Below, piece by piece: positions 1 through 64,000 of a stretch of DNA of 64,000 bases. Made by a program: the position numbers and the translations under genes. The notes under the pieces are model-generated. The model did not search any database and was not told the origin of the DNA. It saw nothing but the letters and a program-made list of their open reading frames with translations. The stretch lies in assembly GCA_963674595.2 (NCBI GenBank), contig CAXXFV010000023.1, positions 384,001 to 448,000 of the forward strand. Reading direction: 5' to 3'. Position 1 is the stretch's first letter; every line of letters starts with the position of its first letter. This stretch comes from a bacterium (GTDB lineage Bacteria; Zhuqueibacterota; Zhuqueibacteria; Residuimicrobiales; Krinioviventaceae).

Positions 1-957
1 GTATCAACACCCGAGCAGCAGGGAATTAATGGAAGCAAATTTGAAGAAATGGTTGTTAAAATTGATCAGGGAGTTTATGGTAATATACACTGTTTATTAA
101 TCGCCCGAAACGATACGTTGGTTTTTGAAAAGTATTTTCAGGGATTTGATCGACAAGAGTTACATTGTCTTTACTCTGTAACCAAATCTTTTACTTCGGC
201 ATTAATTGGAATAGCTCTTAATGAGGGGAAAATCAATAATCTTGAACAAAAAATGGTGTCGTTTTTCCCTAACTATAATATTACAAATAATTATTCCTTA
301 AAAGAAAAAATTACCATAAAACATCTGCTAACGATGACTTCGGGATTATCTGTCGAACATGAAAGTCTGGCTTATTTCAGTAATAATTGGATACGGTCCA
401 TGCTGAATATACCCATGACATCCGCTCCGGGTGAACAATTTGTTTACCATACCGGAAATAGCCTGCTTCTCGGAGGAATACTAAAAGATGCAACCGGACA
501 GGATGTAGATGTGTATGCTGCTGAAAAATTATTAGGGCCTTTAGGAATTCAAAATTGGAGATGGATAAAAGGTCCCGGTAATGCCGTTGCTTCCGGTGGA
601 TGGTTGGGAGGGCTTCATTTAAGGCCTTTGGATATGCTAAAATTTGGACTGTTGTTTTTACATAAAGGTAAATGGCATGGAGAAACAATTGTGCCGGAAG
701 AATGGGTGCAAGAGTCCACCTCAAGGCACGCGTCATTTTCTCCGAACGAGAATTATAGCTATCAATGGTGGCGTGTTAGTAACAATCATAAGATTGCTGA
801 TTTAGTTGAAACAAACGATATTTTTTATGCTGCCGGTCATAAAGGTCAGTTTATTTATGTCATTCCACATTTGAATGTGGTAATCGTATCGACAGCCTGG
901 GGGAGCGAGTTTTCGGAAATGGTTGCTGATTATATACTGCCGGCAGTAACTAGTTAA
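1..957 (+). CDS. Serine hydrolase, beta-lactamase class C/AmpC-like family (5'-partial)
   Basis: SxxK motif (YSVTKS), HLLTMTSG, F-x-Y-x-T and GHKGQ motifs. Frame 1 is open from base 1 (VSTPEQQG...), so the start lies upstream of the window. Confidence 0.85.
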   Translation, partial: VSTPEQQGINGSKFEEMVVKIDQGVYGNIHCLLIARNDTLVFEKYFQGFDRQELHCLYSVTKSFTSALIGIALNEGKINNLEQKMVSFFPNYNITNNYSLKEKITIKHLLTMTSGLSVEHESLAYFSNNWIRSMLNIPMTSAPGEQFVYHTGNSLLLGGILKDATGQDVDVYAAEKLLGPLGIQNWRWIKGPGNAVASGGWLGGLHLRPLDMLKFGLLFLHKGKWHGETIVPEEWVQESTSRHASFSPNENYSYQWWRVSNNHKIADLVETNDIFYAAGHKGQFIYVIPHLNVVIVSTAWGSEFSEMVADYILPAVTS

Positions 958-1117
958 CGAGTTTTAAACAGTATAATTAAAAATGATATTTATATAATTG
1001 AATATAAATGACTTCATGCCGGGTGTTTAAAAATGGCGTTATCACTGGTGAGGATTAAATAGCAGAATCTTGTTGGGATTATATAAATATAAAATCAACG
1101 TAATGAAGGAAAATTCT

Positions 1118-3196
1118 ATGAATTTTCATAAAAAATTGCATGGTATGCTTTGTTGTTTTCTTTTATTGCTGTGCAGGATTTGCTACCCGGTAGAGAATGA
1201 TTTTCCTGATTTGGCCTATATTACAGGACTAGCGGTTGATTATGCTGAACCCGATATTGTTTATGCCGCTACTTTGTCCGGCGGGCTGTATAAAAGTATT
1301 AATACAGGTGATGAATGGATTCGGATAAATGCAAGTGCGGGATTCATACAGTATTATACTGTCGTAATTGATCCTCAAAATCCCAGCCGTATTTTTGCCG
1401 GTGGATTTGAAACCGGTATATGGATTTCAAACGATAGAGGGGAAGGATGGATACCCGGTGGTCTTGATGGTATAACCATTTGTCATATTGCTGTAAATGC
1501 TCAAAATCCCAATCAGGTTTATGTGTTAACGCCCGGTGGTGTTTGTAAAACCAATGATATTCGGACAGGAGTTTGGGAGTACATTTTAAATCATATAGAT
1601 TTTATTCATAGAAAATATGGAATTACAGATTTTTCCGGTCCGCTTAATCCTTACTTTAGCCGATGGACAAAAATGGCGGTCAATCCGCATAATCCTCAGG
1701 AAATATATACAGCCACGGCGTATATTTCCGGTTATTTTTTTAGTTCGGATGCCGGTAAAACCTGGGACCATTATTTTATTTCAGGTATGAAAACCAACGG
1801 GAGGGTGGATATTATTCTGTTTCATCCGACCGATCCTGATATAGTGTTTTTGGGAACACATCACGCTGGTGTGTTCAAATCTTTTAACAGTGGTAAAAGC
1901 TGGGTTTCAATGACCCGGGGAATGGAGCCGCAACGACGCACTCCCTGGTATGCTGTCTGGCTTATTTCAGGACTGGTTATCGATCCGACAAATCCTGAAA
2001 TAATGTATACGGGCGGCGATTACTCAAACTGGAAAACTATTGACGGCGGAATTTCATGGCAGGAACTCGGTAATACTCTAACCTGTGAGTTTGCCCGCAG
2101 TTTTGCGGTCGATCCGGTACGCCCTGAAATCGTTTATGCCGGGACAAATGTCGGAGTGTTCCGCTCCACAGATGGCGGAGATACCTGGAAACTGAGAAAT
2201 AACGGCTTTCCTGATTTTGAATTAATCAACAAAATTCAGGTGAATTATAACGATGAACAATTTGAATATGGTATCGGTCATAATCATCGTTATATCTTTC
2301 GGCATTCTTTGACCGGGAATAATGACTGGGATTATATGGGATTTTTATTGTTTGATATGGTTATTGACAGTCTTGGTTATGATGAAAACGCACAGCGACT
2401 CTATGCCTATGGTGACCCAGGAACTTTTCAAAGCGATGATGGGGGCCTCACCTGGGACGTTCCGGTAATTCAGTTTGATCCGAATCCCGGTCCCGTTATT
2501 GAGGTCCCTTTTACCGGAAACCGCAACGATCTACAGTTCTGGACATTCGAGCTGGAAATTCAGGGAGATATTTTTTTTATCGATTCTCTTGCACAGGAAA
2601 CTTATCAGAATATATATCTGGAGCAGCCGCATATTATGGTACAATTAGTCACACCTGAATACCCGCTTGATAAAACCAAACCGATTTGGCAAAAAACATT
2701 ATACAATTCTCTTGATGTAACCCTGCAAATTCCCAAAAGCTGTTTGCAGCTATATCAAGATTGTTTATTATATGTCGAGGTCAGGGATTTTCAAAAATTG
2801 AAACATTTTGGAGTTATAGAGATAAATAAAAGTCAACTGCCGGACCGGGTTTTTGTGCCGGTGGATACCGAAACGTTATTACCGGTTTTTAATACTGATT
2901 TTGTTTATACACCTCTTGCAAAATCACAATTGTTGCAAAATTTCCCCAATCCCTTTAATAAAAGTACCAATTTATGTTTTGAAATAATGGATTTTGGCAG
3001 GGTAAATATATCCATATATAACTGTTTGGGACAAAAGATCAATACCCTTGTTGACAGTCCTGCTCAAACTGGAATTTATTATCTGCCCTGGGATGGGGTG
3101 AATGAACAGGGGATTGCCGTTTCCACAGGCGTTTATTTTGCCGTCATGCAGACAGACAACACCACTTTTACTCGAAAGATGATATTGTTAAGATAA
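1118..3196 (+). CDS. Secreted BNR/Asp-box beta-propeller protein (VPS10/GH74-like) with C-terminal FlgD-Ig/T9SS-type sorting domain
   Basis: Signal-like N-terminus, many S-x-D-x-G-x-T/S-W boxes, tail LLQNFPNPFN...YNCLGQ...WDG...GVYF. Start chosen at the ATG after AAGGA; the ORF is open from 1070. Confidence 0.75.
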   Translation: MNFHKKLHGMLCCFLLLLCRICYPVENDFPDLAYITGLAVDYAEPDIVYAATLSGGLYKSINTGDEWIRINASAGFIQYYTVVIDPQNPSRIFAGGFETGIWISNDRGEGWIPGGLDGITICHIAVNAQNPNQVYVLTPGGVCKTNDIRTGVWEYILNHIDFIHRKYGITDFSGPLNPYFSRWTKMAVNPHNPQEIYTATAYISGYFFSSDAGKTWDHYFISGMKTNGRVDIILFHPTDPDIVFLGTHHAGVFKSFNSGKSWVSMTRGMEPQRRTPWYAVWLISGLVIDPTNPEIMYTGGDYSNWKTIDGGISWQELGNTLTCEFARSFAVDPVRPEIVYAGTNVGVFRSTDGGDTWKLRNNGFPDFELINKIQVNYNDEQFEYGIGHNHRYIFRHSLTGNNDWDYMGFLLFDMVIDSLGYDENAQRLYAYGDPGTFQSDDGGLTWDVPVIQFDPNPGPVIEVPFTGNRNDLQFWTFELEIQGDIFFIDSLAQETYQNIYLEQPHIMVQLVTPEYPLDKTKPIWQKTLYNSLDVTLQIPKSCLQLYQDCLLYVEVRDFQKLKHFGVIEINKSQLPDRVFVPVDTETLLPVFNTDFVYTPLAKSQLLQNFPNPFNKSTNLCFEIMDFGRVNISIYNCLGQKINTLVDSPAQTGIYYLPWDGVNEQGIAVSTGVYFAVMQTDNTTFTRKMILLR

Positions 3197-3583
3197 TCTG
3201 CAAACCGGGGAAATTCCTTTCCTTTTTCCAAATCCAAGATCAAAATCATCTATCGTTGAAGAATTTTCTGATTACAGTTTAATTTTATGATACAATTACA
3301 TTTGAAAACGAAAAATTAAAGTTTTCCTCAAAACTGAATCTCTGGTTTTCAGGTATATCAGCATTATTTGAGTTTAGGAATTAGGAAAACGGTTTTTTTA
3401 TGCATAAACACCCAAGTAAAAGGCAGAGTGGCAGAAATAGCTTGGCAATTTGCCTGATAAGTCTTAACTTAATAGCTTTGTCGGTCACTAGTACTTGTCT
3501 TGTCAAAACGAGAGGCTGTTTGGGCAGGCGTGAATAAAAATAATTATCAAATGTTTAAATTAACAAGGATACAAAAAACAGTT

Positions 3584-5221
3584 ATGATATCAACAACAAA
3601 ATTATCAATTATATATGGCCAGCAGGTTTTATTTAAAGATGTTTCAATTAAATTTGTCGAAGGAAATTGTTATGGATTGATTGGTGCAAACGGTTCCGGC
3701 AAGTCAACATTTTTAAAAGCGCTTTCCGGTGAAATAGATGTCAGTTCCGGCGATATCCATCTTCCAAAGGGAAAACGAATCGCAACGTTACGACAGGACC
3801 ATTTTGCTTTTGATGAATATACGGTTATGCAGACTGCCCTTTTGGGTCATAAAAAATTATATGATCTTTTGGAAGAGAAAAATTTTCTTGAAGCAAAAAC
3901 AGACATTACCGATGAAGAAGGCATGCGTATGTCTGAGATTTATAATGAAATGGCAGAAATTAACGGCTATGAAGCTGAATCTGAGGCTGGCCGGCTTTTA
4001 GATGGGCTTGGCATTACTTCGGATATGTTTGACATGCCGATGAAAGCTCTTGATGGTGGTGTTAAAGTGCGAATTTTATTAGTTCAGGCCCTGTTTGGTA
4101 ATCCGGATATCCTGTTGCTGGATGAACCAACCAATAATCTTGACCTTGAATCAATCACCTGGCTGGAAGAGTTTCTTTATAACTTTCAAAATACAGTTAT
4201 AGTCGTAAGCCATGACAGACACTTTCTTAATAAAGTTTGTACCCACATTGCAGATATTGATTTTAAGACAATCAAGATTTTTGCCGGCAACTATGATTTC
4301 TGGTATTATACAAGTCAGCTTGCTGTGCAGCGGTTTAAAGATGAAAAACGAAAAAGAGATGAAAAGGTCAAAGAACTGCAAGAGTTTATTTCACGCTTTT
4401 CGGCAAATGCTTCCAAAGCCCGTCAGGCAACCTCGCGAAAAAAATTGATAGATAAATTAACAATTGAGGATATGCCTTCATCGTCCAGAAAACGACCGTA
4501 TGTGGAATTTAAACCCGAACGTAGCTGCGGGAACAATATTCTTCGCATAACCGATTTGAATAAATCAATTGATGGTGAAGAAATATTCAAAGACCTGACA
4601 TTTACGGTTGATGGCGGCGATAAAATAGTTTTTATTGGATTTAATAATAACTATAAAACGGTTCTTTTTGATATCATTTCAGGTGAGCTTGAACCGGATA
4701 GCGGTACTTATGAGTGGGGCGTTACTATAACATATAATTATATGCCTCGAAATAATGCCGATTTTTTTACCGGCAATAGCAACCTGGTAGATTGGCTTCG
4801 TCAGTATTCCAAAGAGGAAAAAGATGAAGCTTTTATTCGCGGATTTTTAGGACGGATGCTTTTCTCGGGTGATGATGCCCTGAAAATGACGGACGTTCTT
4901 TCCGGAGGAGAAAAAGTCCGATGTATGCTTGCGCGTTCAATGCTTTCCGGTGCCAATGTTTTGATTCTGGATGAACCAACCAACCACCTTGACCTTGAAG
5001 CGATTACAGCACTGAATGATGGTATGAGTAAATATCCTGATGTTCTTTTGTTCGGTTCGCATGATCACGAGTTGAATAACTCTGTTGCAAACCGGATCAT
5101 TGAATTTACTCCCAAAGGAATTATTGACAGAAAAATGACTTTTGATGAGTATTTTACCGATCAAAAAATTAAAGAAATTCGGGATAAAATGTATGATGGT
5201 CATCAGCGCCCGGTTTTATAA
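3584..5221 (+). CDS. ABC-F family ATP-binding protein (YbiT/YkpA-like)
   Basis: Two NBDs: GANGSGKS, LLLDEPTNNLD, VSHDR; LSGGE, LILDEPTNHLD. No TM segments. Confidence 0.9.
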   Translation: MISTTKLSIIYGQQVLFKDVSIKFVEGNCYGLIGANGSGKSTFLKALSGEIDVSSGDIHLPKGKRIATLRQDHFAFDEYTVMQTALLGHKKLYDLLEEKNFLEAKTDITDEEGMRMSEIYNEMAEINGYEAESEAGRLLDGLGITSDMFDMPMKALDGGVKVRILLVQALFGNPDILLLDEPTNNLDLESITWLEEFLYNFQNTVIVVSHDRHFLNKVCTHIADIDFKTIKIFAGNYDFWYYTSQLAVQRFKDEKRKRDEKVKELQEFISRFSANASKARQATSRKKLIDKLTIEDMPSSSRKRPYVEFKPERSCGNNILRITDLNKSIDGEEIFKDLTFTVDGGDKIVFIGFNNNYKTVLFDIISGELEPDSGTYEWGVTITYNYMPRNNADFFTGNSNLVDWLRQYSKEEKDEAFIRGFLGRMLFSGDDALKMTDVLSGGEKVRCMLARSMLSGANVLILDEPTNHLDLEAITALNDGMSKYPDVLLFGSHDHELNNSVANRIIEFTPKGIIDRKMTFDEYFTDQKIKEIRDKMYDGHQRPVL

Positions 5222-5297
5222 TTATAAGATAAATGGAAAATCAAACAAGTAAAAACGAATATAATTAAAATATTTTGCCATTAAGAAAGAAAAATTT

Positions 5298-6839
5298 GTG
5301 TCTGAAGACAAACCGAAATATACAAAAGAAGAAATAGATAGTTGTATCAACTTGCTTGACTATATGGTAAACAATGAAAAAGATTTCGTTGCGCTGCCAA
5401 GGGAAAAGCAAATTGAACTATTAAAGCTGGCAGGGCAGTTGTCCCGGCCGGATAAGGAACAAAAAAAGCAGCGAAGGAAAGAGGCCAAAGCCCGAAAAAA
5501 GCAAAAGATCGATTCTGCAGAGCGAAAGGCACGAGCGGCAACCGGTATTCGTGTTGCAAGAGAGGCCAAAGTATTCTCCGCCCCTTTGCAAATTTCAGAT
5601 ACAAAGGAATCCTCCGGAAAGAATTTGGTTATAAACTCGTTCCGCAATTGTTATGTTTGTAAAGCAGAGTTTACCCAGCTTCATTTTTTTTATGATAGCA
5701 TGTGCCCGACCTGCGCAGAATTAAATTATAAAAAACGTTTCCAGACAGCAGATTTAACGGGTCAGGTCGCTTTAATAACCGGATCACGTCTGAAAATAGG
5801 GTACCAGGCAACACTCATGATGCTCAGGGCCGGCGCCACTGTTATAGCTACCACCCGTTTTCCAAAAGACTCTGCGTTAAGATATTCTAAAGAAAAAGAT
5901 TTTAAGGAGTGGAGCGACCGGCTGCATATTTATGGTCTGGATTTAAGACATACACCAAGCGTGGAAATTTTTTGCAGCCATTTCCAGCAAACCTATGATC
6001 GTCTGGACATACTCATCAATAACGCTGCCCAAACAGTTCGGCGCCCACCCGGATTTTATTCACATTTGATGCCTAACGAAATGAAAGCGTTGAATGAATT
6101 TCCGGAGAATGTGCAAAAACTGATGACAAATTTTCATCAATGTACCGGTAAATTAATCTCGCTTTCGACGTCCCAAAGTAATTTAGCCTCTGACCTTCCG
6201 GTTACCTGGGATGGAAAACTACCGGGGATTGGATTAAGAGAATCTGCACAACTTTCACAAATTCCTTATGCCTATGATAACACGCTAAATACGGAAAGTG
6301 TTTTCCCCAAGGGGGAATTGGACATTGACTTGCAGCAGGTTGACCTGCGGACAACAAACAGTTGGCGGTTAAAAATTGGTGAAATTCCAACAGCAGAAAT
6401 GATAGAACTGCAACTTGTCAACTCGATAGCACCTTTTGTGCTATGCAACAAGCTGGTGCCTTTTATGAAAAAAGAAAATACCGGTAAAAAGCATATCGTA
6501 AATGTCTCTGCAATGGAAGGCAAGTTTTTCCGTTTCAAAAAAGGCGAACGTCATCCCCATACCAACATGGCAAAAGCCGCTCTTAATATGTTGACCCACA
6601 CGTCGGCTAGTGAACTTGCAAAACATGGAATTTTTATGAATGCTGTCGATACCGGTTGGGTAACGGATGAAGACCCTGTACAGTTATCCAAACTAAAACA
6701 GGACCTGCATGATTTTCAACCTCCGTTGGATATTGTAGACGGCGCTGCAAGAGTATGCGATCCATTTTTTGATGGCATCAACACCGGTAAACACTGGTGC
6801 GGCAAATTTTTAAAAGACTATTTTCCTATTGAATGGTAA
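5298..6839 (+). CDS. Atypical long SDR-family oxidoreductase with N-terminal CxxC...CxxC extension
   Basis: [11 protein letters not shown] Rossmann motif, [35 protein letters not shown]; CYVC and CPTC upstream. Confidence 0.8.
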
Positions 6840-6942
6840 GATATTTAGCTGTTCAGGAAAATAGAGGTGACAGAAGGACATCAATCCCGGGATTTCACCT
6901 ATAAACTATTATTGAAATGAAAATACACAGGAGAGAACGACT

Positions 6943-8254
6943 ATGGAAAAACGACATCCCAAAGGATTAGCAGTCCTTTTTTTTACGGAAATGTGGGAGC
7001 GGTTCAGCTTTTACGGAATGCGAGCCATCCTCGTACTTTACTTGACGAAAGAAACAATGGGACAAAACGCAGGCCTTGGTTGGTCTAACGCAAATGCACT
7101 GGCTTTATATGGCTGGTATACAATGCTGGTTTATGTTATGTCCATTCCCGGCGGAATAATTGCTGACAGATTGTTGGGCCAAAAGAAAACAGTCCTTGTC
7201 GGTGGTATTCTTATCGCTGCGGGACAGTTTGCATTGGCAGCGAACGGCATGGTTACTTTTTACACCGGTCTGGTCCTGCTTGTAACCGGCGTTGGCTGTC
7301 TTAAACCTAATGTATCTACAATGGTTGGCGGGCTGTACAAATCGGGTGATCCCAGACGCGACAGCGGTTTTACTATTTTTTATATTGGGATCAATATTGG
7401 TGCGGCAACGGCCCCGTTGCTGGTTGGATATATTGGTGAAGTGTATAACTGGAACTATGGTTTTGGTCTGGCTGGTTTGGGAATGATTTTGGGATTAATT
7501 GTTTATGTGCTTGGACAAAAACACTTGAAAGGAGTGGGTGATTTTGTTCCTGTTCAAAAAATTAAAGGAACTAAAAAAAGTGTTCCTCTTACTAAAATTG
7601 AAAAAGACAGAATTGTCGTTTTGTTGATTTCCTTTTTAATCGTCATTGTTTTCTGGGCTGCCTATGAACAAGCAGGCGGTTTGATGAACCTGTATACAGA
7701 GAATAAAATCTATCGTATAGTTTTGGGTTTTGAAATACCGGCCAGTTTATTTCAATCTGTTCCGGCAATTTTCGTTATTATATTTGGGACTGTTGTTGCT
7801 GCTTACTGGGCCAAACGCCAGAAAAAAGGAAAAGAATCTTCATCGCTTTTTAAAATGGCAATCGGTACAATGGTTTTGGGTTTGGGATTTTTAATGATGT
7901 CCGGAGCTGCGTTGCAGGCACAGGACGGTAGTAAAGCCATGCTCATTTGGCTTATCCTTTCTTATTTGCTGCAGGTCCTGGGTGAGTTATCTATTTCGCC
8001 GGTGGCGCTTTCTTTTATTACAAAACTTGCTCCTGTAAAATATGCCTCCATTATGATGGGGCGTTTATTTTGCTGCAACCGGTTTAGGAAATAAAGCAGC
8101 CGGTATGCTTGGTGAATTAGCCGAACACGCTGGAGAACTGCAAGTGTTTACCGGTATATTTATTTTCTGTATAGCAGTCGGTGCTTTATTATTGGTGTTC
8201 TTTAAAAAACTTGATACACTGACGCATGGAGCTGAAGATATTAAAGAGGCATAA
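6943..8254 (+). CDS. POT/PTR family proton-dependent oligopeptide transporter (frameshifted near 3' end)
   Basis: EMWERFSFYG (ExxERFxYY), GFTIFYIGINIG, GELSISP. Removing one G from GGGG at 8058-8061 restores MMGVYFAATGLGNKAAG...HGAEDIKEA* ending at 8254. Confidence 0.85.
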
Positions 8255-8286
8255 TTTAAATTTCATTGACTTTTTGCAGTTTTTTT

Positions 8287-8333
8287 CCTCCCAAACAAGA
8301 TTTTTTGGATTTTGGTTTGGGAGGATTTTTTTT
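8287..8333 (+). terminator. Intrinsic terminator after POT transporter
   Basis: CCTCCCAAAC (8287-8296) / GTTTGGGAGG (8315-8324) inverted repeat followed by a T run. The loop is long. Confidence 0.6.
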
Positions 8334-8524
8334 ATAACCTGACCATTTTAAAAGTCGACTTGTAAACTATTGTAATAAAGTGTTGATTTTTTCAACTATA
8401 ACTGGCAAAGTGTTTATAAAATTGTTATTTTAGCATACCTTTTCCCCCAAGTATGATATTATTTACAATCCTTTCTGTAAATAACTGGTGATGATTTTTA
8501 GCGAGAAAAATAACAGGAGAGATT

Positions 8525-10828
8525 ATGAGATTCGTTTTTTTAATTCTTTGCCTTACTCTATCCAACCTTTATGCTGTAACTGTTTCACAACATTTACAAA
8601 AAATCAATAACGTTATCCTTCCAAATGAAAAGAGCGCCGGAATTTGTACGGAACTGCTAAAGGATCAGTTGTCCCATGTATCTGTTTCCGTAAAAAATGA
8701 TGCTAAATTTTCTGGTAAAAACACGCTTTTTATTGGCAGTACGGACATGGAAAGAGACCAGATTCCTGAGAATACACCTGCTGAACAAAGTTGGATATTT
8801 GTTCAATTAACCGGTGCAGGAGCGAATAAAATTCTGACTTCTGATTCCAACTTGTTATATACGGCTCTGTATCGCCTGCTTAATGACTGGAGTGATTACG
8901 ACGTTGCTGTTTTTAAGGAGGGACGCTTTTTTTACCCCACCTTTGAATGGACTGAAGCAAATGACGGATTTTTTGCCGCACGAAAATATTTTAGTTATCA
9001 TTATGATCCTGATCAATGTGTGAAAGAATTTGCACGAATGGGTTGTACCCATGTTCCGGTAAACGCGCTTGCCACGCCTTTTCCCTATGAGCAGGGCCCT
9101 CCGGGTGAACATTATTATCGATTTTATATTACAAATCCGGACCTCGACCAGTTTGTGGCTACGGACCTGAATGACGGCGTTTATCCCCACGAATATCTTG
9201 CCGCCAATTGTAATCAGATGCGAAAAAATATAACGCTTGCACGCAAGTACGGACTCAAACCCGGACTTGCCATGTGTTCACCCCGGTCAGTACCGGAGGC
9301 TTTTTTTGATAAATATCCTCTGTTAAGAGGCGCCCGTATCGACCACCCGTTTCACAGTTACGAACCACGATATACAATGACACTGGCCCATCCGGTTGTT
9401 CGATGGCACTATGCGCAGATGATGGAAAAAATGATAAAAATGTTTCCTGATCTGGATTATGCCTATATCTGGAGTAATGACAGTGGATCCGGTTTTGAAC
9501 ACACTATGACGACCTATCCCGGCCGAAATGGCGGCGCTTTTCTGGTCCGTGAATGGCGTACAAATGAACAAATTGCAGATAAAGCGGCTGGAAATATTTT
9601 TCAATATTTGACGATTTTAAAAAATGCCGGTCAAAAAATAAACAAAGACTTTGGGGTTATTTTACGTATTTTTTCATTTACAGCCGCCCAGGACACGCTT
9701 TTAAAACAGTTTAAAGATGGATATGATATGCGTGTTTTACCTTCATCGGTAACCGATAAGGAAAAATGGCAGAAATTACAAACCGTACAGAAAAAAGGTT
9801 CCTTAATATCGACCACTGTAAATCTGGGAATTCCCTACAGCCATGTAGCGGGAATAGCTTTTCCCTGGGAATGCCGAAAACGCCTGGACGGATTAGCCGA
9901 TGCCGGTGTGAAGCGAATTTCTTTAACTGTTAATCCCCAATCGCTTGCTCCTTATGATATCAACAGAGAAATTTTTCATACTTATCAGTTTGAACCGGAT
10001 ATCCCGGTGGATTCTGTTGTCACCAGAACTGCTAAAAAATGGATTGGAGAAAAATATTCTTCATTACTGGTTAATGTGTGGCAATTAACAGATAAAACCG
10101 TAGCCGATTTTCCCAATGTTCCGCTTTATCAGGGATATGGTTTTGTCTCTTTTCGGTTGTGGGTAAGGCCCCTTGTACCCAATTTTGAAAATATTCCCAA
10201 ACAAAAAAGGGCTTATTATGAAGATTTTTCGCTGTCGAATTATAATAATCCCAACCTGGTCGATTTGAGTGAAAATGCCTTGTGGACGCTTGTTCCCGTA
10301 GACAAGGCACAACAAATTGTCGATGAATGTGAAAAACAGGGCTATAAGCCCCTGAATCAGGCAATCCAAATGCTTGACAAAGAAATCAACAAACTGAACG
10401 CAGACGATGAGCAACGTAAAATTTTAATTGACCAGCGCGACAGGATTTGTGCGTTGATTTGTTATTACAGAACGCTGCAAAATACAGCCCGATGGATTGT
10501 GGACGTACATGGGTATATTGATTCTAAAAATGATGAACAGAGAAAAAAACATCGAAAAGCGCTTGATAAAATGATGGCGGATGAAATTGAAAATATGCAA
10601 AATTTACTTGATTTGTGGAATTCCAGTTCCGTTACGTTTACACCGATTTCCAGTTTTGGTGAAAACTGGTATACCTATGGTGATAATTTGGGTGAACTTT
10701 TGGCTAAAAAGATAGAATTAATGAAAGAGTATCAAAACGATGAACCCTATATTGACGGCAATTTTATGTGGAAAATGCCGGAGCCTTTTTCAGTGACACC
10801 GGATCAGTATTTAAAATTTGTTGAATAA
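8525..10828 (+). CDS. Secreted hypothetical protein, possibly a glycoside-hydrolase-like TIM barrel
   Basis: 767-aa ORF with AGGAGA RBS and signal peptide; no family motif recognised with confidence. Confidence 0.6.
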   Translation: MRFVFLILCLTLSNLYAVTVSQHLQKINNVILPNEKSAGICTELLKDQLSHVSVSVKNDAKFSGKNTLFIGSTDMERDQIPENTPAEQSWIFVQLTGAGANKILTSDSNLLYTALYRLLNDWSDYDVAVFKEGRFFYPTFEWTEANDGFFAARKYFSYHYDPDQCVKEFARMGCTHVPVNALATPFPYEQGPPGEHYYRFYITNPDLDQFVATDLNDGVYPHEYLAANCNQMRKNITLARKYGLKPGLAMCSPRSVPEAFFDKYPLLRGARIDHPFHSYEPRYTMTLAHPVVRWHYAQMMEKMIKMFPDLDYAYIWSNDSGSGFEHTMTTYPGRNGGAFLVREWRTNEQIADKAAGNIFQYLTILKNAGQKINKDFGVILRIFSFTAAQDTLLKQFKDGYDMRVLPSSVTDKEKWQKLQTVQKKGSLISTTVNLGIPYSHVAGIAFPWECRKRLDGLADAGVKRISLTVNPQSLAPYDINREIFHTYQFEPDIPVDSVVTRTAKKWIGEKYSSLLVNVWQLTDKTVADFPNVPLYQGYGFVSFRLWVRPLVPNFENIPKQKRAYYEDFSLSNYNNPNLVDLSENALWTLVPVDKAQQIVDECEKQGYKPLNQAIQMLDKEINKLNADDEQRKILIDQRDRICALICYYRTLQNTARWIVDVHGYIDSKNDEQRKKHRKALDKMMADEIENMQNLLDLWNSSSVTFTPISSFGENWYTYGDNLGELLAKKIELMKEYQNDEPYIDGNFMWKMPEPFSVTPDQYLKFVE

Positions 10829-10851
10829 AATTATATAGAGGATTTTCAGAT

Positions 10852-10887
10852 AAAAAAATGCGGGTAACATCAAACCTGTTACCCGCA
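10852..10887 (-). terminator. Intrinsic terminator between convergent genes
   Basis: TGCGGGTAACA/TGTTACCCGCA perfect 11-bp stem. The A7 tract on its left gives a U tail for the minus-strand GH116 transcript. Confidence 0.8.
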
Positions 10888-10919
10888 CTAGTATTGTTAA
10901 AAAGGGGAATGAATATAAA

Positions 10920-13487
10920 TTATAGTCGCGAAACCGACACCGGTTTTTCCTTACCTGATACAAAACATTTTTCAATATCAAGCTCACCTTTGTATAGCTG
11001 CACAAAGGGTTGGCCGTTTTTTAATCCGGCAGTACCGAATGCGGATGCCGTGGCAAGAAAAACCGTAAAATCATCACCTATTTGTGAATTGATATACAGG
11101 GTTTTGTCGACAGCATCATACCGGATTCCGGTCAAAGCCTGAAGCATGCCGTAACTGGACATGGCCCGGGCGTACCAGTGGCCGCACTCGTATTCATCAA
11201 AGGGATTACGAACCCGGCCGTCATATCGGGACCGGCATGTTCGTACAATTTCCAATCCTTCTTTTACATAACCTTCAAACATCAGATGAGAGGCCACTTG
11301 ATATTCAATACCTGTCCACACTTCGTTGCTGTAAATAAAGGGCAGCGACGGTTCGTCCTTTTCCGGCCAGGTACACAATAGCAGTCCGCCTTCATGTCCG
11401 AGCGCGTAGGAAGGCCGTTGTGGATTGGCGTGGTCGAACAAATCTTTAACAAGGTTGTATTTATGTATGGATGTTAAATGGCTTTGCACTTTAGTTTTGT
11501 CTAAAATCTCCTGGTCCAGTCCGCACACACGGGCAATCCATAAACCCAAAACACCGTCCGAAAGACAGCCGTTGCCGTATTGATATTTGGGTCCCTCTTT
11601 TTCCAGAATTTCCAGAGCCTCGGGAGAATAGCCCCTTTTCCACTCCTGATTTTTATCGGATGGCGCTGTTGCTTTTAACTCTTTCCATTTAATCTGCTGA
11701 ATAAAATACTCACCATTATACAGCCCGGTTTCCATATATTTTTTCCCTTTTTCCAGCAGGGAGGTGTAAAGGGAAATATCTTTATTCAGAGTGCCGCCCA
11801 TTTCAATAATAGCCGTCAATGCTCCCAGGTAAAAGCTGGTGCACATGCCGTCCGGTCCCCAAAATTCAATATCATAGGTGTTGTGGTGCGGTTCTTCCAC
11901 AATACCTTTATGGTCCGGGTCCCAGGTTTCAATGCAGTACTGCATGCTTTTTTGCATAGGGGGCCAGATTTTTTCCAGCCAGTTAGTGTCACCGGAAATT
12001 CGCCATTCCCGATATACTTTCATAATACCGCCGAGTTGTCCGTCTGACGCGGCATGATATGTATGTTTGATATAATCAATCGGCAGTCCGGAACGAAACT
12101 GCTGATGTCCCTGTTCATTTTGACTGATGTAAAATTCCGTTTCCCGCAAGGTCCTTTCCAATGACGGAAACAAGTGGGGGATGGCCTGAGCATAGTTCCA
12201 GACATGCGTGCAGGACCCCGGACAACAACCCTTTTGATTGTGGCAGCCTTCCCAGGCCCAAAGACGGCCGTCTGCCTGCCTGAGAACTGTTGGAGATTTT
12301 AAAATGGTTAAATTAGCTGCTATCGCTTCCATCACTTCCGGGGCGAGTGTGGAACTGTAAAAAGCCTTGCTGAACAGTTTTGATTCCTGATGTAATTTAT
12401 TATAATTATTGCGCCAATAATCCGACAATTCGTAAATGTTTTTAAATTTTGCAGCATAATAGGGAACATGCGTTGAGGCACAGCATGTTTTGGATTCCGG
12501 GGTTACCGGAGGATCGATAAAATTTCCCCGTCTCAAAGTCGTATGCGGAACATACCAGCATAGCATAACTTTGATTGTTTTTTCTTCATTCGGCGCAAGT
12601 GTGAATGGTACATAAAAAGAAGCCCCTGCAACGGTTTCATCTACCGGGGGATTTTCAAAAATTTCCCCCTTTTCCACACTTTTCCAGGCCATGGTCAGGG
12701 CATCATAACTGCCGCCCCGAAACCAGTAATGATTGACTTTAACATTTTCTTCATCTGTGGCAAAGACAAAACCGCCTTCATCTTCCGGATGTTCCGGTTC
12801 ACCGTCCTGCCATAATAAAAATCCCTGATGAATGGGTTTAACAAAATAACCGGGTTTAAAACTTTTTTCCCATACATCCGGAAGCGAAATGCGCATAAAG
12901 TTTTGTGAATGAAAAGAAAAAACAGCCTCACATGTTTCGGATGATGTGTTTTTAAAATGATATTCCAGTGCGCCTGCCGGTAACCCGGAATTGTCGGCGT
13001 CACCGGGAATGAACGGACTCCAGCCGGTTATTTGTACTCCCAAATTGACTTCAGGATCTTCCAGTTTAATATCAGCAAAGGGGAACCGTGCCTGAAATTC
13101 CGCTTTTTCAAACCTGGGCAGCCCAAAGCTGCTGCCTTCCAACCCATTGCCGCTTCGCGGTTTGCCGAAATATTTCCATTCCGGGACCGGCCCTTCCAGA
13201 ACTTTGGCCGTGTTTTTATCTTTTCCTTTAATACAAATAGCGGCAAAAGTCAGCGGTTCTTTATCGACGTTGGGTTCATTCCTTACAGAGACATGGGAAA
13301 CAGCACCGGTTCCCTCCAGGCATATCATGCCGGCCCCGATTCCGCCTATCGGAAAAGCGACGCGGTTCAGGTATTCTCCATTATAAGGTCCATTGAATTT
13401 TCTTTTTTCTGCCATGTCATCTCCTAAAAGCCATGAGACAGCAACAAATAAAACGATGTTGGTAAGAAAAAAAACAGTTGATTTCAT
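10920..13487 (-). CDS. GH116 family beta-glycosidase (non-lysosomal glucosylceramidase-like), secreted
   Basis: AFPIGGIGAG, GWSPFIPGD, WEGC, GSCTHVWNY, HNTYD, NEVWTG, ECGHWYARAMSS motifs; signal peptide. Confidence 0.9.
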   Translation of the reverse strand: MKSTVFFLTNIVLFVAVSWLLGDDMAEKRKFNGPYNGEYLNRVAFPIGGIGAGMICLEGTGAVSHVSVRNEPNVDKEPLTFAAICIKGKDKNTAKVLEGPVPEWKYFGKPRSGNGLEGSSFGLPRFEKAEFQARFPFADIKLEDPEVNLGVQITGWSPFIPGDADNSGLPAGALEYHFKNTSSETCEAVFSFHSQNFMRISLPDVWEKSFKPGYFVKPIHQGFLLWQDGEPEHPEDEGGFVFATDEENVKVNHYWFRGGSYDALTMAWKSVEKGEIFENPPVDETVAGASFYVPFTLAPNEEKTIKVMLCWYVPHTTLRRGNFIDPPVTPESKTCCASTHVPYYAAKFKNIYELSDYWRNNYNKLHQESKLFSKAFYSSTLAPEVMEAIAANLTILKSPTVLRQADGRLWAWEGCHNQKGCCPGSCTHVWNYAQAIPHLFPSLERTLRETEFYISQNEQGHQQFRSGLPIDYIKHTYHAASDGQLGGIMKVYREWRISGDTNWLEKIWPPMQKSMQYCIETWDPDHKGIVEEPHHNTYDIEFWGPDGMCTSFYLGALTAIIEMGGTLNKDISLYTSLLEKGKKYMETGLYNGEYFIQQIKWKELKATAPSDKNQEWKRGYSPEALEILEKEGPKYQYGNGCLSDGVLGLWIARVCGLDQEILDKTKVQSHLTSIHKYNLVKDLFDHANPQRPSYALGHEGGLLLCTWPEKDEPSLPFIYSNEVWTGIEYQVASHLMFEGYVKEGLEIVRTCRSRYDGRVRNPFDEYECGHWYARAMSSYGMLQALTGIRYDAVDKTLYINSQIGDDFTVFLATASAFGTAGLKNGQPFVQLYKGELDIEKCFVSGKEKPVSVSRL

Positions 13488-13560
13488 TTTTAGACTCCCA
13501 GAGCTTTTCTATCCAAAACTGTTTTTATCAAGTTTGATTTCTGAAAATGCCGATTATTTT

Positions 13561-13998
13561 TTATTTAAAAATTACGGACACGTCAGAAATATTTTTTGCC
13601 TCTAATAATTTTTCGCGTTTTTCCGGATTTTTAACCACAACCATTATTTTGGATAATAATTTCAGATATTGTTGCTGTGCGTTTTCCGGGGCACCGATTA
13701 AAAAAACCAGTGAGACCGGTTTTTGATCAATTGATTCCCAGTCAACCGGAGTTTCTATAATGCCGGTCAGTACGAAAAATTTTTTCAGGTGCGGGCTTTT
13801 TGCATGGGGAATAGCCACACCCAAACCGATTCCCGTACTGAGCAGGGCTTCCCGCTCTTTGATTGCTTTTTTAAAGGCCAGCATATCTACCGCATTCAGG
13901 TCTTTGGCCTTTTCAACCAGTTCCGTTAAAATGGCGTGTTTGTTTTTTCCTGTCAGAAAGAAAATGTTTTCGGAATTAATAAAATCAGATATATTCAT
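13561..13998 (-). CDS. PTS EIIA domain protein (fructose/mannitol/Ntr type)
   Basis: RE...STGIGLGVAIPH phospho-His motif, DWESID..PV.LVFLI. Confidence 0.9.
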   Translation of the reverse strand: MNISDFINSENIFFLTGKNKHAILTELVEKAKDLNAVDMLAFKKAIKEREALLSTGIGLGVAIPHAKSPHLKKFFVLTGIIETPVDWESIDQKPVSLVFLIGAPENAQQQYLKLLSKIMVVVKNPEKREKLLEAKNISDVSVIFK

Positions 13999-14015
13999 AA
14001 TAATTACCTTATATT

Positions 14016-15788
14016 TTAGTGTTTGTGTTTTACTTTGGCAATACCTTCAAAAATGAGTTTTTCTTCACCGTCGAGTGTAACCAGTTGGCCGTCTTCAAGT
14101 GTTTCCGTTGCTTTGTAGGCTCCGGCTAAAGCTACCAGTTTTGGGTTTGCTTTATAAATTTCCTGCCAACTGATGGAGGAAAATTCTTCCAGGATATAAC
14201 CGATTGCTTTTTTTAGTACGGGTATGTAGGACTCATCCATATATTTTGTAAGTAAAATTTCGTTGCCGTCACCTTTGATGCGATCATTGGCTTCCTGAAC
14301 GCTTTTAACCTTGACGATTTTCCCGGAAACCGTTGTACCGTATCCCCGTAAACTTTTTCCAAGTACATTAACGATTAAATGAATCCGGATGGTGTTGAGC
14401 ATAATCGGTGAATCAACCGGCATACCGGCCAGAATGACCAGTTTATCAAATTGTTTTAACAGGTCGTGGTCCATGCCTTTTTTAATAGCGTTTTCAAGCA
14501 TGGTGTCTGAATCGACGGTAACGTCCGAAATAATGGGGTAAACGCCCCAATACAATAATAGTTTTCTTCTGACGGCTTCATAGGGTGTCACCGCCAAAAT
14601 ATACTGGTCCGGCCGGTATTTACTGATAAGTTTGGGTGTGTTTCCATGAAGAGACGGTGTTAGAATAGCGTCGGCATCAATATCACGGGCTGTATAATAG
14701 GCGGATCGTGCAATTGTATCAGCCATATTATGTTCTGTCGGAAGGTTAATATATGTCTTTTGCCTGGTTTTGTACTCTGTTGAACGTTCAATTTGCAGAG
14801 CAATTTTGTGCATCATTGCCACTGTTTTTACCGGATATTTGCCGCTGGCTGTTTCACCGGACAACATAATAGCGTCTGTACCGTCTATGATAGCGTTGGC
14901 AACGTCGGTAACTTCGGCCCGTGTTGGTGTCGGATTGTCGATCATAGAGTCCAGCATTTGCGTAGCAACAATAACCGGTTTGTTCTGTTCATTACATTTC
15001 AGAATAATTCGTTTTTGGACCAGTGGGATTTCCTCCGGGCGCAACTGAACGCCAAGGTCGCCGCGGGCAACCATAACCCCGTTGGACACTCGAATGATCT
15101 CGTCGATGTTATCCAGGCCTTCCTGGTCTTCAATTTTAGCTATAATATCAATATTAACATCACAAATATCAATAATGCCGCGAATTTCTTTTATATCGGC
15201 TGGTTTTCGGATAAATGAGGCGGCTATAAAGTCAACATGATTTTCAATGCCGAACATAATATCCTGAACGTCTTTTTCCGTAATGGCCGGCAGCGAGGTC
15301 CGCACACCGACAACGTTTACATTTTTGTGGCTGCCTATTTCCGCACCGCTTCGAATAATGCAGTGAATTTCCTGGCCGGACACTTTATCAACCTCAAGGT
15401 CGACCAGACCATCGGCAATGAAAATATGTTTTCCGGGTGAAATTTCAGAGGGTAGTTTGGAATAGGAAATACTAAGCAGGTCTTCCGTTCCTTCGACTTC
15501 ATCCGTCGTCAGGGTAATTCGGTTGTCTCTTTTCAAAAGAATAGTTTTGTCATCTTTAATACGGCCTGTGCGTATTTCCGGACCTTTTGTGTCCAATAAT
15601 AACGCAACCGGTATGGAGGTTTGCCGGCCGGCTTCACGAAGTATGTCCATGCTTTCTTTATGGTACTCATGATCACCATGGGAAAAATTAAAACGGGCAA
15701 TGTTCATACCGTTGTATAAAAGCTGTTTCATTGTCTCCAGATTTCGAACAGCAGGTCCCATGGTACAGATAATTTTGGTTTTACGCAT
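14016..15788 (-). CDS. pyk: Pyruvate kinase with C-terminal PEP-utilising swivel-like domain
   Basis: RKTKIICTMGP, RFNFSHG, DTKGPEIR, IAKIE, MVARGDLG, ATQMLDSM, DAIMLSGETA. Confidence 0.97.
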   Translation of the reverse strand: MRKTKIICTMGPAVRNLETMKQLLYNGMNIARFNFSHGDHEYHKESMDILREAGRQTSIPVALLLDTKGPEIRTGRIKDDKTILLKRDNRITLTTDEVEGTEDLLSISYSKLPSEISPGKHIFIADGLVDLEVDKVSGQEIHCIIRSGAEIGSHKNVNVVGVRTSLPAITEKDVQDIMFGIENHVDFIAASFIRKPADIKEIRGIIDICDVNIDIIAKIEDQEGLDNIDEIIRVSNGVMVARGDLGVQLRPEEIPLVQKRIILKCNEQNKPVIVATQMLDSMIDNPTPTRAEVTDVANAIIDGTDAIMLSGETASGKYPVKTVAMMHKIALQIERSTEYKTRQKTYINLPTEHNMADTIARSAYYTARDIDADAILTPSLHGNTPKLISKYRPDQYILAVTPYEAVRRKLLLYWGVYPIISDVTVDSDTMLENAIKKGMDHDLLKQFDKLVILAGMPVDSPIMLNTIRIHLIVNVLGKSLRGYGTTVSGKIVKVKSVQEANDRIKGDGNEILLTKYMDESYIPVLKKAIGYILEEFSSISWQEIYKANPKLVALAGAYKATETLEDGQLVTLDGEEKLIFEGIAKVKHKH

Positions 15789-16142
15789 TTTTATAACCTT
15801 TGTTGTCGTAAATTATAGGTGATGATTCGATCATTGAATCAAATAGTCATTGTGTAACGGGAAAAATATATCCTGTTGGTATTAAAAATAAGCATTTTTT
15901 ACGTGTAGATAAAGTTAAAGTTTGGTTAAGAAAATTTTTTTTATTCACTTTGCTTTTTTTAAGAAAAGATTTATCTTGTATGTTGAAAAATGGTTTTATG
16001 ACCTGGCCTCCATTTTTTAATATTTTTCCCTTTTTGGTCCTTATGAATGCTCCGTCAAGCTATAGTTTGATACATAGAAATTAACTTATTTCTCTCATTT
16101 TGTATAATTACAGACACTATGAACATAAATAGCGAGTGAGTA

Positions 16143-17189
16143 ATGAATCCGATTATTGGTATTTTCTATCACGCCCTGGGTGGTTTTGCTGCCGGAAGTT
16201 TTTATATCCCTTATAATAAAGTTCGTAACTGGGCCTGGGAAGTTTACTGGCTGGTAGGTGGTTTTTTTGCCTGGATTTTCGCCCCCTGGCTGGTGACATT
16301 ACTGGTTATTCCTGATGTGTCCTTGTTATTTAAAAGTGTGGGAGTAAATCATTTTGTATGGCCTTATATTTTTGGTGTTTTGTGGGGTATCGGTGGTTTG
16401 ACTTTTGGGCTGACCATGCGCTATCTCGGGATGTCCCTGGGTATGGCCTTTGCCCTTGGATTAACCGCTACGTTCGGGACGTTGGTCCCGCCGATTTATA
16501 CAGGCCAATTCGGGATTCTAATTTCTCATCTGTCCGGATGGGTAACGCTTATAGGTGTTGCTGTTTGTCTGGTTGGTATCGTCATTACCGGCAAGGCCGG
16601 AATTATGAAGGACAAGGAACTTTCCACTGAACAAAAACAGGAACATATTAAAGAGTTTGATCTGAAAAAAGGTATCGGCGTTGCTTTGCTGGCTGGTGTA
16701 ATGAGCGCCTGTTTTGCCTTTGGCATTGCGGCTGGAAAACCCCTGGCTGATAAAGCTATTGAATTGGGTGCACCGACTTTATTCAGCAACAGCCCCACTT
16801 TTATTATTATTCTGGCCGGCGGTTTTACCACAAACTTTATATGGTGTATGGGATTGAGCTTTAAAAATAAAACCATTAAAGATTATATCAAAAAAACGGA
16901 CACACCCCAGCTTGGTAATTACTTTTTTTCTGCTCTGGCCGGTCTTACCTGGTACTGCCAGTTTATGTTTTACGGTATGGGAACAACAAAAATGGGTAAA
17001 TATGATTTTGCCAGTTGGAGCATACACATGGCCTTTATTATTGTGTTTAGTAATATATGGGGCCTGATCTTAAAAGAATGGCAGGGCTCCGGACGCCGGA
17101 CCATACGTGTTATTTTACTGGGTTTGCTGGTGCTGGTATTTTCGACAATAATTATAGGGGTCGGTAATTATATTCAAAAATTTGAATAA
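16143..17189 (+). CDS. rhaT: L-rhamnose/proton symporter family transporter
   Basis: GSFYIP..KVRNWAWE..W, GVLWGIGGLTFGL.MRYLG, GGFTTN, SWSIHM, LKEW; about 10 TM segments. Confidence 0.88.
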   Translation: MNPIIGIFYHALGGFAAGSFYIPYNKVRNWAWEVYWLVGGFFAWIFAPWLVTLLVIPDVSLLFKSVGVNHFVWPYIFGVLWGIGGLTFGLTMRYLGMSLGMAFALGLTATFGTLVPPIYTGQFGILISHLSGWVTLIGVAVCLVGIVITGKAGIMKDKELSTEQKQEHIKEFDLKKGIGVALLAGVMSACFAFGIAAGKPLADKAIELGAPTLFSNSPTFIIILAGGFTTNFIWCMGLSFKNKTIKDYIKKTDTPQLGNYFFSALAGLTWYCQFMFYGMGTTKMGKYDFASWSIHMAFIIVFSNIWGLILKEWQGSGRRTIRVILLGLLVLVFSTIIIGVGNYIQKFE

Positions 17190-17199
17190 AGGAGAAACC

Positions 17200-18288
17200 A
17201 TGACCAGTCGTGAACGAGTGTTAAAAGCGATCAATTTCCAGGTGCCGGACAGACCCCCGGTTTTTGCCACCATAACGCCGCAGGTTGCTGAAAAAGTTTC
17301 AGCATATTTAAATATACCCTACGAACCGCCGCTGGATTCATTACTTTCAAGCCGAATTTCCCATACGAAATTGCTGACGGCACTGGGAAATGATTGTGTT
17401 TGTGTTGGGGCATGCACTTCGGACAGTTCGCCGTCAAAAACATTGGCCGACGGCACAATTGTTAACGAATGGGGCATGCATTTTAAAAATGTGGGGTTAT
17501 ATAACGAGTTTTCCAAATTCCCTTTGGAACATGCCCGTACGGTCGCCGACATTGAAAGCTATGACTTTCCCGATCCGTTTGGGCAGGGACGTTTTGATGA
17601 GGCAACCGCTGCCATAAAAAAATATAAAAAGACTCATGCTATTGTTGCCGACCTGGAGACCTCGATTTTTGAAACAGCCTGGTACCTTGTCGGTTTGGAA
17701 AAACTGTTAATGGACATGGCCAATCAGGAACCTTATGTTGAGGCCTTATTTGATAAGGTCATGGAAATTAATGTTGAAATTGGTAAAAAACTCGTCGAAT
17801 TGGGTGCGGACATTGTCTGGGCCGGGGATGATTTTGGTTCTCAACAGGGTATGATCATGTCCCCGGAAGCATGGCGCAGGATTTTTAAACCACGCATAAA
17901 AACAATGATTCAAGAATTTAAAAGTGTTAATCCTGATGTCAAGGTAGCCTGGCATAGCTGCGGGTCGATTTTCCCCATTATTCCTGATTTTGTTGAAATC
18001 GGTTTGGATATTTTAAATCCACTGCAGCCCCTGGCAAAAGACATGGACCCTGAATTATTAAAACGAACATTCGGCAAAGACCTGGTGTTATTTGGCGGCA
18101 TTGATATTCAGGAACTTTTTCCCTATGCTGCACCGGAAGAAATTAAAAACAATGTCAGAAAAATGGCTGCTGTTGTGGGAGAGAACGGCGGATATATTAT
18201 TGCACCGGCGCATAACATTCAGGATGACACGCCGGTGGAAAATATTTTAGCATTTTTTGATGCTGTTAAAGAACTCGCTCAAGAATGA
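17200..18288 (+). CDS. UroD/MtaA-CmuA superfamily protein
   Basis: MTSRERV...PDRPP, GDDFGSQ, WHSCG, LNPLQ, GGIDIQ, APAHNIQ; GGAG RBS directly after rhaT. Confidence 0.85.
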   Translation: MTSRERVLKAINFQVPDRPPVFATITPQVAEKVSAYLNIPYEPPLDSLLSSRISHTKLLTALGNDCVCVGACTSDSSPSKTLADGTIVNEWGMHFKNVGLYNEFSKFPLEHARTVADIESYDFPDPFGQGRFDEATAAIKKYKKTHAIVADLETSIFETAWYLVGLEKLLMDMANQEPYVEALFDKVMEINVEIGKKLVELGADIVWAGDDFGSQQGMIMSPEAWRRIFKPRIKTMIQEFKSVNPDVKVAWHSCGSIFPIIPDFVEIGLDILNPLQPLAKDMDPELLKRTFGKDLVLFGGIDIQELFPYAAPEEIKNNVRKMAAVVGENGGYIIAPAHNIQDDTPVENILAFFDAVKELAQE

Positions 18289-18294
18289 TATATT

Positions 18295-19128
18295 CTATTT
18301 TTGATTGTTGAGTTTCAGATCAAATTTTTTTCGCATAATGCTGTCCAAAACGGACGTGGAAACCAGTTTTTTTAAAAGCGGTAAAAGGTAAGCCCCATTA
18401 CCCAAATGTATGATGGCCGGCGGATTATTTTTGCATAATTTGTCGGCCAATTTTTTTGTGAATTTTTCCACGGGGGTGGCATTTTCCTGGGATATTTCAG
18501 CCCGTGTTTGGATGGCGTTTTCCTGTTTGTTGTATATGGAATCCGTATTGCGTCCGGAAACTGTTTTTTTTGCATTGCTGCCGAATTGGGATTGCACAGC
18601 GCCTGCCTGCACGGTAATCACTTTGATGCCGAAATCAGCCAGTTCCATACGCATGGCATCACAAATATTGTGTATGGCTGCTTTGGATGCGCAATAAGCC
18701 CCGGAAAACGGGGTCGTTACAAGACCGGAAATACTGCCGATTGTTACGATCATTCCCTGTTTTTGTTTGATCATTGCGGGAGCAATTTTTTTTGCCAACA
18801 ATACCGGTGCAAAAACATTGACCGCAAATTGATCTGTCAGCTTTTTCTCAGATAATTCAACAATAGGTCCCATTAATCCATAGCCGGCATTGTTGATAAG
18901 CATATCAATACGTTTTTCATCAGTCAGGACCTGGTTTACAACGCGATCAATTTGATCGGCATCGGTGACATCCAGTTGATATACAGCGCATCCTTTTTCT
19001 GACAGCTCTTTTAACGAGTCCAGGTTGCGGGCCGTTGCAACGACCTGGTAGCCCCGTTGAAGAAATTCCAGGGCAAGGGCTTTGCCGATTCCGGTGGAAC
19101 AGCCGGTTATAAACACCACTTTTTGCAT
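18295..19128 (-). CDS. Classical SDR family oxidoreductase
   Basis: ITGCSTGIG, NNAGYG, YCASK. Confidence 0.9.
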   Translation of the reverse strand: MQKVVFITGCSTGIGKALALEFLQRGYQVVATARNLDSLKELSEKGCAVYQLDVTDADQIDRVVNQVLTDEKRIDMLINNAGYGLMGPIVELSEKKLTDQFAVNVFAPVLLAKKIAPAMIKQKQGMIVTIGSISGLVTTPFSGAYCASKAAIHNICDAMRMELADFGIKVITVQAGAVQSQFGSNAKKTVSGRNTDSIYNKQENAIQTRAEISQENATPVEKFTKKLADKLCKNNPPAIIHLGNGAYLLPLLKKLVSTSVLDSIMRKKFDLKLNNQK

Positions 19129-19171
19129 TTTATCTCCGTTCAATAATTACTTGAGAGCCTGACAGCTTTTT

Positions 19172-21103
19172 TTACTTTATGTAAAGCATTTTTTCTGAGC
19201 GGTAGCCCGAATGTGTTGCGATTCTGTAATAATAAATCCCGCTGGAAACCATCTGCTCTGTTTCATTTTTGGCGTCCCATACAAATGAATAAGCGCCGGT
19301 ATTCAATGTTCCCTGATGTATGGTTTTTATATGCTGACCGATACTATTGTAAACAGTCAGGGTTACATAATCCGGTTGATTCAGATAAAAAGATATATGC
19401 GTTGTACCGTTAAACGGATTCGGATAGTTTTGCAGTAATTGAAATGTCTGCGGTGTTGTTCCGGACTGCGCAACACTGGTTTCCTGGTTTACCAGCGGCA
19501 GCAGCGCATAAGACGCATATTCACCGCCGGTGTAAATCGTATTTTCGGCAGTAACCGGCTCACTCCGGTCATTGGGCTCTGCGCCGGTGTTGGGATTTGT
19601 TTCAAATCGCGGATAATTGCTGGAAGAGAGACAAATTTTAATTTTATGTCCACTGTTGAAGACAATGGCAGTCGGCGGCAGTGTAATTGTCAGCGAATCC
19701 AGTTGATAGGGTGTTAACAGTTCTGTTTCTTCCTGAAAATATCCTTTTCGAAAACGTGACCGTTGAATGCCGTCGGTTACCAGCATTTCTCTGCCGTCCG
19801 GATAAATATCGACAAGTTTTAAGGTAAAATCCGTGTCTGTTCTGTTGCTGGAAAAATAGATTTTTCCTTTGACATAACCTTCCAGGCGCACCGGTGTTGA
19901 TAAAACATCAGATTCAAAACAGATGACATCGTCTCTGATTGTTACGCTTTGCTGATCATAGGGACCGGCATTGATAGTCAGATTGTTTCCACCTATCGTC
20001 GGTACCGGATTTTGCGGATCATAGGAAAATGAAAATTCTGCATATTCCTGTTTATTTTGTGTCAATGAATTGTCATTGTTAAAATAATAGGCTTCAGGAG
20101 TAGATTGGGTCGGCGGCCAGACATCGGTCGTTATCCATTCACAGCCCTGTTCGTCTGTTTTTTGCGGATCGCCCATCAGGTAATAATAAACATCCGGTTG
20201 CTCTAAAACCTGGGTGTCCATACCTTTTAACCAATAGTCAAACCATTTAAAGGCTTCGTTTAAAATATCATAAGCGCCATCAGGATAACTCAGCTCTCCC
20301 ACGTCACCATGCTGGGTGGTGGTCATGTGTTCCCAGGGACCCATAACAAGTTTTTGTGGACCGGCTGTTTGCTGCCGGCAAAGATCGTTATATAAAGCAA
20401 CCGTGCCGTCGGAAAAACAGTCATACCAGCCGCCGATATGCAGAATGGGTGTGGTTATTTGGTCCGTGCGGGTGTGCATATTCACGCCGGGCCAGATGTT
20501 CTCATCGTAATAGGGAAAGGACAAGATATAATCAATCATATAATCTGCTTGTTGACCGTGTATCCAGTTTTCCACCAAAGATTTCCGATATTCACCACCC
20601 GGATAAACGACCTCTTTATAAAAATCGGAGGGAGCGACAATAGCAATACCGGCCTTTAAATTCGGATGAAGAGACCCGGCAGCCCGCAGGGTTGTAATTC
20701 CTGTTGCCGAAGCACCGATCATACCGATCTGTCCGTTACACCATTCCTGGTGAATGAGCCATTCAATGGTGTCGTATCCGTCCTGCAACGCCCCCCAGCC
20801 GTCGTTAAAATAAACCGAATCCTCACCTTCGGAATGATAACGTCCGCGGGTGTCCTGTGAGACAAAAGTATAACCGCGCAGGTTTAACAACACCAAAAGT
20901 CCTTCCACCAAATCATCATTATTTTTATCATAGGGCGTTCGAAATAAAATAACCGGACGGGCTATGCTGTCACTTGTTTTGTATACATCCGTAGCCAATG
21001 ATACGCCGTCCCGCATCGGTACCATAAATGTTTCTTTTGCTGTTACCTGTTGAATAAACGTCGTTAATAAAAGAACAATGAATAAAAATCTATTTTTAAG
21101 CAT
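19172..21103 (-). CDS. CocE/NonD family hydrolase with C-terminal FlgD-Ig/T9SS-type domain
   Basis: MRDGVSLATDVY, RTPY, QDTRGR..SEG, GASATG, GGWYD, GPWEH, SSSNYPRF; tail LLQNYPNPFN. Confidence 0.9.
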   Translation of the reverse strand: MLKNRFLFIVLLLTTFIQQVTAKETFMVPMRDGVSLATDVYKTSDSIARPVILFRTPYDKNNDDLVEGLLVLLNLRGYTFVSQDTRGRYHSEGEDSVYFNDGWGALQDGYDTIEWLIHQEWCNGQIGMIGASATGITTLRAAGSLHPNLKAGIAIVAPSDFYKEVVYPGGEYRKSLVENWIHGQQADYMIDYILSFPYYDENIWPGVNMHTRTDQITTPILHIGGWYDCFSDGTVALYNDLCRQQTAGPQKLVMGPWEHMTTTQHGDVGELSYPDGAYDILNEAFKWFDYWLKGMDTQVLEQPDVYYYLMGDPQKTDEQGCEWITTDVWPPTQSTPEAYYFNNDNSLTQNKQEYAEFSFSYDPQNPVPTIGGNNLTINAGPYDQQSVTIRDDVICFESDVLSTPVRLEGYVKGKIYFSSNRTDTDFTLKLVDIYPDGREMLVTDGIQRSRFRKGYFQEETELLTPYQLDSLTITLPPTAIVFNSGHKIKICLSSSNYPRFETNPNTGAEPNDRSEPVTAENTIYTGGEYASYALLPLVNQETSVAQSGTTPQTFQLLQNYPNPFNGTTHISFYLNQPDYVTLTVYNSIGQHIKTIHQGTLNTGAYSFVWDAKNETEQMVSSGIYYYRIATHSGYRSEKMLYIK

Positions 21104-21115
21104 AAAATAATCCGT

Positions 21116-22210
21116 TTATTTTAGTTTATAGTTATTACCGGACAAATTCAGCATCCGTGCCAGGTAGGGTTGCAGACCTTCGGCCATGCTTTGAAATCCC
21201 AGATCGTTCGGATGAACACCGTCAACAAGACCGTCTGCCATATCCGGCCCCAGCAGTTCAAATCCTTCTACAAGTAATATGTTATAATTTTCTATATTTC
21301 TTAACCGTGCAATTTCTTTACGAACAATGTCCCGCATAAACGTAGGTTTAGCAGGTCCCCAAAATTCGTGTGTCTGAAAAATGGGTGTTACTACGATAAT
21401 TGGTGTTTGCGGACGCTTTTGACAGAGAATATCCATAAACGGGCCATATACCTTACTCAAGCTGTCCACACTCGGCAGGTTAACGCCGAAATCGATGACA
21501 TAACAGGCCGCATCAATATCTGCTAAAATTTGGGCCATTTCCGGTTCACCCATGCCGTTGCCGGAATAGCCGTGATTAACGATGTCTATATTTAAATTCC
21601 TTCCGATTATAGCCTGATAGCTCATGCCTGGACGACTGGCGCAGCCTCCCTGTGTAATAGACGAACCGTAAAAGACGACCGGTTTTTCCAGCGCAAAGGG
21701 GAGTGGTTTGTCAAATGCTGCCTCGGAATCGGTGCCGATTGCCAATACCTTAACATTTGAGTAAACCGGCAGATAAAGCGTAATATTCCTCATTTGCTTT
21801 TTTTGATTATTAAAAAAGACAAATTCCGTAAAAGTGCTGTCTCTGGGGATTGCTGTTTTTATATATTGATTGTCGATATAGAGGTCAACACCGCATTGTC
21901 CGTAAACATGCATGTTTATCATATTTCCTTTATGCGGATATTGTAACTGGATTGCAAGTATTGTGCAGTCGCTTTGAAAACGGATACGACCTCCGCTTGG
22001 GGATTGGGCCAGGCTCCAGACTCGATCACGAACGGAATTTTTTTGCGATTTCGCTAAACGATAGAGATCAGGCTTGTTTTCCTGCCAGAAAACAAGTCCG
22101 TTGACCTGGAATTTTTCGTCCGGAAATGTGTGCCAGGTGATTTGGGCGTCCTGGGCAAAAAGATAATTGGAAAGAAACATTATCAGCAAAAAAAGTGGTT
22201 TTTTCAGCAT
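21116..22210 (-). CDS. SGNH/GDSL hydrolase with N-terminal GxDLY domain
   Basis: GVDLY, YGSSITQG, GYSGNG, DGVHP; signal peptide. Confidence 0.9.
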   Translation of the reverse strand: MLKKPLFLLIMFLSNYLFAQDAQITWHTFPDEKFQVNGLVFWQENKPDLYRLAKSQKNSVRDRVWSLAQSPSGGRIRFQSDCTILAIQLQYPHKGNMINMHVYGQCGVDLYIDNQYIKTAIPRDSTFTEFVFFNNQKKQMRNITLYLPVYSNVKVLAIGTDSEAAFDKPLPFALEKPVVFYGSSITQGGCASRPGMSYQAIIGRNLNIDIVNHGYSGNGMGEPEMAQILADIDAACYVIDFGVNLPSVDSLSKVYGPFMDILCQKRPQTPIIVVTPIFQTHEFWGPAKPTFMRDIVRKEIARLRNIENYNILLVEGFELLGPDMADGLVDGVHPNDLGFQSMAEGLQPYLARMLNLSGNNYKLK

Positions 22211-22216
22211 TTCTGG

Positions 22217-22867
22217 TTACCTCAATATTTTTATTTCCAGATTTTTATATTCAACCGATGTTAAATGGCTCTGAAAACCGATATGTCCCTGACGCGGTCG
22301 CTGACTGAGCGGAAGCAAGCTGTTTCTGCCATGTGTGCATTTATCCATGTCTACTTCAAGGACCTTTTCGCCATTTAAAACGACCTTGATTAACGGACCG
22401 TCGACTGCTATCCTAAAATCATTCCATTCTCCTGCCGGTTTGCTGTGTCCCTGTAACGCCGCAACCTGGTAGTAAATGCTGCCTGTCAATTGGTAAAATT
22501 TCAGGTCTTTGTATTTATCAGCATCATCATCCAGGACCTGAATTTCCATACCTGTTTCAGAAGGTTCACCGATAAGCGGATAACGCAGTCCGATACCGCT
22601 GTTGCCGCCCTGTGGCAGCCGCCATTGACCGCGTAATATAAAATTTCGATACTGTTTTTCACTTGTCAGCCAGCCACCGCCTTTGGCATGACAGCACAAA
22701 ATACCGTCTTTAAAGGACCATGCCGCCAGATTTCCGTCTTTGGCAAACCAACCCGTCATATCAGTGTTTTTAAATAGTGGTTCAAATTCAGTATTGTCCT
22801 GAATTTCGGTCCGGCATCCCATTAAAAATAGTATGATAGCGGCAAGAATGGAAAGGGATTTTTTCAT
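22217..22867 (-). CDS. DUF1080 (3-keto-disaccharide hydrolase-like) lipoprotein
   Basis: Lipobox LMGC, GNSGI, EIQVLDD, GSIY, GEWN, GHIGFQSH. Confidence 0.88.
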   Translation of the reverse strand: MKKSLSILAAIILFLMGCRTEIQDNTEFEPLFKNTDMTGWFAKDGNLAAWSFKDGILCCHAKGGGWLTSEKQYRNFILRGQWRLPQGGNSGIGLRYPLIGEPSETGMEIQVLDDDADKYKDLKFYQLTGSIYYQVAALQGHSKPAGEWNDFRIAVDGPLIKVVLNGEKVLEVDMDKCTHGRNSLLPLSQRPRQGHIGFQSHLTSVEYKNLEIKILR

Positions 22868-23358
22868 CTGTTTTATTCGTTTTTAGATGTATTCCGTTAT
22901 TTGAATAGATAAATGTCGGGAAAATATACACAAAAAGCAAGCTGCAACAGGTTTTGTTTTATGCTGGATTGTTAAAGGGAAGGTGGATGTGAGTTGTTGA
23001 ATAATATAAAGTTAAAAATGTCTTTTCAGCCTGGTTCTGCCAAAGACAGCTTGCTTGAAATTTGTAACAATCCTTTCAATGTTAGTACACTAAATGTTCC
23101 ATTCTATATCTGTCATGCCTTTGCAACCACCTGTTTCGCGGGAGACAGTAAGTTTTGTTACAAAAATTTTACTGAAATAAAGAACCGATCCAAGGTCATA
23201 AAGATGCTTTCGGCATGCCATTTCTATTTTTAATCAGGATTATCTGCTTTTAAAATTAACTGAATTTTAAAAAGCATCCTTTTTATTTAACACCAAATTC
23301 TTTAAATTCACATTAATTAACAATTTTGCTGAAAATAATTATTAACGGAAAGAGTTTA

Positions 23359-24183
23359 ATGGACGACCATCTGATTTTAAATCAGCTTTATAATTTCAAC
23401 CTGAAAGACCGGCAACTGGGAATTGTCTGGCTGGGACAAAGTGGATTTTTAATAAAATCAAAAAGTGCCGTGTTTTTAATCGATCCCTATTTGTCTGATT
23501 TTGCGGAACAGTGGACCTTTGGCAAACACAATGAACATATCCGAATGCACCCGGCACCCATTGCACCGAAAGAGATTTACGGTGTTGATGTTGTCCTTTG
23601 TACCCATGACCATGTTGATCATATCGATCCCTATTCCATACCGGTTCTTGCCCTGAGAAATCCGCAAACTCGGTTTGTCGCTCCTTTAACTGCAAAAAAC
23701 CGGATACTCGGTCTTTATGTCGATGAATCCCGACTCGATGTATTGTCCGGTTTGGATTCGCTGGAAACAGGTCCCGTATCCGTAAACGCTATTCCTGCGG
23801 CCCATTCTCAACTGGATTATGATAAAGCATACGGGTATCCTTATCTAAGTTATATAATTAAGGTCGATGGATTGACAATTTTTCATGCCGGTGATACCGT
23901 ACCTTATGACGAACAAACGGAATATCTCAGCACTTTTAATATTGATGTGGCCTTGCTGTCGGTGAACGGGGAAAAGGACCCGAGTCTGGATTTACTGCCC
24001 AATTTTAATGTCCGTCAGGCTGTTCAGTTCGCTCAGGACATCAATGCCAAATTGACCATACCCATGCATTATGACATGTTTACCATTAATACGATTGATA
24101 TCAATGAATTTAAAATTGCGGCCAAAGACAAAATCAATTTTCAGATTGTCAAACTGGGTGCGCCGCTTGTGCTGTCACTGTAA
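23359..24183 (+). CDS. MBL-fold metallo-hydrolase (UlaG-like)
   Basis: WLGQSGF, IDPYLS, THDHVDH, PAAH, FHAGDT, PMHYDMF. Confidence 0.85.
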   Translation: MDDHLILNQLYNFNLKDRQLGIVWLGQSGFLIKSKSAVFLIDPYLSDFAEQWTFGKHNEHIRMHPAPIAPKEIYGVDVVLCTHDHVDHIDPYSIPVLALRNPQTRFVAPLTAKNRILGLYVDESRLDVLSGLDSLETGPVSVNAIPAAHSQLDYDKAYGYPYLSYIIKVDGLTIFHAGDTVPYDEQTEYLSTFNIDVALLSVNGEKDPSLDLLPNFNVRQAVQFAQDINAKLTIPMHYDMFTINTIDINEFKIAAKDKINFQIVKLGAPLVLSL

Positions 24184-24211
24184 AATTTGTGAATAATTCC
24201 AGTTAGTTATG

Positions 24212-24976
24212 CTATAGGTTGATTTTTTGGCCTTCAACGTATCGTTTTGTGCCAGTTTCAAAGGGTTTGTCGTGTCCGCCCATGATAATGCCGTCCAGAG
24301 ATTCAATGTAATCTTTACTTTTCATAAAAAGATCGTTGCTGTACCGGGGGGCCAGTTCCTGTAAAGTGCGTTTCCAGAACAGGCGGCTCGGCATGGCATC
24401 TCCTGAACAGATGTACTGGTTTTCATCGCCTTTGATGATGACGGCATAGTGCCCGGGGGTGTGTCCCGGCGTATGTACAGGCTGAATAAACGGCGGTAAT
24501 TCCGGCTGGTCTTCAATCCATTCGATTTGCTCCCTGTCTCCGATACCATCGTCCTGCCAGTATCTTTGCACCAGTTTTTGCGAATAGGGGCCGTGAACGT
24601 CCGCCCGCCGTTGCGGGTATTCCGGATAAAATTGTAACAAGGTCTTAACCGGATCATCCGATTCATACATCGCATGACTGTATCTTTTGGCAAAATCATA
24701 ATCCGTTTTACTGACAATGATCCGCGCGTTTGTGAACAGTCTGTTATTCCCAACATGATCCGGATGCACATGTGTGTTGATCACCATGTCAAAATTTTTT
24801 GGGTCGAATTTCAACAGCCTCAACTGGTCCTGCAGCGCAGGTTGTTTTGCATAACCGGTGTCTATCATGATCAATTGTTCTTTAAATGCAACAACGGCCG
24901 CCATTAATGGCAGCCGTCCCTGCTTTTTATCATCAAAATTGACCATTTGCATGTAGATCGGATAAATCGTAATCAC
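24212..24976 (-). CDS. MBL-fold metallo-hydrolase
   Basis: IDTG, NTHVHPDHVG, TPGHTPGH, GDA, GHD. The GTG start abuts the thyA stop. Confidence 0.85.
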   Translation of the reverse strand: MITIYPIYMQMVNFDDKKQGRLPLMAAVVAFKEQLIMIDTGYAKQPALQDQLRLLKFDPKNFDMVINTHVHPDHVGNNRLFTNARIIVSKTDYDFAKRYSHAMYESDDPVKTLLQFYPEYPQRRADVHGPYSQKLVQRYWQDDGIGDREQIEWIEDQPELPPFIQPVHTPGHTPGHYAVIIKGDENQYICSGDAMPSRLFWKRTLQELAPRYSNDLFMKSKDYIESLDGIIMGGHDKPFETGTKRYVEGQKINL

Positions 24977-24977
24977 T

Positions 24978-25814
24978 TTAGATGCCGTTCTCTTTTTCTT
25001 TCATCAATCGTATTTTTGCGTCCTCAAACATGGGCTCCGCAAAATCACTTGACCATGTCCGTTCCTCAAAGGTCCTTGATTTTACCGTTTCTAAAAATCC
25101 TTTAAAATCTTTGAAATAGGCACCATAAATATGAAAACTGTCGACCAGGTCCGTATATCTTCCCACACGGACCGGTTTTCCGATGTTTTCACTGATCTTT
25201 TCGGCAATGATTCGCTGCATATCGGTAAATGCAAAAGCATTCATATAGGCTGCTTTATAGGCGTCCCGAGAACGCCAGTGGGTGTTCATATTTAAAACAA
25301 GCTGCCCGTTTTCGTCCGCTAATATTCGGCACCAGACACGCTGCAAACAGGGCGGGTCATAGGTGGGCGGATCTTCTTTGACATTCCAGGTAATTGCCTG
25401 AGCCCGTCTGGAATGAGGAGCCTCGCTGAGTTTTTCTATAATATAATTGATCTGATTAATGGCCGTGTTTTCCATCTCATAATCGTAAAGTCTTTTATGA
25501 TAGGTATAAGTCCATTTTCCTTCTTCCGGCGCAATCCAGTGGTCGTGAACGCCATCCACAACTTCCTGTCTGTAAACCTCCAGGTCTTCCAGTCCTCCGG
25601 GAAAAGCACGATGTATCCTCGGTTCGGCAAAAGGATCTTCGACACACCACATCATTGTGCAGTCTTTACTGGGCGGATCATCCGGTTTATCATATTCCGT
25701 TTTGATAGATGCGCCTTTTTCCCAGCATTCCAAAACCGCTTTTTCCCAGGCTTCCGGTAATGTTTTACCATAAACTGCAAGTACGGGGATGTTACCATTC
25801 ATAGTGACCTCCAT
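24978..25814 (-). CDS. thyA: Thymidylate synthase, short archaeal-like ThyA type
   Basis: YTYH.RL, SRRAQA, DPPCLQ (catalytic Cys), WRSRD, MNAF, SFHIY. Confidence 0.8.
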   Translation of the reverse strand: MEVTMNGNIPVLAVYGKTLPEAWEKAVLECWEKGASIKTEYDKPDDPPSKDCTMMWCVEDPFAEPRIHRAFPGGLEDLEVYRQEVVDGVHDHWIAPEEGKWTYTYHKRLYDYEMENTAINQINYIIEKLSEAPHSRRAQAITWNVKEDPPTYDPPCLQRVWCRILADENGQLVLNMNTHWRSRDAYKAAYMNAFAFTDMQRIIAEKISENIGKPVRVGRYTDLVDSFHIYGAYFKDFKGFLETVKSRTFEERTWSSDFAEPMFEDAKIRLMKEKENGI

Positions 25815-25822
25815 TTGGATGT

Positions 25823-26902
25823 TTAGCCATGTTGTTTATAAAATTTTGTCATAAATTCTGTTAATGCCTGCACTGTTTCCAGGGGTACGGCATTGTATAT
25901 GGATGCGCGTAAACCGCCTACACTGCGATGTCCTTTTAATCCGACAAAACCTGATGCTATGCTTTTTTCCAAAAACAGCTTTTCCAGTTCGGGATCAACC
26001 AACCGGAACGTTACGTTCATTTTCGAACGGCTGTCAGCCTGAGCCGTGCCTTTATAAAAACCGTTGGTTTGGTCCATTGTGTTATATAACAGGTTTGCCT
26101 TTTCGTTGTTTAGTTTTTCCATTGCTTCCAGGCCCCCTGTTTGTAATAACCACTCTAAAACCAGACCGAATATATAAATCGAAAAAACCGGTGGTGTGTT
26201 ATATAAAGATGCTGATTTTACGAAAGTTTGATAGGCCAGCATGGTGGGGATGTTTTTACGGGCTTTGTCCAGCATGTCTTTGCGAATAATAACAACCGTT
26301 AAACCTGCCGGTCCCAGATTTTTTTGGGCGCCTGCATAAATAAGGGCAAATTTGGTTATGTCTGTTTTTCGGCTGAGTATGTCGCTGGACATATCGGCAA
26401 CAAGCGGAACAGTTCCGGTATCCGGGAAGTTCTGCCATTGCGTGCCGAAAAGGGTGTTGTTTGATGTCACGTGCACATATTCGGCAAGGGTGTTAAATTG
26501 AAATTCCCTGGGAATACGGTCAAATCGGGTTTCTTTGGATGTAGCAGCGATATGGGTCGAACCTATTTTATCCGCTTCTTCACAGGCCTTTTCACTCCAT
26601 CCGCCGGTCATGAGATAATCAGCGCAGGTTTCCTTGTCAAGAAAGTTAAGCGGGACCATTGAAAACTGCAGGCTGGCGCCGCCCTGCAGAAAAAGTATCT
26701 CATAATTATCGGGAATGTCCATCAATATTCTTAAATCCGCCATCGCTTTGTAATGGACCGCGTCGTAATCTTTACCGCGATGGCTGTGTTCCAGTATGGA
26801 AATACCGGAATTGTTAAAATTTAAAAAATCCTTTTGCGCTTTTTCCAGGACCGGTTTGGGAAGCGCTGCCGGTCCTGCATTTAAATTATATGTTTTTTGC
26901 AT
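25823..26902 (-). CDS. serC: Phosphoserine aminotransferase
   Basis: NLNAGPAALP, SHRG, LQGGASLQF, DMSSD, GAQKNLGPAG, NTPP, GHRSVGGLRASIYNA. Confidence 0.96.
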   Translation of the reverse strand: MQKTYNLNAGPAALPKPVLEKAQKDFLNFNNSGISILEHSHRGKDYDAVHYKAMADLRILMDIPDNYEILFLQGGASLQFSMVPLNFLDKETCADYLMTGGWSEKACEEADKIGSTHIAATSKETRFDRIPREFQFNTLAEYVHVTSNNTLFGTQWQNFPDTGTVPLVADMSSDILSRKTDITKFALIYAGAQKNLGPAGLTVVIIRKDMLDKARKNIPTMLAYQTFVKSASLYNTPPVFSIYIFGLVLEWLLQTGGLEAMEKLNNEKANLLYNTMDQTNGFYKGTAQADSRSKMNVTFRLVDPELEKLFLEKSIASGFVGLKGHRSVGGLRASIYNAVPLETVQALTEFMTKFYKQHG

Positions 26903-26906
26903 CTTT

Positions 26907-28101
26907 TTATTCCAGTTCGTGTGTTACAAGTCCGCTGAGTAATTTCCGGTTCAAACCAGGTTGATTTTGGCGGCATAACCTCACCAGCGTCTGCAATTTC
27001 TATCACCTCGTGCATTTGCGTCGGGTATAGAGAAAATGCTGCCTGATATTCACCGGAATCAACCAATTCGACCAGTTTTTGTTCGCTATTTATTCCGCCT
27101 GCAAAAGAAATACGTTTATCGTTTCTGGGATCATGAATACCAAGAAGAGGTGATAAAACGTGATTTTGCAGTATCGTTACATCAAGTGCTTCTTTTGTTC
27201 CGGCTTCCAGTATGTACCAGCTTTTATCCAGATACAATCCAAATGTTTTTGCTTTTTTCGGACAAACTGTTTCATCCGATTGCCGGATGATAAAATGTTC
27301 TTCCAGCTTTTGCAAAAATTCTGCTGTTGTTAATCCGTTTAAATCTTTAACAATTCTGTTATAGGGCAGAATCAGCAGTTCTTCGCTGTCAAATAAAACC
27401 GTTAAAAAACGTCCGTAATTTTCATTGTAATTTGAATGTTGTCCGGCTTTTTGATAACATTTGCAGGCAGCCTCGGAACGATGATGCCCATCAGCAATGT
27501 ACATGTTTTTTTGTTGATTAAAAACATTCAGGATTTCATTGATCAACACTTGATCTGATATGACGGTAAAAATGTGGCGAACGCCGTTCTGTTCAAAGTC
27601 ATATTCGGGCGGCAACTGTTCTGCTTTTTTGAGAACAGCTTTTGTTTCAGCGTTATTCTTGTAGGCAATAAAGACCGGGCCTGTTTGGGCTTTCAGGGTC
27701 TCCATTAAATTCACACGATCATTTACCTTTTCCGGTTGTGTGTGTTCATGTTTTTTTATTCGTCCGGTCAGGTAGGCTTCCACAGATGAAACCGTTACAA
27801 TGCCGGTTTGTTTGTGGTTGCCCATTATTTGTCGGTACAGGTAAAAACAGGCTGTTTTATCCTGTTGTAAAATGTTTTTATTTTTATAATTTATATAATA
27901 TTCCTGTGCTGTTTTATAATTATTTTCGTCAGAATCACTTTTATGTATTTCCGGTTTAATTATATTTAAAAAAGAGACAGGATTTGTTTTAACATATTCT
28001 TTTGCTGTATTTGAATCAATAACGTCGTATGGGGGACAGGCCACTTTTTCAACATAGTCCGGGGCCGGCCTGACACCCCGAAACGGAAAGATTAACGACA
28101 T
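26907..28101 (-). CDS. DUF1015 family protein (frameshifted at extreme C-terminus)
   Basis: PPYDV, IKKHE.T, YIADGHHR, MPPKSTWFEP. Removing one base at about 26946 restores FEPKLLSGLVTHELE*, ending 4 nt before the serC ATG. Confidence 0.88.
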
Positions 28102-28266
28102 GTAAACCTCATAGTAATAGTAATTGAAATAGCACAAGATACATAAATGATATTTAAACTCAAAATCATTTTCATTATATTCTGTTGTTTTAATTTAAAA
28201 AACAAAAATCCTATTGCCTGTTTGTGCATCAAATAATCAGGATGTACATACTTTGAAAGGATAAAA

Positions 28267-28797
28267 ATGTTAGATCAGGAACGTTTTAATACCGGATTTC
28301 TTTACAACGAATTTATTCAAATGACAAATGAAGAAACAGCGGTATATCACCATCATTATAATCGGACAGTTGTAAGCGACGATGACAGGAATTTTTTATC
28401 AAATTTACCAGGTTTAAATATAGCTGTTATTTCCGAACCCTGGTGTGGTGATTCCATGGTTATTTTACCGGTGATCCAAAAATGGATTGACAGCTTTAAT
28501 CATATTAAAATGCGTATTTTTAAAAGAGAAGATAATCCCGATATGATGGACAATTATCTGACCAATGGAGCCAGATCTGTTCCGAAAATAATTTTATATG
28601 ATATGGAATTTAATGAAATCGGTACCTGGGGACCGCGTTCAAAACCGGCGCAAAAGGTTTTTAACGAATATCATCAAATGCTTAAAGACGGCACAATAGA
28701 AAAAAGTGTTGTCCGAAATAAGATCCGGCGTATATATGCAATGGACCGGGGCAAAGATATTATCGCTGAAATAAAAGATAATTGCATATTTAAATAA
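28267..28797 (+). CDS. Thioredoxin-fold protein (WCGD type)
   Basis: SEPWCGDS, YLTNGARSVPK, WGPR. Confidence 0.85.
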   Translation: MLDQERFNTGFLYNEFIQMTNEETAVYHHHYNRTVVSDDDRNFLSNLPGLNIAVISEPWCGDSMVILPVIQKWIDSFNHIKMRIFKREDNPDMMDNYLTNGARSVPKIILYDMEFNEIGTWGPRSKPAQKVFNEYHQMLKDGTIEKSVVRNKIRRIYAMDRGKDIIAEIKDNCIFK

Positions 28798-28901
28798 ATT
28801 AACAACCGGCATGAATGTGTTTTGCTTGAAATATGTTGTTTAATTTATTAAATTTAAAAAACGATTTAATATTTTAATGCTTTTGCTTTAAAGAACAATC
28901 C

Positions 28902-29666
28902 ATGCCTGATTTTGCCGTAAGCGATTTTTTTGATTATAACACTTCTGTAAATGAAATATTGGATGCGGTCAATGCCGGAAATATTTTGGCCCGCCAGGAC
29001 AAGATTTTGCTAAAGCCAAATCTTGTAGTTGCCTCACCTTTTCCGATAACAACACATCCGGATCTGGTGAGGGCCGTCATTCATTATATCCGTCAACATT
29101 CGGATGCCTCACTTGTTATCGGCGAAGGATGCGGCGATACCTCATGTGAAACAATGGATGTGTTTAAAAAACTGGGTTATATTGATCTGGCCAAAGAATT
29201 GGGCGTCGAGCTGCTTGACTTGAACACTGCCCCATTAGTCAAAATGGAAAAAGATTGTCCGGTTTTTCCGGTTATGTATTTACCGGAAATTGCCTTTAGT
29301 CATTATATTATTTCTTTACCTGTCCTTAAGGCCCATTCGTTTTCCACCATTACCGGGACCCTGAAAAATATGATGGGATTCGCACCGCCGAAATACTATT
29401 CCGGCCGCTTCGGGTCCTGGAAAAAGGCGGTCTTTCACGGCAACATGCACCAGGCTATTGTTGACCTGAACCGGTACCGAAAACCGGATTTTACCTTAAT
29501 GGATGCCGGCGTCGGGCTTGCTGATTTTCATCTTGGCGGACCGGAATGCAGTCCACCGGTTAAAAAACTGGTCGCCGGGTTTGATCCGGTACAAGTTGAC
29601 AGAACGGCTGCGGAATTATTGGGATTCCAATGGCAATCCATACCCCATTTAAAAAATCAAATATAA
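28902..29666 (+). CDS. DUF362 domain protein
   Basis: LLKPNLV, TTHP, GEG, PVLKAH, LKNMMG, DPVQVD. Confidence 0.88.
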   Translation: MPDFAVSDFFDYNTSVNEILDAVNAGNILARQDKILLKPNLVVASPFPITTHPDLVRAVIHYIRQHSDASLVIGEGCGDTSCETMDVFKKLGYIDLAKELGVELLDLNTAPLVKMEKDCPVFPVMYLPEIAFSHYIISLPVLKAHSFSTITGTLKNMMGFAPPKYYSGRFGSWKKAVFHGNMHQAIVDLNRYRKPDFTLMDAGVGLADFHLGGPECSPPVKKLVAGFDPVQVDRTAAELLGFQWQSIPHLKNQI

Positions 29667-29701
29667 ACGAATATTGATTTTTAATAAACAGGAGAACTGT
29701 T

Positions 29702-31015
29702 ATGGCATTATCATTAAACAGACGTGATTTTTTAAAAACAACGGCGGCTACCTTGCCGGCTCTTTCTTTAGCCGGTCAGGCAATGGCATCGTCGAATGCC
29801 AAAAATATCAATATCGGTATTATAGGAACCGGAAATCGCGGTAAATCTCTTCTCAAAACTATTTTGGCCTTTCCTGAGGTGCATGTAAAGGCACTCTGCG
29901 ATATTGACAAAAACGCCCTTGATGCGGCGCAGGATATGTTGATTAAAGCAGAGAGAAATAAAGCTGAACTTTATTCTGAAAATGAACATATCTTTGAAAA
30001 ACTGTTGAAACGCGGTGATCTTGATGCTGTTATTATCGCCACGCCCTGGCAATGGCATACACCGATGGCTGTAATGGCTATGGAACAAGGAGTCTATGCC
30101 GGTGTTGAAGTACCGGCGGCACTGACACTTGATGAATGCTGGCAGCTTGTGGATACTAATGAAAAAACGAATGTCCCTTGTATGATGCTGGAAAACTGGA
30201 GTTTTCGTCAGGACAATCTCGCTGTTCTTAATATTATCAGAGAAGGACTGTTCGGCGATATTGTCCATTGTCACTGCGCCCATTCGCACGATTGTATTGA
30301 TCACTGGTTCTTTGACAAGGAAGGAAACAAAAGATGGGGTGGAGATTTTCTTATCAACAGAAATTGTGATCAATATCCCACCCACAGCCTGGGACCGGTG
30401 CTGAGCTGGATGGATATTAATTGCGGTGATAATTTTAAATATATAACATCAACCGCTTCTGCTTCCATCGGGATAAATGATTATTTTATTCGGAAATTTG
30501 GTAAAGACCATCCCTATGCGAATTTTAAATTTAAACAGGGAGATATCGTTACCTCTACTATAAAAACCCACAACGGCAAAACAATTATCATCAATTATGA
30601 CATGCAACTGCCGCGTCCCTACGATAACCGGTGGCTTATACAGGGTACGCGCGGTTTGTACAATGAACAACGAAATGCACTTTATATTGTGGATAAAAGT
30701 CCGGAATATCATAAATGGGAACCCTTTCCACCCTATATGGAAAAGCATGACCATTTTTGGTATAAACAAATGCAGGAAGCAAGTTCCGGTGAATATGGAC
30801 ACAACGGTACCGATTATCTGGAGTTGAAACTATTTTTTGATGCTGTGAAAGGTAAATCACAAACGCCTATTGATGTGTATGATTCTGTTTCCATGTCCTG
30901 TGTTGTTCATTTGTCTGAAATGTCTATTGCGAATGACAGTATGCCTGTTGAATGCCCTGATTTTACCCGTGGAAAATGGAAAACACGTAAACCAACATTT
31001 GCTGTAACAAGCTAA
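29702..31015 (+). CDS. Tat-exported Gfo/Idh/MocA protein, GH109-like (NAD+-dependent glycosidase)
   Basis: NRRDFLK Tat signal, GIIGTGNRG, ATPWQWH, EVPAA, MMLEN, YPTHSLGP, PRPY, GHNGTD, PDFTRGKW. Confidence 0.85.
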   Translation: MALSLNRRDFLKTTAATLPALSLAGQAMASSNAKNINIGIIGTGNRGKSLLKTILAFPEVHVKALCDIDKNALDAAQDMLIKAERNKAELYSENEHIFEKLLKRGDLDAVIIATPWQWHTPMAVMAMEQGVYAGVEVPAALTLDECWQLVDTNEKTNVPCMMLENWSFRQDNLAVLNIIREGLFGDIVHCHCAHSHDCIDHWFFDKEGNKRWGGDFLINRNCDQYPTHSLGPVLSWMDINCGDNFKYITSTASASIGINDYFIRKFGKDHPYANFKFKQGDIVTSTIKTHNGKTIIINYDMQLPRPYDNRWLIQGTRGLYNEQRNALYIVDKSPEYHKWEPFPPYMEKHDHFWYKQMQEASSGEYGHNGTDYLELKLFFDAVKGKSQTPIDVYDSVSMSCVVHLSEMSIANDSMPVECPDFTRGKWKTRKPTFAVTS

Positions 31016-31043
31016 TTCAATTAATATAACCAGAGGAAGTAGT

Positions 31044-33293
31044 ATGAACCTTAAACCCTTTTACCTGCTTTTTTTAACATTTTTATTTGCGACATGTTCG
31101 TCACCTAAACTGGATAAAAATGCTTTTTATGTCTCATTGACAGGAAATGATATTTGGTCCGGAACGTCTGCTGATGTCAATGAAACGAAAACAGACGGCC
31201 CCTTCCGTACTCTTCAAAAAGCACAGGAAGCAATTCGTGAACTTAAATCAACAAATACCTGGCCCCAAAACGGGATGACCGTTTATATTCGCGGCGGTGA
31301 ATATGTAATGGAAAAGGGCCTTGAGCTTTTGGACCAGGACAGCGGCACTGAAACAGCACCTGTAAAATGGAAGGCTTTTCCCGGCGAAAAAGTTGTCTTT
31401 TCCGGTGGCAAAGTTATTGATAATTTTAAATCAATAACCGATCCCAAAATTCTCAAACGAGTCTCTGAATCAGCACAAAAAAACATACTGGTAGCCGATC
31501 TTTTTGCTAAAGGCATAGCTGATTTTGGCATTGTGCAAAAACGCAGCAGTATCGGTCTGGAGTTGTTTTATAAAAATGAACGTATGTATATGGCTCGGTA
31601 CCCGAATGAAGGATGGTTGAAGATTGCCGATATTCCGCAATACGGTCCCAAACGATATAACGAAGGTCTGGAACGGGAAAAACGATTCGATGGTGTTCCG
31701 GTGGGCCGCCACTATGGAAAAATTAAATACGACGATAACCGGCCTGCTAATTGGTCCGGTGATAACGAAATTTATATGCAGGGCTATTGGACCTGGGATT
31801 GGAACGATTCTTTTGAAAAAGTAAAAAAAATCGACAAAAAACGACAGCTTGTTTATTTTGAAGAACCATTTCATCATTACGGCTATACAAAAAACCAGCG
31901 TTATTACTATATGAATATTTTGGAAGAACTTGATTCACCGGGTGAATGGGTGTTAAACCGGGAAGCCGGTCTTTTATATTTTTGGCCGCCGGATTCTTTT
32001 AAAACCGGAGATATGGTTGTTTCGCTTTTAACTGACCCCTTTGTGACCATGAAAGGCTGTGAAAACGTTTTGTTTGAAAATATTCAATTCGCATTTTCCA
32101 GAGGTAATGGAATTGTTATGGAGGATGGAAAAAACAACAAGATTGCAGGGTGTCAATTTTATTGTTTGGGTGACCATGCCGTTTTGATTAAAGGCGGATC
32201 AAATAATGGTGTTACAAGTTCGGACATATATCAGGTCGCATTAGGCGGAATATATATAAATAGTGGTGACAGAGCCTCGTTGACCCCTGCCGGAAATTAT
32301 GCCGTCAATAACCATATTCATCATTACAGTAATCTGGTACGAACCTATCAATGGGCTATTGATGTGACCGGTGTCGGAAACCTGGTTGCGCACAACCATA
32401 TTCACGATGCGCCCCACGAAGCCATGCATGTGTCAGGCAATGAGCATATTATAGAGTATAATGATGTTCATGATGTTGTTAAAGAAACCGGTGATTCCGG
32501 TGCACTGCATACAGGTCGGGACTGGACCTGGCGCGGCAATATCATTCGTTACAATTATTGGCATCATCTGACAGGTGCGGGATTGCATGGTGTGATGGGT
32601 GTTTATCTTGATGATTTTTCCAGCGATTTTACTGTATATGGAAATGTTTTTTATAAAGCCGGACGCGCAACTCTCGTTGGTGGCGGCCGGGATAATGTTG
32701 TTGAAAACAATATTTATATCGATTGTCATCCCTCTATTCATCTTGACGCCAGAGGATTAAGCTGGGCACATTATTATTTTACCGGCAAATACCCGGTTCT
32801 GTTTGAAAAAATGGATGAAATGAACTATTCCAAACCTCCCTATAGTGAAAAATACCCCAAATTGCTTGAACTGTATTCCGATGATCCGGCCGTTCCAAAG
32901 GGTAATGTTGTCAGAAGGAATATTTCCTATGGCGGAAGATGGCTGGATGTTTATGATTTTCTCGATTTTGATTTTTCCGTGGTTACCATGGAAGACAATA
33001 TTATTGCTGATGACGATGTTTGGCGGCGTCGTAATAAGGACCAGACAGGACCGGATCCTTATTATTTAAACATAGATATTCAGGAAGGTTATGATCTGTT
33101 AAAAAATGATGAGAACATTGGAAAAGAGTTAAAAAATAATATTTTTGTCAAGGGAAATCCTGGTTTTGAAAATATTGAACAAGAGGATTTTCGGTTGACT
33201 AAAGCGTCGCGCGCAAAGGAGATAGGTTTTGAACCTATTCCTTTTGATAAAATTGGATTATACAAAGACGAATATAGAAAAGTAATTGATTGA
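31044..33293 (+). CDS. Lipoprotein with right-handed parallel beta-helix (GH141/lyase-like)
   Basis: Lipobox FATC, FYVS..GND.WSG, GPFRTL, ARYPN, ELDSPGEW, repeated N-x-I-H/N..N.I turns, DSGALH, GVYLDD. Confidence 0.8.
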   Translation: MNLKPFYLLFLTFLFATCSSPKLDKNAFYVSLTGNDIWSGTSADVNETKTDGPFRTLQKAQEAIRELKSTNTWPQNGMTVYIRGGEYVMEKGLELLDQDSGTETAPVKWKAFPGEKVVFSGGKVIDNFKSITDPKILKRVSESAQKNILVADLFAKGIADFGIVQKRSSIGLELFYKNERMYMARYPNEGWLKIADIPQYGPKRYNEGLEREKRFDGVPVGRHYGKIKYDDNRPANWSGDNEIYMQGYWTWDWNDSFEKVKKIDKKRQLVYFEEPFHHYGYTKNQRYYYMNILEELDSPGEWVLNREAGLLYFWPPDSFKTGDMVVSLLTDPFVTMKGCENVLFENIQFAFSRGNGIVMEDGKNNKIAGCQFYCLGDHAVLIKGGSNNGVTSSDIYQVALGGIYINSGDRASLTPAGNYAVNNHIHHYSNLVRTYQWAIDVTGVGNLVAHNHIHDAPHEAMHVSGNEHIIEYNDVHDVVKETGDSGALHTGRDWTWRGNIIRYNYWHHLTGAGLHGVMGVYLDDFSSDFTVYGNVFYKAGRATLVGGGRDNVVENNIYIDCHPSIHLDARGLSWAHYYFTGKYPVLFEKMDEMNYSKPPYSEKYPKLLELYSDDPAVPKGNVVRRNISYGGRWLDVYDFLDFDFSVVTMEDNIIADDDVWRRRNKDQTGPDPYYLNIDIQEGYDLLKNDENIGKELKNNIFVKGNPGFENIEQEDFRLTKASRAKEIGFEPIPFDKIGLYKDEYRKVID

Positions 33294-33296
33294 TAT

Positions 33297-33329
33297 AAAA
33301 AAAGGGCGCTTTCACAGCGCCCTTTTTTT
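33297..33329. terminator. Bidirectional intrinsic terminator
   Basis: A7-GGGCGCT-TTCAC-AGCGCCC-T7 between convergent genes. Confidence 0.92.
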
Positions 33330-33340
33330 ATGGAAATAAT

Positions 33341-34522
33341 TTATCTTGGCCAGCGGTCTTTTAATTCCGGTAATTTTGGATACTGTGCGTGGGGTTCCTG
33401 TTGATACCAAAATCCAACAGATGAAATGTCATCTGCCAGCGGTCTATAACCGCCGGGTTTACCGGGATACCACCCCAGGGCCTGAATTGTCACTTTTAGA
33501 TCTTTATGAAAATGAATCGGATCCATGATATGCCAGCGATACAGGCTCCATTTTCTTGGTCCGTCACCTTCCTGCTTGCCCAATGTAGTTCCCGCATAAG
33601 CTGTGCTGTATACCTCAGGAAATCCCCAACTGCCGCAGAAATAATCTTCCGTGCCCGTGCCGCAAATGGTTGGAAATTTTTTATCACCATCGATAAAAAA
33701 TTTAATTTCGCCTTCTCCAAACCAGCGGCTGTGAAGTTGTGTCCACGCCAGAAATGTACCGACATACTTGCCTTTGCCTTTTATATTATCCAAAATTGTG
33801 TATTCAGGGTTATCGGGATCGACAACAGCCCGACGCCACTGTGCATGGAAATAGGCCGCATTTTCAGGAATATCTGTTTTAATACCTGTGATTTGATAGG
33901 TAAACAGTCGAAGCGCTTTGTCGTTATCGTTCGTCAAGGTGATTTTTGCGTGTTTTTTAAAGGGCATGGGCCAGTAACAATTTAATGCCGATTTTGGATT
34001 AACAATGACAGGTAAAGAGTTCACCGGAGCAAAAAGATCGTGTCCAACGGCAAAAAAATCTGTCATCGGCACTTCAATGGATGGTTCTGTCTCATTGTCC
34101 CAATAAAAACGTAAAATACATCCCCGGCCATTTCCTTCCCAATTATTATCAGAAGTCATCCAAATATGTTGAATGATTCCCGGTCCTTCAAAATCCATAA
34201 TTGTGACTGTTTCTCCGGCTGCTGGTTTGATAAAAGGGCGGACTTTCCAACCCTGTCCCAAATGGGCGGCCCGGTCTGAAAATATTAAATCCGGATCATC
34301 CGGATTGGGTATGGCCATTCCACCTTTTCCTTTTTCTCCGGTTGGATTTTCAGGTGAAATTGAAAAGGATTCTGCATCGGATAAAAAGGGAAGAGAACCT
34401 AAACTGAAATCAGAATTTGAGTTTACATGGAGTTTGTTAGTTTGGCTAAAAGATACACTTGATAATAAAAGAAAAGGAAGGAGGATTAAGAATATTCGTT
34501 TTTTCACTGGGATTCCTTTCAT
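33341..34522 (-). CDS. GH172 (DUF2961) family glycoside hydrolase
   Basis: SISPENPTGEKGKGG, GPGIIQHIW, NCYWPMPF, YFHAQWRR, WFGEGE, GTGTEDYF, YRWHI.DP. Confidence 0.9.
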   Translation of the reverse strand: MKGIPVKKRIFLILLPFLLLSSVSFSQTNKLHVNSNSDFSLGSLPFLSDAESFSISPENPTGEKGKGGMAIPNPDDPDLIFSDRAAHLGQGWKVRPFIKPAAGETVTIMDFEGPGIIQHIWMTSDNNWEGNGRGCILRFYWDNETEPSIEVPMTDFFAVGHDLFAPVNSLPVIVNPKSALNCYWPMPFKKHAKITLTNDNDKALRLFTYQITGIKTDIPENAAYFHAQWRRAVVDPDNPEYTILDNIKGKGKYVGTFLAWTQLHSRWFGEGEIKFFIDGDKKFPTICGTGTEDYFCGSWGFPEVYSTAYAGTTLGKQEGDGPRKWSLYRWHIMDPIHFHKDLKVTIQALGWYPGKPGGYRPLADDISSVGFWYQQEPHAQYPKLPELKDRWPR

Positions 34523-34598
34523 GTTTTTAATGAAATGAACTGTTAAAAGGTGCCTTTTAATCAGAGTAATATGACCTATTGTGGATAAAAAAACAATA

Positions 34599-35333
34599 CT
34601 ATTTTACCCATGTTATTGCCTGATATACCAATTGACGATAATTATCATTTTCAAATGCCTGGTGACCGTGTCCGGGCTGAATATACACTATTTTCGAATT
34701 CTTGTATTGATGCGCCCAACCGATTATTTTATCACTTTCAGGGTGATCGGTAGTGAGCAAAATCTGCACATCAGGTTCGACTTTGTAATGACTGTAAACC
34801 TCATCATAAATATCAAAAGATTTGATACCTTTGGTTACTGAATGTTTGGTATTTTTAATGTTTATTCGAACATTTACATCATGTTTATAATCTGATAGTA
34901 AACTGTCCGGTGTTGTTTCTAATTTTAATATATAACGCCCACCTATAATGTATTCAAACTCTTCCCATGTTTGATAAGAAGCCAGGGAATGGTGCAGAAA
35001 AACCATTCCTTTGCCTTTTTTTAAAAGAGCTGTTAGTGCCTGTTTTTGAGTGTCAGAGATTTCCTGAACCATATCATAAAAAACAAGAACATCATATTTC
35101 TTTATTTCAGGTGAACCGTATATCTCATTTGCCTCCGGTTGGGCCATGTTTGTGTATGATATATCGGGCATATTTTTAAACATATTGAAAAAAGGCCCAT
35201 TTTCAAAATCATGACCGCCGGTGATAATTAAAATATTTGTTTTATTCGAACATGCAGAGAAAAGCAGAAACAAAAACAACATGGTAAGGATTTTGTAATC
35301 CCGGATAAAATGAATCATTGTTTTAACTTCCAT
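34599..35333 (-). CDS. ThuA-like domain lipoprotein
   Basis: Lipobox FSAC, ITGGHDF, YDM, G.GMVFLHH, DEVY, QPGHG. Confidence 0.85.
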   Translation of the reverse strand: MEVKTMIHFIRDYKILTMLFLFLLFSACSNKTNILIITGGHDFENGPFFNMFKNMPDISYTNMAQPEANEIYGSPEIKKYDVLVFYDMVQEISDTQKQALTALLKKGKGMVFLHHSLASYQTWEEFEYIIGGRYILKLETTPDSLLSDYKHDVNVRINIKNTKHSVTKGIKSFDIYDEVYSHYKVEPDVQILLTTDHPESDKIIGWAHQYKNSKIVYIQPGHGHQAFENDNYRQLVYQAITWVK

Positions 35334-35362
35334 TATTTTTCCTCCGATTAAATATAGTTATT

Positions 35363-36589
35363 TTATTCGGTGTTTTGATTTTTATTCAAGATACGTTGTA
35401 AACTTTTCATGTTCATCATCAGGAATCGGGGTTGATGAAAATTTCCGCGTCTCATGGGATGAACACCATTTTTTTCTCTGGATAACGGTTCTCCGAATCG
35501 GTCGACGGCCTGTTCCCAGGCGCCGATACCACGACATATCTTTTTCTTTACATAATCCCAGGTTTTATCATAATAGTCTCTGGCCCAATATTCGTCACAG
35601 TGTTCACGGACCATCATACAACCGATTAAAATTTCCGTATGTGCCCACATTGTTTTTAAATTATAATCCGGTCCCTGGAATGTATCCGGACCGCCGAATA
35701 CATGGTAATCGCCGCTTCCCCAGCCGTCAAAAACATGGTCCCAGCCCATATCAAGATAGCGGTGAAAATGGTCTTTGGCATCGTTAAACAGTCCTTTGTC
35801 CTGTTTAATCAAGGCCGCTTCCATAACCATCCATTGTGTTTCAAGCGTATGTCCCAAAAACATGGTTTTTTCAACGCCTTTTATTCGGGAGTAATCCCGG
35901 TTCAGCGTTTCATTTGAGATTCGATAGGTCGGATGATAAAAACGTGTCATGATATTTTCAATGTGGTGATTCCACAATTTTGTCAGAGCACTGTCTTGAT
36001 CAAATCTAAGCAACTGTGTTATTACCCACATAAACAACATGGAATGGCCCTGAATTCGCAACCCTTCATCGGGTGTACCTTTTCGGTAATTTGGATTTTC
36101 ATAGGCCTGGTCTGCTGTGTGAATGGATAATTTGGCCAGTTCCAGATCCTTTTCATTTTTAGTCGCCAGATAATATTCAATCAAACCGCTTGCGGCAAAC
36201 AGCCATCCGTAAATATCTGCTGATGGTTTGTCCGGTTTGGTGATGTTGCCGTTTGTGTCGGCCATTTTGTGCCAGCGTCCGTTTCCGGCATACATGTGGT
36301 TGACGAGAAAATCATGCAAACGATCGGCAATCTCCAGATATTTTGGGTCTTGACCGAAATTATTATACAAATATGAATACACCCAAAGTGCGCGCGACTG
36401 ATACCAGATAAAAACCTGGTCGTCTACCGGAACACCGTTTGTTTCCAGATGGCACTGGAAGCCGCCTTTTTGCGGATTAAACGCATGGGGATGCCAGAAC
36501 GGTAAATATTCAATATATAACCGGGATGTCAGTTCGTCCAGATGGTTTTGTAACGAAACGCCGGCAATTAAATTATCTTGTTTTAACAT
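35363..36589 (-). CDS. AGE family epimerase/isomerase (N-acylglucosamine 2-epimerase-like)
   Basis: LPFW...GGF, WYQSRALW.YS, GHSML, GHTLE..W, GWD..F.G, K.MWAHTE, FHQPR. Confidence 0.85.
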   Translation of the reverse strand: MLKQDNLIAGVSLQNHLDELTSRLYIEYLPFWHPHAFNPQKGGFQCHLETNGVPVDDQVFIWYQSRALWVYSYLYNNFGQDPKYLEIADRLHDFLVNHMYAGNGRWHKMADTNGNITKPDKPSADIYGWLFAASGLIEYYLATKNEKDLELAKLSIHTADQAYENPNYRKGTPDEGLRIQGHSMLFMWVITQLLRFDQDSALTKLWNHHIENIMTRFYHPTYRISNETLNRDYSRIKGVEKTMFLGHTLETQWMVMEAALIKQDKGLFNDAKDHFHRYLDMGWDHVFDGWGSGDYHVFGGPDTFQGPDYNLKTMWAHTEILIGCMMVREHCDEYWARDYYDKTWDYVKKKICRGIGAWEQAVDRFGEPLSREKNGVHPMRRGNFHQPRFLMMNMKSLQRILNKNQNTE

Positions 36590-36598
36590 GAGAATTCC

Positions 36599-36967
36599 TT
36601 ACGATATTGGTTGATAATTTGACAAATCATCTTTGATAGAGTATTTTAAAGTACAGCAATAAAAGTAAAAGGACGCAAGAGAAAAACCACGCATTACCAT
36701 TTCCCACACATGGTTTTCGACCAGAAACAAATCAACCAGCAAAGGTGGGCAGGTAAAAAGGAAAAAAACAGCTATCCAGCCGTATTTTTTAAGCTCATAG
36801 AGCGTTTTTAACATATACGGAGTAAATACCAGCGCCGCACCAATAAAGATATATAATGAAAGAAGACCTATAACATGGTGTAAAATAAATATAGTGACAC
36901 TACTTAATTCATAAGTCAGCCAATAGTTTAACTTTTTCAGTTTTAGTAATTTCTGTTTGCTGGCCAT
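36599..36967 (-). CDS. Small hypothetical membrane protein
   Basis: 122 aa with 3-4 hydrophobic segments; AGGA RBS; first gene of a minus-strand run. Confidence 0.6.
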   Translation of the reverse strand: MASKQKLLKLKKLNYWLTYELSSVTIFILHHVIGLLSLYIFIGAALVFTPYMLKTLYELKKYGWIAVFFLFTCPPLLVDLFLVENHVWEMVMRGFSLASFYFYCCTLKYSIKDDLSNYQPIS

Positions 36968-37141
36968 TTCCTGTCCCTGAGTTACTGAAAAGCGTGATCA
37001 ATTGTTTTTTAATAGTATACTTTGTTTTCCTCTTAACTTGTATATAAAATTTCTTACCGTATATTACAACTTTATCGTTAAAAAACAAGCTGGAAAAATT
37101 ATTTTTGAGTAGTGGAGATTAAGAGGGGAGAGTAGATAATA

Positions 37142-37171
37142 AAAAAGCCTCTAATTTTATAGAGGCTTTTT
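37142..37171 (-). terminator. Terminator downstream of tRNA-Arg
   Basis: AAAAAGCCTCTA / TAGAGGCTTTTT perfect inverted repeat immediately 3' of the tRNA. Confidence 0.85.
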
Positions 37172-37173
37172 AG

Positions 37174-37247
<74 letters not shown>

Positions 37248-37603
37248 AAGATTTTATTGACTTTTGTTTTTAAGATACCTGCATATTTCAAGATATCTGG
37301 TAGAAAAGTCATTAGAAAATTAATTTAGCACAATTATAATTAAAATTCAAGATAAAATTATTTTATTCTGTTACTTTTTATCTTTAAAATTCCAATTTCA
37401 CGGGGACTAAATATTAAAATTTATATCGTGATAACAGCCTCTTTTATCCCTTTATTTTAGTATATATTGATAAAAGTATCATAATATTATGGGAATGATT
37501 TCCTTTTATGATTTTTTAATGTTAATCCAAAACGAGGATTTATTATTCAAGCTTTCAGATCGTGTAATTGATAATTAACTTTATCCGATCAAACTTAAAT
37601 ATA

Positions 37604-37632
37604 TTGACAGGACCGTTCGAAAAGAGCATGAT
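37604..37632 (+). promoter_or_regulatory. Putative sigma70 promoter for leader ORF and TonB receptor
   Basis: TTGACA-N17-CATGAT. Confidence 0.55.
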
Positions 37633-37745
37633 CTGTTGATTTTTAAGGAATGAACTTTAGCAAACAAGAGTTGTAAGTAAGTGTTGGAAAATTGAATATT
37701 TTTTTTAACATTAAGGTCGAAACGAGATAAAAAAATAAAGAGAAT

Positions 37746-38063
37746 ATGTTTACAACAATTCAAAACAAATCTTTTAAAAATCATGCATATCTTCTGATTG
37801 CGTTCGCCTGCCTTTTGCTTCTGTTAAGTGCAGGGCAGGATTTGTTTCACAATCACGAACCCGATTCCAAGACACACCAGGATTGTCCTGCCCATCAGAT
37901 TTATCTCATGTTGAGTGCAGCAATTGTGTGCGACTGTGCGTATTGGCTTTTTTATCTCATTGCCCTCATTGTCAAATGGATTTTTCGCCTGGCGAAATAT
38001 TCAATCTCTTATACTTTACATCATTCCCGCGCTCCGCCCTTTCAATTAATGAAAATTGCATAG
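37746..38063 (+). CDS. Putative metal-sensing leader/arrest peptide (DUF2946/CruR/CutF-like)
   Basis: N-terminal hydrophobic segment, HNH...HQDCPAH, second hydrophobic segment with CDC, HHSRAPP near the C-terminus; stop 38 nt before the TBDR start. Confidence 0.75.
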   Translation: MFTTIQNKSFKNHAYLLIAFACLLLLLSAGQDLFHNHEPDSKTHQDCPAHQIYLMLSAAIVCDCAYWLFYLIALIVKWIFRLAKYSISYTLHHSRAPPFQLMKIA

Positions 38064-38093
38064 ATCTAAAAAATTTTTCAAAAATTGAAAGGG
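38037..38093 (+). promoter_or_regulatory. mRNA hairpin sequestering the Shine-Dalgarno of the TonB-dependent receptor
   Basis: CCCTTTCAATT (38037-38047) is the exact reverse complement of AATTGAAAGGG (38083-38093). Inner stem TGAAAA (38050-55) / TTTTCA (38075-80). SD GAAAGGGA lies before ATG 38102. Confidence 0.75.
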
Positions 38094-38101
38094 ATGTAAC
38101 C

Positions 38102-40468
38102 ATGTCTTTATATTTTAAAAACTGGTCGTATCTTATTGCCTTTCTATGCCTGTTTTGTATTGTATCTTTGTCGTTCGGCCAGTCGACCTATGGAAGTATA
38201 GAAGGCATAGTTGTGGACAATCACAATAATCCTTTGATTAGTGCTGATATTTTGCTGCCAGCTTTGGAACGCGGGGCAAGCACCAATCGAGAAGGGAAAT
38301 TTCAAATCAAACAAATCCCTGCAGGGACTTTTAAAGTTGTTGCCCGATATATTGGATATCAATCAATAACACAAGATATTACGGTTGTCGGTGGAAAATC
38401 CAGCCAGATGCAATTTTCGCTTCACCAATCTGTGCTGGAATCGGAACCTATTGTGGTAACCGGAAGCCCAATTGCGTCTGATCCATTAAGTTCTCCTCAA
38501 GACATAAACTATATATCCGGACGAGAAAAGATCCGGCTGCAATCCACATCTCTTGGAAAAACCATCGAATCCATTCCCGGTATTTACAATATGTCTGCCG
38601 GATCGGTGGCAGGAAAGCCTATCATTCGCGGTCAGACAGGTGAACGCATCCGTATCCTGAACGACGGAGTAGCCCAGGAGTATCAGCAGTATGGCGAACG
38701 TCATGCACCTAACCTGGATCCCTTTAATGCAGAGCGGGTGGAAATTATCAAAGGTGCGGCCAGTTTGCTCTATGGTTCCGACGCATTGGGTGGAGCTGTC
38801 AACCTGATTCCCAACCGGTTTCACATGTCTTCCGGCAATGAAGCGGATTTTAACGGTTCGTTTACAAGTGCATGGAATTCGAATAACAATGAGCTGATGA
38901 CGGGTATTAAATTCGGTGCGTCTTCCGGTAATTTAGGATTGACCGGATCGCTGGTGAGGAAAAGCGCCGGCAATTTTCATACACCTGATATAGCAACTTT
39001 TTTGGAAACCGGAAAAAACGGTGATCCGAAATTTACTGATGAAATAGATAATACTGATTTTGATCAGATCAACGGTTCTTTAGCGGCAGGATTATTGACC
39101 AGAGCAGGTCTCTTTTCTGTTCATTATGATCATTATTTTAATGAAAATAATTTTCTTTTACCTGCCGGAACGCCTATCGGGCTGAGGCTTGAGAACCAAA
39201 CTATTTTTACCAAGGGCAATATGCCCATGGGGCGTTTTATTTTTAAACCAAAGTTGAGCTTCCAACGCAATCACCGTCAGGCAGCCAAAGCCGGACAGTC
39301 ACGTGATGTATTGCCTGACTCGGCTGTTGTAGATTTAGTACTGGATGTGTATACCGCCCGTTTTGACGTTGAGCATATTGACATTTCCCGTTTTTCCGGA
39401 ACAGTCGGTGTGGAAGCTAAATATTATGATCATGAAAATAACGGTAAGGTACCTCTTCAACCGACCGGACATTTTACCAATATTGCCATGTTCGGATTTG
39501 AAGAGTGGCAGGCGGAAGAACTCACTTTGAATTTCGGGGCGCGCTTTGATCATCGTTCCCAAAAATTCATTGCGTCGTCTTCCAATCCTTTGTTGCCGGT
39601 AGACGATGAAAAAACCTTTTCGTCTTTTTCCGGCGCTTTGGGAGCTTCTTATAAATTATCGACTATGTTGACACTGGCCGCAAACCTGGGTCGGGGATTC
39701 AGAACGCCCAGTTTTTATAATATGTATGTTTACGGCTACCATGGAGGTGTTTTCGCCTATCAAATCGGTAATCCGGATTTAAAGAATGAAACATCGCTGG
39801 ATATGAGCGCCTCGCTGAGACTGCGCAGCCGGCGTGTTGAAGCCTCGGCAACGGTCTTTCAGAATAGAATTAATAATTATATTTTTCTGTATAATGCACC
39901 TAATCATGAACTGGCACCAGGGGGAGAAACCTTTGTTTTTGCCCACGATCAGGCTGATGCGGTGCTTACCGGTTTCGATATAAGTATCAGCGCTACCGTA
40001 TTGGACTGGCTGGTCCTCAGCGCCAACGGATCGACGATTCGCAGTGATTTTGCCAGCGGACCTCATGATGGAAATGAACTTCCATTGATGCCGGCAGATC
40101 GTGTCTGTACGCAAGCTCGATTCCTGCTGCCCGGTACATCCGTTTTTCATTCTCCTTATATTCTGTTTAATTTAAAACATGTAGGAGACAAGGATGCTGC
40201 CGGTATTTACGAACCCTTTGGTCAGTTTGATGATGGTATCGGTCCAAATATTCCTTTTGGTGTGGCTTCTACAAAAGCTTATACCGTATTAAATGCCGGA
40301 TTTGGTTTTGATTTAAATATTTCGAAACGATTCATTAACATAGACCTGGAAATCACTAATTTGCTGGATAATGATTATAGAGATTTTCTGGATACGTATA
40401 AAGGCTATACCCTGGCACCTGGCCGGAGTGTAAATTTAAAATGTAATGTGGCTTTGAATAGTAATTAA
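38102..40468 (+). CDS. TonB-dependent receptor, probably a metal transporter
   Basis: Signal peptide, carboxypeptidase-regulatory-like N-domain, IVVTG, plug KPIIRGQ.GER...ERVEIIKGAASLLYGSDALGGAVN, GFRTP, GNPDLKNE, NLLD..Y...PGRS. Confidence 0.93.
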   Translation: MSLYFKNWSYLIAFLCLFCIVSLSFGQSTYGSIEGIVVDNHNNPLISADILLPALERGASTNREGKFQIKQIPAGTFKVVARYIGYQSITQDITVVGGKSSQMQFSLHQSVLESEPIVVTGSPIASDPLSSPQDINYISGREKIRLQSTSLGKTIESIPGIYNMSAGSVAGKPIIRGQTGERIRILNDGVAQEYQQYGERHAPNLDPFNAERVEIIKGAASLLYGSDALGGAVNLIPNRFHMSSGNEADFNGSFTSAWNSNNNELMTGIKFGASSGNLGLTGSLVRKSAGNFHTPDIATFLETGKNGDPKFTDEIDNTDFDQINGSLAAGLLTRAGLFSVHYDHYFNENNFLLPAGTPIGLRLENQTIFTKGNMPMGRFIFKPKLSFQRNHRQAAKAGQSRDVLPDSAVVDLVLDVYTARFDVEHIDISRFSGTVGVEAKYYDHENNGKVPLQPTGHFTNIAMFGFEEWQAEELTLNFGARFDHRSQKFIASSSNPLLPVDDEKTFSSFSGALGASYKLSTMLTLAANLGRGFRTPSFYNMYVYGYHGGVFAYQIGNPDLKNETSLDMSASLRLRSRRVEASATVFQNRINNYIFLYNAPNHELAPGGETFVFAHDQADAVLTGFDISISATVLDWLVLSANGSTIRSDFASGPHDGNELPLMPADRVCTQARFLLPGTSVFHSPYILFNLKHVGDKDAAGIYEPFGQFDDGIGPNIPFGVASTKAYTVLNAGFGFDLNISKRFINIDLEITNLLDNDYRDFLDTYKGYTLAPGRSVNLKCNVALNSN

Positions 40469-40530
40469 GTGATATATTATAAAAGCAAATCTTAAATGTT
40501 TCCTGTGATTTGTTTTTTTAATCAGATGAA

Positions 40531-40568
40531 AAGCGTTCGGAGAATCTATCCGGACGTTTTTTATTTTT
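40531..40568 (+). terminator. Intrinsic terminator after TBDR
   Basis: AAGCGTTCGGA / TCCGGACGTTT stem (with G-U pairs) followed by T-rich tail. Confidence 0.7.
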
Positions 40569-40686
40569 GATACAGGCTCGAAAAAGTGCTAATGTTCTTT
40601 GGTTCAATGTTTTAATTTATTCCTGTAAACCATTGCTCAAAATTAATTGTTTTAGCCATTATGTTATGCTTTGTATGTTATTAATA

Positions 40687-40723
40687 TGATCGTTTTTGTC
40701 TGTTTTTTGATATTTTGTGACAG
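40687..40723 (+). promoter_or_regulatory. Distal operator array (about 10-bp direct repeats, DeoR type)
   Basis: TGATCGTTTT-TGTCTGTTTT-T-TGATATTTTG-TGACAG, phased at 10-11 bp. Confidence 0.5.
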
Positions 40724-40787
40724 CGCCACTTTTTTCTGTGATTTAAGTTTAATAAAAATAATATTAAGAATTTTTCTTAATTTATAA

Positions 40788-40816
40788 TTGACTTTTGTAC
40801 AGAATTTTCATATAAT
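40788..40816 (+). promoter_or_regulatory. sigma70 promoter of the DeoR-headed catabolic locus
   Basis: TTGACT (40788-93)-N17-TATAAT (40811-16). Confidence 0.8.
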
Positions 40817-40829
40817 TCAGCAATTAGAA

Positions 40830-40849
40830 TGATCGTTTGTGATCGTTTT
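40830..40849 (+). promoter_or_regulatory. Proximal operator (tandem TGATCGTTT repeats)
   Basis: TGATCGTTTG-TGATCGTTTT just downstream of the predicted TSS; the same 9-mer occurs at 40687. Confidence 0.6.
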
Positions 40850-40871
40850 GTTTTGGTAGAAAGCAGAATGA

Positions 40872-41633
40872 ATGGAAAAACAGGCACGAATTAAATATAT
40901 TTTACAAGTCATTGATAAAAAGGGTCGTATTGCTATTGATGATATTGTGGCAAGGTGTAATATCTCTCAGATAACAGCCCGGAGAGACCTTGAACAGCTT
41001 GCCGGTAAAGGGTATATCATCCGTACGCATGGCGGCGCTATAAAAGACGAGTCGTTTTCACATTTGTTCAGTTTTGTCCGCAGAATGGACAGCAAAAGCG
41101 ATAAAAAAATGGCAATCAGCAAATATGCTGCTCAGTTTATTAATGATAATGAAACAATATTTTTGGACTGCGGGACAACAATCTTTAATCTCTGTCATTT
41201 TATCAACAAAAAGAATAACCTTCAAGTTATAACCAATTCATTATCTGTTGCTTCGGAATTGGCCAAGTATCCGCAAATTAAAGTTACTATGATCGGGGGG
41301 GATATTTTACCGGAACGACGGGCTGCCTATGGATTGACGGCCTGGAACCAGATTAATCAGTATCATGCGGATAAAGCGTTTATCGGTACAAATGGACTTT
41401 CGCTGACCGGTGGTTTCAGCTCCTATGATGATTCTGAAGCACAGGTTGTTTTGGCGATGGCCGGCGCCGCTGAACAGGTTTATATGTTGTGTGATTCGTC
41501 TAAAATAGAAAATGATTCGGTTTATAAATTTGCCCCTATTACGTTGGCAGATTATATTATCACGGATAAAGATTTGGCCCCGGATATTGTTAGTAAATAT
41601 AAAGAAAATAATGTGAATATAATAACCGCGTAA
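40872..41633 (+). CDS. DeoR/GlpR family transcriptional regulator
   Basis: S..TARRDL..L...G...RTHGGA HTH; IFLDCGTT, ITNS, DKAFIG, DSSK. Confidence 0.95.
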   Translation: MEKQARIKYILQVIDKKGRIAIDDIVARCNISQITARRDLEQLAGKGYIIRTHGGAIKDESFSHLFSFVRRMDSKSDKKMAISKYAAQFINDNETIFLDCGTTIFNLCHFINKKNNLQVITNSLSVASELAKYPQIKVTMIGGDILPERRAAYGLTAWNQINQYHADKAFIGTNGLSLTGGFSSYDDSEAQVVLAMAGAAEQVYMLCDSSKIENDSVYKFAPITLADYIITDKDLAPDIVSKYKENNVNIITA

Positions 41634-41678
41634 TACCTGAATTTAACGGTTTTTTTGATAAAAAACGGGAAACTGATT

Positions 41679-43133
41679 ATGAAAGTAAATTGTATAAAAT
41701 TTTTGTTCGCTGTTTTGGTATTTACCTGTTTACCGCTATCTGCACAAGATACTGCTGTTCTTGAATTAAATAACAACAGAGAGTTGTTTGTTGACTATTA
41801 CTTGATCGACAAACTGGATAATCTTGAACTGACTTTGCAAAAGCCGATTGATGAAGGTCCGGTTATATATTTTGATAAACCCTGGGAAGGTGAGTTTAGT
41901 CTCTATACAACCATTATCCAAGATGGTGATACGTATAAAATGTATTACCGGGGTTTGCCGGATGTTCTTAAAGATTATGCAGACAGAGAGCTTACCTGCT
42001 ATGCCGAATCATCTGATGGTATTCACTGGGAAAAGCCGAATTTGAATTTGTATAAAGTTAATAGTACATTTGAAAACAATGTCGTTTTCATTGACTCTCA
42101 ACGTACAAACCATAATTTTTGTCCGATGTTGGATACAAACCCAAATGTTAAAGAGAGTGAGCGATATAAAGCCATAGGCGGCACTTATAACCATGGATTA
42201 TTTGCTTTTGCTTCTCCTGACGGAATCCATTGGAAAAGAATGCAACAAGAAGCAGTTTTTAAAAACGGCAAGTTTGATTCTCAGAATGTTGCATTCTGGT
42301 CGGAAAGTGAGGAATGTTATGTGCTCTATTTTCGGACCTGGTCCGGCGGCGAATTTGATGGTTTTCGTAGTGTCAGCAGAACAACATCTAAAGACTTTAT
42401 AAATTGGACGGAACCTGTTGCCATGACGTTTGGCGACACACCGATGGAACATTTATACACACACCAGACCCATCCCTATTATCGGGCACCGCGTATTTAT
42501 ATAGCGATAGGAGCGCGATTTATGCCCGGACGTCAGGTATTAACGGAACAGCAGGCAAAAGATTTTAATGTGAATCCCAAATATTACAAAGACTGCTCAG
42601 ACGCGGTATTGATGAGTTCCCGTGGTGGAAATGTTTATGACCGTACTTTTATGCAGTCTTTTATTCGTCCGGGAATTGGCCTTGAAAACTGGGTGTCCCG
42701 TACAAATTATCCGGCATTAAATGTTGTACAAACAAGTCCTGAGGAAATGTCCGTTTATGTGAATCATAATTATGCGCAGCCAACGACCCATTTGCGCCGT
42801 TATTCCATGAGAATTGATGGATTTGCAGCATTGTCCGCTGACTTTGAAAAAGGTGAAATGGTTACAAAACCTTTTACTTTTAAAGGAAACAAACTGGTTA
42901 TAAATTATTCCACATCGGCGGCCGGTGAAATTAAAGTTGAAATACAGGACCAAAACGGCGTTGCTGTGCCCGGTTATACCCTGGACCAGTCACAAACAAT
43001 TATTGGAAATGAAATAGAGCGTACGGTCTCATGGGAAAAGGGCAGTAATGTACAGGAATTAAGTGGAAAGCCGATTCGGCTATGTTTTGTATTAAAGGAT
43101 GCAGATTTGTATTCTTGTCAGTTTAAAGAATAA
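41679..43133 (+). CDS. Secreted five-bladed beta-propeller protein (GH43/32/130-like superfamily), uncharacterised
   Basis: Signal peptide, RELFVD, PWEG, YKMYYR, YAESSDGIHWEKP, FDSQN..FW, SKDFINW, R.DGF, C-terminal beta-sandwich. Confidence 0.65.
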   Translation: MKVNCIKFLFAVLVFTCLPLSAQDTAVLELNNNRELFVDYYLIDKLDNLELTLQKPIDEGPVIYFDKPWEGEFSLYTTIIQDGDTYKMYYRGLPDVLKDYADRELTCYAESSDGIHWEKPNLNLYKVNSTFENNVVFIDSQRTNHNFCPMLDTNPNVKESERYKAIGGTYNHGLFAFASPDGIHWKRMQQEAVFKNGKFDSQNVAFWSESEECYVLYFRTWSGGEFDGFRSVSRTTSKDFINWTEPVAMTFGDTPMEHLYTHQTHPYYRAPRIYIAIGARFMPGRQVLTEQQAKDFNVNPKYYKDCSDAVLMSSRGGNVYDRTFMQSFIRPGIGLENWVSRTNYPALNVVQTSPEEMSVYVNHNYAQPTTHLRRYSMRIDGFAALSADFEKGEMVTKPFTFKGNKLVINYSTSAAGEIKVEIQDQNGVAVPGYTLDQSQTIIGNEIERTVSWEKGSNVQELSGKPIRLCFVLKDADLYSCQFKE

Positions 43134-43157
43134 TATATTTTAATTAAGGAGTAACAA

Positions 43158-44525
43158 ATGAATAAAGATTGGTGGAAGGAAAGCGCACAAGGAATTCCCC
43201 ATATCGTTACCGAATTACCCGGACCAAAGTCCAATAGTTTGTCTGAAAAGGGGGCCCGTTACATCCGGGGACTGAGTTCTCAGGTGCAATTGTTCCCTGT
43301 TTGTTTTGACAAAGGTTTTGGTGTTACCTTGACAGACGTTGACGGCAATACGTTTCTGGATTTTTCATCAGGAATATATGTGACGTCACTCGGACATTGC
43401 CATCCGAAAATATCAGACGCTGTTGCCCACTGGGCAAAACGACTGATGAATTGTCACGATTTTACCACACCGGTTAAAGAAAAACTGGTTTCAAAAATGG
43501 CTGATATCCTTCCGGGAAATTTAAACGGCATTCAGTTATACAGCGATGGTGCAACAGCGGTTGAAGCCGGCTTAAGAGCCGCCAGGGTTATTTCCGGAAA
43601 ACACGAGTTTATATCCTGTTTTCGTGATTTTCATGGTAAGACAATGGGAGCTGTGAGTTGTGCCCGAATGTCGCGCGGTGAGGTGTTGTCCTATGCACCC
43701 ACACGTGTTGCCGGATTTTATATGGTCCCAAGACCTGATCCCTACCGTCCTTTGTTTAAAAAACAGGATGGTACGATTGATACGGATGCTTATATTGATT
43801 TTTATAAAGAATTTATTAGAGAAGGCACTGTCGGCAATGTTGCCGCATTTGTTTTGGAACCTGCACAGGGTTGGGCCGGCTCCATTTTTCCGCCGGATGA
43901 TTTTTTTCCGAAATTAAGGAAACTATGTGACGAGTTGAATATTTTATTCTTCGGCGATGAAGTCCTTACCGGAATGGGGCGCACCGGAGAGTTGCTGTGT
44001 CTGAATCATTGGGAGACGATTCCGGACATTGTTACTTTTGGTAAATCTTTTGGTAACGGGTTCCCGGTTACCGCGATGGTCGTTAAGGAAGAGTATGCCG
44101 AGGCTTTGGACCAGATTTCCGCGTCATCCAGTTATGGAGGAAACCCAATGGCCTGTGCCGCAGCGTTGGCTTCACTTGAAGTTATTGAAGAAGAAAATCT
44201 TTTAGAGAATACACGACTTGTCGGCGAAAGCATGATGAAACGAATGAAAAAAATGCAGCAGGAGCACCCGATTGTGGGTGATGTCAAGGGCAAAGGTTTG
44301 CTGCTGGGTATAGAACTGGTTAAAGATAAAGGAACCAAGGAACCTTTTGACGAAGCAGGCAAACTGGTCTATCAAAAAGCTTTTTCTAAAGGACTCGCCT
44401 GGATCCCTGCCGGACATATTTTGAGAATGTCGCCGCCTTTGATTATCGATGAAAAACACGCGATGCTCGGCTTGGACATGATAGAAGAAGCCATCGCCGA
44501 AGTTGAAAAACAATTTGGATATTAA
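43158..44525 (+). CDS. Class III PLP aminotransferase (GabT-like)
   Basis: DVDGN.FLDF, GHCHP, FHGKT, EPAQG, DEVLTGMGRTG, GKSFGNG, YGGNP. Confidence 0.92.
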   Translation: MNKDWWKESAQGIPHIVTELPGPKSNSLSEKGARYIRGLSSQVQLFPVCFDKGFGVTLTDVDGNTFLDFSSGIYVTSLGHCHPKISDAVAHWAKRLMNCHDFTTPVKEKLVSKMADILPGNLNGIQLYSDGATAVEAGLRAARVISGKHEFISCFRDFHGKTMGAVSCARMSRGEVLSYAPTRVAGFYMVPRPDPYRPLFKKQDGTIDTDAYIDFYKEFIREGTVGNVAAFVLEPAQGWAGSIFPPDDFFPKLRKLCDELNILFFGDEVLTGMGRTGELLCLNHWETIPDIVTFGKSFGNGFPVTAMVVKEEYAEALDQISASSSYGGNPMACAAALASLEVIEEENLLENTRLVGESMMKRMKKMQQEHPIVGDVKGKGLLLGIELVKDKGTKEPFDEAGKLVYQKAFSKGLAWIPAGHILRMSPPLIIDEKHAMLGLDMIEEAIAEVEKQFGY

Positions 44526-44526
44526 A

Positions 44527-45669
44527 ATGAATAAAGTAAAAGTAGGTATTATCGGCCTGGGTTTAATGGGCCGGGAATTTGCCAGCAGTGTCGGCCGGTG
44601 GTGCCATGTGCTGGATTTTCCCATAAAACCTGAAATTGTTTCCATTTGTGATGTTAATCCGGATTTGTTTCCGTGGTATTTGGAAAATTTTCCTTCTATT
44701 AAACAGCACACTACGGATTATCAGGAATTGTTGAACAACCCACAGGTTGAAATGGTTTTTTGCGCCGTACCCCATAATCTTCATGAGGAAATTTATATTA
44801 ATATCCTCAAAGCCGGAAAACATTTAATGGGCGAAAAGCCTTTTGGTATTGACAAAAAAGCCAACACCCGAATTTTGGAAGAGATTGAAAAACATCCGGA
44901 ATGTTTTGTACGCTGTACATCCGAATTTCCCTATTTTCCGGCAGTTCAGCGAATGTGTAGTATGATTGAGAACAAAAAATTCGGCCAGATTATCGAAGTG
45001 AACGGCGGATTCAAACACTCCAGTGATTTGGACCCAGATAAATCCATTAACTGGAAACGCATCATTTCTATAAACGGTGAATACGGGTGTATGGGCGATC
45101 TGGGTATGCACGTTTGCCATGTTCCGTTTCGGGCCGGCTGGAAGATATTAAATGTACGGACCATTCTTTCAAATATTGTAAAAACCAGACCCGGTAAAAA
45201 CGGAAACGTCCCCTGTGAAACCTGGGACAATGCTACGCTGTTTTGCGAGGCAGTTGAGGAAGAATCTTCCAAGGACACTTTTCCGATGACGTTTAAAATG
45301 CAGCGCATTGCTCCGGGTGAAAAAAATACCTGGTATATTGAAATTCTGGGCACAAAGGCGTGTGCCAGGTTTTCAACCAAAAACCCCAAGTTGCTTCAGG
45401 TTTTGGAATATAACGGCGGTGAGCAGATTTGGCAGAATATTGATATGGGCCAGGAAACAGCCTTTAAAACCATTACCGGCGGTATTTTTGAATTTGGTTT
45501 TACAGATGCCATTTTGCAAATGTGGGCGGCATTTATCGATGAATTTTATCATAAAAAACCAAAAAGCAAATTTGCCCAGTGCGTAACACCGGAAGAGACG
45601 GCGATGAGCCATGAATTGTTTACGGCCGCGCTTGAATCTCATCATCAGCAAAAAACAGTTACGCTTTAA
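44527..45669 (+). CDS. Gfo/Idh/MocA family oxidoreductase
   Basis: GIIGLGLMG, AVPHNLH, GKHLMGEKP, G.MGDLGMH. Confidence 0.9.
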   Translation: MNKVKVGIIGLGLMGREFASSVGRWCHVLDFPIKPEIVSICDVNPDLFPWYLENFPSIKQHTTDYQELLNNPQVEMVFCAVPHNLHEEIYINILKAGKHLMGEKPFGIDKKANTRILEEIEKHPECFVRCTSEFPYFPAVQRMCSMIENKKFGQIIEVNGGFKHSSDLDPDKSINWKRIISINGEYGCMGDLGMHVCHVPFRAGWKILNVRTILSNIVKTRPGKNGNVPCETWDNATLFCEAVEEESSKDTFPMTFKMQRIAPGEKNTWYIEILGTKACARFSTKNPKLLQVLEYNGGEQIWQNIDMGQETAFKTITGGIFEFGFTDAILQMWAAFIDEFYHKKPKSKFAQCVTPEETAMSHELFTAALESHHQQKTVTL

Positions 45670-45702
45670 AATAATAACAAATTTATTTCGTGAGAAAAAA
45701 AT

Positions 45703-46869
45703 ATGTTTTCCATTAAAGGAAAAATAGTCACACCTGACCGTATTGTTGACGGCTATGTAAACGTAAATCAGGACCGCATTTCGGATGTGACTGAAGAAAA
45801 GCCTGCCTTTGAAACGGTTTACGACTTTGGGCAATATCTTGTCCTGCCGGGATTTGTTGATATTCATCTGCATGGTATCGGTAATTATGATACCGTGGAT
45901 GCAGCAAATCTGGCCGGTATGGCAAAATTACAGCCGCAATACGGTACGACCAGCTTTCTGCCGACAGCCGCTGCCATGTCCAAACAACAGTATGCGGATT
46001 TGGGAAAGGACGCCCGGACCGCCATTGCCACAGTAGGAGGTGACGGCGCTAAAATTCAGGGGATCCATTTGGAAGGACCGTTTATCAATCCAAAGAGCTC
46101 CGGGGCCATGGCCCACTCCACCAGAAGGCCCATTGAGCAGGACGAGGCGGAATATTATATTGAACAGATAGGAGATTTGCTCAGGATTTTAACCTTTTCT
46201 CCTGAACTGGAAAACGGTCTTTATTTAACAGAAACTTTAAAAAAACACAATATTGTTGCATCACTCGGTCATTCGGTTGCGGAGCCACACCAGTTGCCTT
46301 CTTTAGTCGAGGCCGGGCTGAGCCATGTGGTGCACATGTTTAATGCGTTTGTTTCGTCCGGTGAAAAAGAACAGGGCGTGCTCAAGGCCGGTTTACTGGA
46401 ACACATTTTGTTAAATGATAAACTTACCTGTGAATTTATTTGCGACACCCACCATGTTGCACCGGAATATTTGACAATTGCATCCCGCGTACTTGGGCCG
46501 GACCGCTTTGTGGCTATTACCGACAGTCTGCCCGGCGCCGGTTTTCTGGATGGAATTTTTCAGTTCCCGAATGGCAGTGAGTTTAAAATTGAAAATGGTG
46601 TCGCCCGTCTCTATGGTGGTGAACAGGGCGGGTGCCTGTGCGGCAGCGTATTAACAATGAACCGGGCATTTTTTAATTTGATTAATATTTGTCAGATTGA
46701 TACGGTCCTTGCCGCCAGATATACGAGTTTAAATGCCGCCAGAGTAATTGGAATGGATGATCAAATTGGTTCAATTGAGCCGGGAAAATGTGCTGATATT
46801 ACTGTGTTAAATTCTGATTACGAATGTATTGCTACATTTGTTAATGGTAAATTGGTTTATAAAAATTAG
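45703..46869 (+). CDS. nagA: N-acetylglucosamine-6-phosphate deacetylase family amidohydrolase
   Basis: PGFVDIHLHG, HLEGPF, SPE, GHS, HMFNA, D.HHV, ITDS, L.GS.LTM, GSIEPGK.AD. Confidence 0.85.
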   Translation: MFSIKGKIVTPDRIVDGYVNVNQDRISDVTEEKPAFETVYDFGQYLVLPGFVDIHLHGIGNYDTVDAANLAGMAKLQPQYGTTSFLPTAAAMSKQQYADLGKDARTAIATVGGDGAKIQGIHLEGPFINPKSSGAMAHSTRRPIEQDEAEYYIEQIGDLLRILTFSPELENGLYLTETLKKHNIVASLGHSVAEPHQLPSLVEAGLSHVVHMFNAFVSSGEKEQGVLKAGLLEHILLNDKLTCEFICDTHHVAPEYLTIASRVLGPDRFVAITDSLPGAGFLDGIFQFPNGSEFKIENGVARLYGGEQGGCLCGSVLTMNRAFFNLINICQIDTVLAARYTSLNAARVIGMDDQIGSIEPGKCADITVLNSDYECIATFVNGKLVYKN

Positions 46870-46885
46870 TTTTGGGAGAAATATA

Positions 46886-47821
46886 ATGTCCACATCATTT
46901 GAATACAGTCCTTCAAAATGGGTTCCGTTTCGGGACAAAGATGTTTTGGATAAAGTCCGTAAAATCGATAAAAGTGAACTCACCAAACATGCAAATCCAA
47001 AGTTCCAAATTCGAATCGTCAAAGACGACATGGCCGAGATTGAATTTGTAACCGACATGTTTTGGCGGATTAAACAAGCTGCCGATGCTGATCAGCAAGT
47101 TGTTTTGATATTGCCAAATCCGAATCCATCATATAAAAAAGTTGCCTGTTTGATCAACAAGTTTCGGGTTAATTGCAAAAAACTGGTTGTTTTTGCCATG
47201 GACGAATATGCCGATGAAAATGGTGTCATTGCCCCTGAAGAGTGGCCCCAGGGATTTATGCAGGCATTGAAAAAGTATTTTTATTACCAAATTGATAAAG
47301 ATTTGCGTCCACCTGAAAGTCAGTTTCATGGTCCGAATAATAAAAATATAAATGATTACAGCCAAATGATCCTCGACCATGGCGGCGCTGATATGTGTTA
47401 CAGCGGACCGGGCTGGACGGGTCACCTGGCGTTTATCGAACCCGATGCACCTGAATTTGACGCCCCTTTGGAAGAGTGGAAGACCATGGGAGCGCGTATC
47501 GTGACGTTGAGTCCCTTTACCCTGGCCCAAAATTCTTTGCATGGCAGTTTCGGCATGAGCGGTGATCTGGCCATTGTTCCGCCAAAAGCCGCCACCATAG
47601 GCCCGGCCGATGTCATCGCTTCCAAAGCGCGTATGGAAATACATGCTTTGAGTGTACATAACACCACAACAGCCTGGCAGCGTCTTATTTCGCGTCTGGT
47701 TTTACATGGCCCGGTGACACCTTTGGTCCCTTCATCCATACATCAGATTTTGGAAACCAATTGTATTGTGTCGGAAACCATAGCCCAAAACATTGAAGTT
47801 AATTGGGACAAGGGATATTAA
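46886..47821 (+). CDS. Divergent NagB/glucosamine-6-P deaminase-like protein
   Basis: FAMDEYAD, GGAD..YSGPGWTGHLAF.EP, A.TIG, GPVT..VPSS. Confidence 0.7.
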   Translation: MSTSFEYSPSKWVPFRDKDVLDKVRKIDKSELTKHANPKFQIRIVKDDMAEIEFVTDMFWRIKQAADADQQVVLILPNPNPSYKKVACLINKFRVNCKKLVVFAMDEYADENGVIAPEEWPQGFMQALKKYFYYQIDKDLRPPESQFHGPNNKNINDYSQMILDHGGADMCYSGPGWTGHLAFIEPDAPEFDAPLEEWKTMGARIVTLSPFTLAQNSLHGSFGMSGDLAIVPPKAATIGPADVIASKARMEIHALSVHNTTTAWQRLISRLVLHGPVTPLVPSSIHQILETNCIVSETIAQNIEVNWDKGY

Positions 47822-47822
47822 T

Positions 47823-49139
47823 ATGCAAAACAACCTTTTTGCAGGTGCGGCTGTTGTTGACAGCAGTCCAAAGGATTCCCAGTTTTTATACGGGTATCCC
47901 CATGTTGAACGTTACAGCACCGGAATTCATGATCCCTTGTTCAGTTCTGCTCTTTATCTTTCCGACGGGCAGACCAAAATTATGTTTATTGCCAATGATA
48001 TCATCTTTGTCAGTAAAGAAATGACAGCCTATGTTCGCAATCAGATAAATGAACACACCGGCATTCCTGCGCAAAATATTTTGATATCCGCCACGCATAC
48101 CCATTCTGGTCCTATAACCGTCAACTATGTAAGCAATTCAAGTGATCCTGTGGTTCCCAAAGCAGATATTGAATACATTCGGTATCTTACCGAATGTATG
48201 ATAGAAGCCGCTTTAAAAGCCTTTAGCCGTGCTCAGCCTGCAAGGGTTGGACTGGGCCTGGCTGACAGTACCGGTGTTGGTACCAATCGGCATGATCCAC
48301 AAGGATTGTCCAATCATCAGGTACCGGTCCTGATGGTAAAATCTGCAAAAAAAGAGGCAAACATTGCCTGCATGCTTGTCGGCTCTATGCACCCGACTGT
48401 TTTGCATGAAGATTCTACCCTGGTTTCAGCCGATTTTCCCGGATTTGCACGAAAATATTTGCAGCAGCAAGCGCTGGGTTTAGAGTGTCCGGTGCTTTAT
48501 CATACCGGGCCTTGTGGTGATCAGAGTCCGAGACATGTTACTCATGGAAATACATTTTCCGAAGCAGAAAGATTGGGAAATATCCTGGGCGCATCGGTAT
48601 TAAAGATCATTTCCAATATCGAATATCAATCAGATATTTCTTTACAATGTTTTCAAAGAGAAATTGACCTGCCGAAAAAATCTTTTCCAAATGTACAAAT
48701 CGCTGAAAATCAGTTGAAAAACGCTGTGGAAAAACTGGAGCAACTGCGCTCCGACAATGCAAAATGGCAGGACATCCGGACCGCAGAATGTGACTGGTTT
48801 GGGGCCGAAGAAACACTGACATTGGCCAAAGCCGTAGAAAAACAGGAAATAAATGATTATTATAAATCCTGTTTACCTGCTGAGATTCAATTGTTAAAAA
48901 TCGGGCCCTGGAATTTTTTCGGCTGGCCCGGAGAAATTTTTACTGAATATGCTCTTTTGCTAAAAAAGAAGGTGGAAAATAGTTTTGTAATCTCTCTTGC
49001 TAATGGTGAACTACAGGGGTATATTACTACTCAGGAGGCTGCCGATAACGGATGGTATGAAGGTTCAAATGCTTTGTTTCATGCCAAAAGCGGTCAGCTT
49101 TTGGTGGACGAGTCTGTAAAATTGTTTGGGCAGATATAA
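47823..49139 (+). CDS. Neutral/alkaline ceramidase-like amidohydrolase
   Basis: GIHDPL, ISATHTHSGP, MHPT, SADFPG, GDQSP, PGEIF, LANG..GY. Confidence 0.8.
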   Translation: MQNNLFAGAAVVDSSPKDSQFLYGYPHVERYSTGIHDPLFSSALYLSDGQTKIMFIANDIIFVSKEMTAYVRNQINEHTGIPAQNILISATHTHSGPITVNYVSNSSDPVVPKADIEYIRYLTECMIEAALKAFSRAQPARVGLGLADSTGVGTNRHDPQGLSNHQVPVLMVKSAKKEANIACMLVGSMHPTVLHEDSTLVSADFPGFARKYLQQQALGLECPVLYHTGPCGDQSPRHVTHGNTFSEAERLGNILGASVLKIISNIEYQSDISLQCFQREIDLPKKSFPNVQIAENQLKNAVEKLEQLRSDNAKWQDIRTAECDWFGAEETLTLAKAVEKQEINDYYKSCLPAEIQLLKIGPWNFFGWPGEIFTEYALLLKKKVENSFVISLANGELQGYITTQEAADNGWYEGSNALFHAKSGQLLVDESVKLFGQI

Positions 49140-49192
49140 ATGTAAAAATCGATATAAATATTTTAATAGAAAATGAACATGTAGCGTGATAT

Positions 49193-50614
49193 ATGGATTA
49201 TGTTCTAGGCGTCGATCTTGGCACCAGTTATTTTAAACTGGGCCTCTTAAATAAACAGGGGGATTTGTGCGGATTTTCACGCATTTTTGTCCCCAAAGAC
49301 ACAGGTGACGGGACCCGAAGTGAGGTGCCGGTGGACCATTTTTGGCAAGTCCTGAAAAAGGGACTGCAAGACGCCTGTGTTCAGGCCCAAACAACGCCGT
49401 CCCGGATTAAAGCGGTTAGCTATTCTTCTCAGGCAAACTCTTTTGTTCTGCTGGACAAAAATAAAAGCCCATTAACGCCCATAATTTTATGGTGCGATAA
49501 CCGAGCTGAAAATGCTGATCTGTGCAAGGACGTTTTTAATAATGATGGATTTTTGGATATTACCGGTCTGGGGATAGGCTGCTCGCATCAATTTTGCATT
49601 TCAAAGCTGCTCTGGTTTCAACAGCTACAACCTGACTTGTGGTCTCAGGTTGATCATGTTATGACAATTTCCGATTATTTTACATATTGTATGACAGGAC
49701 AGACAGTGGGAGACGCCAGCACGGCTTCTTTGCTGGGTCTGTTAAACATTCATAACCTGCAATGGCAAAAAGATTTTTTCCCCTTTGAACATATCCATCT
49801 TTCAACACCGTTGCGGCCGGGCACCTGCGCCGGATCTGTTGTAAAAAATGGCACTGAGCTTTTTGGACTGCCGCCGGACATTCCCTTTGTCGTCGGCAGT
49901 CTGGACCATCTAATGGGCGCAGTCGGGGCCGGGGCCGGTTCTATTGCTGATATGAGCGAATCCACCGGAACGGTTTTGGCCTGCTTGAAACTTTCTTCCC
50001 ATTATCATCCCCTTGAAAATACAAGTACGGGGCCAGGATTTACAGAAAATCAATATTATCAACTGGCATTTAATGATAACGGAGCGGTTGGTCTGGAATG
50101 GTATCAAAATAAATTTTCGGATAAAGAAACCTTTCATCAGTTCGTGCAGTCGGCCCGGGATATTAATGTCGGCAGCAACGGACTTGTCGCCAAACCGGGT
50201 TTCCATTTATACAAAGGAATGGAAGGTTTTGATAATTGTTCTCTTTTGCATGAAAAAGGTCATTTCACACGCGCAATTTTAGAATTAACGGCGTTAAGCT
50301 TGTTTCAACTTGTAAACATATTATCTCCCGGCTCTTTGCCTCAACGAATTGCTGCCACCGGCGGTGGCGCTAAAAGTGAAATATGGCTGCAAATAAAAGC
50401 CGATCTTTTAGGGATTGAATTTATAACAACACAAGCACAGGCACCGGCGTGTACGGGGGCTGCCATGTATGCTTCTCTTGCGGCCGGCTGGTTTGCAGAT
50501 ATTGAAGCAGTTTCTGCAAAGTGGATTAAAATTAAAAATATATTCAAACCGATAGAACGTAACCACGAAAAATATCAAGAGTGGTATAACGCTGTGACAT
50601 CGAATCAGGTATAG
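49193..50614 (+). CDS. FGGY family carbohydrate kinase
   Basis: GVDLGTS, ILWCDNR, KLLW, D.STAS, GSLDH, STGT, RAILE, TGGGA.S.IW.QIKAD. Confidence 0.92.
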   Translation: MDYVLGVDLGTSYFKLGLLNKQGDLCGFSRIFVPKDTGDGTRSEVPVDHFWQVLKKGLQDACVQAQTTPSRIKAVSYSSQANSFVLLDKNKSPLTPIILWCDNRAENADLCKDVFNNDGFLDITGLGIGCSHQFCISKLLWFQQLQPDLWSQVDHVMTISDYFTYCMTGQTVGDASTASLLGLLNIHNLQWQKDFFPFEHIHLSTPLRPGTCAGSVVKNGTELFGLPPDIPFVVGSLDHLMGAVGAGAGSIADMSESTGTVLACLKLSSHYHPLENTSTGPGFTENQYYQLAFNDNGAVGLEWYQNKFSDKETFHQFVQSARDINVGSNGLVAKPGFHLYKGMEGFDNCSLLHEKGHFTRAILELTALSLFQLVNILSPGSLPQRIAATGGGAKSEIWLQIKADLLGIEFITTQAQAPACTGAAMYASLAAGWFADIEAVSAKWIKIKNIFKPIERNHEKYQEWYNAVTSNQV

Positions 50615-50698
50615 AACATAATCATTGTAATGAGAAAAAATGGTACAGATCAAATAAATACGATTACTAATAATGAACCTCAAACCAGGAGCCGCTAA

Positions 50699-52198
50699 AT
50701 GAATATTGGCAGAACAACACTGGGCAGTTTGGATTGGATTATTGTTATAATTTACGGCATTGGAATGTTGGCTGTTGGATTTTATTTTTCACGTAAAAAT
50801 AAAAGTTCGGATGATTATATGCTGGGAGGGAGAAACATGAAATCCTGGCGGGTCGGACTTTCCCTTTTTGCTACATTATTCAGTGCTGTCTCATATTTGT
50901 CTTTACCCGGTGAGATGATTAAACATGGTCCTATGATATGGTGTCTGCTGGCGGCGATTCCTTTTATTTATATCATTGTCAGTTATTTGTTTATCCCATT
51001 TATTATGAAATTGAAAATTTCCAGTGCCTATGAATTGCTGGAAACCCGTCTTGGAAAAAAGAACCGTATTTTAGCCTCTGTTTATTTTTTGATCATGCGA
51101 TTTGTTTGGATGTCCGTCATTATTTATATGTGTGCGGATAAAGTAATCGTACCGATTATGGGATGGTCTGAAAGTACGGCTTTGTGGGTCAGTATCATTA
51201 TGGGTGTTGTGACTGTTATTTATACCTCACAGGGAGGATTAAGAGGTGTTGTATTGACGGATGTTGTGCAAACTTTTATCTTGTTTGGCGGATCTTTGCT
51301 TGCTATCGTTCTTGTTGTAAAACAGTTGGGCAGTGTCTCTGCTATTATACCTTCTCAGTGGCCTGATCATTGGGACGGCTGGGTGTTTTTTGATACCAAA
51401 GCCAGAGTTAGTTTTGTAACGGCTGCTCTTTCAGTTTTTAGCTGGTATATTTGTACGGCAGGTTCTGACCAAATGGCCATTCAAAGGTATCTGGCAACAC
51501 GTGATGTTAAAGCTGCCCGTAAAATGTATCTCAGTTCTTTGCTTTCTAATGTTTTTGTTTATTTTATTTTGGCGGCCCTGGGACTTGCACTGATGGCATT
51601 TTTTAGTAACAATCCTCAACTTATTCCGGGTCATTCTACGTTGATGGAAAGTGCTGACTTGCTTTTCCCCCATTTTATTGTCATCGGTTTACCGGTAGGA
51701 TTTTCCGGCCTGGTACTGGCCGGGCTTTTGGCGGCTGCCATGTCCAGTTTGTCATCCGGAATTAATTCATCCTGTTTGGTTATTATTAAAGATTTTATCG
51801 TTCCTATGCGAAAAAATACATCGGAACAGGACCAGGTAAAGCTGGCAAAAATTATTTCCATCGTTATTGGTGTTGTTATTGTACTGTTGAGTTTGGTTAT
51901 CGGAAATGTTAAAGGCAATTTGCTGGAACTGACCTATAAAACCATCAATCTTTTAGTCGGGCCTCTTTTTGTTCCGTTTTTTGTGGCCATGTTTATGAAA
52001 AAAGCCACATCAACAGCTACTTTTATCGGTACTCTTTTCAGCGCACTTGTTGCTATACTGATCAGTTTTTCAAATGAAATTTTATCTGTTAATATTTCTT
52101 TTCTATGGATCATACCGGGATCTTTTATTGCAGGTGTTTTGGTAACTATTATATCAAGTTTTATTCGTTTTAAAGCCGATTCAAATAATTTGGATTAG
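50699..52198 (+). CDS. Sodium:solute symporter (SSS/SLC5; sialic-acid/sugar type)
   Basis: Y.LGGR, SAYE.LE.R, YT..GG..GVV.TD..Q, DQ..IQRYL, AAAMSSLSS.INS; about 13 TM segments. Confidence 0.93.
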   Translation: MNIGRTTLGSLDWIIVIIYGIGMLAVGFYFSRKNKSSDDYMLGGRNMKSWRVGLSLFATLFSAVSYLSLPGEMIKHGPMIWCLLAAIPFIYIIVSYLFIPFIMKLKISSAYELLETRLGKKNRILASVYFLIMRFVWMSVIIYMCADKVIVPIMGWSESTALWVSIIMGVVTVIYTSQGGLRGVVLTDVVQTFILFGGSLLAIVLVVKQLGSVSAIIPSQWPDHWDGWVFFDTKARVSFVTAALSVFSWYICTAGSDQMAIQRYLATRDVKAARKMYLSSLLSNVFVYFILAALGLALMAFFSNNPQLIPGHSTLMESADLLFPHFIVIGLPVGFSGLVLAGLLAAAMSSLSSGINSSCLVIIKDFIVPMRKNTSEQDQVKLAKIISIVIGVVIVLLSLVIGNVKGNLLELTYKTINLLVGPLFVPFFVAMFMKKATSTATFIGTLFSALVAILISFSNEILSVNISFLWIIPGSFIAGVLVTIISSFIRFKADSNNLD

Positions 52199-52210
52199 AA
52201 TACGATATCT

Positions 52211-53221
52211 ATGTCAACAGGACAAAAAACAGGTAAATTAAAGTTAACGCTGTCTGAATCAGACACATATATATACGAGCGTCAAATTCGGCCCTATCTA
52301 CCGGAACGAATTTTTGATGCCCACTCACATCTTATGAATACGGATTTTCATCAGATTGATGAGGATTTTAATACAAATCCGTTTTTTTATAATGTTGAAA
52401 TGCAAGACCTGGAAAATTGGTGGCGGATTTTGTTTCTGAATGTCCGGGTAAACGGATTGATTATGGGAACACCCGTATTTGATTGTGATGTGGTTGCTGA
52501 AAATGATTATGTCAGTAAAAGTATAACGGATTCGAATAATCGTTTTTCTTTAATGGTACATCCGGAAATGTCTGCGGACAGGTTGGAAAAATATATACAA
52601 ATTTATAAACCGGCAGGACTAAAACCCTATCTGCTGTTTGCAAAGGTTAACGATCAAGAAAATGCAAATATTACGGATTTTATTTCCGAAGAACAAATAG
52701 AACTGGCAAACAAATATAAACTTGCTGTTACACTGCACGTGTCAAAAACTAGAGGCATGGCTGACCCTGATAATTTATCTCAAATTCGCCGACTGGTGCG
52801 GCAGTATCCTGATTGTCAGTTTATCCTTGCACATTGCGGCCGGTGTTTTATTTCCATTAATATGCAAGATGCTCTCGGTTCTCTGCCGGTCGCCGAAAAT
52901 TTATGGATTGATACCTCTGCCGTGTGTGATGTGGGCGTTTTTTTACATTTATTTTCCAAATATGATTCCGGCAGGATTTTATTCGGCACGGACCTGGTAA
53001 CACCGACAGCATTTAGAGGTGGCTATGTCGGATTGGGAATGGGATGGCATACCTGTACCTACCAAATGCTGGACCCGCACGGAAAACGGCAAAACCGTTC
53101 AACGTTTGCTGTTTATGAAAGTCTTTCAGCCCTTTTTCAGGCCGTCAGGTTTTGTAAATTGGACAAGAAAGAGATTGAAAATATATTTTATAATAATGCA
53201 GCGGCACTTTTTAATTTTTAA
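52211..53221 (+). CDS. Amidohydrolase_2 family metal-dependent hydrolase
   Basis: IFDAHSH, GLKPY, TLH, LAHCG, DTSA, LFGTD, IFYNNA. Confidence 0.85.
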   Translation: MSTGQKTGKLKLTLSESDTYIYERQIRPYLPERIFDAHSHLMNTDFHQIDEDFNTNPFFYNVEMQDLENWWRILFLNVRVNGLIMGTPVFDCDVVAENDYVSKSITDSNNRFSLMVHPEMSADRLEKYIQIYKPAGLKPYLLFAKVNDQENANITDFISEEQIELANKYKLAVTLHVSKTRGMADPDNLSQIRRLVRQYPDCQFILAHCGRCFISINMQDALGSLPVAENLWIDTSAVCDVGVFLHLFSKYDSGRILFGTDLVTPTAFRGGYVGLGMGWHTCTYQMLDPHGKRQNRSTFAVYESLSALFQAVRFCKLDKKEIENIFYNNAAALFNF

Positions 53222-53236
53222 TTAAAGTTATTTAAT

Positions 53237-54577
53237 ATGAAAAGTAATATCACATCGAATTCTAAATTCAATAAATCAAAGGCACTGTACGATCAGGCTT
53301 GTGAGCTATTTCCCTATGGCACTCAATTGTTCAGCCGTCGGCCGGAATTAGGCGCGTTTGGTCAAGCTCCAATTTATTTTGATCATGCAAAGGACGCCCA
53401 TTTCTGGGACATTGACGGCAATGAATTCATTGATACGGCCATGGGTGTTGGTCCTGTTATTCTGGGTTACTGTTACGAATCCGTTGACCAGACGGTAAAA
53501 GAACAAATTGAAAAAGGTGTTTTGGGGAGCATTAATCACAAACTGGAGATTGATGTAGCGCAGGCCATTACCGAAATGGTGCCCTGTGCCGAAATGATCA
53601 AGTTTTGTAAAAGCGGCGGCGAGGCTGATGCCGTTGCCGTACGAATTGCCAGAGGATACACCGGTAAAGATAAAGTCGTTTTTTGCGGGTATCACGGCTG
53701 GCATGACTGGTATCTGGCTGCGAATCTGGAATCGGATTCTTCGCTTGACAGACATTTACTGCCCGGACTGGCGCCCAAAGGCGTGCCGGTTTCTCTGGCC
53801 GGGACCTGTCTGCCTTTTGAATATAATAATCTTGATCAGCTTGAATCGGTATTGAAAAACAACAGCGGTCAGGTCGCCTGTATTATTATGGAAGCAACGC
53901 GTTTTAAAAAACCGGAGCCCGGGTTCCTTGAAGGTGTGCGTCAATTGGCTGATAAACATGATTGTCTGTTGATTTTTGATGAAGTGATAACCGGATTTCG
54001 TATGTCGGCCGGGGGTGCGCAGGAGTTTTTTGGTGTTACTCCGGACCTTGCCACTTTTGCCAAAGCCATTGCCAACGGCTACTCTTTAGCGGCTGTTGCA
54101 GGTAAAAAAGAGATAATGAAAACCCAGGCGGATAATTTTATCAGCAGCACCTATTGGAGCGATTGTGTTTCCCTGGCAGCCGGACTCGCTACGTTAAATG
54201 AAATTAAAAGAAAACCGGTGATTGAAACCATTAATTCAACAGGTCACAAACTTGTCAAAAGTTTGAGCGAAACAGCCCAAAACCATGAACTCGATGTTAG
54301 TGTGTCCGGGCATGGATTTGATTTTACACTGAGTTTTAATTACGATGCCGTCTCACAGAAATTAATGACATTGTTCATTCAGGAAATGATTGAACGCGGC
54401 ATTTACACCAATGGTGTGTTTTATCCATGCTTTACACACAAACCTAAAGACATTGAGAAAATCCTTCTGGCGGCTGATCAGGTTTTTGCCGTGATAAAGC
54501 AGGGTATCCAAGAAAACAAGATAGACCAATTGTTAAAATGTCCGGTCCGTCAAACCGGTTTTCGCAGGCTTGCATAA
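53237..54577 (+). CDS. Class III aminotransferase, glutamate-1-semialdehyde aminomutase-like
   Basis: WDIDGNEFID, KSGGEA.AVAVRIAR, GYHGWHDW, FDEVITGFR, FAKAIANG, SSTY. Confidence 0.88.
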   Translation: MKSNITSNSKFNKSKALYDQACELFPYGTQLFSRRPELGAFGQAPIYFDHAKDAHFWDIDGNEFIDTAMGVGPVILGYCYESVDQTVKEQIEKGVLGSINHKLEIDVAQAITEMVPCAEMIKFCKSGGEADAVAVRIARGYTGKDKVVFCGYHGWHDWYLAANLESDSSLDRHLLPGLAPKGVPVSLAGTCLPFEYNNLDQLESVLKNNSGQVACIIMEATRFKKPEPGFLEGVRQLADKHDCLLIFDEVITGFRMSAGGAQEFFGVTPDLATFAKAIANGYSLAAVAGKKEIMKTQADNFISSTYWSDCVSLAAGLATLNEIKRKPVIETINSTGHKLVKSLSETAQNHELDVSVSGHGFDFTLSFNYDAVSQKLMTLFIQEMIERGIYTNGVFYPCFTHKPKDIEKILLAADQVFAVIKQGIQENKIDQLLKCPVRQTGFRRLA

Positions 54578-54607
54578 CCATTTTAGACTAGTTAAACAGG
54601 AATTTTT

Positions 54608-55564
54608 ATGAACCAACGATTATTAGGACATACAGGAATTTCCGTATCGGAAATTTCCTTCGGTGGTGTGGAAATCGGTATTCCCTACGGCATCGGCGTT
54701 AACAGTGTTGAGGACATGCCGACCGATTCCCAATCGATTGATCTTTTACATGCTGCCATTGACAAAGGTATCAATTTTTTTGATACGGCCAGGGCCTATG
54801 GGCGCAGCGAAGAAATTATGGGCAAAGCATTTAAGGGAAAAAGAGACCAGGTCGTCATTTGTACCAAATGCAGCCATTTATCCTCTGATGAAGAAAAGTT
54901 GGCCGATAAGCAGTATGTGACAGAAACAATAAATTCTTCAATTCAACAGAGTTTGTCCGAGTTGCAAACCGATTATATCGATGTTTATAAACTGCACAAC
55001 GCTCATCCGAATATATTAAAAAATGAGACTGTTTTAGATACTTTTGCAAAATTAAAAAAAGAGGGTCTTGTACGGGCGGCTGGTGTTTCCACCTATGCGG
55101 TGCAGGAAACGCAGCTCGCCATTGAACAGGGTGTGTGGGATGTTGTACAATTGTCGTTCAACCTGCTGGACCAGCGTCAATTAGCCCTTTTTGATATGGC
55201 CCAAAAAGCCGGTATCGGCATTGTTATCCGTTCGGTTTTGTTAAAGGGTATTTTAAGTGACAAGGGGCGTAACCTGCATCCGGCATTAAAAACCGTCCAG
55301 GAATACCGGGAACGTTACCAGTCCCTGTTGGATGATAATGTTTCTTCACTGTCGGTATTGGCGACAAAATTTGCCTTGTCATTTTCCCAGGTTTCTTCTG
55401 TTCTTGTCGGCATCGACCGTATGGAATACCTGGAAAAAGCCGTTGAAACGGCTGATGGGCACTATTTGAATTCAGATGTTTTACAAAAATTAAAAAACCT
55501 TGCCTATCCGGACCCGGCATTTCTTGATTTACCGAAATGGGACCGTGAGGGATGGTTAAAATAA
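54608..55564 (+). CDS. Aldo/keto reductase
   Basis: LG.TG..VS.I.FG, GINFFDTARAYG.SE, TK, SL..LQTDYID, GVS, L.KG.L. Confidence 0.92.
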   Translation: MNQRLLGHTGISVSEISFGGVEIGIPYGIGVNSVEDMPTDSQSIDLLHAAIDKGINFFDTARAYGRSEEIMGKAFKGKRDQVVICTKCSHLSSDEEKLADKQYVTETINSSIQQSLSELQTDYIDVYKLHNAHPNILKNETVLDTFAKLKKEGLVRAAGVSTYAVQETQLAIEQGVWDVVQLSFNLLDQRQLALFDMAQKAGIGIVIRSVLLKGILSDKGRNLHPALKTVQEYRERYQSLLDDNVSSLSVLATKFALSFSQVSSVLVGIDRMEYLEKAVETADGHYLNSDVLQKLKNLAYPDPAFLDLPKWDREGWLK

Positions 55565-55593
55565 ATCAGAATTTTAAATTTGCGAGATAAATT

Positions 55594-56511
55594 ATGTTAA
55601 AATTAGGTGTCATCGGTATGAGTCCGGGAAATGGTCATCCCTATTCCTGGTCTGCTATTATTAACGGCGATTATAATAAACAGGTAATGGATACATGTGA
55701 ATTTGCCGGTATCCCGGTTTACCTGGCTGCCAACAAGGACACATTGGGCATCAACGGGGCCAACGTTACCCATATCTGGACCCAGGAAAAACAGATTTCG
55801 CAGCATATTGCCGAAGCAAGTTTAATTGACAATATTGTTGAAAATCCCCGGGACATGATCGGCCAGGTTGATGCTGTTTTATTGGCCCGGGATGATCCGG
55901 AAAATCATGTGCAAATGGCCAAACCCTTTATCGATGCTGGTGTGCCGATTTTTATCGACAAACCGCTGGCATGTACGGCTAAAGATTTGGAATATTTTAC
56001 CGAAATGAATAACAGCGACAAATTTATCATGTCCTGTTCTTCCATGCGCTATGCCACTGAAAGCCGTGCTGTTAAGACGGAAATGGCTTCCATCGGAAAG
56101 ATCGAACTGGTAACTGCTGTCGGCAAAAAAGACTGGATTAAATACGGCGTGCACATGCTGGAAGGTCTTTTTGCCTTTTTGGATGATCCGATTGCCAAAA
56201 CAGTCACCCATGTGAGTTCCTCCCATAAAGACATTGTCTATGTGGAATTTGAAACCGGCTTGGTGGCCACGGTCCATCTTTTTTATGATATTGTTCCGAC
56301 TTTTCAAATATCCGTATTCGGACAGTCGGGCTGGCGTTTGATCGAATATAAAAACTGGTACGCCATGTTTCGAGATAATCTTATCGAATTTATACGTTCC
56401 GTCCAACAAGGACAACCCAGATTGACCTTTGATAAAACACAAAACATTATTAAAACCCTGATCGGCGCCCAACAAAGCCTGGAAAAAGGTGGTGTGAAAA
56501 TTTCATTATAA
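55594..56511 (+). CDS. Gfo/Idh/MocA-like oxidoreductase
   Basis: LGVIG...GNGH, VDAV, H......F...G.PIFIDKP, SSMRY, YGVH. Confidence 0.82.
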   Translation: MLKLGVIGMSPGNGHPYSWSAIINGDYNKQVMDTCEFAGIPVYLAANKDTLGINGANVTHIWTQEKQISQHIAEASLIDNIVENPRDMIGQVDAVLLARDDPENHVQMAKPFIDAGVPIFIDKPLACTAKDLEYFTEMNNSDKFIMSCSSMRYATESRAVKTEMASIGKIELVTAVGKKDWIKYGVHMLEGLFAFLDDPIAKTVTHVSSSHKDIVYVEFETGLVATVHLFYDIVPTFQISVFGQSGWRLIEYKNWYAMFRDNLIEFIRSVQQGQPRLTFDKTQNIIKTLIGAQQSLEKGGVKISL

Positions 56512-56521
56512 AGGATTTAAA

Positions 56522-58012
56522 ATGATTCGTTTTATTTTTAAAACCGCAGCTCTATTTATTATAGTAATTATAACAGGTTGTTCACAACCGCAGAAAGAGA
56601 TTGTTAAGAACCTGGTTGCCGACAAAAGTAATTTCAGAGAAAACATCGGCGGTGAATTTATTGTTCACAAATGGGAAAAAGAAGGTAAACCGGTATTTGA
56701 AAAAAAATATGATTGGGAAGGAATTGGTCCCAATTATGTTAAGGTTTTTAAAAAAGGTGACGGATACCTCATGTTTTACGGAGGATATTGCCTCGAAGGC
56801 GTGAATAAAAATAATTATCCAACGGGAATCGCCTGGTCGGATGATGGCTTGAACTGGAAACGTCAACCTAATAGTCTTGATAAAGACGGATTTGACTATC
56901 AGGCATTGGACAGGGCTTATTTCCCGGACAATCCAACCGGATTTGATTATCTCGGAATTGCCATTTATCGAGCCACAAAAGAATTGCCCTTTAGAGCAGA
57001 CTTTTACAAATCGGAAAACGGACTTGACTGGGAAAAGTTTAAAAAAGACGAAAAGACATGGTGGTTTGGTCCTTCTGATGTGATCGACTTTTTTTATGAT
57101 TACACCCGAAAAAAGTTTTACATGTACCATAAAATCTGGAAGGTTGAGGGCACAAAACTTGATGGAGAAAAATATGTTGGCTATTTCCCATCTTTTAGAC
57201 CTGAAATGGACAAAGAAAAAGAGACCGTTCGAATTACGGCAATAAAAGAACTTTTCACAAACAATGAAAATATAGATATTACGTTGCATTGCAAAGGGAA
57301 TGGTCATCAGGACGGCGGCGGCGGGACCATTACCAAAGACATGCGAATGCTGCGGGTGATTGCCATTGCAGAGAGTAAAGATTTTTTAACCTGGACAAAT
57401 CAACATGTTTTATTAGAACCCGAATTTGATAATTTAACCGCGCAGTTTTATTCGTCTCCGGTGCTGCCTGTTTACGGTATCCATGTTTGTTTTCCTCGCT
57501 ATTTGCAGGGTGACACCGGAGAAATGACGGTATTATTTGGCATGAGTGATACGAAAAAGCTGGAATTAGCGTCACTCGAACCAGTGCTTGCGTGCGGTCC
57601 AAAGGGTGCGTGGGATTCAGGCCTTATATTGGGTTCCGAGCCGATTGAACTTGACGGCAAATTGTGCATGTATTACACGGGAAGAAGAACAGATCACACG
57701 ATTAGTGTCACCTCCACGCATATTTCTGCTCTTGGCAGGGCCTGGCTGCGTATTGATGGTTTTGTATCGTTTACCGGCGGGAGGCTCGTTACCAAAAACA
57801 TGGATGTCAATGGCACCAAATTAATAATCAATGCAAAGGGAAAAGTAACAGCAAGACTCTTTGATGAGAATGGTACTGAGATAAATTCCGGTGCTTTTTC
57901 CGGAAACTGTATAAATGGAATAATGATGGAAACAGCCCCGCAAAAAGGCCAAACAGGGTATATTGAATTTGATTGCCATGAAGGTGAGTTGTTTTCTTTT
58001 TGGTTTGAATAA
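56522..58012 (+). CDS. Lipoprotein, beta-propeller (GH43/130-like), distant paralog of 41679 and 61376
   Basis: Lipobox ITGC, WEG, YLMFY, AWSDDGLNW, SENGLDW, ESKDFLTW, G.WD, LRIDGF.S, ELFSFWF. Confidence 0.6.
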   Translation: MIRFIFKTAALFIIVIITGCSQPQKEIVKNLVADKSNFRENIGGEFIVHKWEKEGKPVFEKKYDWEGIGPNYVKVFKKGDGYLMFYGGYCLEGVNKNNYPTGIAWSDDGLNWKRQPNSLDKDGFDYQALDRAYFPDNPTGFDYLGIAIYRATKELPFRADFYKSENGLDWEKFKKDEKTWWFGPSDVIDFFYDYTRKKFYMYHKIWKVEGTKLDGEKYVGYFPSFRPEMDKEKETVRITAIKELFTNNENIDITLHCKGNGHQDGGGGTITKDMRMLRVIAIAESKDFLTWTNQHVLLEPEFDNLTAQFYSSPVLPVYGIHVCFPRYLQGDTGEMTVLFGMSDTKKLELASLEPVLACGPKGAWDSGLILGSEPIELDGKLCMYYTGRRTDHTISVTSTHISALGRAWLRIDGFVSFTGGRLVTKNMDVNGTKLIINAKGKVTARLFDENGTEINSGAFSGNCINGIMMETAPQKGQTGYIEFDCHEGELFSFWFE

Positions 58013-58032
58013 AAATTATAACAGGAAAGTAT

Positions 58033-59142
58033 ATGACACCCAGAGAACGTGTTAAAGCTGTATATAAAGGTCAAACACCGGATAAAGTCCCTTTAATGCT
58101 GGACCTTTCACACTGGTATAAAAAAAATTACAATGTGTTTTTTGATCTGACGGGCTTTAAAAAGGTTGAGCAGCCGTTGGTGGATTTGCATAAAAAATGT
58201 GGTGCGGTTTTATATGTTGAGACCGGCAGTCATACTGAAATATATTATGAGGACGATACCATCAAGTCAAATGCCTGGACTGATGAGGAAGGTGTTTTTC
58301 ATACGGAAATAGTTACCCCACTCGGTACAATTTCCGAAGAGCGGGTATTCAGTCCGGAATCTTATTCTTATCATGTTCGGAAATGGCTGGTACAGAATAT
58401 TAATGATATAAAGATATTGGAATATGCCATGCAGCGGAGAAAATGCAGACCCCTGTTTGACCGCTATAATGCATGGACAGAAGCGACCGGTGAATTGGGT
58501 TATATTTATACGGCGTTACCCTATTCCGGCTTGGGATTCCTGATTTCTCGTTTCATGGGTGTTGAAAATACGATCATGGCCATTTATGATTACCCAAAGG
58601 AAATTGAAAATTTTATCACAACTGTAAATGAATCCAATCTGAAAATACTTGATGCAATTATTGATCAACCATTTGAGACATTGATTGTTGGTGATAACCA
58701 TGATTCAAATGTACAAAGTCCGGCGTTGTTTAAAAGATTTACTTTTGACTATTATAAAGAAATTGCCCGACGTGTTCATGAAAAAAACAAATTCCTGGCC
58801 GTACATGTTGATGGTGAGATGAGAGGATTATTAAAGTTAATGGCCGAATGTGATGTTGATTGTATTGACGCAGCCACCCCGGCGCCCATGTTTGCTTTAT
58901 CTCCTGAACAAGCGCGAGAAGAAGCCGGTAAAGATTTGATCCTGTCGGGCGGCATTCCGGCCACGGTTTTTGGTAAAACCGGTACGGATAAAGAGTTTAT
59001 TGATTCGGTAAAACGCTGGCTGGAAACAAAAAATCAATCGTCCCGGCTCATTCTCGCTGCCGGTGACCAGGTGCCGACAGATGCACCCTGGCATCGTATT
59101 GAAATGCTTTCACAGCTTGTGGATGAATACGGAAGATATTAG
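58033..59142 (+). CDS. UroD/MtaA-CmuA superfamily protein
   Basis: MTPRERV...TPDKVP, TPLG, GDN, VHVDG, TPAP, SGGIP, GDQVP. Confidence 0.8.
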   Translation: MTPRERVKAVYKGQTPDKVPLMLDLSHWYKKNYNVFFDLTGFKKVEQPLVDLHKKCGAVLYVETGSHTEIYYEDDTIKSNAWTDEEGVFHTEIVTPLGTISEERVFSPESYSYHVRKWLVQNINDIKILEYAMQRRKCRPLFDRYNAWTEATGELGYIYTALPYSGLGFLISRFMGVENTIMAIYDYPKEIENFITTVNESNLKILDAIIDQPFETLIVGDNHDSNVQSPALFKRFTFDYYKEIARRVHEKNKFLAVHVDGEMRGLLKLMAECDVDCIDAATPAPMFALSPEQAREEAGKDLILSGGIPATVFGKTGTDKEFIDSVKRWLETKNQSSRLILAAGDQVPTDAPWHRIEMLSQLVDEYGRY

Positions 59143-59172
59143 TTTTAATTATTGAGAATATAGAGAGAACCT

Positions 59173-60105
59173 ATGAAACCCCTGAAACACCATGAAATTC
59201 GCGGTAATTGGGCGACATTACTTTTGCCGATTCAAAGTGATGATTCGATTGATTATTCGCTGCTATCCGAACAAATTGACCGGTTTATAGAATTTAAAGT
59301 CAGCGGCATTTATTCCAACGGAACGGCCGGTGAATTTTATAATCAAACAGAGCAAGAGTTTGACAAAATCAGTGAATTGCTGGCCGAAAAGTGTAACAAA
59401 GCTGATATGCCTTTTCAAATCGGTGTCAGTCACATGAGTCCGATACTTTCGCTGGGACGTTTGCAGCGGGCTGTCCAACTAAAACCCGGCGCTGTTCAGG
59501 TTATCTTGCCGGATTGGGCGCCGACCTGTTTTGAAGAAAATGTTGTGTTTATGCAGAGAATGGCTGAACAGGCCGGAGATATTGGACTGGTTTTATACAA
59601 TCCTCCCCATGCAAAGCGTCATTTACCACCGGCTGGTATTATAAAACTAAAGCAGCACCTGCCTTCACTCATCGGTGTTAAAACGGCCGGAGGCGTTGCA
59701 ACCTGGTATCAAGAAATGCAAAGCATCATGTCTGAACTTTCGGTTTTTGTTCCCGGACACAAACTAGCCGGAGGTTTTCAGCAAGGTGCGCATGGCGCCT
59801 ATTCAAATGCAGCCTGTTTGAATCCGTTGGCTGCACAATTGTGGTATAACCAAATGCTGGTAAATATTGACGAGGCGCTTTTACTGGAAAAGCGTATTGT
59901 CACGTTTTTTGAAGATTATATCAGGCCTTATATTACAAAACAACAATATTCCAATCAAGCCGTTGATAAACTGTTGGCTTGCATCGGCAACTGGACGCCG
60001 ATCTCGCCCCGTTTGAGATGGCCCTATAAATCTGTTCCTGAACAGGATGTAAAGGAAATACGAAAAGCCGGTAAGGCGTTGTTACCCGAATTTATACTAA
60101 ATTAA
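59173..60105 (+). CDS. DHDPS/N-acetylneuraminate lyase family aldolase
   Basis: GIYSNGTAGEF, LYNPP, GVK (Schiff-base Lys). Confidence 0.85.
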   Translation: MKPLKHHEIRGNWATLLLPIQSDDSIDYSLLSEQIDRFIEFKVSGIYSNGTAGEFYNQTEQEFDKISELLAEKCNKADMPFQIGVSHMSPILSLGRLQRAVQLKPGAVQVILPDWAPTCFEENVVFMQRMAEQAGDIGLVLYNPPHAKRHLPPAGIIKLKQHLPSLIGVKTAGGVATWYQEMQSIMSELSVFVPGHKLAGGFQQGAHGAYSNAACLNPLAAQLWYNQMLVNIDEALLLEKRIVTFFEDYIRPYITKQQYSNQAVDKLLACIGNWTPISPRLRWPYKSVPEQDVKEIRKAGKALLPEFILN

Positions 60106-60178
60106 AAATTAATACGTTCGTTAATGTCCAGGTTTTTGAAACAGTCAACCGAAACAGAACAAGGAAAGGAATTTTGAT

Positions 60179-61348
60179 ATGAGAGATTACAAAAAATTTG
60201 CCTTAAAATTAATTTTTTTATGCTTTGTATTTTCCGGTCAGTTGTACAGTCAAAAAATATCAGCAGAAATTATTTCTTCAAAAATTATCTGCTCTGAAGC
60301 TGACAGGTATATTGGTTGGCCCACAGTTATCTTGACACAGGAAAAAGAACTTGTTGCTGTTTTCTCCGGAGACCGGGATTATCATGTATGTCCGTGGGGA
60401 AAAACGCAAATGATAAAAAGTACCGACATGGGTGAAACCTGGTCGGAACCGGTGACGATTAATAATACACCTCTTGATGACCGGGATGCCGGTATTTTGC
60501 AGACATCCAAAGGAACGCTGCTTGTCACATGGTTTACGTCAAAGTTTTTTATATACGCTTGTGAAGAAAAAGATGACAGATGGCCGGTAGAAACATGGGA
60601 AAGACATATTGAAAAAATCAGTGCGGAAACCCAGAAAAAATGGCTTGGAAATTGGGTGCGCCGGTCTGAAGACGGCGGCAGAACATGGGGTGAATATATT
60701 CCTACAATTGTTAACGCTCCCCATGGTCCTGTTCAACTTGCAGATGGACGGCTATTGTACCTGGGTATCAATCAAATAATCGGAGATAAAAAAAGTGAGA
60801 ATCCTCCGGACCAGCAGCGTATGGCCGCCGCAGAGTCCGTTGATGATGGATTGACATGGAATATTATCGGTTATATCCCTGTGCCTGAGGGAATGGAAAA
60901 TGATGCAAAAGGTTGTCATGAACTTCATGTTGCTGAATGTAAAGACGGGAAAATTGTAGCCATGATTCGTAAACACGGCGAGCCCGGAGATCGTTATTTG
61001 TGGCAATCAGAGAGCAGTGACGGCGGCAAAACCTGGACTATGGCGCACCAAACGGAAATTTGGGGATTCCCGCCGCATCTTTTATGTTTAAATGACGGGC
61101 GACTTTTAGTAACCTATGGCCGCCGAAAAGAACCGTTTAGCGAGCGGGCTTGCATCAGTTCGGATGGCGGTGAAACCTGGGACGTTGAAAACGAACTGAC
61201 TATATCAAATGCAGCGAATAGTGATCTCGGTTATCCGGCATCTGTTCAGCTTGATGACGGATCTATATACACTGTTTTTTATCAGGCCCCTGCAGACGGG
61301 CAAAAGACCTGTTTAATGGGGACACATTGGCGTATTGTAGAAAATTAA
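60179..61348 (+). CDS. Secreted sialidase-like (GH33-like) BNR-repeat protein
   Basis: Five Asp boxes (STDMGETW, SEDGGRTW, SVDDGLTW, SSDGGKTW, SSDGGETW), DDRD, DLGYP; signal peptide. Confidence 0.8.
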   Translation: MRDYKKFALKLIFLCFVFSGQLYSQKISAEIISSKIICSEADRYIGWPTVILTQEKELVAVFSGDRDYHVCPWGKTQMIKSTDMGETWSEPVTINNTPLDDRDAGILQTSKGTLLVTWFTSKFFIYACEEKDDRWPVETWERHIEKISAETQKKWLGNWVRRSEDGGRTWGEYIPTIVNAPHGPVQLADGRLLYLGINQIIGDKKSENPPDQQRMAAAESVDDGLTWNIIGYIPVPEGMENDAKGCHELHVAECKDGKIVAMIRKHGEPGDRYLWQSESSDGGKTWTMAHQTEIWGFPPHLLCLNDGRLLVTYGRRKEPFSERACISSDGGETWDVENELTISNAANSDLGYPASVQLDDGSIYTVFYQAPADGQKTCLMGTHWRIVEN

Positions 61349-61375
61349 TTTTATAAGGATAAAAGGAATATCGTT

Positions 61376-62896
61376 ATGCGCATGAAAATATTTTCAACCA
61401 TTATTTGTTTTGTTGCCATATTTACTCAGGCATTGTTGGGTGAAAATCCTGAAATTCAAAATATTGGAACACAGCGGGAATTGTTTGTCGATTCCACGCT
61501 TGTTGCGGAATTCCAGGGTAATGCCCGGATGAGACTGCACCATCCGCAACGCCGGAACATTGTCCTCGTACATGATGACCCCTGGGAAGGCAGCGGCTGC
61601 GGTTACAATACGGTTTTTAAGGATAAAGATATTTATCGGATGTATTACAAAGCCTGGCATATTGATCTTGGTGGCAATGTTTCAAATCCGGTGGTTATCT
61701 GTTATGCTGAAAGTAACGACGGTATAACCTGGACCAAACCGAATTTGGGCCTGGTCGAGTTTAACGGATCGACAAATAATAATATTATCCTTGATAAAAT
61801 AGGCGATTATGGATGTCATGATTTTACACCCTTTATCGATACACGTCCCGGTGTTCCTGATGAACAGCGTTACAAAGCTATCGGCTTTGCCAGAGGGATG
61901 GAAGAAACTAAAAAAGGATTATACGGTTTTATATCAGCGGATGGCATTCATTGGAAAACAATTCAGGATGATGTTATCATTCAAGAAGATGGCTGGGTTT
62001 TCGATACACAGAATATCGCTTTCTGGTCAGAGGCTGAAAAACAATATGTGATGTATTACCGCAGAACTGTTGATAATATTCGGAATGTTGCCCGTGCTAT
62101 TTCAAAGGACTTTATTCATTGGGAAAAAGAAGGGCTTTTGGACTTTCAGCAAAGAGACCCAAATTCTTTGGAGCAGTTTTATACCAATCAGATCAAACCC
62201 TATTATCGTGCGCCGCACATTTATATCGGATTTCCTTCCCGATATTGTGACCGGGGCTGGATAGACGCTACAGAAGCCCTGCCTTCGCCGGAGTTACGAA
62301 AGGACCGGGCAAAAGGTAAAACCCGTTATGGTTCCGCCGTTACCGATGCGCTGCTTGTTGCGAGTCGTAATGGTCAGAGTTTTTACAGATGGGACGATGC
62401 CTTTATCCGACCCGGATTAAGGACCCGTCACAATTGGGCCTATGGTGATAATTATATTGCCTGGCATGTTGTTGAAACAGCATCCGAGTTTGATGATCAG
62501 CCAACTGAACTTTCTCTCTATGCCACAGAAAGTTATTTTACAGGTACATCTTCCAGGCTGCGCCGATATACATTACGGCTTGATGGATTTGCATCTGTTT
62601 ACGCCCCCCATGATGGCGGTGAGGTCCTTACCAAACCTTTTATATTCAAGGGAGATAATCTGGAATTGAATTTTTCAACATCTGCGGGTGGATCGATCTT
62701 TGTTGAAATTCAGGACCAGGCCGGTAATCCCATTCCCGGATTTCAGTTTGATCAATGTCAGCAAATTTTTGGTGATGCGCTGGATTATGTTGTGAAATGG
62801 ACCGACCAAAGTGATTTGTCTGCTTTGGTTGGAAAATCGGTCAGGTTGTGTTTCAAGTTGCGGGAGGCTGATGTTTTTTCTTTTCGTTTTTATTAA
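61376..62896 (+). CDS. Secreted beta-propeller protein, paralog of 41679-43133
   Basis: RELFVD, PWEG, YRMYY, YAESNDGITWTKP, FDTQN..FW, PYYRAP, FIRPG, LRRYTLRLDGFAS. Confidence 0.65.
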   Translation: MRMKIFSTIICFVAIFTQALLGENPEIQNIGTQRELFVDSTLVAEFQGNARMRLHHPQRRNIVLVHDDPWEGSGCGYNTVFKDKDIYRMYYKAWHIDLGGNVSNPVVICYAESNDGITWTKPNLGLVEFNGSTNNNIILDKIGDYGCHDFTPFIDTRPGVPDEQRYKAIGFARGMEETKKGLYGFISADGIHWKTIQDDVIIQEDGWVFDTQNIAFWSEAEKQYVMYYRRTVDNIRNVARAISKDFIHWEKEGLLDFQQRDPNSLEQFYTNQIKPYYRAPHIYIGFPSRYCDRGWIDATEALPSPELRKDRAKGKTRYGSAVTDALLVASRNGQSFYRWDDAFIRPGLRTRHNWAYGDNYIAWHVVETASEFDDQPTELSLYATESYFTGTSSRLRRYTLRLDGFASVYAPHDGGEVLTKPFIFKGDNLELNFSTSAGGSIFVEIQDQAGNPIPGFQFDQCQQIFGDALDYVVKWTDQSDLSALVGKSVRLCFKLREADVFSFRFY

Positions 62897-62980
62897 AATG
62901 TTTTGAAAATGATTTGTAAAAAAGTATATTGGCCGATTATATAACGGGGATAGATTTTATTAATTTTTGGAGTTTTACTT

Positions 62981-63787
62981 ATGCAGGTTCGAGAAAGTAA
63001 TGTTTTAAAAAAATTGAGAAACGGTGAATTGGTCGTTAGTGTAAAAACCAACCTGGCTGAACCCCGGATTGTGGAAATAGCTGCCATGTGTGGCTATGAT
63101 TGTATGTGGCTTTGTATGGAGCATGTTCCGAATGACTGGAATGTTATTGAAAATCAGATACGGGCTGCCAAGATACATAATATGGATACGGTCGTGCGGG
63201 TGTCGCGCGGTTCCTATAGCGAGCTTGTTAAACCATTTGAGGCGGACGCTTCCGGTATTATGGTGCCGCATGTTATGGGGCTTGAGGACGCAAAAAATGT
63301 TGTCCGGCAGACACGGTTTGCCCCCATAGGACGACGACCGGTGGATGGAGGGAATACCGATGGCGCTTTTTGTATGGTGGATTTTAAAGAGTATTTGAAA
63401 AGTTCAAATGAACAAAAATTTGTTATTATCCAGATTGAAGATCCGGAACCGTTGCAGGAACTCGATGAAATTGCCGCACTGGATGGAATTGATATGTTGT
63501 TTTTTGGCCCTGGTGATTTCAGCCACAGCATCGGAGCGCCGGGCCAATGGGACCATCCGGAAATAACGCAGGCACGTGAAAAAATAGCACAAGCGGCTGC
63601 AAAACATGGCAAGTTTGCCGGTACTGTCGGCAGTTTGGATTCTCTGCAGGAGCTTACGGATATGGGTTATCAGTTTATCAATATCGGTGTCGATATTCTG
63701 GGACTGATTGACTATTTTAAAAATATAACGGCAACCGTCAAACAGAAAAAGATTGATTTGTCGAATATAAAAAGTGTATACAAATAA
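62981..63787 (+). CDS. HpcH/HpaI family class II pyruvate aldolase
   Basis: W..MEH, VRV, GIMVPHV, P.GRR, QIE, FGPGD. Confidence 0.92.
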   Translation: MQVRESNVLKKLRNGELVVSVKTNLAEPRIVEIAAMCGYDCMWLCMEHVPNDWNVIENQIRAAKIHNMDTVVRVSRGSYSELVKPFEADASGIMVPHVMGLEDAKNVVRQTRFAPIGRRPVDGGNTDGAFCMVDFKEYLKSSNEQKFVIIQIEDPEPLQELDEIAALDGIDMLFFGPGDFSHSIGAPGQWDHPEITQAREKIAQAAAKHGKFAGTVGSLDSLQELTDMGYQFINIGVDILGLIDYFKNITATVKQKKIDLSNIKSVYK

Positions 63788-63798
63788 GGATATAATTT

Positions 63799-64000
63799 AT
63801 GAACAGATTATCCGGTGTTATTGCAGCTATTCCGACACCGCTTGACAAGAATGAAAATGTAAACGTTTCGGATTTGAAAAAACTTGTTGATCATGTCATT
63901 TCCGAAGGCGCATCCGGAATCTTTGTACTAGGAAGTATGGGCGAAGGTCCTGCGCTTATGGATGATCAAAAATTATTTGTCGTTAAAGAAGCTGTTAGCC
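63799..64000 (+). CDS. DHDPS/N-acetylneuraminate lyase family protein (3'-partial)
   Basis: Manual translation MNRLSGVIAAIPTPLDKNENVN...GASGIFVLGSMGEG; AAGGA RBS; runs off the window. Confidence 0.85.
   Translation, partial: MNRLSGVIAAIPTPLDKNENVNVSDLKKLVDHVISEGASGIFVLGSMGEGPALMDDQKLFVVKEAVS

Follow-up and report, generated by a model that had tools for sequence, protein, structure and literature searches.

To our knowledge, CruR and CutF are the only metal-responsive arrest leaders that have been studied; both are proteobacterial DUF2946 proteins that sense copper, and their outputs differ. CruR (BP2923 of Bordetella pertussis) is the DUF2946 leader of the cruR-bfrG(crtA)-bp2921 operon and, as far as the accessible text of the report goes, downstream expression needs the arrest and metal relieves it (PMC9426467). 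Arrest of CruR at its Pro-Pro codons was shown in vitro according to the accessible part of another report, which also describes RAPP as otherwise depleted in proteomes (PMC12992588). CutF, the DUF2946 leader of cutFOG in Rhodobacter capsulatus, is presented in the accessible part of its report as an exported metal-binding leader on which a stalled ribosome opens a stem-loop that covers the next gene's Shine-Dalgarno (SD) sequence (PMC9973294). In SecM-secA, MifM-yidC2, VemP-secDF2 and ApdA/ApdP, as the available text of PMC10951233 has it, a peptide with an N-terminal localisation signal and a C-terminal RAGP or RAPP arrest motif is released from arrest by pulling on the nascent chain, and the arrest exposes the ribosome-binding site (RBS) downstream. 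Here we describe a leader that resembles these peptides in its parts and differs from them in sequence, in its putative ligands and in the way its stall codons are used.

In the 64,000-nucleotide stretch of DNA that was analysed (the window), a 105-aa leader ORF lies on the plus strand at 37746-38063 and ends in ...HHSRAPPFQLMKIA. It encodes a RAPP-ending two-helix peptide, and 38 nt separate its stop codon from the ATG at 38102 of a TonB-dependent receptor (TBDR) of 788 aa on the same strand (38102-40468), in which domain searches found CarboxypepD_reg, Plug and beta-barrel domains; that start is supported by homologues whose N-termini align from it. An earlier note on this DNA had described the 105-aa ORF with RAPP codons at 38028-38039, and both are there: R95-A96-P97-P98 (CGC GCT CCG CCC), the putative arrest motif, occupies residues 95-98 of 105. 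The two hydrophobic segments and the His/Cys cluster of that note likewise have counterparts in the AlphaFold2 model (mean pLDDT 80.1), which has helices at residues 11-32 and 48-92 and, between them, a loop at 33-47 that bears the His/Cys residues. Residues 11-32 (37776-37841), with Lys residues before the helix, are a putative signal anchor or signal peptide; residues 35-48, H-N-H-E-P-D-x3-H-x-D-C-P (37848-37889), are a putative ligand-binding loop, judging from conservation and the model; and residues 52-80 (37899-37985) form a second hydrophobic segment (TM2), variable in sequence, that makes up most of a spacer of fixed length. Charge and helices, the only guides used here, suggest that the His/Cys loop is periplasmic. 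With a stall geometry borrowed from ApdA/ApdP and CruR, and not from the window peptide, a ribosome would be expected to stall when its P site holds CCG (38034-38036) and its A site CCC (38037-38039).

The leader peptide belongs to a genuine, unannotated family. A first search returned 9 homologues and a later one 53 cluster representatives at E <= 1e-3 (clusters defined at 50% identity, n = 53); members occur in 56 of 167 genomes and in 45 of the 100 genera of the phylum, and the host genome carries a second copy (the paralogue). Across an alignment of 54 sequences with a mean column identity of 18%, H35, H37, C47 and P98 are invariant, and at N36, D40, H44, P48, R95 and P97 conservation is 90% or more. 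The earlier note had looked to related loci for a conserved upstream RAPP ORF, and this is what they hold: all 41 real related loci keep [RKH][AGS]PP near the C-terminus, and the distance to it from the metal-type motif is nearly fixed. Among 49 scored members the motif is RAPP in 38, RSPP in five, RGPP in five and HAPP in one; beyond these, KAPP occurs in two members, and one of the 54 is without the motif. Synonymous variation is seen in the codons for R, A and the first P, which indicates selection on the peptide. The spacer from Cys to Arg measures 46-49 residues in every one of the 49 scored members and exactly 47 in 32 of them, unlike its sequence, which is variable. The tail after PP ranges from 1 to 69 residues and so is not constrained as protein. 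A match at locus L011, which is without the motif, was set aside as spurious, its HMM E-value of 7e-4 falling on a different ORF. In a protein cluster search with the leader the nearest clusters were unnamed hypothetical proteins and the sole named family, DUF2607, ranked 22nd; none of the 51 profile-search matches carried a precomputed Pfam domain.

The earlier note had also likened the leader to the DUF2946-type peptides, a comparison that holds for the way in which CruR and CutF work and fails for membership of the family. PF11162 gave no match at E <= 1 on the window peptide (gathering score 23.7 bits) or in the host genome, and none at E <= 10 in 8 more divergent leaders; it is also absent from the 25 families listed of the 68 matched by 54 members, although one match with E > ~0.03 may lie among the other 43. 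The family is set apart from DUF2946 here by PF11162 profile searches and by its motif. A set of 101 genomes centred on L011, drawn on to collect DUF2946 proteins, had none with PF11162, so that its phylum was the wrong one for that purpose. Instead of CXXC or CXXXC, the window peptide has H44-Q-D-C47-P-A-H50, of which only C47 is invariant; two distant members, L040 and L042, have C-P-A-C and are without the hydrophobic spacer, and their sequences hint at a bridge to DUF2946. Shared with that type are the fixed distance from metal motif to RAPP, which in DUF2946 proteins is given as 45 plus or minus 1-2 residues in the accessible text of PMC9426467, and a putative export signal (helix 11-32) on the first gene of a metal-related operon (TBDR downstream in 25 of 37 loci). 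In common with RAPP-type arrest peptides, the leader has the conserved motif and a predicted RBS structure that an arrested ribosome would disrupt, by a computed ~5 kcal/mol.

CruR and the leader have several features in common. Both are small exported peptides, first in an operon with a TonB-dependent transporter, with a metal-ligand motif in the exported part, a C-terminal RAPP few residues before the stop and a fixed spacer between the two, of 45 residues in CruR on the accessible account (PMC9426467) and 47 here. However, CruR has CXXC, whereas here a single invariant Cys stands in H-x-H-x2-D-x3-H-x2-C-P; the CruR spacer is soluble, whereas here it contains a second hydrophobic helix; and CruR, in the published text available, acts through Rho-dependent termination in a 162-nt GC-rich intergenic region, whereas here a hairpin of the stall codons is predicted to mask the SD. 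There is no PepSY_TM gene after the receptor here, in contrast to more than 75% of crtA loci according to the accessible part of PMC12914433, and the host is of Calditrichota/KSB1 type and not of the Pseudomonadota, a non-proteobacterial lineage as the earlier note had suspected. As far as the CutF report is accessible, CutF differs in its CXXXC motif and EF-P-dependent PPP stalling motif, in stalling that copper induces, in regulating a detoxifying oxidase rather than an uptake receptor, and in an anti-SD (CTTC) placed within the intergenic stem-loop between cutF and cutO, a part played here by the arrest codons themselves. SecM, MifM, VemP, ApdA and ApdP monitor Sec or YidC and regulate that machinery itself; here a substrate-uptake receptor is regulated and the leader carries invariant metal-type ligands. 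The leader also fits a surveyed class of RAPP/RGPP uORFs upstream of TBDRs (length below 300 aa, a localisation signal, RAPP close to the C-terminus and a TBDR downstream), for which the main text of PMC12992588, in its accessible part, gives counts and phyla and does not describe the motif or spacer of this family or any mRNA structure.

The second Pro codon and the Phe-Gln-Leu codons after it (38037-38047, CCCTTTCAATT) are the exact reverse complement of AATTGAAAGGG at 38083-38093. Folded as RNA, 38010-38125 has a minimum free energy (MFE) of -24.1 kcal/mol, compared with an average of -12.1 for shuffled versions, of which none in 200 does as well (z = -4.85), and a main stem of 38038-38047/38083-38092; the perfect pairing of 38037-38047 with 38083-38093 noted earlier is therefore an exact 11-nt complement of which 10 bp enter the main folded stem. 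The same fold contains the inner 6-bp stem described in that note (38050-38055/38075-38080, together 38050-38080), whose loop holds the leader stop codon (38061-38063), and places the receptor SD in the 3' arm, again as described. That arm (38083-38099) includes the SD-like AAGGGA at 38089-38094, and the arm sequence AAAATTTGAAAGGGA is conserved in 14 class-a loci; in a longer fold a further 7-bp helix (38016-38022/38093-38099) closes the RBS up to 2 nt before the AUG. AAGGGA lies at -13 to -8 relative to the receptor ATG and overlaps the SD peak of the genome, which does use SD sequences: GGAG occurs at -20 to -5 of 24% of 2,706 long ORF starts against a background of 2%, peaking at -11 to -9. 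A reading of the hairpin as an intrinsic terminator was rejected, there being no U-run after the stem and no terminator-like site there on the plus strand. Rfam has no family over the leader or hairpin, its only match being a tRNA on the minus strand at 37174-37247. No RNA run is listed that covers 37400-39400.

The pairing of stall codons with the SD recurs across related loci with compensating changes, as the earlier note had envisaged in proposing a covarying stem. In MFE folds of 28 loci, at least 8 bp form between A-P-P plus 4 codons and the region from ATG-18 to +2 in 20, and the pairing is weak or absent in the other 8; these folds were scored against mononucleotide shuffles, which makes their z-scores rougher than that for 38010-38125. 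Duplexes of each locus with its own partner average -12.7 kcal/mol, compared with -9.0 when partners are swapped, and none of 10,000 permutations reached the observed mean, a test inflated by the non-independence of related loci. When ~100-170 windows were slid along each of 34 loci, the SD window found its best partner no more than 21 nt from the R codon in 22, against an estimated chance expectation of ~5, and another window paired better in the remaining 12. In the 14 class-a loci 86.9% of cells pair, falling to 70% or 58% when the partner is slid by 1 column, and 4 pairs are changed on both sides (1 of 500 shuffles); covariation is limited to these 4 because the arms are so conserved. The leader-stop-to-receptor spacing is 58-90 nt at five class-a loci, and at four others the ORF overlaps the receptor start by 17-43 nt. 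L047 retains both arms despite 286 nt from R codon to ATG, and at several loci (L008, L019, L020, L031) the next gene lies 450-650 nt beyond the leader.

According to the thermodynamic model, opening the RBS costs 17.4 kcal/mol without a ribosome, 15.5-19.3 kcal/mol with a ribosome at codons 73-93 and 12.2-12.9 kcal/mol with the P site at codons 94-104, so that only ribosomes in this last stretch are predicted to lower the cost; the minimum, 12.2 kcal/mol, falls at codon 97, the RAPP arrest position. Even with the 5' arm covered, ~12 kcal/mol of predicted structure stays over the RBS, a relief of ~5 out of ~17 kcal/mol, and the probability that the SD is unpaired rises from 0.01 only to 0.07-0.18, because weak alternative pairings form in the AU-rich RNA. 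The claim of the earlier note that a RAPP-stalled ribosome frees the SD is thus upheld by the model as to where the RBS opens best, and has to be weakened to partial relief.

The genes around the leaders bear on what is sensed. Among 37 unique genome loci, a CarboxypepD_reg-Plug-TBDR gene follows directly in 10 and after a small lipoprotein in 15; upstream genes are mutually unrelated, indicating that the leader usually heads the unit. A cluster search with the class-b lipoprotein found unnamed lipoprotein clusters, commonest in Ignavibacteriota and Balneolota. Orthologues of the window receptor are 61-70% identical. At one locus only, that of the paralogue, the leader follows a ZnuA-like substrate-binding protein (PF01297, 1.1e-64), an ABC ATPase and an ABC-3 permease, and precedes a lipoprotein and then a TBDR whose best NCBIfam match is ZnuD; this position within a znuA-C-B-like cluster points to zinc. 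Against the ZnuD family (NF038289) the window receptor scores 120 bits and the receptor of the paralogue cluster 145, both below the curated cut-off of 950, and the best PDB sequence match of the window receptor is ZnuD 4rdr, over the plug domain only (E 5.7e-21). The Cys-Pro of the leader and an FRxP...H...NPxL stretch of the receptor recall what we take to be heme regulatory motifs and heme receptors, and heme-receptor subfamilies score 150-155 bits against cut-offs of 317-324; we regard heme as a minor alternative ligand.

Building on the anatomy, the motif conservation, the fixed spacer, the recurring and covarying pairing and the modelled energetics, we believe that leader and receptor probably form a two-gene operon in which translation of a leader inserted co-translationally into the membrane controls initiation on the receptor, the leader most likely sensing a metal as a nascent chain and thereby turning receptor synthesis on or off. 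What we infer beyond these results is that ribosomes stall, which ligand acts, that the loop lies in the periplasm and in which direction regulation runs. In free mRNA the second RAPP Pro codon and the next three codons would pair with the SD region of the receptor and keep the RBS closed; a ribosome stalled at RAPP would prevent the hairpin from forming, making the RBS easier to open. At this point ~50 residues would separate the invariant His/Asp/His/Cys loop from the peptidyl-transferase centre, as expected if the chain has only just emerged from the translocon on the periplasmic side. Ligand binding there, most likely of a metal, with zinc as a first guess, would pull on the chain or alter the pull on it and so release the arrest, whereupon the ribosome would terminate a few codons on, the hairpin would re-form and receptor synthesis would drop. 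A bolder proposal, which we offer only tentatively, is that this is an independent family of nascent-chain sensors, not recognisable as DUF2946, in which zinc (or perhaps heme, via Cys-Pro) is sensed by a His3/Asp/Cys loop in the periplasm, the 47-residue spacer is a ruler that would reach, with the ribosome arrested at RAPP, from the peptidyl-transferase centre as far as the translocon's outer face, and the Pro-Pro codons are at once the anti-SD. Sensor, brake and switch would in that case be fused into ~12 nucleotides, and the CruR spacing rule and the overlap of stall codon and anti-SD might be general among metal-responsive RAPP leaders of Gram-negative phyla.

The same parts could work with the opposite polarity, as in CutF, with loop-bound ligand strengthening the arrest and inducing the receptor, and the computed results fix neither sign; however, regulation here falls on uptake receptors, one copy lies within a znuACB-like uptake cluster, repression by substrate is the usual logic for uptake genes, and metal releases CruR, the only RAPP leader of a TBDR that has been studied, on the published account available, so we consider this unlikely. 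We find it improbable that the output is transcriptional and the hairpin secondary, with a stalled ribosome blocking Rho loading and its release leading to Rho-dependent termination. CruR operates in this way according to the accessible reports, and in some members with spacers of 450-650 nt the RAPP codons show no evident masking of the SD, but the 38-nt gap in the window and the short or overlapping gaps of class a leave little room for a rut site, the conserved element of class a is the arm that carries the SD and pairs with the stall codons, and no intrinsic terminator follows the stem. Sensing might also be dispensed with altogether: a constitutive pause at RAPP would open the hairpin and yield receptor in a fixed ratio to leader translation, while the His/Cys loop served a separate role in the mature peptide, which might for example be a small metal-binding protein of the inner membrane that partners the uptake system. 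In the model any ribosome crossing codons 94-104 lowers the opening cost, and the structure predicted for the leader looks like a stable helical hairpin (pLDDT 80); yet the 46-49 residue ruler from Cys47 to RAPP would be pointless if sensing and stalling were unconnected, and a tail after PP that is free over 1-69 residues fits a regulatory role for the peptide better than a structural role, and we give such uncoupled roles little credence. It is highly improbable, and already disfavoured, that the hairpin arose by chance or simply follows from CCNCC/GGAGG complementarity, with the ORF encoding a small membrane protein of the ordinary kind, since, although Pro-Pro codons are inherently anti-SD-like, so that some pairing comes free, and AU-rich intergenic RNA folds readily, the stems reach 11-20 bp, beyond CCNCC/GGAGG, and differ between loci in matching ways, and neither the shuffled folds nor the swapped partners equalled the observed values.

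If nascent-chain sensing of a metal is the right reading, the family would add a third type of leader, distinct in sequence from CruR and CutF, from little-studied FCB-type candidate phyla, and would bring another set of ligands and, probably, another metal. A common ruler of ~45-47 residues would make the geometry of trans-membrane nascent-chain sensing a testable general rule. With 105 codons, a 38-nt spacer and all its parts locatable, the element is compact, which makes it a model that is convenient to study with reporters and toeprinting, and it is a possible part for ligand-responsive translational switches. Members of the family, now unannotated or labelled hypothetical, merit annotation as regulatory leaders.

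Three minor observations concern the flanks of the element and its variation. Contigs of four near-identical strains vary too little in the stem for pairing to be assessed; T38086G in one of them would break one A-U pair, at a depth of 2 and possibly in error. A candidate promoter-like site on the plus strand, TTGACA-17-CATGAT (37604-37632), matches the consensus ~110 nt 5' of the leader ATG, in a region where such sites are not enriched (11 found, 13.7 expected). Upstream of the leaders no obvious common palindrome was seen that could be a shared operator; one 12-mer is common to these regions.

The leader, an ORF of 105 codons (37746-38063, + strand) ending ...HHS-R-A-P-P-FQLMKIA, carries the RAPP codons CGC GCT CCG CCC at 38028-38039 (+), and the sequence and the ORF list bear out the earlier note on both. 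At the second Pro codon begins a 5' arm, CCCTTTCAATT (38037-38047, +), which is the exact complement of the 3' arm AATTGAAAGGG (38083-38093, +), so the perfect 11-bp pairing previously claimed stands. The latter arm ends 8 nt upstream of the ATG (38102, +) of a 788-aa receptor, identified by its domain matches as a TonB-dependent protein of CarboxypepD_reg-Plug-barrel architecture. Folded as RNA, 38010-38125 reaches -24.1 kcal/mol, where shuffled sequences reach -12.1 (z = -4.85; none of 200 shuffles was as stable), and the predicted fold comprises the main stem, the inner 6-bp stem that had been said to extend it, and an extra helix (38016-38022/38093-38099) that shuts the ribosome-binding site (RBS) to within 2 nt of the receptor AUG; the leader stop codon sits in the hairpin loop. 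A terminator is ruled out, since no U-run lies 3' of the stem. The host genome (6.6 Mb, 38.8% G+C) uses Shine-Dalgarno (SD) sequences, with GGAG at -20 to -5 of 24% of 2,706 long-ORF starts versus a background of 2%, peaking at -11 to -9. It is therefore reasonable to label AAGGGA (38089-38094) the SD of the receptor, carried by the 3' arm as the earlier note had it.

The leader ORF is a gene, and the family it belongs to has no name: 9 homologues came from a word-indexed search, 53 (E <= 1e-3) from exhaustive comparison with cluster representatives, and 51 proteins from a profile search. None of these 51 has a Pfam domain; their source names are 'hypothetical protein' or absent, with one exception, a TRAP transporter small subunit. 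Across an alignment of 54 sequences, with a mean column identity of only 18%, H35, H37, C47 and P98 are invariant and N36, D40, H44, P48, R95 and P97 reach at least 90% conservation, giving the motif L-H-N-H-x-P-D-x3-H-x-D-C-P ... R-[AGS]-P-P. The Cys-to-Arg spacing is 46-49 residues in 49 of 49 leaders scored, and exactly 47 in 32 of them, the scoring pattern having left out five of the 54 (one without a RAPP-like end, two with KAPP, and two with RAPP or RSPP but no H44). The tail beyond PP, of 1 to 69 residues, is unconserved. An AlphaFold2 model computed from the family alignment (mean pLDDT 80.1) predicts a helix at 11-32, a loop at 33-47, a helix at 48-92 and a disordered RAPP tail. The C-terminal motif is present in all 41 real leader loci fetched, and the upstream RAPP ORF is thus conserved; locus L011 was a false match and is excluded from this count.

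Within the phylum of the window, 56 of 167 genomes and 45 of 100 genera have members of the family; matches in the same order or class are labelled candidate division KSB1 or Caldithrix, and others Neomarinimicrobiota. Among 37 unique genome loci, window included, the next gene is a window-like receptor of ~788 aa in 10 (class a; 61-70% identity between receptors over seven full-length sequences aligned), a 150-280-aa lipoprotein of no known family with a D-H-D-H-A-E-A-type N-terminus, followed by a CarboxypepD_reg receptor, in 15, a lipoprotein of ~520 aa and no family in four, and another unnamed exported protein in six; in two the locus ended first. Neither Pfam nor NCBIfam matched the 150-280-aa lipoproteins of these 15 loci, which may be metal-binding partners of the receptor. 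They share a conserved N-terminal DNPV...(D/E)H(D/N)HAEAxG (L010 4463-4984, L013 1828-2280 and 13 other loci), and their protein-atlas neighbours are unnamed lipoprotein clusters, mostly from Ignavibacteriota and Balneolota. Genes upstream of the leader are unrelated between loci, and the leader therefore normally heads its unit.

Comparison of these loci indicates that pairing between the stall codons and the SD is a feature of the family and not a local accident. Class-a loci conserve an intergenic 3' arm, AAAATTTGAAAGGGA, whose partner is CCN-TTT-CAR-AT. In MFE folds of other loci, altered tail codons go with a matching altered 3' arm: CCUCCCGG with CGGGGAG in L006, CUCCCUUC with GAAGGGAG in L016, CCUCCC...AUAUUGUG with ACAUAUUAGGGAG in L013 (the paralogue in the host genome), UAUCUCUCCUUUUAAAAU with AUUUUGAAAGGAGAUA in L029, where ~170 nt separate the arms and 206 nt the R codon from the ATG, GUUGUCCUUGUA with UACAAGGAGGAC in L036, and CCGCCUGUGUG with CACAGGAGG in L035. 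At least 8 bp join the A-P-P codons plus the following four to ATG-18..+2 in the MFE folds of 20 of 28 loci, the other eight having little or no such pairing. Duplexes average -12.7 kcal/mol with their own partner versus -9.0 with swapped ones, matched by 0 of 10,000 permutations, although the loci are relatives and permutation figures of this kind therefore overstate independence. Within the leader mRNA, the window that pairs best with the SD window lies no more than 21 nt from the R codon in 22 of 34 loci, windows so close to that codon being about 1 in 7 of those tested; in the remaining 12 another window pairs better. The stem also covaries, a further point in favour of the earlier note: in a class-a alignment of 14 sequences 86.9% of cells pair and four of 12 pairs have changes in both partners, a level matched by 1 of 500 shuffles, and shifting the 3' partners by one column lowers pairing to 70% or 58%. 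Both arms are kept in the metagenomic locus L047, where the R codon lies 286 nt from the receptor ATG, ~3x the usual distance. Against this reading we counted spacers of 450-650 nt in four leader loci and the inherent complementarity of CCNCC to GGAGG.

In seven loci (L002, L003, L004, L014, L044, L048 and L051) the leader ORF lacks an early stop and reads across the 3' arm, and the recurrent ...QNLKG... of these long leaders is the translated conserved RNA arm; in the four for which this was measured, all from genomes (L002-L004, L014), the ORF overlaps the receptor gene by 17-43 nt. Where the stop codon falls is therefore unconserved, whereas RAPP and the arms are conserved.

A ribosome covers approximately -12 to +15 around its P-site codon, and the whole 5' arm would therefore lie inside a ribosome arrested at RAPP. 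To model this, a 28-nt footprint in which no base could pair was moved along the mRNA, and the cost of exposing 38085-38114 was calculated over the structural ensemble. That cost is 17.4 kcal/mol with no ribosome, 15.5-19.3 with the P site at codons 73-93, 12.2-12.9 at codons 94-104 and 15.2 at the last sense codon; the minimum, 12.2 kcal/mol, falls at codon 97, the arrest position, and the modelled RBS is therefore best held open by a ribosome at the arrest site. The relief is only ~5 kcal/mol, and weak alternative pairings leave the SD formally paired; we take opening by the ribosome to be genuine but incomplete within an equilibrium model, which is no proof of a switch. In a leader so arrested, 50 residues would separate Cys47 from the P-site residue, about the estimated length of the exit tunnel plus translocon, which would explain a spacer fixed in length and free in sequence.

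The kind of switch is already known. CruR of Bordetella, a DUF2946 leader, has CXXC and RAPP motifs; its arrest, placed at the Pro-Pro codons by toeprints (PMC12992588), prevents Rho termination before a TonB-dependent transporter, and its spacer rule is 45 residues, with five more impairing regulation (PMC9426467). In the present family the spacer is likewise fixed, at 46-49. In a 2025 survey of 52,895 GTDB genomes, RAPP/RGPP uORFs were reported to be over-represented ahead of TonB-dependent receptor genes in Gram-negative phyla (PMC12992588). By analogy with CruR, ligand bound at the periplasmic face would pull on the nascent leader chain and release the arrest, the hairpin would re-form, and the receptor would be made when ligand is scarce. 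In CutF of Rhodobacter, also a DUF2946 leader, a Cu-induced stall opens a stem-loop covering the cutO SD (PMC9973294), and we consider this opposite polarity improbable here. The mechanism put forward in the earlier note withstands the comparative checks suggested there, and we class the locus as a probable variant of the type of switch known from CruR and CutF.

The likeness to DUF2946 leaders drawn in the earlier note holds for RAPP, the fixed spacer and the TonB-dependent receptor, but not for CXXC or a PF11162 match. The PF11162 profile matched no leader scanned and nothing in the host genome; it is absent among the 25 families listed for 54 leaders, where a lone member with E above ~0.03 could escape. 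Because there is no profile match, and one Cys where DUF2946 has CXXC, sequence does not support membership. A remote evolutionary link is possible, since two distant members, L040 (1501-1809) and L042 (1450-1797), carry C-P-A-C, a CXXC, with a polar, non-hydrophobic spacer and an SRAPP end; these may be intermediates between the two groups. New here are the leader family, which is distinct, unannotated and found in FCB-type candidate phyla, its loop rich in His but with a single Cys, its second membrane helix, predicted to act as ruler, and arrest codons that are themselves the predicted anti-SD. In a full-text literature search the family was undescribed and neither a zinc-linked RAPP leader nor arrest codons serving as anti-SD were found; members may be among the uORFs of the survey in PMC12992588.

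The H/H/D/H/C of the leader is a ligand set typical for a borderline metal. The host genome encodes a second leader of 98 aa with KRGPP (L055 6827-7123) in a cluster (L055 4349-9847, equivalent to C16:256348-261846) that runs ZnuA-like binding protein, ABC ATPase, ABC-3 permease, second leader, 151-aa lipoprotein of no known family and ZnuD-like CarboxypepD_reg receptor. Its binding protein belongs to the ZnuA family (PF01297, 1.1e-64); in NCBIfam the transporter genes match best to AztC (binding protein), MntA followed by AztA (ATPase) and AztB (permease), and they match ZnuA/C/B as well, every score being below cut-off; the best match of its receptor there is ZnuD (3e-42, far below cut-off). 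The Pro-Pro codons of the second leader (CCUCCC) pair with the GGGAG SD of the lipoprotein gene in the MFE fold. The best solved-structure match of the window receptor is also ZnuD (4rdr), in the plug domain only. Given the ligand set, the znu-like cluster and the ZnuD matches, we tentatively favour zinc as the ligand, and a link of the switch to zinc uptake is probable. Copper, other metals and heme rank behind zinc; the window receptor scores equally for the ZnuD and heme-receptor subfamilies, and the Cys-Pro dipeptide of the leader and the FRxP-H-NPxL stretch of the receptor may be reminiscent of heme systems.

The 12-mer ATCCAAAACGAG has exactly two copies in the host genome, one at 37525-37536, 220 nt upstream of the leader ATG, and the other on contig C16 at 256283 (L055 ~4284), ~65 nt 5' of the znuA-like gene that begins the paralogue cluster. 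The two copies may represent an operator common to both units, bound perhaps by a Zur-type regulator, though the evidence is weak because the 12-mer was found post hoc. Also upstream of the leader, and divergent from it, lies a tRNA gene (37174-37247, - strand; Rfam 73.9 bits) accompanied by a terminator-like hairpin (37171-37142). Public runs of near-identical strains differ at 22 single bases in 37500-38400: 15 fall in 37588-37735, upstream of the leader, and a further five affect the leader ORF of 318 nt (Q6H, F34L, one synonymous and the adjacent pair 37977-37978, giving W78M), while the stem's 3' arm and the receptor gene have one each.
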